Positions 1-64,000 of a DNA stretch of 64,000 nucleotides are shown here, one piece after another. Location of the stretch: the NCBI GenBank assembly GCA_040954595.2, contig CM082577.2, positions 4,216,305 through 4,280,304 on the forward strand, given 5' to 3'. The position numbers and the translations under genes were made by a program. Positions within the stretch are counted from its first letter, which is position 1. The number at the start of each line of letters is the position of its first letter. The notes beneath the pieces were generated by a model that was not told the DNA's origin, made no database searches, and worked only from the letters and a program-made list of their open reading frames with translations. This stretch comes from Balanoglossus misakiensis. Its lineage: Eukaryota; Animalia; Hemichordata.

Positions 1-580
1 CTTTGGATCTTCCTCTTTTGCAGACGGCACAGTCGTCTGTTCCAATCTTCTCTAAGAAGCTGTCCGAGCTGCTGTCAGCTGGTAAATGTCCAGATCAGAC
101 CAGGTGCTTTCTGACCTTTGACCTCATATCAGGTGGCAAAGCGGTCAGTCCGACCAACACCTTGTATGTGACTGGATTCAACAAGGCTCAAGGGGTCAAG
201 AAGGTTAACCTTACAGTAAGTGAAATTTTGCACATAGCTCAACCAAAAGAAATTAAATTCAGTGTTTGATTCAGTTGATCACCATGCTCCAGATGTGGAC
301 AAACACAAAAGACAGTCAGTCACCCGTTATTTGTTTATCTTTTCAGGTCACCAAGGTAACCCAACAAGGCGACAAAGTCTTTGATGTCGAGTTGAAGACC
401 GACAGCATCACAACTTTCACCTGGCTGGAAGCACTGGGCATTGCGGGACGTTTCTCTGACAACGGATTTTTGATGACAGCGCCAACTGCAAAAATCAGCT
501 TTTATGCCTGGGAGAAAACCACCGTTAGCGATCTGCAGAAAGCTCTAACAGTGAAAACATACAACAATATGAACGAGTGA
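1..580 (+). CDS. MANBA: Beta-mannosidase, last two coding exons (partial gene, 5' part outside window)
   Basis: Exons <1..215 (donor ACA|gtaag) and 347..580 (acceptor tttcag|GTC, stop TGA). The C-terminal peptide FTWLEALGIAGRFSDNGFLMT...FYAWE matches the characteristic GRFSDNGFLMT C-terminus of animal beta-mannosidases. AATAAA at 931. Confidence 0.88.
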
Positions 581-1663
581 AAACTAAGGTGGTTGTTTGT
601 GTTCAAATGGCCATCCATGCTGATCATAGATAGAAAAGGATGTACCGGGTATAGAAGTCTTTTAACGACCATTTGGTGACATGGTTTTTGCATGACCACC
701 CTTGTGGAAATCCGTGATTGGCTAGATTGAAACTTTTCCATGGTAGATGAATATGTAATGAATTATTGTGAATAGAATGTTGCAGATTTCAAGTGGTGAA
801 AAAAGGTAACCTTTTTAAATATAAAAAAGTGAAATGTGAAAATACACCTATTACTTAAAACAACAAAGTTACCACTTGCTCTTTAAAAATGATTGTTTTT
901 CCCTGATTTTGCTTAGCACTGTTGAACAGAAATAAATTATCTCGGGCTTGTGAGAACATAAAATAAAATAAATTAATAATAAAATTAAATGACAGATCCT
1001 CATCAGTCTAACATACATTCACTGCAGGCAGCCCTGAAAGTGTATCAGGAATCTGATGTACCTGAGATTGTTGCCTTAAAAATTAGGCTTGATAAGGTTT
1101 TCTAAGGAGTATGCGTCATAATTGTTCACTTTTGTTCACTACTTGAATACCAGGTAACCCAAATATACAAAATACAGTTCTTTAGAATATATCCTCCTAT
1201 TAAATAGGACCATTTTACAGATTATCAACTTTATATCAACAAACAAATCTACATCAACAAAGGTTTTGAGCCAAACAACCATTCAATGTCAACAAGAACT
1301 AATGTGAGAACCAGGGATTGAAAACTGCCCCTTTAAACCTGAAAAAATACTTGTAAATTTTCCAACACCGAATTATACGTATAGGGATTGCATCATGAGC
1401 TTCAGTGCTCACCCTGAGAGAATAATTGCAAGAAATGGACAACGATTGATTTTCCAGTCAACAATAAAATACAAAACTCTGTATTGAACACAAGTTTGAA
1501 ATGTTGAAATCAACTCAACATTGAAATTTGACATTTGTCACAAGTTTCAGAAGCTCAAATACTAATCGTCATGTTTCTAGCTATTTCTCCCGTAAAACTG
1601 CACAATGGCACTCTTAACTCCACTGAGTACGACAGGCTTTTATACCCTGCTTCTTGACGTTCA

Positions 1664-15164
<13,501 letters not shown>

Positions 15165-16515
15165 GTTCAAAGTTCTTATATAATCTATTGTGACGCTCGT
15201 TCGGGGGGTCACGGCCTTGCGAAAAGGTCGATGCACTGATGCGGACCGCCCTCACCGACCGATTCCGTGACCCAGCCAGTGACCCTATGTAAACCTTTAC
15301 ATACACTGGCATGGCACAACACCCACGATATAGAACAAACACAGCCAAACGCATAGAACCACAGACACATCTGTCTTATGTCTGTAAAACCATGGACGTA
15401 AAAAAGAGGCCGCATTATTCTATTCACATCAACACATTCACTCAACTTGCAAATAAAAACGAGAAAAACAATCACTAGGAAAAAACATTTTATTGAAAAA
15501 ATAATAAAACCCACCAGTGATGAAAATGTATCACAAATTAGACTAATAAAATACATGTTATTTTTTATTGACATGATTTTTTTAAAAAGCCTACTACATG
15601 ACTGAAACAATGGGCTTAATACATATTTATTGTACATTAAATATTAAAATATACTGATGCAATTTTTCAGTATGCACATAATGATTATAATGACAATATT
15701 TAGAATACAAAGTTCATTTTTGTATAGAAAAATACAAGGGCATCATTTTAAAGTACACAAGAAAAAAATGAAACATGCTTCCTGATAAAAAGATGCTATA
15801 AATGTTCTACATTATATTTGCAATATGTTAAAAGAATCTTGCACAAGTACATAAGGGGAGGTTTTCTTGGAAAACAACGACAGATCATATGAAAAAGGAA
15901 TTTCACAACTTGTCAAGAAAAAGACACTATTTAGAAATATGCATATGTAAGATAAAGTGCCCCTCATTCAATTTTGCTACAGATTAAGCACAATCAAGTC
16001 ATAAATGGACTTTTAACTTGCAAAAGGATGAATGTAATATATACGTGAAACCTTGGTCATACTACCACTTGCTTAGGAGTCACAGACCAGGTAACAAACT
16101 GGCTTGTATTAAACTATAAAATAAAATATGTTTCATCATAGTCCCTCCACAGTATGGTTTCTTCCATGGATTGCAACTGGACCATTTTCTGTACGCATGA
16201 AAAATTTTGCCATCCATGATTTCCCTGGAACAACTGGAGTACAATAAAAGACATCGGAACAGCCTCCTCTGAATCCCCCGATAGTTTTCCAACAATTCTA
16301 AAATGAAAAGCAAATAAAGTCAAAGTTTAGCAAGTGATAATAATCCAAAATACTTATATGAAAGCGATATAGACCAACAGACGCACGTGTGCAAATGCAC
16401 GTGAACACACACTCACACACACACCTACAGCATAAACTCATGTGTGCTCATACACAGAGATTAAAAAGGGCAACTTGGATGATTACCTACCTCAGCTGCT
16501 AAAGATGAAGCTTTC

Positions 16516-18290
16516 TCAAAGGATGCCTGAAATAAATAATTTCACAAAGTTATCAGAGTCACACCCGTGGGTATTTATTATCAGTGCATTAACACACATT
16601 GTAGACTAGGATGAGTGTTATTTTCCTTTTCAAAGAACTGAGTATAGATGCCAAAAATGCATGTACAGATTAAAACACTTACAACAGCAACATTTGCCTT
16701 CGTCTCTGGATTGTGTTCTCACTGGCTCTCGGCTTTCCCCATTGTTTGCCTCTTCAATGATGACATCTCTCTGACCCACAGTTGTGCTTGGCTGTGTGTT
16801 TTGAGCTGTTGAGACAATAGTATTTTTTCAGCAACATGTATGCCTGCAAAGCATTGACACATCAGTGCAATTTTCTGCGTTTTCAAATGCACAGCCGAGA
16901 TGGCTGCACCTACCGGTACAGGTAGTCAGTGGTGACAACCATTTTACGAAGTTATAGCTGTCAGTAAGAAGCAATTCAGGTAGTCAGTTGGCATGTGTCT
17001 ATACTGCTAATTTCGAGCCCTGACCAGTGTGTCGGCAGTGATCACTCAAAGCAAAATGCACTGCAACCTACCTGTGTTGGCATCATGAGTGGCTTGATCA
17101 GCAGGTGGTGGAGCTTCCACCACGGCCTCTACATCTCTCGATTGCAAGGGATCTGATTGGCCGTTCCCCTGCCTGGGATTTCCAGGGGGCGGAACTTCTG
17201 AAATTATAGTTCACAAAAATCAAATGCAATTCATCTCACAAAACTGGAAAACAGTTTACCAGTGGAGAGTCAGACACTGTTAAGGTATCCAAGAGTATTT
17301 CCAGTCGCTGAATGAACTCACTACTGAATAGCTTCAGATTTCCAATAAAATTTCCCCCCCCCCCAGATACCCTCAACCCTCCTCCCCCTTCAGAGCTATA
17401 ATACCTTTAATGTCCTGTGCACCCTTGAATTTTTTCCTCAGCTTATTTGCGAGTTCCATATTTTTTCTTTGCTCCAATCCATCCACCAACCTCTCAAGGG
17501 TTGCAGCACCATGACCAGACTGCTGTTTCCATTTCATCAGGAGTTGATATTTGATCTCTTTGGAATTCCCTCTATTACTATCCTCAATGTCCTGAATGTC
17601 AGTTTCCTTGACTTTGAGTTTTCTCACCAGGAATCTACACTCCGGGAGGGTGATTTCGTCAGTTAGATATCCGACTACTTCGTCCATGTCTACCGACTCT
17701 ACTGGTGCAGCTCTGGGATCGGGAGAAGCTATATTTCACATAAAAGAAGGAAAGGTAACATTATTTGAAAACGCTGCCAGTCTAAAATTTCTGAGTGATC
17801 ATAACAAACGGACTTTAAAAACCTAACCTAGCACTGTAGATGCTCCATTCTGCAACTCTGGTTCATCCAAGCTGCGACCTATTCGATCCCAGAAGTGTGG
17901 ATTGCTACGTTTGATGAAAGCAACGACATCCAAATAATTTGGCAGTTTGACATCGTCTGCGTCGTGTATAAGGATCGGGATGATTCTCATCCTGTTTACT
18001 GGATCGTTTTCGCCGAGCAGATTGTTGACGGCGTTAAGTCCGTCAAAATGTAGCTGCTCGTTACAGTTTTGGGGTAATATGAGGAAGGTGACTGCAGAGT
18101 CTCTCACAGCATTTTGTATGTGGTCGTTTCTGTATCCTCCAACAGGGAAGTTCCGATCAGGCAGACAACCCCGTCTGAGTGGAAATCTAGATTTCTCTGC
18201 CTCATTGACGAAATCTTCGGCAAATTTTTCGCTGTCCTTATCTTTAGCATCGTAAAGAACAAAATAGTCGTATTTATACTGGCGAGACAT
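16516..18290 (-). CDS. TIR domain + death domain adaptor-like protein with predicted C-terminal CaaX motif (about 348 aa)
   Basis: Exons 17828-18290 (ATG MSRQ; TIR with box1-like YKYDYFVLY, BB-loop RGCLPDRNFPVG, box3 FWDRI), 17405-17728 (death domain LVRKLKVKETDIQDIE...KYQLLMKWKQQSGHGAATLERLVDGL), 17072-17197, 16683-16805 and 16516-16526 (GC ATC CTT TGA). All introns are phase 1 GT-AG. Spliced C-terminus ...QSRDEGKCCCCIL*. TIR and DD exons are well supported; the last two exons are less certain. Confidence 0.8.
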
Positions 18291-19731
18291 CTTTCGCTGC
18301 TGTCGTCGACTAGATTCCGACGAATTCCAAGAACATGAAATGTACAGGTTGACCTCCGACCCAATGTTTGTTTCCACTTCAATTTCTTCAATGGGCAGCC
18401 ACGCCCACACTCGAGCTGAACGTAAACTGGTCCGAATGTGCTCCCCGATGTACTCGCGTGTTTTGAGGGAATACTGTAAAAATTTGAATGAAAAGTCACA
18501 GTTAATAGCCAGAAGTTTTCAGGTGCATATTGGTAATTATACCAGTACTAGATAGGTTTGTTGCTAGATTTATTTTGTTTGTTAATGAAGTTCCCATGGT
18601 TCTTGACTCTACTTGAAACTATAAAACACAGATAAACACAAATGTGTTGATTGGGATCCAAATGAAGACGACCAAGAACACACACAGTATACATAAAGTG
18701 CAATTATTTATTACATAATTATCTTACAAATCAGCCAAAACATTACCCTAAGAAAATCCGAACAAGTCTTTTACATAATTTACAATTAAAAGAGAAGGAG
18801 CTATGGGAGTACAACTTTGAAGAAATGTTTTGCATCCATAAAAATCCTGTCAATTTCTTAAAAGAATTTATGCAAAATATAGTTAATTTCTCCATCACCG
18901 AAGTTAATGGATGAATATGACTAGACTGCAGACAGGACTATACACAGATGGTCTGATTTTATCTGGGGTGGGTAATTTGATGAATCTTGGAGCATGGGTA
19001 AACATAATGCCAAGTTCTCTGTGGAGTGTGGAGCCAATGTGACACCATCATACAACAAAAAGTTTGTAGGCTTTTATTCCCCGCATCACAAGATACTAAG
19101 GTAATCTCTTCTGGACAGCTCAGGGCTGCACAACAGCAGCAAAATGATGCATTTTTATTCTTGGCTTATCAAATTACATGATTTGGTAAAAATATCTGAA
19201 AAATAGATTCCATTTTTGTGTAGAAATAACATATTCTTCCGTAGAAACAGAATTTGCATTTTATTTCTGATAATTATGTAAAATACTCTGATCTGAATTA
19301 ACTCTTTTGCTATTCATGCTTGCTTTCCACAATTCATTGAGAGATGAGAACGAAAACCCTGTGTTGCATTACATCAATAATTATATTTTGTAAGATCTAC
19401 AGTGAGAGATATGTTGCATGTATTGAAGTTTCACCTTTTCTGACTGACAGTTCACCACAGCGTCATGAGTTATGCGTTATCCACACTGTAGCAAGGTCAA
19501 AACTCAAGGTCACTGTGAATACACAGATTTGCATTTGCACTCTGGGATGTGAAATTTTATTTTGTGCGCATTGGTAGCTTTCCAACTCTCAGTGACTGTC
19601 ACAGACACCAGATGTGGTTTGCCTTTGACATTTTATAGTATATTTACATGCTCCCCAAAGAAAGTAAGCAATGCCCCATGAAGTTTCATTTATTGCAGTC
19701 AGATATTCTAGCTTCTAATGTTTATTTGTTG

Positions 19732-22700
19732 TCATTCGCAAGTTAAGTCCGTTGGAATGAAAGCCTCTGCCAGGACGTCCAGTGTAGATGGCTGTAAAGT
19801 CATTGAGATCTGCTTGAGGTAGTGTAAGAACCTAAAATCAAACAGAAAAAAACACTGATTATAAAATTGTGAGAGACGGTTAATGAACTGTTTTGGTATC
19901 AACATCTGTAATTCAAGTTTTATTTACAAATATTTCTGTAAAACAAAACTAGACTAGACACTGCCAATTCTCTTGGTAGAAAGCACTGAACAAAGGCTGA
20001 AAAAACCTTTTGAATCTAATTTGATTGCAAGCTCATTAAATTACCTTCTCTTTGCATTGGTGACTTCCCTATGTCTCTCTGCTTTGCATATGGTCCTCAT
20101 TGCTGGCAGGTAATTGGTGGTGACTGCCCTGTGGTTGCATTGAACCGACAGAGGAAGTGCCGAGCACACATCGGCATTGCTATCCTTGCACTGTTCGCTT
20201 TGGCTGTAAACGGGGAAGAAAAGATCATTTATGAGAGCTACAAGTTTGGCTGACTTGCTCTGATTACAGATTAAATTTCTTCCAATGAATGAGAAACAGG
20301 AAAATAAACAAACACTGAAAAGAATGAGGAAAAATGGTTCAAAATTTAAAAACTATTAACATAAAAACCACGGTTAACAAACTGATGTATGCAATGTATA
20401 CAAAACTTTTGACAATCTCTACTGACCTTATTTGTTTGTTTGTCCAGACATCAAGTCTCAAGTCATCCTCACGTTTTCCAACGAGTTGCAGAACGTCGTA
20501 AATTTCTTGGAAATCGGACACATTACAGTTTTTGAACTTTGCGGGATCAAAGTTTCCTCTACTGTGACAGTCTCTGACTCTCTGTAGAACCCTGCACTGC
20601 TGCGAGCGGAACTTGTCCGCGCTGGCAACACGCAGGTAACTCTGAATATCTCTAGTGGTCTCATCTGAGCTCCAATCACAGTCCAGGCATTTGGTCAGCT
20701 GATCACTCAGCCCATCTGATTGGGTAGCTGTCCACCAGCCGTGGTCACCATGGCGACCAGCATCATTTTTCGGAAGTCCTAGCAAATCCGAGCTTGAAAG
20801 ATTGTCAAGATGTTCTGACCAGGACTGGAGAGAATCTTGCAAAATTCCAGAATTGTTGTCATCTAGCATTTTCACATCACTTGTTTTATTGTCTGTGGTT
20901 TCCAAGCACGACTGCCTTGTCACAAAGCTGCTCAAGTTACTCCACAACACATCTTTCTTGTGGTCCTTCATTGTCGCTACCATGGCAACTCTTCTCGATC
21001 GACTCCCACTCATGTCCTATGAAGAAATAGATGGAGGAAATATATTTTAAAATGATAAACCATAAATATGGTGGTTAAGTGGTTGAGTGAGCGAGTGAGT
21101 AGGTCATGATTATGTTTGGGAAGCATTGCCAATTGTGTGTGGAAGGGACCCTTTCATAAAAGCAGAGTTCTGAATCAAAATTCATAGACATAAGAATAAA
21201 CTCAACCGTTACCTGTAGATGTTGAAGTAGACCTCCCTTCTTCCAGGCCAGGTTCAACAGACCGAGCGAACTCTCCATTGATAAGCAATCCACCGTGGGG
21301 AGCTCAACAGACTCTGTCTCCATGGAAACACCACTGGCTTCTTCCTGGGATGACACGATGTCTTGGCTATCTGTCGTTTCTTGGCTACCCATGGCTTCCG
21401 CCTCACTCTCCTGGCCCAGTTTCTTATCTCTCTGCTCTGCTATACCCTTGCTCTGGTAGAATTCCGATATCACGATTGTCTTGATCTCCAGATCGATCAG
21501 TTTGTTGAGAAATTGCGTTTCAAAGTCCTCGTCTTCATTTTCAAGGTCAACAACATCGGTGGTTTCCAATGCGTTCGAATCCTTGGGTTCAGTAACATCA
21601 GGTACAGATTCTGAACTCCGACCTTCATCATATGACACTGCAGTCTGTTTTTGTTTACACTCTACATCTTTAGATTTTGTCACAAAACAACTGTTGACAT
21701 CCACCAGTGGTTCTAATTCAAAGAATTTTCGGTCTGCACCAGATTCAGTCCAGAATTGTAAGCTGTGAAGACACCGTCTGAAGTCACAGTTGTAAAGTTT
21801 CACCAGTCTTTCAATGTCGCCGGCGTCGGTTCTGATGTCTTCAGCCAAACATACCAGTTGTAGATTCGTGACCACCATTGGCTGTTTTTCGATAACAATC
21901 ATAATAATAAATAAAACACCATTTATAAATTCAACCTGTCTTTGTAAATTGTATGAAATCAAAAGCATCAGAAATTAAAGTTAAAACACTTACCACTGGG
22001 AGGAGTTTGAGTGTGTGTTCGAAGAAGTAGCTGCCTTCAAATGGAGCAATGAAAGTTTGGTCTGTTGGTGAAAGCAAATAAGGACAATAAACAATAAAAC
22101 GGACAAGAGGTTGCAATTGTGATAAAAAATAGCCACTTGAGATCAGAATGACGCGAACATTTTTTCTTCACAAAACATTTGAAGACAACTGAACAATAAT
22201 AAGGGTATCTGCCTGCATCAACTGTCTGTAAAGCTCTTCCTGTGTTGGAAGTCAGACAAGCAATGTCATATTCATCAAAGTAATACAAATAGTAAGGAGG
22301 ATTCTTACCTGAGGTTGTCATGACAATGGGTCTCTTTGTTGTACTCATCAAAGTATTAATGGCTGCCCAGAAACCTTTGTCTTCTTCAAATATCAAGTCC
22401 ACCTGGTAGGAAAATAAACAAAAGAATACATGAAGAACCTTGTTGAGGGCCCAATGCTATAATAGACAGCCAGTGTTTACCCCATGTGGACAAAAATCAT
22501 CACGTACAGACAAGCAGAGAGTGTAGAAGCTCACCTCTTCAAATAGAATAAGCGATGTGCTTGCTATTTTCATCCTTAAGTTGCTGCTGGGTTGAGTGGT
22601 TTCCAGCTTGGCTTCAATTTTCTCTGCAATTTGAAAAGAAATGATTGTTAATGTGGAATTGAAAATAATAATATGGAATCAGAACAGAAAGTCCATGTCA

Positions 22701-25700
22701 ATATTGTTTCAGTTACGGAGCTGCTACAGGGATGTACACACAGGGCATGACAGCCAAGCAGGGCTACACACTCTAGCACAAGAAACAAATATCGGGTTCA
22801 GGGTTCATACACCTAGAGCAATTCAAAATTCCAGGAGTTTCCAGGAGATTTCCAGTAATTTTCCAGGAGTTTTTGTGGTAAAAATGCCATTTTCCAGGGT
22901 GTTTTACGCAACAAAACTGTGCAACTTTACTATTACTGTTACATTCATATGCACTTGTAATTCTAGTTTAACAAATCATTTAAAGACTTTTGACTGTGAT
23001 ACTAGTACAAATTTCAATGACCTCCCCATGAAGACCTAGTAAAACACTTTTCACCCGGAGATCACCTGGGTTCCTACATCATTTAGCATATTTGGCTAAA
23101 ATTTAAGTGACTCCCCCCCCCCCCCCTGGATTTTGCCGCCACCCCTCGGCCGTAAAAACTGAACAGTCCCTAAAGCAATGATTTCTGTCTTGATAAAATC
23201 GACAAATTACTGATGGAAATTACTGCTGAAAAAACCCACAAAAAAACGCCTGCCTTTTTTGCTTCTTTTTGACATCACTAATTGCCCTTGAACATCGATC
23301 TTAGGGTGTCTGCCGCGGCCGTCTGTACAAGTATTCTGCAGGCGCGCGGACACATGGCATGACCTCTAACAAAAGTTGCTACATCTTTTGTCAAGTTTTA
23401 GATATTTTGTTGCGACCGGAACGCTGAGCTGCGTTAGTTGTTGCAATTTGTGCATTACTACGTCAATGATACTATTTATAGGACGCATGTCTAAAGATAA
23501 CTGGTGCGCTGAGTGAAATGGGCAACGCGTACTGTTTCACGATCCGGTGAAATGCGATCGTGACTCGCGGTTTTCCAGGAGTTTCAAGGAGAAATTTTGA
23601 ATTTCCAGGAGATTTCAGGAGTTTCCAGGAGGGGTTTCAAATTCCAGGAGATTCCAGGAGTTTCCAGGAGCGTACGAACCCTGGGGTTTTAAACTTACTT
23701 TCATGTTCATTCATCTTTTTCTTGGGTTTCTTCCCTCCTTTATCAACTCCGCCGTCTGGTTTCTTCAAGAAAGAAGCAAACGCCGAGTGCACTTGAGGTT
23801 TCTTGGTTTCCTTGGCAGGGAGTGACACCCCCGGGGACAGGAACTTGGCGAGCGTTCCACTTCCTTGTCCGTGTGACACTTGATGGGATTGCGTGGCCTC
23901 CTTCAGTTCTGAGAGGATCTGTTTTCCACTTCTCTTGGAGGATGCATTGACTTCGAACACCTGTGGATGTGTATAGAAATATCAATAAATTGTGACTATA
24001 TATAGAAGAAAACTGTAAGTCGAGCCATGGTATTCTAAGTTCTCAAAAAGCATATGACTTTATTATTGAGTTCAACATTATATCGCCCCCACCTTGAATC
24101 CAAGTTCCTGGGCACAGGCATATACTGTGGCCGTCTTGCCGACTCCAGTTGGCCCCCGAATCAGGACAGTATTGCAAATGGATTCATCCTCATCTTCATC
24201 AAGGTAATCACTGTCATTTTCATCACTTACATCAAAATCACTATCATCATCATACCACCATTCTGAAAAAATAAAAATGTAAAGTTTCTCAGTGTAACAA
24301 TGATATACTTGACAGATTTGACAAGAAAACCTGAAACATATATCAATATCTGTTTTGTTGTCATTGTGAACCTGTATCATTGTCGCATTTGAATATTTAC
24401 TTATGTAAACCTTTCAGCTATTAAGTTATTTACCATCAGATTTGTCATCAGACTTGTTCGATTTCTTGGCTTCTTTCTTCAACTGTTCCTTCAGTTTCTT
24501 CTTCTCCCGATCACTTCTTCTCTTCCACTCTGACAGCCAGGAGTGGAATTTCTTGACGGTCTCTTTGTTTCCGATGATCTCCGATGACTGGGTAGGTTGG
24601 TACTTGTCTGTCCAAAGTATGTCCTTGGATTTGTCTAATGTGGAATTAATTGTGTATATTATATCATATGACTCATTGAGAATATATTGAGGTATTGTCA
24701 CTATAACGTCAAAAAATAAAAAGACCAATAAAATTTAAATTCTTCTTAAATAAATGACAAAAAACCATACCACTTTCTGTCTTGACTTCCTTTCCTTCTT
24801 TCATCTCCTCACAATCCTTTTCTTGACTATTTTCTTTATCTGCCGCTGTTTCTTCACTAGTCTTACTCTTCAGTCTACGGCTGCTTCGTCGCACACTTTT
24901 CTCTTCTCCTTGCGAGTTCCTCCGAGAATTTTTTGAGCGATTACTGCCATCACTGGCATCAGACTTTCTCTTTCTACTTCTGCCACTTTCTTCTTTACCT
25001 TTCATGTCTTCACCGTTTTGTTTCCCATCCTCTATACACACAGAAGTAAATAATTTTTGACATAAGGCTTCACCTAAAAAATCCATAACTGTATCTTTTG
25101 GCTAATTTTTATGTTTTTGTGAATCAATTGCAGTTTCACCAATGGATGCACCGAAATCCTGTCTACAAAGCAAGGCTGGTAAACAGAATGTATAATGTGA
25201 CAAGCAATTAGTTTAGCGCTCCCATGCAGCCATCATGAATTTGAACTCAAAGTGAGGCCAATGGGGAAGATCGACCAATCACATCAAGGGGATTTCCCCA
25301 TTGGCCTCGCTTTGAGTTCAAATTCAAGATGGCTGCATGATGGTGCTGGACTTACGAAAAGAGTGTATACAGACCGAGTACACTATATTAGATGACATTT
25401 CATAATCTTTTATGTAGCAAACCCATGGGGCAGAAGTGCAAGGCAAGTAAATGATGACTTACCATTCCCCTGCAGTTTGTTGTCAACAGATGTTCCTCTC
25501 CTTTTCGCCAAATACCTCTTGAACCATCGATTGACAGGGAAGTTCGGATTGGCTCTACTAATCTCTTGTAATAAACACTTCCTTACTGAGTAAGAGAACT
25601 CAGACCTCTTGGAAACCTGTGGAGGACAAAAGATATTAATTGCTGAATTTCAATAATGGACATCTTTGTTCCCAAAAATGAAAATGATAAATGACCATCT

Positions 25701-28700
25701 TGATTACCCAATGTGCAAAGATTCATTAAATTAACCTCCCCATTAAAAAAAAAACCAACAGCCAACTACTTACTGTATTCAGAGCTGAGTGGAAGCCAAA
25801 CTTCTCCAATGCTAGTGTTAACGTTCCAAGCTTCAAATCTGTCGGTGTTGTGGCATCCATTTTGGTTTCATGGTCTTTTCTTAAATTTAACGCCACAGCT
25901 GGCCCAGAAAGACACCAGAAACTACAACTGGATGGTTCTTCAATGCAAAAAAAAAAATGAAAAAGATTATGATCAATTCGAGGAATAATTCTTGAATTTG
26001 AAGAGTAAATGGGAAATTCACAGATTCAAAGTAAGGACTTCCAGGGTTTTCCCCAGTAGTTTTACAACGATTATTTGAGGTCATAAATAACATTTCCTGC
26101 AGGGAGAGGATGCAGATCATAGCTGACCTTTCTGCTGGACATGGCTGACAGTCGGCCATGGTGCAGGGTCCAGTTTCTTGGCCGACACTTTCTTAACGCT
26201 CTCGGCGGCCATCTTGTTGAGCAGCCTGTCTCTCCTTGCAATGAAGCCATCGTCATCTTGAGAGCTCTCCCTACTGCTCTCATCGATGATACTGATTTGT
26301 GGTGGTAGTATGGGCTTTGCTGCCGTGGTGCTGGCCTTAACCGATTCAGCTGTTGTCTTCTTACCAAAGTTGGTGAATATGGAGGCAAGCTTCACAGGAC
26401 CTGTGGAATAATTGCATTTTGGTTAACTAGCCAAGGATGGTAAACTATTAAAATATAACCGAGGGTCTTCTGTCATTTTGTAATAGCAAAAAGTGGGCAA
26501 GTCATTTTACCTCGTATTATTTTCCAAATACAAAACGAATGAAATAATACTTTACTGAAGTTAAATTTAATCCTAAAAATTGTGCAATCAAAATGGTCAG
26601 AAAGAAAGCCAAGAATGTACCTTTTGGGGTATCTTCTTTGTCACTGGCTGTTTTACATTTGCTAGCATTACTTGACCACGCTGCTTGATGTCGACCACTC
26701 AGATTTTGTTTTACTGGTTTCTTTCCCAGCACAGCATTGATACTCTGTGCTCCTTTCTTCTGTGCAGGTCTTGCATTCTCAGGCGAGTCACCAATCTCAA
26801 TGACCTCTGTCACCGCTTGCTGCTGCTTTTTCGATCTACGGGGAGTGTTCCTTGAAAGTCTTTTGCGACTGGATGGCGTTGGTGCCCTCTTCGCTTTTGT
26901 CCGGATTATTTTCAGCTGGGATCCCTTACGTTGTGTCTTTGCACTGGTTTTCTTCAGCTGGCTGGTTCTTGCCTTCTGCAGCAGTTCTTGCGCTTTTGAG
27001 GCCTTCACATTGTTCTGTTTGCAAATAAAAAATCACATCAGACTAGAGAAACACACCAAAGGCAAGCTCCATGCCATGCATTTATTAAACCTCATAAGTT
27101 TCAAAGTGTTTTTCCTTGATTTTTGGAACCGGCTTAGAGCACAAGTTTTTTAATGGACAAATTTACAACACGGATTCTTATAGGACTTTTCAAGGACTAA
27201 GTCATCTAAACTGAACATTGCAAGACCTGCTAGGACTGTTTAGAATAACTAGAATGAAAATTTAATAAAAAAGACTTTTTAATAGAACAGGTTTAGGATT
27301 CGAAAAGTGTTATCACTGTTCTACATTCTAATCCCAGACATTGTTAGGAAGGGAATTGCCGTCAAGCAAAGTGACTCATGTGCAGCCTTACCTTTACAGC
27401 TTTAGTGGCCAGTCTTCTGCTTTTACTCTCACTCTCCGGGGATTCATCAGATAAGCTTTTGTTGAGTCTGGTTAGTCGTAGTCTGATTGGACTGTTTTTG
27501 CCAGGACCCGTGTCTACCACTGTAGACTTGTAAAGCTTCTTTTTCGCTTGACGCTTCAATCTGGCGTTAACTGTTTGGGGTGTTTGGCATTTCTCAAAAT
27601 CAGAGTCCGACTCAATACTCCCAGAAGCCTTCTTTCGCTTTTTTGTTTTGTTGAATATCTTCTGCAGGGCCATTTTCTTCCTCGGTGTGTTGCCGCGAGC
27701 CGAGGCCTTTCGCTTCCTCGAACTTCCAACATCCTGGACAGATTCCACTTCACTCTCAGATGTCGTTCGTTTTCTTCTCCTTCCTCTTCTGGGAGTTTCC
27801 TGCTTTTCATCTTCTGACTGTTGACTTCCTCCAGTTAATTTGTCAATTGTTCTAGCTGCAGCCTTTCTCGTTGACCTTCTCTGTGGGGTTTCCAGGTCGT
27901 CTGTTTCTGTGGGTCGTGTATTTCTCTCTCTGCTCTCACCTTCATTCTTTCCAGAAGTTGCCTCATTGTCTCCCTCATTTTTCCCTTCAATGCCAGACGT
28001 ACCAATTTTTCTCCCCCGAGATTTCCTCTCCTTGCTTTCGCTGCTCTGCTGGTTAGATTCCTCTTTACTTTTATCGCAGCTCTGCTTGGTACTACTTGTA
28101 GGTTTGTGCTTTGTGAAGAAACTGTGGTATTTCTGTGGGCCCTGAGAATTCACACCTTTTTTATCGCTGCCTCTTCCACCTTCTTCAGTGACTGTCAAAT
28201 CAACTTCAGTCAAATCAACCACAACGTTTGACTTCCTTCGCCAGTGCCTACCCTCTGGAGAAGAATTAGTCGATCCAGACTTGCTTGTTCTGTCACTAGG
28301 TGCAGGCGAGGGTGGCCCGTGTATCATAACTTCAGTTGTGATGGTCTTTCCACAGGGAATAGGTTCCACTTTCGGATTACTATCTTCTTTCTCATCCCGT
28401 GGTTTGTCCTCACTGCATTCAGTATCAGGTGATTTTTTGACCTGCTCAATTCTCTCCTGAGCTTCACTCTTGTCGTCGGTCACACCTTCAGCATTTTCTG
28501 TCACCGATGTTTCAAGTTCAAGAAACTGTTCATAACTAATCACTTCCAGATCTTCTACACACTCCTCGGCTGCAGCTTCAGTGTCCACTTTAGCTCCATC
28601 CTCGTCCACCCCTACAGACGATTCTATTTCCGTCTTTAAGTTCACTCCAGCCAGATTCTCTTCTTCAGGAAGGGCAGGTTTTACAGAATCAGCTATTACG

Positions 28701-29565
28701 GAAGTTTCTGATGCTTGTACCGGTTTCTGTTTCTCGGTCTCTTTAGACCTGACCTTATTAGTATCTCCAACCTCTGCGTTCACCTTGGGTTTCCCTCTCT
28801 TCCTTTTCAACTTTTTTGACGCCGGTGTAACGTCTTCAAAGTCGTCTGCCAAAGATTCCTGACTCTGGTCAATTTTTCTCTTCTTCTGGTACGCAGGAGT
28901 CAGTACATTGCTGCTCTTGGCCGACAAAGCTGTCACAGCGGGGTCACCTTCACATCCGACTGGAGACTTTCTGTGTTGGAAACTCCGCGGCTGTTCAAAG
29001 TCACTTTCACTCTCACAAATCGGCTCAATTATTTTCACCTCTTTACTCCCGCTGTATTCTAATGTACGTTTGGGCGGTCTGGTCTTCGGGGTGACTCTCT
29101 GTTTGGCAAAAGCCTTGATGTCTTCCTTGTCAGACTTCTGAAATTCATCTGTTTTCACAGATGGAGAAGCACTGTTATTTACCACCCCGACTGTTCCCTG
29201 AGGCATTTGCTGGATCTTGGCACCTTCGCTGGCAGGACTTTTCTCCAATTTCTTGAAATACCCAAAGAGGTCCTTTGGCCTCAGTTCTTGTTTCTGTGCT
29301 GGTGGCTTGAAGAAGTTTGTAATGGGAACAGTTTTCTGACATGTTTTGGCAAAAGGAGATTTCTGTGGAGTCTTCTTAGTCTGAAATTAAATAAAGCAAA
29401 TACATGTATATTCAGGGGGTGAGATAGTTGTAATGATTGTAGCGGGTGCTGCTAGGTGACTGATACAGTCTCAACAATTTATTCTCTGGCATCATTGCAA
29501 CTGTTCTTATAGTTTACCTGTAGATGGTCCACAGCCTCCTTGTTGACTGCCATTACACCAATCAT
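19732..29565 (-). CDS. ATAD5: ATPase family AAA domain-containing protein 5 (ELG1; PCNA unloader large subunit), 17 coding exons, 1894 aa
   Basis: Exons: 29518-29565 (MIGVMAV..., like vertebrate MVGVLAM), 27392-29380, 26621-27014, 26128-26400, 25774-25937, 25463-25616, 24771-25031, 24434-24634, 24093-24262, 23699-23960, 22535-22623, 22309-22402, 21994-22061, 21213-21881, 20427-21016, 20045-20203, 19732-19831. Total 5685 nt, in frame. Motifs: LWTDKYQP, Walker A GPTGVGKT, ACAQELGFKVFEVNASSKRSG, LKEATQSHQV, LILFEEVD, TKRPIVMT, CDFRRCLHSLQFW, C-terminal YLPAMRTICKAE...RRFLHYL. Confidence 0.93.
22799..23683. mobile_element. 885-bp non-autonomous DNA transposon (hAT5-like) in an ATAD5 intron
   Basis: TIRs CAGGGTTCATACAC / CAGGGTTCGTACGC (12 of 14 match), 5-bp target-site duplication GGGTT (22794-22798 and 23684-23688), and subterminal arrays of TTTCCAGGAG at both ends. 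No transposase ORF. Confidence 0.85.
25214..25368. mobile_element. Palindromic MITE, copy 2 (ATAD5 intron)
   Basis: Same ATGAATTTGAACTCAAAG(T/C)GAGGCCAATGGGGAA arms as 10325-10488, with the core in the opposite orientation. Confidence 0.78.
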
Positions 29566-29879
29566 TTGTCCAGTTTTTATCAATAGAACCATATGTTAAA
29601 CATGAATCTGCAATACATAAGAAAATCAAAATGTTCTTAATAGATCCACTGCACAGACACTGCACCAGTGTGCGAGAACAAACAGAAAATGTAAACAACA
29701 CAAAATACGAAGGGAAAAAATAAATTTGAACGGTTTATTGTAAAAAGTTAGTAAAGAATTGCACATTTAGCGCTAAATACCTTTTTGACAGTGGATCGTT
29801 TACTTTTCTTTACGCGATGCATTCCATGTACGTCCGAAGAAAACAATGTTTGTCGCTCAACCAAATTTGTAGGAAAAGG

Positions 29880-30360
29880 CGCCAATGGTGGATAACCTTT
29901 GACCTACAAGTGCTGACCAATCCAGTGAGAGAAAAATGACATTTTGTAGAGTAAAGAAATCAAATTCGCAGCAAACCAACAAAGACATCCATTGACCCCT
30001 GACCCGCTTCAGTCAAGAGGGAAAATCTGAAAGGCCTGATCCCAACAGAGAAGTTTTCTCTAAAAATCATATAACAGGCAAGTTCCCACGCATCAATCGG
30101 ATGTTGTCTTAAAGTTAATAATCTTAACTTTGACTGTGTAGGATATTGTCCAGTATTTCTCGGTCGCAAAACAACGCAAAATAAAAAATTTGGCGCGTTT
30201 ATCACACGATTGTTGCCAATATTAAATTGTTACATTCAGACTCGGTTGCCCTGTGTTTTGGCGTGCGGTGAACCCCCATTTGATTTTTACTCAGTGATTT
30301 GAGTTATAAGAAGGACTACAAACCAGGACTAAGAACCCACATCTTTTAATAGTAAGTGTC
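29880..30360. promoter_or_regulatory. Divergent promoter region ATAD5 / RING E3 with E2F-type site and CCAAT boxes
   Basis: Head-to-head genes. TTTGGCGCG at 30189-30197 matches the E2F consensus TTTSSCGC. CCAAT at about 29882, 29917 and 30215. Confidence 0.5.
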
Positions 30361-30995
30361 ATTCCTAGCCTTCAACTGTATTGAAATGTCAACAAGTGTA
30401 AGTTACTTGTAAAACTGGCTTAGACCTTCATTTGTTGGTAGGAAGGCGTGGATCCCAGACTATTGCATTACATGATGTACATCACAACTCTCCATTCATA
30501 ATAAGTTTGGCGCCACTGACCTTAGTATAACATGTGCTTTGTAACACGCATACTTTCTAAAAACATTTGAGTGAATTTGTGTCAGCCCTATATTTGAACA
30601 TTGTGTAATGTGGAAAAAGTTTGTTTCATAAATTAACCAGTGGGTTGCTTGTCAGTTGAACGTCATTTATTCATACTTCATGGTTTCACATTATCAGACA
30701 ATAGTAATTCAGACCATAATTTTGACAACTGGCATATATGAAAACGAACCTAATGTGGTTGCACAGAGAAGCAGTGATGTAGAATTTGAATTGTCCGGGT
30801 GGTGCAGTAAAAAGTACCCGGTAATTACATAAAACGTGTTTCATCAGGAAACTTGACATATGATAATTAAACAACAGTACAACAAATAGCAACTAAGGTG
30901 AGAGTGGATTATTGAATGACTCCTAACAAGTATTTTTTATTAATGTTCAGGTTTATTCTATGCTATGGAAGTTCGAGTGTTCACATGATCACACC

Positions 30996-32625
30996 ATGTC
31001 TAGGTACGACACGGAAAAGTTCCTCGTCCCACCGGACGTGGAACTGGTCTGCTGCATTTGCCAGGGGGTTCTGGACACGCCGGTGGAAACGCCCTGTCGC
31101 CACGTCTTCTGCAGGAGTTGCATCACCACCTGGCTGAGCAGCAACAGCACCTGTCCTACTTGCCGGCGGCGGTTCACGGGCCGCACCCAACTGCAGCCGG
31201 TTCTGCCGATCGTCATGAACATGATCAACAAAATGCTGATGAAGTGTGACTACCGCGAGTACGGCTGCATGAAGGCCGTGCAGCTGGAGCACCATGCCCA
31301 CCACGTGAGACTAGACTGTGAGTTTGAACCGGTCCAGTGCGCGCACAAAGGCTGCAAAGAGACGGTGCTGAAGCGGGACAGAGACGAACATGAGCAGAAG
31401 TGTCTGTTTGCTCCCTTTACTTGTCAGAAGGGCTGCGGTTTTGTCATCACCAAACAGGAGGCTGAAATACACAATTGCATTAAAGCTCTTAAAGATAAAA
31501 TTAATGGTTGGTACCTTCTTGAATTCTAAAATGTCTCGGATTCTAAATCAACCCCTTCCCTCCTGGGTATGGTACAGTGCCAAGTCATTTAAACTAAAAT
31601 ACGTATGGCCACTGGACATATTTTGACCGAATTGCATGTCTTTTGTTTTTTCTTTTCCATATTTATCAGAGTTAAAAGAAGAAAACGACAGTTTGAAGGC
31701 AGTCGTGGGCATGATCGACAAGAAAAAACTGCAAGAGGTAATGAATTCTGCTGAAAATGAATCTGCTGCTTCGAATTGCCCCTATTGTAACGACAATTCT
31801 GCTGATAATGTACGAGACGACAATGCGGTAGAGGCTGCGCAGGCGTCGAACAGCGGCAGTGCGTACGAGGTGTCGGACTCCGAGAGCGAGGACCGCAGGA
31901 GCATTATTGTTAATGTTGAAGACGATCAGGAAGACGTTGGTGCCCGTGGTGGTCACGCAAACGACAGCAACAACGCAAACAATCGCGCTGAAGCGGCCAC
32001 TTCATGGGATGAGGCTTCGGATTCTCATGACAACGACTCCAACTCGGCATCGGAGAGTGATCAGTCAGAAATGCTCGTCTTCCTTTCCAGCGATGAAGAA
32101 CAAGACGCCCTGGAGGAGAACGTTGCAGCGGGGGATGGTGGCAACGCGGGTGCGCCGGGCAGCGGCGGCGATGTTGACAATCGGGGGCCAAATGCGGACG
32201 GGGAGTATAACTCGGAATCCGACGCATCATGGGAGGTCGGATCTCGGGACCGGTCGACCGACGTGACCATCAGTGGGGAGTTGTCAGAAGACGAGCGGTT
32301 GGAGGAGGGAGAGGTTCCCATTGTGCGATACACGGACGTATTGAATGCCTACCGGTCGAGCGAGACGGACAACAGCTGGACGCCGGGGCAGGAGACACCG
32401 AGTGAAGATGAGGAGAGGTCTCGCAGACGTCGTCGACCCCGCAGTGACTCGGAAAACAGCGAATCACATCGGCGCAGAAAGCGGCGGAGACGCCGTGTGT
32501 CTTCGTCGAGCAGCGGGACTAACAACTCAAGCGATAGCACCAGCAGTGAGAGTTGTGCTGATAGTGACAGTGTCAGTGAGACGGGAAGTGATTCTGATAG
32601 TAGCAGCGATTCGTCAGACTACTGA
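30996..32625 (+). CDS. RNF151/RNF41-like RING (C3HC4) + TRAF/SIAH-type zinc-finger E3 ubiquitin ligase with acidic/Ser-rich tail (about 488 aa)
   Basis: Exons 30996-31506 (MSRYDTEKF..., RING CCICQGVL...PCRHVFCRSCITTWL...CPTCR, zinc fingers CDYREYGC...H...CEFEPVQCAHKGC...HEQKC...CQKGC...HNCI) and 31670-32625 (short coiled coil, then D/E/S-rich region with RRRKRRRRR). Phase-1 GT-AG intron. An upstream acceptor at 30950 implies a 5' UTR exon. An in-frame ATG at 30960 is an alternative start. Confidence 0.82.
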
Positions 32626-34870
32626 GCCGCTTGTACCACTGACATTTTGTAAATTACTGAACTACTGATGTCATGCTATTTGAAACAGTGCAGATCATCA
32701 CTTATGCTGTATGAGATGCCCCTACTGCAAAGAAGACAATGCCACAGATCTAGTCATTAGCGCTATTCATGTTTGAAGCAGCACCATGATCTGAAATGAT
32801 ATCAACATATGTTAAGAGAAGTCAAAATGACGCCTCATCATGACATAGAGGGCGCACTTCATTGTGGAACCATACTTTTATGTGAAGGAGCGAAGAGCTT
32901 ATTTGTCTTGTTCAGTTAATTTTTTATAACAAAAAACAGTGAAGGTATGGTGGTGAAAGGTTGTACCAGTTTACTTGTTTGCTAAATCAGAAGAGCTTTC
33001 CCATAAAAAAAAATTGTATAATATCGTCCTAGATTTTGAAGTTGAACATGTTTAACTGCAATGTTTTGTTAACATATTCGATCACATTGATAATGTGTGC
33101 TTTTGTTTGTGTGTGATATAATTATTAATCCAGCATTGAGTATACAAGAGTATTTGATGAATTACGTCCATTTTAAATCTCCGAATTCAGTGAATACACG
33201 GTGTATCATGTCAACTCACAATTTACTTTCTAACTCAGTGTAGTTGCATAATGCTTATGCTATTAAATTTATTCAGCAAAATGACTGTTTGTTCAAAGGC
33301 TGTCTCCTTTAGTGTACTCTCTGATTTGAGCGAGAATTCTCAGTCAACCTTTTGACAGTCAATAAAGGGTATTTGTAAAATTGCCCATGAGAATATTTTT
33401 GTGCATATACTCTCATGAAAGCTTTAATTTGTGTTAAACTGTTCATATTATAGCTTCATACACTTCCTCAAATAATGACTGACTATACATTCATGCATGT
33501 AAGTTTATGTATATAGTTTAAATAGAAATCGGTTTATTGTCAAGCCTGTCTTTGTTTGTGGCTGTGTCTGTGTTTTGATGCTGGAGTGTGATGGACCTCG
33601 TACGTGGACAATGTCATGGAATGTGCAAATACTGAAGATTCCTGAAGAGTAGCTTTTGGGATTCAAAGAAGCGACTCTTGCAGATCTCCAAATAGCCAAA
33701 ATATTACAGCTGAAGTGACTGACTCCCGCAACAGGAGAGTATCTTCCACTTATTAGAGTCATACAAGAAAACACAACAATACTGTGGAAATTTCCAATAT
33801 ATTTCTTGTATATTTATTGATAATACATATACATGTACACTGATTTATTTTCACAATATTTCCCATCACAACTCAATGCATGTCTGGCATGGCGAAATTC
33901 TGCTGCCACAGAAAATACATTTTTGTACCATAATTGTCATAATAACTTTTCCGACTGATTTTGGCACAAAGTCACGGCACACTGCAAACCCTTCTCTGTT
34001 AATGTCATTGCAACTTTGGAGGAAAAACTTTCACACTGAATTTTTCAGAGAAAATATTTGCCTTTATCACAGTTACAAATCAGGGTTAAAATCTCCACAA
34101 AGCCATGCGCAGCACATTTGCAAGTCTGGAAAATTAAAAGCATCACGAGTTGAAACTTGCATGGGAATTTTGAACAGAGTCCTCTAGTGCCCTAACCTGC
34201 ACAGGCTGACTGATTCTTTGAAATAACATACGGTAATTTAAACCAGATCATAAAGGAAAAGGTTAACACTTAGCTGAAATGGTACAATACATAATTCTTT
34301 CACTCAATGTAAATGCTTTACAACGTTGAATTCAACAAAAGCTATAAAATATAACATTATTTGCACATTTTATCACAAGGAAAGCCGAATTTTCGCTTTC
34401 CATACAAAAGTTTTCCAAGTCAATTAAATTTTAGCTTTTAATAACAGCGAAATGGATATTCACAATGATATCAAAAGGATGCACATTTTCATTTTTCTAA
34501 ATGGTCATGGGTTTAGGATCTTGTTGGTTACTATGGATACATTAGAATATACACAATGATTTAGTGGTTAACTGCAAGCACATACTAATTGTCATGCAAT
34601 TCAAAATTTGTGATAGAACTGCTTTATAAAAAGGTGTGTTAATACTCCACATTGTAAGCTGTGTATAAATTTGCAAGCAATGTGACTGAATACATACAAA
34701 TGGGGGGGGGGGGGCTGTGCAGACAACACTGCCAGTCAGTTTTTACAAACTTGTTTATCAAGCTGTACGTGCACTGATTATGCTGATTATATGCAAGATT
34801 TTTTTTTTTGGGGGGGGGGATTAAAGTTATTCGGTGGAAGAGGCTTTTTCAGTAATCAATTTTTGAAATT

Positions 34871-37800
34871 CTATGGCGCCTTGTCTGGGCGATCTTCAAG
34901 CTTGACGTGGCTGGGCGTGGACAGAAGCATACGCATACTGGAGCTGCTGCTGTAACTGCCGCTGCTTTCACGGGTGCTGCCATCACTACTCATTGGTGTG
35001 CCGGGCAAATCAACATCTAGCGTCATGTGTGGAGGGTTGTCCATCAGGGAGGAGTTTTCATCTTGGGGTTTCTCGTCGAAAATGATACCAGCGCCGGGAT
35101 TGGTGGAGACCGAGTCGGTGTCGTCGCACCCATCTACGGGGACAAACGGAATAAAAAAAAAGAAAGACAAAACTGTTATGGCTGGCGTAATTCAAAGCAA
35201 AATTTTGAACATTAAAATCTATGGGTTAATATACTCATGGGCAGCATATTTCACAGCTCTGTCAAGAAATATTCACTATTGACGACTTTCGGTAACAGTT
35301 CTTTTGGCAGAGGCTGGGGGGACTGCATATATAACATATAGAAGAAATGGGGGAAAAAACAAATAACAACTAAAATATACAAGCACACCACATACAACTA
35401 TGGTAATCTTTTTATCATGACAACATGGAAGAGACATCTATTCTAGACTGCAAGAATATTTACATTGTGCATATTGTGGCATCATCACCTTGTTTACCCA
35501 CGCAGTTAAATATGTCCTATATATCCACCTTTCTACTTTGATATCGTTCAATTTATGAAACACACAATGCCCTCTTTGCCAGATACGTCTGAAATGCAAC
35601 TAACGGCATGGAAATCCACCATAGAAGCATAAAGTACGGCCATGTGCAATTTCAGCTTTGATTTGAATAGACACATGACTATGAATATTTTTCTGTAAAG
35701 ATATATGCAAATATTTGTAAACACTTCAGAATTTGATTTCCATTTTTTCTTGGTATTGACAAATCTCCATCACTTCTATTGGGTCAGGCCAAGAGGGCAG
35801 GCGCTTCATTCAAAAATTGAACATAGACTATTTCAGTGTTTGATAACAATGAAATACACCTACTGCAATGCTAAGAAATGGGGCTGCAAGGATTTGAAGG
35901 CAATGCTAAGATACAGTGTTGCATAGTGCATGATCCTACTACTTTCCAGACAATGGCATATTTGACACATAACACGATGTACATTTGCATGTTGTCTATG
36001 CACTGGAACAAGGTACTAGTATTAGTGAATCAATTAACACCAATGCTGGCAATTTTAAGAAAGCAGGCACATAAGAGATTTTATATTTTAGGTAATATGC
36101 ACTTCCTTTCGTAAATAATGTCAACAGTTCTTGTATTGTATACAGTGTGTGTGGGTTTTCATTCAAGGTGCTGACTATTAACCAATTATCGCGCTTATTA
36201 TAAAAAAATTATATTTTCTTGTTGTGCCCAAATTCCCAATCTACTGAAGGTAAAACCACTGGCCATGCTGCAGTATGTGTCGAGCTTGATAATATAATTG
36301 CACTCAAAGATCACTTGACCAATGTGTAGGAGAAAACACCAAAATTTACCAAGCTAACCTTACAGAAGCTTCCCTAAATATGACTGACTGTGAAATATCA
36401 ACAATAGGTGTTAAAAAATCAGTCAAATAAAATGTTATACCCGAAACCCTAGATTTAACACATATTCTGAATGAGGACAAAAGTGCGTCTAATCTATTGA
36501 TTGCAGTGAACTATTTCACGATAGTTCCTCTTATGTTTACATGACAAGCTTCTCTTTTTTTTTGATGTGCATTAGCCAATACTGAGCTTTATCACATGTA
36601 TTGTGCAAATTGTCTTCTTTATTTTAGAGAGACGTTTATCAGGAAGTTCTGGTGGTAAATACGTCTGGAAGTAGCAGGAATAGTAATGAAACCATAAAGG
36701 TAGACTCGGAATAATGTCACTGAATGCCATGTGTCATGTTGTGTGTGCGTACGTGTCTGTGTGTGACTGCCCCTTCCTCCTCCATTGCCCTTGTTACTAA
36801 TGGTATGGCCCAACAGACACCAAACAGCTGGACAATCCATTGAACAAGCTAATGGGGGAGGAAGCTATTAACAATTTGGTGTCGACGTGGTCCCTGTTCT
36901 TTGTGAGTACATGATATGATGTGAGATTAATGTGAGAGATTAAGTTATGAGAAGCAAGAAGAAGAGACAGTTTTGACTGTTTATAATAAAAAAAAATAAT
37001 ATACCCGACTGAGACAAGTACTTACTGAAAACAAAATGTTAGTGAAAAGGGGGGAAAATGAGTAATGAAGAAATGCGGTGGCAATACAAAGACGAGACAC
37101 ATGAGGATTTCTAAAAAAAGGGATATTAAAAATGACATGTCTTTCCACAAACATACCATGCTATGTGAAGTTCCAAGTCAGGCAAGCTAGCGTAATAGGA
37201 ATCCGTTTCGTTGGCTGCATATACAAAAAGAATTACAAAGGTTTGCGTCTGTGTCTCTTTTTTGTCTTGCTGATATAAATCACTAACATTCCCAGCTTCA
37301 AAGTTACTATGGCAACATGCAATTACCAACACGTAGAGAGAGAAACATCACCTTCCCCGCTGCTAAATGGCTAATAAAAAATATAACGATCATGAAAAAT
37401 AGCAGACCTAGAGGCAATTGTAACTCCAATATTTATTACATGGTTAGCCCACTTACAGCACTCTATGGTTTATTCACCACGACTAATCTAAAAGGCTTTT
37501 TACCGTTTCGGAGTTTCACTTATTTAATATTATGACATCCCTGGTAAGCGTGCAATGTTATCAGTTACTATTAATCAGTTACTTATCTCTACGGATCCAA
37601 TCTGATATACGATGTAAATGACCTTTGAGCCGTACATCTGAATCATACAATTCAATGATAAAATACACAATTTGGAAAAACAACCTGGATTATTTCATTT
37701 TTTTTTTTTCAATTCAAATCTGTCAAACCAACCTGACCATATTTACATTATCATTCCTACATTTAACTGGCTGTGAAGGTTCTGAATCTCTCCTAAGTTA

Positions 37801-40800
37801 TAATGTTACATCTGCTATGTTACATAATCCTGGAAATGTCTAACACCATAAAGCATAAGGCAAAAAGTATACCATACATTACTGTCTCTCTGAGAGCCTG
37901 CTATGTACAACAAGCACACAAAAACACACAACATGCATGTTGCAAGCATCCCTTACAAAGAACCCAGATCTACCGGCCCTCAATCTAAGTAATGTGGAAT
38001 GGTCTTAAGGGACACCAACTTAACAGGTACAACAAGGCAGATGAAGCCAACGGGTATCAAGATTGACTAGTTTTCACATTGTTTGGGTTTGGATCCACCT
38101 CAGTCTACAGGGCAGCCATTACTACACCAGGTGGAATGAGACTACAATGACCATACCATAGCATGACATGTGTTTTTTAAACCATAACACTACACCCTTT
38201 CAAGCCAAAAGATGAGAGTTGAAATTACACAACATTTACAAAGAGGAGTGCATTATCCCATTTTTATGTCATTTAATACAGGAGGGGATAGCAAGATGCA
38301 ACTCATCCTTCTTTTTTTCCCCTCACGGGACGAGGCTCCCCATCTCCTCACCTCTGCTGTAGACGTCTTCCTCGTACGGCATCTCATCGTCGTCTTCTCC
38401 CTCGTCGGGATGCAGGACGTCATCATAGACGTGACTGTTGGCCTTCAGGGGCTTGGCGGTTTCTTTCTGCGGAGACTTGGCACCGACCGCGCTCTTCTCT
38501 GGAGACGACGGTGTTACCGCTCTCACTTTGGTTTCCTTGGCCGTTGTCTCTTCGTTAATCGCCACGTTGGAGTTTCTGCAGGACGGACAGTCTGACACCC
38601 CTTCCGACATGGGCTCGGGTGTGGTTTCTGACTGGGTGTTCGACAGGGGTGATATCACCGGTGAGCTATACGGTGGTGATGTTGGGGTCGGCAGAGACAA
38701 TTTTCTCGGTTTTTCCTTCTTCACTGGACTCTGTAGACAAATTACACAATCATGACATCATTTTTGAGATTGAGTTATTGTACATAAAATCATTAGTGGT
38801 GACAAATGTTCACATTGACAACCTGTATACAACCCCCTAAGACTTCTCACCACTGCTATGTAAATTTTATCACTTATCCACCCCCATTTTCCGGAAAATG
38901 GCCTCAACCATCTGAACTGAAAAGACAGGACTGTACCAAATGGACGGGGAGCGACACTGAGAGTTTCCAGTGTTGTTCCACCGGAAGTATATACAACACG
39001 AAACACAAATTACCGGCACTTCCACAGGGACAGGTAGAATCAGAGCGTTGTGAGGAGGGCTGTGCATGGTGTGATTCTCCTCTCTGCACTCCTCTGCCTC
39101 TTCCAACACGGCTGAACCTCTCAAAGAACTGCTGCCCAGCGAGTTGCCGCCTTGCGATGGTTTCCTGAGGAAAAGTGTGGGGCAAAAATAGAGCATAAGT
39201 GAAAAGAAATGAATTACAGGGGACTTTACACTCAAAATGTCTGTTGGATTTGCATGCGCTTTGGCATTGTATATCCTTGGGCAATAATCAGCTTGGTTGT
39301 TCTACATGTATGATTGAAGTGGCAATATTCTGAAACAGTCATGTACACAAACATTTGGACACACTCTTAACTACATGTTTACAAGTTTGACCTCACCTCC
39401 TTCCTCTCCTTGTTCGACCTTCGCTGGTTGCATCACCCCTCTCTCTCAAGTGACCACCTGGTGAAACATGAAACAAGCAATTTAAGTCTGTCTGCACTTT
39501 TGTATGCCAACGTACATACTGAGTGGTGGGAGTTATATTCTACATCAACACATGAAGTTTTATAATACATCCATCGAATGAAAGCAATCAGACACTTATA
39601 TTAAATTTTGTCAAATCTGCAAACAACAGTTCTGACAGCAATAAGAGACAGCAAGCACACACACACACAAATATTTTAGTCCAAAGCATTCAGATTCTCA
39701 AGACAAAAGACAACACTTGGCTTTACCTTCGGCAGCCAGGGGTGGAGGTCGGGGCGGCACAGACTGGGGACCATTCAGAGCTTCTCCAAGCGGGATGGCT
39801 TCATAACCAGGTGGCACGTTCTCTTGGCTTACCTAACAGAGAGCATTTTAATTCATAAAGAAAAAGAACAATCCCATAATAGAGCTACCAAGAAGAAGAT
39901 GTCTACATACAGGCGTTCTCGTGGGAGCGATGAATAAGGTTAAACACTGAATTGGTCAAGGACACCAATGAAATTGTTGACATGTACAAACTGGTCTATT
40001 CTTAGCAGGACTTGGAAGTTTGTTTGACACAGCCTTGGATCTGAACAAAATTCCTATCTATGCACTGCCATGTTTCCTGTGGACCATGGTGGCAGCTCAA
40101 ATTCTGGATCATAACATATTCTGAAAGATCAGCAAACTGTACACACAAGTGTGACTCCCAGTAATTCCCTCCACTAATGTCCTTACCCCACTCTCTTCTG
40201 CATCTGGCGTTGGAGCTGTACTACTCTTCTTCCTCAGGGCCCGGATTTGCAGCAAGGCTCTGAAAGCTATAAAGATCGGAACAATTACCACTATTGCAAT
40301 TTTCACCACCCATGACTTCTCAGCTGACAGTGAAAATTTGTTTAGAATTATAACTACAGTATTTGACTTCCTTTTCATGGTTACACTTCCCAATACGAAG
40401 TTTGAAATGATTTCATGAAACATCAGTTATTAAACAGGCAGTAACATCTACCTACTAACACGAATTTTGAGTACACATTCAAAATATGCTTTTAATGGCT
40501 GTATATTCACAATATACAGGTCCTGGAGTAATGGAAGGGGCCACAGTAGTGATTAAATCTGGTCAGTTTTAATCAGGTTTACAGACGCAAAAGCCACTTT
40601 CTAATTCTTAAGGTTGTTTCCAATTAAACAGCTCAGGTTATGTAAGTGTAAATACTCTTGTATTTACAGAAACTTAAGGGTGCCAGAGGCAAAGGTTTGT
40701 TTCGCTTTCATTTTCTATGTTCTATGAAAGTTGTCCTCACTCTGCTTCAGCTAGTGCGAATTAATCAAATTTATCTCATTTCCTAAGGCCAACCACTGAA

Positions 40801-43800
40801 GAGTATTGTCTATTTTTCATAGAGACTTTTAGTCCCCTTTCCTATTCAATCCACCCTTTTGAAAATCCTGTAACTCAACCTTGGCTTTGCTTCAACATGG
40901 CACGCTTCAACAACCCACAGCTGATTTGTTTATGCACAACCGATAAACAGTAGCAACCCCAATTTTTCTTTGCAAGTGGCAAATTTGCATATGAAAGCGA
41001 TTTCAGTTGACACCACTGAAAAGACAGTCATCCATGACAATAGATGCGATTGTCACCAGTTCTACAGTTCACAGTCTGGGGCACAGTGGCCCTTTACACT
41101 GGGACCACTCTTTACAACACAGTCCGCTCTATTGATTTCCTATTGAAGCATTCACCGCCATTTGAATGACTGGTATTTATTGACCAATATATCAGTGTAT
41201 GTACACGTAAGCAGCAGGGTGTGCAAGTCCAATGCAGGAGGTGTGGAAAGTGGATAAATCAATTATTGCCACAATATTCACCGGACAATTTCAGTCCTTT
41301 CCACCACCGAGAATAGACTACATGATGTAAAGTTACACAGTACTACTCAAACTTGTGACTCATGAGATGCAGATTGTCCTTTCAAATAATCAAAAACCAC
41401 TCCTTTCGTTTTCTTGACATATCTATTGTGGTGAGCATGTTTAAAGTACACAAGATAAACATTGTCTGCTCTACGCTAAACGAAACAGTTATACGCAATT
41501 TGCTTTTTGTAATGGAAATTGACCAGTAAGGCTTGATGAGAACAACATCTATCATTATCAACCTGTCACAGCCAGTAATTCAGTCACATAGTTATACAGT
41601 CAAATAGAGACGTGTTTCTTTGGAAAGTCACAGATAGAAATCGACATGGCCCAATCATCACTGGGCCGTGATATGAGATGGATTTACGGAAGTAATGGAA
41701 AATACTTTTGACAAATCCATTGATCTAGCACAATGAAACACTCCCACACAACTGACATCATGTAGATTCATCATACTTACGAGCTCTACAGATGGGACAG
41801 CAACTCGACTGGTACCTAAGAGAATCAGCTGTGAAAGAAGAAGAAGACAGAGACGGAACTAAGTAAAATGTTACATGCGAAGTATGCACGGCACTGCCAG
41901 TAAAAACCAATGTCAAGCAAGACGAGTTTCCTCTGAAATTTTTTTACAGCTAACGATACTGTCACTAGATAATGATACATTAGAATTTCCTTTCTTACAG
42001 TTGACGGTTCGTGATTATGGTAGGATCGTGAGACACACAAACGGGGAAATTCCATTCAGAACTTACCACAGCCACTACACAGGCAGAGATGTCTACAAGG
42101 CAGAATCAACGTATCCCTAAGATCACACATACAGATGACACACTCGGATCCATTGTCTTCGAGGAAATCATCTTCAAGCAACTGTGAACACACAACAATG
42201 TGTAAACAACATACTACAAACTAAATAGTACACCAAATTTGTAGATTGAAATTCACCAATTCTAACAGCATGGTATGTTAAAGGCTGTGGGATTTCTACA
42301 TAACATTTTTTGAGCAAACTTGGGAAATTTCAAATTCTACAAACATCAAGAGTCTGCATTAGTCACCTTGTTATTTTCCATGGCAGTCTTGTTCTCAATG
42401 CCGTAGATCTCTTGCAGTAAATAGCACACCCCATCCACCATCTGTTTCTGCTTGAGTGGCTTCAATGCAAACAACCCTTCAGACGTCTTCTCAAACGTAG
42501 CAAACAGCATGTGAGAATGACCAGAATATTCTGAAAGATGACACACAATTACGCACAGGTCTTATTAATGGATGATTCAAATGCAAATTTCATAAAACTA
42601 ATTTTTGTTCAAAAGGACTAAATCTCATAAATGATTGTGTTTTTGATTCTTACACAAAGAAAAGTTTTCAAAAAATGAGTAACTGGAAAAAATTATGCTG
42701 CTGAAAAAAATCAAAATTTCATCAACAGTGCTCATAACAGAAATAACAAAGGATAAAGACTTACCTTCTCCTTGTTCCTCAACATTGCACTGTATTACCA
42801 CTGGAATATTATCTCTGATGGGATCAAAGTTGAACTGAAAAACAACAGAGGGTGAAAAGGTTACTTTTGACCTTTTACCCAATGCCTACAGCCAAAAAGC
42901 TTCATCCCACCATGTAGAAACGAGTCAATGATAACAAAGGGTTTCAGGATGTAAAAAAGATTGTAATGGGAGAGTATGATAAATGGGTCTGGTTTGAAAT
43001 CCAAAATGTAATAATTTCAACATGTTTAGAACTGCAAAAGCAATCACAGCTTGAGAGACTTTGTGATTTATATAATGGCACTGATATGACAGTTTGCTTT
43101 TCCCATATTCATCATCAATATCAACTTTTTATATAACCGGTATTATGATACTGCTTAACTGGACTAACATACACAATTACATTGCACTATTCCAATAGTC
43201 CTATCAAGAAGATAGAATTACTGAAAATGAACAATTTGTGCAAAACACAATTTAGGTCATCTCTTAGTCCATCTCAGAATCTGTAATTGCAGTCACATTT
43301 AAACAAATAACAAACACTTGAAACAGCCAGCAAAATTAGGATTTATGATTCTGTCACTTTTTCAAACAATTTATCATTTCCAACTGATGGTCTGTGCTTG
43401 TAAATTTTTTTAAAGATGAGATTAAACATACATGAATATTAGGGTCGTGTCAATAATATATTCACAAAGGCCTGTGACGTTTTCATTTGTGTGAAAACTC
43501 AAATGGCATTGACCGAACATCTGTATAGTCACAACAAGCTTTACCAAGTCAAGGTCAAAGTCCTGGCACTGTTAAGGACAAGGTCAGGTTCACAGAATAG
43601 CAGCTGGATAGTTATTTGCTATACCACAGTAATTTATACTACCCTAACTTAGCCAATCACATGACAAACACAAATACTCAAAATCGATGCCATATGATGC
43701 ACAGATCAAAATGTATTCAGATCAAAATGTTTTCACTTTTATCATGTGATTATTATTTTACCAGCTTATGTATTCATTCCTGGGCTATCATAATTAAATG

Positions 43801-46800
43801 GCTTTATTGCTGTACATTATCAATATTTACATAAATATATGTACATACTAGTATTTTAACTGTCACATTGGAAAGATTCCAATTCTACTTTCGAACGCCT
43901 TACCTCGGATATAGATCCAATGTCACTGCTGAAAACAATGTAACCACCAAAAACACACCATGGCTAACGCTAAAATTACACAACGAACACTGACACTAAA
44001 AAACCCCACTCGCTGACTGAAACTGTTACTGGGATTAAGTTCCTCGTTATGTTAAGTAGTGCTGTATAATTTACAGATTCCGTATAAGGCACTGAGTGAC
44101 TTCATGTCACAACCCAGTTTACCCAGATCAACTAAGCTCATAAATACAAAGTCCCCAACGGAGACATCAAGTCAAATTTCTTCATAATTACACACTATAC
44201 TTTACACACACACCTCTTTGTTTGTCTGATTGACCTTTCCATTGATATTTACAAGATATTGCCTTTATCCTAAAATTTTAAATACACTCTGTTAGTTGTG
44301 CAGTCTGACTCTTACGAGCAAACAATTTGTGACATGTTGCCATGCCTGTTGTAACGTATTCCATAAAATCAATATCTTGGCTTGGCTTCAAGAATGCTGT
44401 ATTATCTTCCTGGAAGAGGGTTATTCTCTTCCTGTACTATTCACTTATAACACAGTCTACTAATGGACCATCTGGAGGTTGGCAGAGCTGTTCATTTATA
44501 TCTTGGGACACAAAATTACAACGAAAATATATCTTCCTTGTACATCATATCATAAAATTTCAATGGACACACTTGGACGTGTTTGCATTAAAAATTCTAC
44601 TAGTACACCTAGTCCACCTTAGTCCTACACCAGACACAGAGAGATGATTAAGTTTCCATTCACTAGCTAAGTTAGCTGGTTGACTAGAGTCTCAGGACTA
44701 TTTGGGACGGATGGCTATGTTTACAGAAATTGTAAAACACATTTACAAAACATGAAGACAGTACCATCTGACTGCATAAAACTCAATCTAGCCTTTTCAT
44801 GCCACAATCTGTCCTTTTCATTCCTGAGACAACCGGAATAGGCAAAGTCTGAGGAATGCTTGTACCCCTAAAAGCGGGTCACACAAAGGGTCTAGATGGA
44901 GACACGGAACTGAGAATGCTATGGTATTGCTTGTTTGCTGACCCGGAGAAGGGTCAATCCTGGCAAACAATTACATCAGTTTGAGGATAAACGCTTCTTT
45001 TTTGTCTTCACACGCATACCATTTCTGATTCAAGTAGTCTGCCTGTCTGGTAATACATGACTGATCAGCCAGTAGCAATCAGAATTACCAGACTATTTAT
45101 GTCAACAATTTCACGAAAATGTTTGCGACATTCCAGACTCACAACATACAGCCAGGTTCACACACACACATGTTCAGATCAGACCTCATACAAATACTTG
45201 AAAGCAGCCAATACACAAATAGCTTGCCTCCATTACTATGTATACAGATACCCAACCCTATACATTTATTTTTCATTATTAATCCATGTAAATCCTTTAA
45301 GAAAGACATTTGAATGTATAACAGACCTTTTTAGATACATTTCAATTTTGACCGAGGGCAGTACCCTTTTATTCAACTACACCACCAGAAACAAAAATGT
45401 TCTTTACCTCATTTTCATTGAATTTAGATGGGTCAATCACATAGTTTGCCTGGACAAACTGTTGATTGGCACCTCTCTTGTAGTAGAATGTTTCCGATGT
45501 GTGTGTTGGATCTTTGGATGTGTACCTATAATATTGAAATGACAGCTAATGAGTAAGAGAAATAACAAACCAAAATACAAAATGTACAACTTTATGAAGT
45601 GTATGAAATTGAAAATTCTACCAAGTAAAAGAGAAACTTACATAACTTTCCCATTACTTATATCTTCCGCTGCAAAGTAATGAATAGTTATGCCAACTTT
45701 GGCTTCTGTGTCAAATGTAAATTCTATGGTGTACTGATTGCTGGGAATTTCTTCTGTGTCGTCATCCGCCAAGCATCTGAAATATGTAACATAATAATTT
45801 TCCAAGCTTTAATGTGCAGCAAAAAGCCTTAGATTTAAATTGAAGTGTCAAACTAGCATCATTATTCATATCACCTGGAAATATTGATTATATCGGATAT
45901 CACCTGGCCATTACTCCAGTATCAATCTTCAGAGTCTAGTACCTAGTTGAACTCAAAATAGAATGCCTCACCTGTTTTCTTTCACTAGCCGAAGAGAATC
46001 TTTCCTAATGTTCACAAGACTTTTCAGTGTCTTTGTGGGTTCATTACTTTGAGGTGCTGGGTAGGGAAACTAGAAAATAACAGAGAAACACAATGATTCA
46101 GAAAACAGAATTTTGTTCGTGATTATTTTGTTTGTATGTTTAACAGTAGCTGCTACTTTCCCACCTGGTTACAACCCCTTGGCCCCCAAAAATAGAACAT
46201 GCATTTGAAGTGTGTTTAATAGTCTGTCTTTAGTAAATTTTACAAACATGAAGCATTTCGTGAGAAGAACTACCTTCATGTATTTGGATTCTTAAAGCAA
46301 TACTTTCACAATACAGGTGACAGTAATACACCCATCACACTTACTGGAGCAGGTCTACTGCCTAAGAAGTTGAGGTCTGAATTTTCTCCAAAGAGGTAAG
46401 ACTCTGGTTGGGCAGTTTCAAATCGCTGACCACCCATCATGAAGTGGCTCCCAAAGTAGCAACCTGAAGGGAATTGAGAAAATAACATTGTTTTTCCTAA
46501 TTATCATGGACATTAAATGTCTGTACATGTATATGATTATCACTGCACTATCGCAGATAGTCATGTGGAACTTCTACTGAATTGGTGATATCTTGTTCCT
46601 TCATGTGCACATTTCTCACCACACTGTGATATTTCTAATTTCAGTCCACTTATCCGTCTCAATTACTGTTATAAGTATCACTTCAATTGTATCATTTATG
46701 TGCAGGTACATTGTATATACATGTGATTGTCTGCCATTTGGCCAATACCAATCAAAATCTCGAGCTAAGGTACTGCAGCTATATCATGACAGCTGTTGAC

Positions 46801-47149
46801 GACACAACTCTTGATCATTCCATTATGATCATTCTCAACCATTGTCTAGACAAAACACATTTTTTTTTATTATGAAGTATTTTATACGCGAAAGGATATG
46901 CTATACATATTAATAAATTAATTAACTGAATAAATGAGCTGCGGGATGTTACTGATGGCTTCCGAAATGTGCCAATGTCAAAATCAGAACTGTAATTACA
47001 CAAGGCGAGGACAGCTGACAAACAAGGATGGAAGGATGAACGGAAGACGTTTTCCTCTCACCTGATTTCGGCGGATATCTGTAAGCCGAATTTGCCGCTA
47101 TATCAAGTTCCTCAACACCCCCATTCTGGGCACTAGTGAGATTACCCAT
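34871..47149 (-). CDS. MGRN1: E3 ubiquitin ligase Mahogunin/RNF157 family, core model 15 coding exons, about 664 aa
   Basis: Exons: 47062-47149 (MGNLTS..., myristoylation-type Gly2; YRYPPKSG), 46345-46463 ([10 protein letters not shown]...[16 protein letters not shown]), 45972-46069, 45642-45776, 45408-45525, 42765-42834, 42367-42530 ([25 protein letters not shown]), 42067-42181 and 41781-41828 ([45 protein letters not shown]), 40187-40266 ([10 protein letters not shown]), 39727-39832 ([16 protein letters not shown]), 39397-39457, 39014-39164, 38352-38730, 34871-35133. Total 1995 nt. The 3' exons are less certain. Confidence 0.9.
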
Positions 47150-48320
<1,171 letters not shown>

Positions 48321-48419
48321 TCCTCTCCGTCTACGATGATTTCAATGTTGTGTTCCAAAATTGGAATCTCATTAATATTCATAACACACCATTCCTGCTA
48401 TTTCATGCCTCTGACCTGA

Positions 48420-48587
<168 letters not shown>

Positions 48588-51500
48588 TAAACAAACATGG
48601 CGTCCAGTCAACGAAGGAAGGAGCTAGTGCAGAGTGTATTGCAAAACGCAACAATTATATCCCATTATATCGCACAAACCAAATAAGGATAATATCATTG
48701 CGTTTTGAGAGACAGGATTGGAAATGACGGAGTTGCGTTTTAGCGATCTGTGCCAAGAAAGGACCACAATAATAAGACGGATTTGATACATTGTGTGAGG
48801 AAATACTTGGACACGATGACTGTAGCACACGGTCGATATTTAAAAAACCTTTTTAAAAACCGTGATCAGACGGGTGGATAATGGATGTGATGAGAAGAGA
48901 TTGAACTCTAATAATTGTTGTATTGAGCTGAGAGTAGGACTTGGAGTTTGCCTTTGATTTGTTTTCATACCAACAAATTATTAATTATTGCGTAATCATG
49001 AAGTCATTTACACGTAGTGCTCACAAAATGAGAAAACCCGTCTTCATGTATTTTTTTGTGTTCTCAGGTTCTTTTTGTATTTGTATGATGTGTATGTGAA
49101 AGGACCACACAGATATGGGCAGTCACTGCGATCAGTGAACCTACCTCACTAGGCAGGGTAGCATGCAGCGCCAAAAAAATGACCATTTTGGTCAGTTTTC
49201 TGAGGCTGTTTGCTTCCAAACCAAAACCCCAAGGTATATTTGACAGACATGTCTGTTATGTGACTTACAGCAATGATATTATTGTGTCAATGGGTGCCAC
49301 ATTCTTTCCAAATGTGTCGCCTATTGTACCGAAGTCCACTGTTCACAGGCTGCCCTGAATGTAGTGTAAATGCAAAACACAAAATATCCACTATTTCTTA
49401 AAGTAGCTTTATTAACCTTGTTTAATAATGCATAGTATCATTGGTGTTCTGTAAATCTTTACTGCCGAGTTTTCTCATGTGCTACGAGCAAGAACTGCAA
49501 GTTATAAGAAATTATCAGCAGACAGAGACTTCCTTATACCATTATAATGAGTGAGAGTATATAGACTTTTTGTACATGACACATTGTGTGTGAGGAGAAG
49601 AGACAAATTTTGTAGCTGTTTCTTTTGGGCAGTCAGTTTACCCCACAGCACATTCATAGATGTTTCAAATATTCACAGTAGTAATACTGTTTTTCATCGT
49701 CATCATTAAGTGTACCTGAGCAAGAGTGAGTGAGGGTTGTTACTAAATTTCACACTTTATCTGTGTGTAAATCTACTCTAATCCATGATTTTTTGCATGG
49801 AGAAAATGTATAATATATTTGCTGGATAGTCAGGTTGTAGTGTAAATTTGTGTCTTTTTTATATTTTTGGGTTGGAGAGCTTTATTTGACATGCTTGTCA
49901 CTTTGCGAAGAGGTACAAGAGTACGAGAAATTTAACTGACAAAAAAGGTAGTTTATTTTGTATTCGTTTGACAGAGAGATCAGTCATCCCTTAGTCATGA
50001 AAATATTCACATGACGAAATCTCATAATAAAACAATTAGAGTGAAAATTAATTGCATGTGGTTGTTACTATGTGATTTTTTGCTAGGGAAGCTGTGTGAT
50101 ATTGACTTGGGAGGTGTGTTGTTACTGGGGGTGTGGTGCGTCTATGGGTGGTTTTGACATGGGATGTGTATGGTTGTAACTGATACACACAATTATATCA
50201 TCCCTGGGTCTTGCACAGGAAAAGAAACTGGTGCAAGGACACCAGCCCTCATTTCCTGTTTTGCTTATACACATCAGAGGCTGTTGGCTATTTTAAAACT
50301 ACTAGTGTTGCGACAGTGTTCAGAAAAGCTATGGGCCTGTGCCCTGCCCCAGCATAACATGACAGTTACTTAGTTAGTGTCCAGGGGGAAATGTTATTGT
50401 TTTCCTTGCCTACATAATGAAATGTGTTATCTAACCGGTTATTGTTACGCTAATGGCGGGTGTTCATTTGCAATGCAGAATGACAGGCAAGAGACTGTTA
50501 TAAATCATAGTGCTGGCCTTGTTGTAGACCAGGCAACCTTGGTGTTGTTGTTGTTATTGTTTATGTGTTAGTCATAACAGTTTCAACATGTACTGTGGAC
50601 TTCCCTGAACCAAACCAGAATGGTAGAAGTACCACTTAAGGGAAAAAAAGTGATAATTGGAATATATATCTAACAAACCTAGTGGTATGGACTGAAAATG
50701 GAAAACGGTCACATTCCTAAGCGTCATTTCGAATCAAGCATGCCAAGCCTATCAGTTACAGTGTATCAATACTTTGTGCATGTCATAGTTCTAAATACAA
50801 ACTCATAATCTCAGAGTTATTTTTTGCCGATGCGAGGCAAATCTTGTGGGCCACAAAGGAGTAAGTCTTACCATGCACCAGAATTAGTTCAAATGCCATC
50901 CCACCCTGAAAATCATTAATCTCTGTCTGGGGGCTGAACTATATGCAGACACAGATTAGAAAGAAACTTTTCAACTCCTGTGACCTTGTTGAAAGCAGGT
51001 CAGTCACTCCGCTAGGGTAGCAGCAAATCCAACAGCTGGGCAGATAAGGCATAACAACTTTATAACGCGAAAATGAAAACAAGTTGTCAGCCTTGTCGAG
51101 CGCTGTATGACCTGTAAAAAATGTTGCATGATATAGGGTGGCTGATGGTTATCTTGGATTGTACAAAAGCTGAGAACATTTTGAAATATTTCAACCTTTT
51201 CACAACTATGATCAACATTTTTGTCACGATTACATCAATAGGGAAGTGGCATGAATGTTGACCCAAGGGGGGGGGGGAGACACATTGTTCATATCCCCTC
51301 TATGGTAGATACATGATCTAAACATTTTCTGTCCTGAACCACCTACCACTGAAATTCATCAGACCCAATTGAAATTCTCTATGATTTGATTTGTCTTCGA
51401 TTTGCTAAAATTATTTGAATTCATGAGTCATGAAAACCGAAATTACATTTGCATGAATCCATGTATTTCATTGATTCTATTTTGACTAAAAAAGGGGTGA

Positions 51501-53013
51501 GGAAATTTCCCAATTCCTTCTGCGTTTCAAATGGGAGAAAACACGAAATACCGTTCACATTATGCACGCTTTTAATCGCTGGTTTGTGTCACTGAGCAGT
51601 TTAAAATTTTGGTTCATTCATTTGGCCGCGGAAGTTGCATTCATTGCGTGCATTCATCCTCTTGCAAATGAGTCACACAATGAGAGCATTTTTCAGTCGC
51701 CTAAATCAATCACCACAAAATTCCACATCGACTCTCCAAAGAACGGCGAGCAAATGATGTGACAAAAAGATAACCTTGCCAACGGCTTGTTAGACTATGT
51801 TGGCTTCCTCCCTCCCCAATATATTTACTGCCTTCTTTTCTGCTGAAGATCTTAGTCTCACACAATGAAGCATAAAAGACATCACCCCACATTGGTGCAC
51901 AAAACGTACGCAGGAAGTCTAAAGCACCCCAGATTTAAAAAAAAAAAGTATAATTCCCGTCAAGGTCATTGAGCTTGCTCAAGGTCATTGCCTGGGGAAA
52001 TACGTCGCAGGACGTCGGCCAGTGTATCAGAGAAAATAGCAGACTAAGAAAAATAAACCTACACGTACTGTACATTTTAGTCAACGCTTGCACAGATTTA
52101 TAATAATTGTGGTGTTAATTGCAAAAACTAACATTATATAATGCACAGTTTCAGTAAAATGATACGCTTATATAACATGATTTATGTAAACTCTTCAATC
52201 TAAATACATGTATACGCATATCGGGAACACTGAAGTCACGTTTTCGTACATGCTTGCACGTTGGCAGAAGATCCGCCACTTTTGCATATTTCATAAACAT
52301 CAGAATCATTCTCATGTCTTTTGTCAGATATTTTAAATGATGTCATTTTTACAAAATTTCAACTGAAGGGGTTGAACATGAGCCATAAAATACAGTTTGA
52401 CGATTGTGTCTTTGAGCGCCGTTATTTATCACAAACAGCATTCAACAAGTCGTGGCCAGATTGTCAAAATTTAATAATCGCAGTTACATCAATAATCGAC
52501 CGACAAGGTACTAAATAACCCGGTACGCATGATCGATGCATGTATCCCGTTGGATAGGATCTGTGTGGTTATAATTATATAAATCAGGTTATGCTTTGTT
52601 CAAACAGTCATATTTTTATGGTACTATGCCGAACCGGGCCCCTGCTCCGTTTTATTTAGAACTTTATCCTCCCACTCTCAAATAAATGTGGACTGGTGAC
52701 GTAAGAAAATGATATTGTGCACAAATATAGCTACTATCACAACAAAGATTTCATAGCCTGGTATCCAGACCGCAGTGTGTTTTAGATTCATGGAGTTGTA
52801 ATCTCGGGATAATATATAATCGTAATGTTTGGATGGGTCCAACGTCTAAGCCAGTATTTGTTTATTCACGACGCTGTGGTTTAGAATATCTTTTGTTGCT
52901 ACATCAACTTCTGGTGATAAATGTGATATGATGGATTCAAAGGTGTCCTGTAAGGATCAACGGAGGACCCAAAGTTTTATTCAGATCATTTCTCCAACAA
53001 GTAGAAATCGTTG

Positions 53014-53106
53014 TAGCCCGGAGACACAGGCGTCGATCTAGAATACAACGCCCGGGGACAGTAGTGAAATTTCCTTTTCCCCTACTACGCCTGTGTCTCC
53101 GGGCTA
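53014..53106. mobile_element. 93-bp MITE with TAG termini and 9-bp TSD (AcademH-like)
   Basis: Perfect 20-bp TIR TAGCCCGGAGACACAGGCGT. Flanking direct repeat AAATCGTTG at 53005-53013 and 53107-53115. Confidence 0.88.
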
Positions 53107-55109
53107 AAATCGTTGCTTCTCAGCCCAGTGTGCATTCGACAGCAATTGAATGCACGAGAGTGGAAATTGAAATTCATTACTTCGTCATGTTTTAAATTAT
53201 ACCCGCCAAATTGTGTGCATAGCTAGTATCCAAAGGCAAACGAATCCAATATTTGAAGCAAGCGGACAACACACGCGGCTGGATAGTAGACTACTGTTTG
53301 CACGACCATGTTAAATGTAGAGGGAAGTTGAACAGAATCTCGATCCAAGGACGTGGTTTGCATTCCAAACCAGATTTTAGTGTCCCGGGTAATACGTGAC
53401 AAAACTGCAATGCGACTTTTTGTTCCAAGTTTTTTTTTTCGTTTTATTCAGACATCCATTATTATGAGCTCCACAAGAAAAAAAGATAACCAACATCTGT
53501 TTGGCGTTGGTTGAACCTTTGGCCTACAGCAAAGTGGAGTGGAAATTTACCGTTTAATAGGTAATGAGTTTTGCAATGCTGGGCTGCCAATGTCTGCCAT
53601 CACGGATGCCAATGAGTTACTGCCCGAAAACCGCAACTTCGGGAGGCGATTTATGGCGATGACGTCACCCGAAATTCAAAACGTGGTAAAAATTTTAACG
53701 TGCCTTGGTCACGATTTTCCCATACGCACACTCTGTATAGTTCTGGTGAAAAAAGTCATAATATATGTGCTGTGACGCTCAAAACTTTTTGGGGAAAAAA
53801 TAATTTCTCTTCATTTGCGCAACGTTTGTATTTCAACTGCGTTTTACAATCAGCTCGTTAATTTCCAGGAAGAACCATTCCAAAAAACTTTGAGAGCCAT
53901 GTTTCTGTCATACGTGTATAGTGAGTCATTATCTTCCAATATTCTGCTGTTCCCCAACCAGGTGGACAACATAACACCCACACGCAGATATCGATGTCAC
54001 GTCTCATACATGCGCGTGTATTTATCAAATTGAATTTTCCTCCTTCAAATATGGACCCAATGAACCTATTGAAATTATTGCTTTTACAGAGAAGCTAAAT
54101 AATGATATTTGAAAACATCATATTATAACAGCAGTCTGTCTTATGTCGTCTTAAGGTTGACCGGTCATTGCCCTCTTCCTAGTTCATTGACAACAACATG
54201 ATGATTGTGCCCCTGAGCAGGAATATTCATTTCACCATACGTTACTTTCACATTTTCTGGGGACTTCCCAGGGTAACGTACCATAGTAATACATACACAC
54301 ATTGTATGTTTTATTTTCATTTTGCCAGTTTTAAACACAGCTGTTGACATCGTGTATGTGTAAATGCGAACCATGTTATATACATTTACGGTTCTATACC
54401 TCACCCCAACGTGACCGGAAGAAGGGCCGAGCCCACTCTGAAAATATGTGTGCACTCAGGCTGAATAATATACAAATCACACACACACACCCAGGAATGT
54501 TTGTCATCCCCTTCGGACATGAAAGTGGATAATCGCGCAAGAGAAGCAAATGATTTTAATAAATATTATTATCTATAATTGAACCGCACCTGCATGTCGT
54601 CATCCGTGATTTACACATGATATCAACACCTAGAACATTTTCGTGTGACGAGCAGAAATTATTCAACTTTTTTTTATTTATATGACTATTTATTTTTCTG
54701 TTCATGGTCGTTGTAATCAAATACTGCAGAAAGACGAATAACGTTGTCAAGGCAATGCGTTACGTATTATTTTCTATACTTAATTACGTTTATACTGAGT
54801 TTTGTCCATATTACTGTTGGCTCCACTCAAAATTCTGTCCAGACACGAACACATGTCGACTAGGACAAACAGGGCCTTTCTCACGTTTTCGGCCGCGTCC
54901 CCATGGCCCGATTGGGTGTAATGAGAACGGCTACTTTTCTTCAAGTTACCGACCTTGTGTGTTTGGCATTCATAAGAAAAATATTATTACGCACCGTGGG
55001 AGGCCGTCGTGATATGTGGAGGAACACATGCCGGCACGTACTACAGAGACGTTTATTACATTCTGCATGTACACATATGAAAGACATCGTTCATCCGATT
55101 TACAGCAGT

Positions 55110-55111
<2 letters not shown>

Positions 55112-55186
<75 letters not shown>
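55112..55186. repeat. (ATC)25 microsatellite
   Basis: Perfect trinucleotide tandem repeat. It produces the poly-S, poly-M and poly-D pseudo-ORFs. Confidence 0.97.
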
Positions 55187-56344
55187 GTTCGGACAAAGAA
55201 ATGAGAGAAAACCTATTTCCAATGTTCTCGCACGGGGAAATGGATTTGCATTTTGTTTTATAAATAACACAGTCGCGTTAGCATTTCCCTTGGCTATCAT
55301 TAACAACTATTTTTGGCCTTTCTCATTTTGTATATCCCCCGTGTTACCTTTTTGTAAATACTGCACAGTCACTAGAAGTAACTGCCTCTGTTATTACTCG
55401 ACACGTTCGGTAGGACGTGTCGAATGACAACAGTTGCGTACGTATCACCTGGTTTACACTTCATTGACGTATTTTTAAACAAAACTGATTTTACGAGTCT
55501 GCGCAAATGGCCATTTATATCTCCCCAATCGCGACCCAGTGCAGTGTCTGACTGATCAAGAGTGATGCTGGCGACATGCCAACGGGCGTGCCCTGCTCAC
55601 AGACTGCCGTGACTTGCAACAAAAATGAATGTGATGTGTGGAATCAATAGTTCATATTGCATTTAACCATCTATTTATATTCGCAGTATAAGATGTCACG
55701 ATATGATCTCTTGGCAGCGTATTTTATTTTATTTTTTTTCTAATAAAAGGCACTTTTAGACTTTTAGAATAAAAAGTGTGGACTAGAAAAACACAAAACA
55801 ATTATTGGACAAAAACACGCATGCCAGATTTATCGCTTTTTAAATGTTAACATTTTGCTTTGAAGAGACAGTATTTTATGGTATCTATAGTTTATTATCC
55901 TGAGGTAAACCAAAGCTATATCATGTCATGATGTGAGTGAATTAACAAAACGTGTGGACGATATCGCCCTCCGCAAATACTGAGGTGGGACTATCACTGT
56001 TCGTTCGTTTTGTGCGCACAACCTTGCCTCTCCAGAGGGCAGTGAGAGTAGGCATGCCATCGTCTTGACATGACCTCGTCTCTGAAAAGCCAAAGGTCAT
56101 TGACGGCGCCCTCTGGAGGCAACGCACAACCCACTCGGTCACACAGGCACACAGGTAACGGGTGCGGTTGTAGAGAGTGAAATCGAGACCCTGAATACGA
56201 ATGGAGACACACCGACCACTCAGGAATTTATATTCAGTTAAACGGATTTGAACCCTTACACAAATAAGTATTTGCATTGTTCGCAAAGTTCGCCACAGGT
56301 ACGTGATGTTTTGTTTTAGTTTCACCATGTCCATGGTTTCACAA

Positions 56345-56438
56345 TAACCCTGCATACAGGTCTGTGCATACGGCCTCCACCACAGTGGTGGTGGAGGTCG
56401 TGTAACGCCGGGAACACACAGACCTGTACGCAGAGCTA
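56345..56438. mobile_element. 94-bp MITE with 10-bp TSD (AcademH-like)
   Basis: TIRs TAACCCTGCATACAGGTCTGTG / TAGCTCTGCGTACAGGTCTGTG, internal hairpin CCTCCACCAC...GTGGTGGAGG, and TSD GGTTTCACAA at 56335-56344 and 56439-56448. Confidence 0.85.
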
Positions 56439-56466
56439 GGTTTCACAAGTACCTTGGCCGTTCAAG

Positions 56467-56504
56467 ATGACCAGGAAGCAAGATTCTAGTAAAATTTCCT
56501 TGAG
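56467..56504 (+). CDS. Candidate proximal first coding exon of the sulfotransferase (MTRKQDSSKISL-R)
   Basis: ATG at 56467 and strong donor GAG|gtaagg at 56505. Phase 2 joins in frame with the acceptor at 56737. Confidence 0.45.
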
Positions 56505-56682
56505 GTAAGGGGAGATGCGCCGCCAGTTCGGCCGTTTCTGTGGACAGCAGATCTGCTGTGCAAAATTTCCATGTTTTCTATGGGAATGAATTGTAGCTCA
56601 ACGGGCCAGCCAACTCACCACAGCTGTCAGTCAAACTGAACCCATCCCCACCCAGTCAATGATTCATTAATTGTTTTCAATT

Positions 56683-56730
56683 GATTCATTCATCCATCCA
56701 TTCTTTCATTCATTCATTCATTCATTCATT
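56683..56730. repeat. (CATT)n tetranucleotide repeat just upstream of the sulfotransferase acceptor
   Basis: gattcattcatccatccattctttcattcattcattcattcattcatt. Confidence 0.9.
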
Positions 56731-56736
56731 ACTCAG

Positions 56737-58045
56737 GGTGGACCCACACGAAACACACCAAGGAGTGAATGTCTTACAAGTAGCAAGAATGGCGCTGACA
56801 GACTATACGATAAGGATATCGAAATGTAAACACCTATATTCAGCCACAGGGATTTGCTTTGTAATTGGAATTTTAGTGCTTTACACGCAGCCAATCCAAT
56901 TCATCAACATTTCCATCCTGGGCAGCTACAGGAAAGCACCCGATCTCAATTGGCTTCGAAAGAACTTGAATAAACCCACGGAAGGTTCGAACAACCAGCA
57001 CGATGTTGTCAGAGTCCCCGAGTATGGCAGTTCGGACGATGATTCGGGCGAAGGGTGTTTGCAAGCATTGGACTGGTATCAGAAAAAGAGGAAGATCATC
57101 CAGAAGTGGTCGTTCTGCAGGGAGGAGTTTGACCTCCTGCGCAAATGTATGAAGTCGTCCGAAATGGGCGTGCGACCGCTCCCGAACTTCTATCTCAGGG
57201 ATGCCAACACCACCATCGTCGATCCTCTGTACGCAGAAGCCACAGTTGGGTTTGTGCACCTGCCGAAAAGTGGGGGGACGTCGGTGGAGGAATTTCTCAG
57301 CCCGATAGTTGGCACATGGGGAATTTTTTTTGGTACCCAGATGGGCGTTGCGCACTGCAACGAATTCACCTATGCAGTACAGACAGTTCAAAACTCGAAG
57401 AGTCGGTGGCTCTTCTACTCGAAACGAGTGTACGGACTCCATGAATTTGCGCCAAAACACAGACCTTTCATGTATATCACTTGGTTAAGGAAACCGGTCG
57501 ATCGTGTCGTATCAGCCTATCACTACATCAAGAAGACCAAACCAAACTACCACCACATGTATGAGAAGTACATTGTTCAGTCCAAGAATTTGACAGAATG
57601 TTTGCAGAAGATAGGAGGGAACCACGTGCCCGGGCTCGATAATTACTTCGTTCGGTTGCTGCAGTTCGGCGACCATCCGGACGTGGACGGAACGTACGAA
57701 GACTGTTGCGGCGCCATCTTGGCCAGTGACCCGACGGCAGCTCCCGCAATCGGGGAAGAACACTACCTGGTCGCCAGGGAGAATCTCAGGAAGAATATGG
57801 CGTTCGTCGGCATCATGGAGGAATTCAAGCTCTCTCAGGATATGCTGGGATATATCCTGGGCAAACCACAGCTGACTTCCGTCGTCGAAGTCAACACCAA
57901 CCCGCACAAAACGGTTCTCACCGACTTCGAGCAGAGGGAGATAGAGCGCATGAATTACTGGGATATGAAACTGTACGACGACGCCAAGGAGATCTTTGAA
58001 CGCCAAAAAGAAAGGTACCGCAAGATTACTAAACATGTAGTCTGA
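56737..58045 (+). CDS. Golgi type II membrane carbohydrate sulfotransferase (Sulfotransfer_2-type, heparan sulfate 6-O-sulfotransferase-like), main coding exon
   Basis: Acceptor actcag|G at 56736/56737 and in-exon ATG at 56789 (MALTD). TM segment ATGICFVIGILVLY, 5'-PSB motif FVHLPKSGGTS, 3'-PB motif WLRKPVDRVVSAYHY. ARENLRKNMAFVGIME and NYWDMKLYDDAKEIF resemble the HS6ST C-terminal region. Stop TGA ends at 58045. Confidence 0.85.
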
Positions 58046-61000
58046 CTCTGATGCAAAAAGAGTGACTTGTGTCCAAAATGCCAAGAAGTGACAATCGAAG
58101 ATTGCGAAGCACCAGGGAGGTACCTCCATGCAATGACTTGGTAACCCAAGCTTGGGTATCACAAATTTGACATTCATAAATGCCAGTTAAACGCCATGTT
58201 GTTACCATGTAGATTAGTGATTTTCAGGGTTGTGTGTCTTTTTTTAAATATTGAATGTCAATTCAACTCTTGCCGCGCAAAATTATATATGCAAAAAATT
58301 GCACACATCATCAGTATAATTTAAATAAGTGTTCGTAATGTGTCTGTGACAAGACTTTGCACGGGGTGGGGGTGGGGTTGGGAGGAATTTATCGTGTGAC
58401 ATCACAGCCATGGTAACTCGGGGAAGATTTTCTGTCATTTCTCCCTTAGCTATAGGGTAGATCGGGAAAATAATTCCATACATATGGATGTGACAGACGG
58501 TGTAAATGAAAACTTTGTTCATTTTTGAAGGTTTGAGTATTGTCTGAATATTTAACAAAGTAATAATATGTTATTTTAGCTATCACCTGGAAACTGTTAA
58601 AACACTGATCACACATAGGTCTCTTGGCAATCAAGCATGACATATACATGTATGTGGAAGGAAGTATGCATTATGTATGTATGTTTTATATGAGATTGAC
58701 TGAGAAGAGTAAGGGGCAGACTAAGAAGTGTAAGGGGCAAAGAAGGAACAGGAAGACAGCAGAGGCTAGAGGGTTTGGGATCTCCTCTCAAGGCCATGGT
58801 TGCTCTCATTGCACCGTTGGGTGCGGAATCTGTGCCGACTGATCAATAAAATCGCCATGATTGTTCAACTATGGAATCTGGTCTCCTGTCACTTGTTACA
58901 AAGGATTTATAACCTTTCTTTGAACTTTATAAAATGGCATGATTTCATTTTTACACACTCAACTGTAACGGGTTGACAGCCAAATATGTCAGTGACAATA
59001 CAGAAAAACTGCAGTTGATACACTATACAAAACGGCCTAGTGGTGGCGCTCTTGCCCTGGGTTTCTTCCACTCTCGGCACCGTCTTTGTGCAATAAGCTA
59101 TCGTTGGTGGCGTTAGTGAAAGCGTATGTGCGCAAGCTTGTACCTTTCGACAACGGGAAATTGCGAATATAAACAGGCAAAACAATTTCAAGACTTCACC
59201 TTGCAGTAAACATAGAATAATACTTTACAGCTGGGGGGTCTAAAAAGATGGGGTAAAATGCTGAGTCAGCACTTTTTTTGCAATTTCCTTTTAGAGTTTT
59301 CAACCAGTACGTGTTGTCGTTCATCGCGGTAATTTTTTTGTTTGCCTCAAAGTATAGTCCGACGGGAAACGATGAGACAGAAGAATTGGAGAGATTCTCT
59401 CGCACGTCCATGATACAAGGGACTTTATTTGTATACAGAGCCTTGATTGGTACAAAAGCTGCAGACAAAAGTTATCTGACTACAATGAGGCCTCAATGCA
59501 GTCTCTTTTAAAGACAGAGTAGACGAATTTGGACACGTTCGTCCTTGTCAAAGGTGACCCCTAAATGTAGCTGGTTTAAACGCTTTTCCGTCCTTTACTT
59601 CTTTAATAAAGGGGACACAAGCTCGGGTTTCTATAAAGCTGTTCATCTGTGTCCATATTGTGATGACGGACCCCAATCAATCATTTTCGCTCCTGAATTT
59701 ATAGATTGGGTAGTTTTACAGTGATATGAGACAATCTTAAGTTGAAAGTAAAATTGATTCCTGAGGCTAGTGAACATTGGGTGTTTGATCACGAACTTGA
59801 CCCTTCACATAAAGGCCGATAAAGTTTCCGTTCAAATTGTTAGATCTTTGAGATGTGATCCATCTGTAGCTCATTTGAGCCTATTCTTGCAGAACAAATC
59901 AATCAATGCGTGGAAAAAACCGCGTGTAACAGTAGCCACTGTCACAGACACTGAGGATTTCAAATCCTAACCGCATGGGCCTAATTCTTCGTGTTCTTTA
60001 CGTCACCCGACAAATCGTGACTCGTTATTTGGTCGTTCTGGTTACAGAAACGCCGGCATGTATAGCAATGTGCAATAAATAAAGCTTTATTGTGTCGACT
60101 GTGTAGACATTTTTGTTACACTTCTCGTTGTGGTCTGCAAAACTGCATAGTACCCCGTTGAACTTTAACGATTGGAACTGCTAGTGGCCTCTGACCCATG
60201 AACCGACAAAAAGTGGGACTGAATCCGACGTGTATGGAATATATTCTACAGGGGATTGGAATAAATTCTAAAGTAATCAAGAGAAAATGGGAGAAATGTA
60301 TCAGCAAGAGCAAAGGTTTTTAATTGTTTCGTTAAAATTATTGAAATGCAGAATATGTTATTTTAACAATAGTTGCAATGATTGATCGAGACACGTGACC
60401 TGTCCGACCAGGTTAGTACATGCGTTTCTTTAAAACGCGAGCAAACTAGTTACTCTTGCAGTCGAATTAATAAATTATCGAAGAAAAAAGATAACGAGCT
60501 GCTTACGAGTAAATAGGTAAACTCGAACGGAGTATTTAATATTGCAGTGCATACTAGTAATATAAGACATATCGCGTGCAAAAAGTGTCTAGGGCGATAT
60601 CAAGGTCGGCCAACTGATATATTCGGCCCTGGCCAATGGACAAAATTCCACGACATGTCCACCCGAATCAACAACAGTGGTTCACGGTCGAACATTGCAT
60701 GAATCCGCGCAAAAAACAGCCTAGCCAAGCACGGCTTGAATAACAATAGTGGGCACTCGCAACCTGAGACACACCCTCGACACACAATCCCATTGACGTC
60801 ATGCGGCAATACAAGGTGGGCAATAAAGAAAGCACATTTTTCGTTTGTAACTCCCAATCACCAAGGTCAACCAGGTATTAATCAGTTGCCGTGTTGGGAA
60901 TGCATTTTTTTATTGCTCGGCCTGGACGCTCGCACAGCAATAATAACTTTGTCAAGGTTTTCAAACTTGATCATGATAGCGTTCAGAAAACCAGCCCGGT

Positions 61001-61283
61001 AACAATAACTTCTCGCACAAAACAGTATATGTACCAAACAGGCGACTTAAGGACACCGCGTCTGTACCCTGGACGTGCGATATTTCAACCAAGCAAGAAC
61101 GTTGACATAGTTTGACCTATCGATTCATCAGCATTTTTTGAATTCCAGCAAGACGGTGCAAAGCTCAACTGTTTGATATACACAATCGATTTGTATGAAT
61201 TACAAACCCGACATGTACACAAACATTTACGAAGGGAGACACCACGGTAACCAAATAAAACCCTGTTGGTTCTCTTTTGGCAA

Positions 61284-61306
61284 TCTCTCTCTCTCTTCCT
61301 CCCTTC

Positions 61307-61339
<33 letters not shown>

Positions 61340-61349
61340 CCCTTCTCTC
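61284..61349. repeat. (CT)n microsatellite / pyrimidine tract
   Basis: Long CT dinucleotide run. Confidence 0.92.
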
Positions 61350-62272
61350 AACTAATAAAACGAATATTGAATCTCAAAAATGTCAACTTTCTCGATTTCC
61401 CTTCAGTGTGTAAGTGATATGACAATCCCCACCCTATACTCTAAATTCAAAGTATCAGTGGGTGTAACCATGGCTTTTAGCCAAATTTGAAAAATATATA
61501 CCCGCCGCTTCCTGGCGCCATCGTGTGCGCTCGGTAACATATTAGCTTCAAAACCAGAAACCTTTGACTTTTGAGTTAGTTGTTCAATATGCGATTATCA
61601 AGCTGTACAGTCATTATCACTCTGGTTTGACTGAGTCATGCGCACCTCCTTTCCAACATTCCACTGTTCTCCGAGTACAAACCTACTGTCTATGTACAAA
61701 CCACTCTGGTTATTATTATCACAATGAAGTCTAGCAAAATGAGCAATGAAATCCTGAAATTGGGTATGAATATGAGTTTCTTGGATTGTCGTTCACTGTG
61801 ACATAAATGTTCTACGTGTTGGCGCGCGTGTTTCGGAATACAATGTCATATTTTATTTGCAGACGCTCCGCAGTCGTGCCTGTCAATATACCTACTATTT
61901 GTCGGTAAACGCATAAGGTTTATATCTTCCACGCTCTATCATGTCAGTTTTATAGATAGCCTAAAGGCTGTCGTTTGGAACGTTTTTAAATGAAAGCACT
62001 CAAGCGGGCATGCACACGACATGCACGTAGGCCATTCGCGTGGCTATCGAAAAGACAAAGTTAAATTGGGCTTTAAGGGTTTCGACACGTTCAACTGTAT
62101 AAGTATATGTATAATTTCTTTCTCGTTCTCAATGCATTTCGGGTCACTGTACAGAAAATTATGTGGCCCTGTGTTTATATCCGTACAAAACACACTTCCT
62201 TTTACACAGTAAGCCCCAATACCGATATGTCATCGTTGTGTGGATGATGGGGTTGTGACTGTACATGTGTAT

Positions 62273-62363
62273 GAGAGAGAGAGGGGGGGGTGGGGTGGGA
62301 GGGAGAGGGGGCGTTAACTCTGTGTTGAGAGAGAGGGGGAGAGAGAGAAAGGGGGGGGGGGGT
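62273..62363. repeat. GA/G-rich low-complexity tract
   Basis: GAGAGA runs and multiple G-runs (G-quadruplex-compatible). Confidence 0.8.
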
Positions 62364-64000
62364 GTTGTGACTGTTTTGCCTCTAAACATAAAGCATAGTC
62401 AGAAACCATCCTAATAGGGGCTAACGGCCGACACTCGATGTCAGTGCTAAACCAGGTGCTGACACTCTTTACGTCCGCATCAGACAATTCTCCTTGGTTG
62501 GAACAGTAACACTGAATTCGAGGTTTTCTTGTTTTTTTCATGTTCACTCCATCCAATCGCAAAATTGAGCAGAATTGTCGGTGCCCTCAGCGGACAACCA
62601 TTTAGTCATAAAGTCATTGAACCTAAAACTAAAACAATGACGCGGAATTCGGACTCAGCGAGCCCGCGCCGATGACGTAAAACTATTGTTAGGAACTCGT
62701 GGAAATTGGCTTTAACCCAACCATGAGCCATTCAAACTATCTGAGCTGAATAAGGTAATTAAAACTGTTCAAATTAATGTAGCGTATAATGTCGAATTCG
62801 AGCTGCAACAAGTCAAAGTCGTTATAGAAGGGACTTTTAATTTCTTTGAGACTTGCCCAGTAAGTTTATGGGAACATGTCCGATATTCCCCGTGTGCAGA
62901 AGATAACTAAGCATTTAAAAGCAAAACACGTAATCATGCCAGACAGACTTCGTTGACCTTCATTAAAACAGAAGGTTCTTTAAAAATGGCGACCCCTTTT
63001 TAAAAACTATTCTATTTTATTTTACTCGTGCACGTCATATTTGAAAGGAAGAAGATTTGCTTCTCATTTGAAGGTATCGATAATTGGTGTTATTCCAGTC
63101 AATGAAGTGATCAAAAACACATGATTGTGAATTGTTAGCAAGACTTTTATTTGGCGGGAATGAGGATTTCTATTTCTATCGATCTGCGAACTCAAAGTAC
63201 GTGTAATTAACTAGTCATTGAACCCACACATTTGCAAGTCATAGAATCATCACCACAAGTGGTTCGCGGGATGTCACATGACGTCATCAGGATTAAATTA
63301 TCATATCAGAAATGTTCGAAAACAGGACACAATCTCCGCGGTTTTTATCGTCTGTACGAGATTTTTTTTAAATATACCCATGCTTCAAAAAAAAAACTCA
63401 ACGTCTAAATTATGCTCCGATCTTGTCTCTCGATCTCTTCCCTTGGTTTAGATGATACTAGTATTCTGTGATGTATGAAATTTGAAGAATCTGTGGACGT
63501 ACGTTGAGGCGGTAGATGCAAAACCTCTTGATCGCGCCATGCACCTAGACCCAGTTCGCTCCATGCACGGGGGGATAACATAGGTTACATACGTAAATGT
63601 TCATCTATGTTCTATGTCGAGCAAAAATAATGTTTCGGCGATAACCATTATTTGCCAGTTGTGTGCACACGGCCACGAGGATATTTGGTGGAGCTATTGT
63701 GATTATAGGGTCAATGATCCCCCTGAGATCGTTGCAGACTTTTTCTCTCTAGAAGCTTGAGGAATCAACATTTTCAACCACCTGTTAATGCTTAGTTTGC
63801 ATGTAAATACTAATAGATGTGCTTGCTATTGGTATCTTGTGAACATGTGATAGTATGTGGCAGCAAACCTCCTAGTACTAGCACGTTGCATTGATGACAT
63901 GCTCGAGGGCCAATAACGTACGGTAGGATAAAAGTTCATGCAAGTTTAACACCATTTGAAGTTTAAGTGAACTGGGTACAATTCCCAAATCCCTTCATGC

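Follow-up and report, generated by a model that had tools for sequence, protein, structure and literature searches.

The stretch of Balanoglossus misakiensis DNA analysed here, referred to as the window, spans 64,000 nucleotides and carries a reverse-strand gene whose predicted product of 348 amino acids starts with a TIR domain followed by a death domain (DD), and then continues through a low-complexity linker to a terminal KCCCCIL-stop (Table 1). Directly upstream on the same strand lies an ATAD5/Elg1-like gene, the last exon of which apparently ends ~1.4 kb upstream of the start codon of the TIR-DD gene. An ABCC (MRP1/2-like) transporter gene follows downstream, with a CpG-rich stretch beside it near 15001-15500. 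No second member of the TIR family described below was found within the 64-kb window.

Table 1. Predicted features of the window, with positions counted from its first letter.
Feature	Position	Strand	Content or basis
Exon 1	17828-18290	-	Start codon and TIR domain (about aa 5-141)
Exon 2	17405-17728	-	DD (about aa 169-255)
Exon 3	17072-17197	-	Pro/Gln-rich linker
Exon 4	16683-16805	-	Low-complexity linker, K342, C343, C344, C345 and first base of C346; donor GTAAGT
Exon 5 (micro-exon, 36 nt)	16491-16526	-	Rest of C346, I347, L348, and stop ending at 16516
Predicted 3' UTR	25 nt after the stop, to the GTAGGT donor at 16490	-	Within exon 5
Predicted 3' UTR intron	16298-16490	-	Acceptor before 16297; sequence prediction
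ATAD5/Elg1-like gene	about 19732-29386	-	PDB match, E 4e-7
ABCC (MRP1/2-like) transporter gene	about 3248-14418	-	E 2e-17
RING finger and TRAF-type zinc finger gene	30927-32622	+	Divergent from the ATAD5-like gene
460-codon open frame	56663-58042	+	Sulfotransfer_2 match

Gene structure and the C-terminal tail

The four introns of the TIR-DD gene (99, 207, 266 and 156 nt) are all of the GT-AG type and all in phase 1. Joining the coding exons, the last of which runs from 16526 to 16516, gives 1047 nt, or 348 codons and a stop. An earlier note on this DNA had arrived at five phase-1 exons, a protein of about 348 residues and a CCCCIL-stop terminus with its last cysteine codon split by an intron, and this model is confirmed, the codon of C346 being divided T/GC across 16683/16526. 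The CpG o/e ratio stands at 0.93-1.14 over 17751-18750, compared with 0.1-0.5 across most of the gene body and flanking sequence, which suggests that the 5' end is near the start codon, and the Ptychodera flava ortholog begins at the same methionine as the B. misakiensis protein.

A candidate upstream exon was observed at 18543-18618 on the reverse strand, with an AG acceptor, a GTATAA donor and a good-context ATG at 18597. This ATG would open a Met-Gly-x-x-x-Thr sequence, which we take to resemble a myristoylation signal. A myristoylation anchor from this exon was nevertheless set aside: the exon is out of frame with its best acceptor, at 18473, where it yields a 46-aa upstream open reading frame; it comes into frame with weaker acceptors alone (4 of 13 AGs, e.g. 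18415); and it has no counterpart in the orthologs, both of which begin at the TIR domain.

The C-terminus of the predicted protein reads K342-C-C-C-C-I-L348. Its CaaX acceptor would be C345, at position -4, whose codon (16686-16684) lies entirely in exon 4, and the pairing of a cysteine at -4 with a terminal leucine (C345-C-I-L348) is that of geranylgeranyltransferase-I substrates. The 16526 acceptor is not singled out by the genome alone, since two of the eight YAG acceptors between 16640 and 16290 yield a CaaX-like end. An AG at 16637 would give an alternative CaaX-like end, CCFL. The P. flava ortholog (XP_070580260.1/261.1, a RefSeq predicted model of 354 aa) also ends in KCCCCIL, with identities to the window protein of 87/142 (TIR region), 36/87 (DD), 17/86 or 20% (linker) and 7/7 (tail). 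One short patch of the exon 3 linker is also common to P. flava (tblastn 45% over 29 aa, E 0.021). Because the last seven residues are identical behind a diverged linker, the CCCCIL tail is regarded as real and the 16526 acceptor is preferred. That the tail is instead an artefact of exon joining, with the real transcript ending otherwise, is extremely improbable: the ortholog records are RefSeq predicted models and six of the eight nearby YAG acceptors lead to non-CaaX ends, but against this stand the identical KCCCCIL of P. flava, the CSIL ends of two G. talaboti models, and an intron 4 whose donor is the consensus GTAAGT and whose acceptor is the pyrimidine-rich TTTCAG.

The Glandiceps talaboti TIR-DD ortholog (XP_077980527.1, a RefSeq predicted model) ends in KCHCSIL. 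A CaaX-like end occurs in three of five TIR-family clusters and in none of 35 non-family matches (Fisher p 0.001, for sequences that are kin and thus non-independent; isoform P0041 and cluster members P0042-44 are left out of the count). The sequence CCIL is the 20-carbon (geranylgeranyl) CaaX box of RALA and PDE6B (PMC7674641), which share these last four residues with the window protein but are GTPases or enzymes with neither TIR nor DD. Brain Cdc42, likewise a GTPase rather than a TIR or DD protein, possesses a CCaX box on which prenyl and palmitate groups can occupy adjacent cysteines without further trimming, as described in PMC13236570. Placement of innate-immune proteins at membranes by C-terminal prenylation is known from OAS1 and ZAP-L, in an isoform-specific manner for ZAP (PMC8787094), although these are RNA sensors or effectors and the window protein is adaptor-like. 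By analogy with this CaaX chemistry, the tail is very probably a dually lipidated (prenyl/palmitoyl) membrane anchor. Skipping of exon 5, with 16683 joined to 16297, would end the protein at C345 as GKCCC-stop, and is a possible candidate for an anchor switch; a stop this near the last junction would escape nonsense-mediated decay.

The TIR and death domains

Exon 1 matches Pfam TIR_2 with E 5e-4 to 1e-5, under the 28-bit cut-off. Its AlphaFold model, built on an alignment that included the TLR-type TIR P0031, has a pLDDT of 78.6 and clearly adopts the flavodoxin-like TIR fold. Compared with solved TIRs, the model places TIR-STING, MyD88, IL-18Rb and IL-1RAcP in a tie at Z 16.2-15.2, with SARM1 at 13.5, all at 15-25% identity; the value for TIR-STING is Z 16.2 (rmsd 2.6 over 133 aa) and that for MyD88 is Z 15.8. 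The first Foldseek match is the MyD88 TIR (TM 0.76, 15-17% identity). Alignment A3 also contained the classic TLR-type TIR P0031, which biased its profile towards TLRs, and the profile was rerun without it on the six family members, giving 28.8 bits for TLR2, 26.1 for MyD88 and 25.6 for TIR-STING. A single-sequence AlphaFold model of the P. flava ortholog was too poor to use (pLDDT 40.7).

The BB loop of the window TIR is R46-N-F-P-V-G51. The canonical motif of this loop, Box 2, is RDxxPG (PMC7075850), from which both the window protein (RNFPVG) and the P. flava ortholog (RDFPIG) depart and to which that of G. talaboti (RDFHPG) conforms. The change of the BB-loop proline to valine here and to isoleucine in P. 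flava could mean weaker TLR binding. At the alphaC column, where TLR2 has glutamate, the window protein has Asp83; aspartate is found in 3/3 DD-bearing members of the family and glutamate in 3/3 DD-less clusters. This is presumably the catalytic column of TIR NADases, though glutamate there means little alone because TLR2 also has it.

The DD encoded by exon 2 matches Pfam Death (PF00531) with E 2.3e-11, at 44.1 bits vs a cut-off of 22.6. RIPK1 and Fas rank first among its 33 PDB matches, Fas and TNFR1 first among the 33 of the P. flava DD, and FADD first among the 24 of the G. talaboti XP_077980527.1 DD, while a DD profile that includes eight generic DD matches ranks FADD, RIPK1 and Fas at the top of the best 60 of 64. 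DDs of MyD88, IRAK, Pelle and Tube are absent from the 33, 33 and 24 matches and from the best 60 of 64, in a comparison run without an invertebrate MyD88 DD as control. The PDB contains DD chains of all four. The DDs of MyD88 and IRAK are divergent and that control is lacking, so a generic DD may account for the Fas/FADD ranking; even so, the result lowers the likelihood of a Myddosome role. The RHIM core, of pattern [VI]Q[VILC]G, is absent from the window protein and five relatives, and no TRAF6/TRAF2 motif is common to the orthologs, between which the matches to TRAF-binding motifs differ. Since neither a RHIM core nor a common TRAF motif is present, the DD is the sole recognisable output.

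These results bear out in part what the earlier note had read from the exons. A TIR domain in exon 1 and a DD in exon 2 are supported by the structural match to TIRs, despite the sub-threshold TIR_2 score, and by a Death score above cut-off. The CaaX/palmitoylation tail is upheld as a sequence signal by its CCIL box and the comparison with P. flava, and a terminal CaaX is kept in both of the TIR-DD orthologs found. The note's proposal of an adaptor anchored at the membrane is still the favoured reading, as a hypothesis. The label of an inverted MyD88-like adaptor fares poorly, as the DD ranks with those of RIPK1, Fas, TNFR1 and FADD and the nearest TIRs are hemichordate TIR-only proteins.

Relatives in acorn worms

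A search of 1.84 billion representatives with the P. flava ortholog returned 40 matches at E<=0.001, 11 of them named. Seven of the 40 align through the TIR domain, and two contain both TIR and Death, judged by the best five Pfam families per protein: P. flava XP_070580260.1/261.1 (P0001) and G. talaboti XP_077980527.1 (P0002). The TIR-then-DD order is the same in both, and the latter has a 250-aa linker. MyD88 is not among the 11 named matches, and no non-hemichordate TIR of this family, from amphioxus for example, is among the 40. Word-index homolog searches recovered the P. flava ortholog alone, and nothing with the DD exon or longer proteins.

Three more hemichordate clusters, 32-35% identical to the window TIR, represent kin that lack a DD. 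One of these, G. talaboti XP_077980523.1/525.1 (P0008), has a 190-aa low-complexity linker after its TIR and ends in CCPKCSIL; this paralog with the same kind of tail, absent from the earlier note, is a candidate for a pure prenylated sorting adaptor or a decoy. The others, P. flava XP_070580255/256 and Saccoglossus XP_077868976, are without a CaaX and have in common a YYD..SLR tail, which follows a diverged linker; the alphaC glutamate is kept. This tail is possibly a tyrosine-based motif for sorting or phosphorylation, or else a PDZ-type end. Adjacent accession numbers, together with contigs of equal length, suggest that the paralogs are neighbours in both P. flava and G. talaboti.

An eight-row TIR tree sets the six family members apart from two TLR-type outgroups (100/99) and joins the DD-less CaaX paralog to the YYD forms (88/90); monophyly of the CaaX-bearing members could not be rejected (p-AU 0.098). 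The CaaX may thus predate the DD fusion. All named members of the TIR family are enteropneusts, and the family is apparently confined to acorn worms, its absence elsewhere being weak evidence. The nearest DDs outside the family, at 40-42% to the P. flava ortholog, belong to DD-NB-ARC and DD-SAM-NHL proteins (G. talaboti XP_077985144.1, P0009; P0011), which are candidates for DD donors or homotypic partners. A TNFR with a DD (P0026) also occurs among the representative matches.

The combination of TIR and DD looks like an independent fusion, because the DD resembles the Fas/FADD/RIPK1 class and the nearest TIR kin are hemichordate TIR-only proteins rather than MyD88. Domain order in itself is unsurprising: 20 of 28 amphioxus TIR domain combinations are specific and novel ones are common (PMC2575513). 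The new element of the TIR-DD architecture is the conserved terminal CaaX. Neither a prenylated TIR adaptor nor a paper on this gene was found in the full-text literature searched, outside which lie most subscription journals; Gerdol 2017, Tassia 2017, Huang 2008 and Peng 2015 could list the architecture.

Possible roles at the membrane

Among established TIR adaptors, TIRAP/MAL is anchored through PIP2 binding, and both it and TRAM have an N-terminal anchor and no DD, whereas the window protein has a DD and a predicted C-terminal prenyl/palmitoyl tail. TRAM/TICAM2, a membrane-held TIR adaptor that needs N-myristoylation (PMC5492501), provides the precedent for a lipid anchor. MyD88 is cytoplasmic and likewise combines one TIR with one DD. 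In arthropods it possesses a membrane-targeting C-terminal localisation domain (PMC7075850), to which the predicted C-terminal anchor here bears a likeness, and the mammalian protein is palmitoylated at internal Cys113/274 (PMC11772949), in contrast to the terminal CaaX predicted here. TRIF/TICAM1 and amphioxus TICAM take TIR input to RIP-kinase-type signalling, as is proposed for the window protein; bbtTICAM binds RIP through its RHIM (PMC6043800), a motif that the DD would replace in a protein devoid of the RHIM core. According to the same source, non-chordates have no reported TRIF homolog.

The proposed reading, in which we place middling confidence, is that the TIR-DD protein serves as a non-enzymatic bridge, anchored by prenyl and palmitoyl groups, between TLR-type TIRs and FADD/RIPK1-type partners, with caspase-8/NF-kB activation as its positive output. 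From known CaaX chemistry, C345 would be geranylgeranylated and C343, C344 and/or C346 S-acylated, creating a stable membrane anchor. The linker of ~90 aa (100-250 aa in the orthologs) would then allow the TIR-DD head to reach receptor tails, where the TIR may co-assemble as a scaffold with a TLR- or IL-1R-type TIR. Given their class, the clustered DDs would seed an assembly of the FADD/RIPK1 type that signals to caspase-8 and/or NF-kB. The output would resemble that of TRIF while needing no RHIM, and a single chain would unite the signalling role with the sorting role of TRAM or TIRAP. Because the DD-less paralog keeps its CaaX, the anchor would serve the TIR with or without a DD.

Sequence does not reveal whether this output activates or inhibits, and it is here that the reading meets a competitor that is unlikely though worth serious weight. 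The protein could be a membrane-anchored negative regulator, its TIR capping TLR/MyD88 assemblies or its DD sequestering FADD, RIPK1 or IRAK-type partners. Amphioxus TIRA and TIRC and the invertebrate ecTIR-DC proteins (compared by family names alone) are also lineage-restricted cytoplasmic TIR proteins, and TIRC has several TIRs and a DD. TIRA and TIRC regulate TLR signalling, inhibiting that of TICAM and MyD88 (PMC6043800), and many invertebrate TIR proteins are still unclassified (PMC8662601). To this inhibitory precedent are added the atypical BB loops of the window and P. flava proteins and TIR-only paralogs, one with a CaaX, that appear decoy-like. Arguing against inhibition, the BB-loop proline is kept in G. 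talaboti and the DD is intact and conserved at 36/87 positions with P. flava, whereas amphioxus MyD88 and CIKS become weak or inhibitory through loss of the DD (PMC11087794). Signalling might also run in reverse, the DD docking on a Fas/TNFR-type receptor at the membrane and the TIR recruiting MyD88 or a TIR-only paralog as the output step. This arrangement would suit a DD that resembles those of death receptors as well as their adaptors, that is nearer to the membrane anchor than the TIR, and that has a potential partner in the DD-bearing TNFR noted above. It is improbable nonetheless, as no precedent was found in the literature searched and the DD-less CaaX paralog implies that an anchored TIR works without DD input.

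The remaining alternatives turn on the TIR itself. A membrane-bound NADase that resembles SARM1 or the TIR-STING of oyster and is activated when the DDs cluster would be consistent with the position of TIR-STING as the top or near-top structural match and with the alphaC glutamate retained in TIR-only paralogs, and an E-to-D change in AbTir reduces but does not abolish activity (bioRxiv 10.1101/2022.05.07.491051). The catalytic glutamate is, however, called crucial in PMC13732033, and its place is taken by aspartate in all three DD-bearing members; the non-enzymatic TIRs of MyD88 and the IL-1R family tie for the top structural rank, and the glutamate of the paralogs carries little weight when TLR2 has it too. 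Enzymatic activity is therefore given a small probability. Smaller still is that of a rearranged MyD88 paralog recruiting IRAK4 in a Myddosome, despite a MyD88 TIR as the first Foldseek match and within 3 bits of the best profile match, and despite MyD88-named clusters as feature neighbours in the ESM Atlas (0.88-0.89, the lead threshold being 0.9). The order of domains is reversed, MyD88 being DD-TIR and the window protein TIR-DD, identity to the MyD88 TIR is 15-17%, and no MyD88 or IRAK DD is among the matches listed in the four PDB comparisons; the representative search, with no MyD88 among its 11 named matches and TIR plus Death in two of 40, also argues against such descent.

A broader form of the activating-bridge reading is offered tentatively, as a possibility and not an expectation. 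Acorn worms may have invented a prenylated TIR adaptor, the first of its kind, when a TIR with a CaaX/palmitoyl anchor acquired a FADD/RIPK1-type DD. The protein would wire TLRs at the membrane directly to caspase-8 and NF-kB and, as a single chain lacking a RHIM, perform the work of both TRAM and TRIF. It would belong to a modular tandem family of TIR-DD-CaaX, TIR-CaaX and TIR with a Tyr-Tyr-Asp tail, and skipping of the micro-exon could switch the lipid anchor.

The location of a TIR adaptor determines which signal a TLR sends. The known anchors of such adaptors include myristate, phosphoinositide binding and internal palmitate, to which a conserved CaaX would add prenylation. The reach of the finding is limited to acorn worms, where alone the family was found, but its paralogs constitute a natural series, with and without a DD, with and without a CaaX and with Asp or Glu in alphaC, through which the idea can be put to a direct test. 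A TIR followed by a Fas/FADD/RIPK1-like DD would connect TLRs to apoptosis in a deuterostome lineage without a reported TRIF, and such a route bears on the origin of MyD88-independent signalling.
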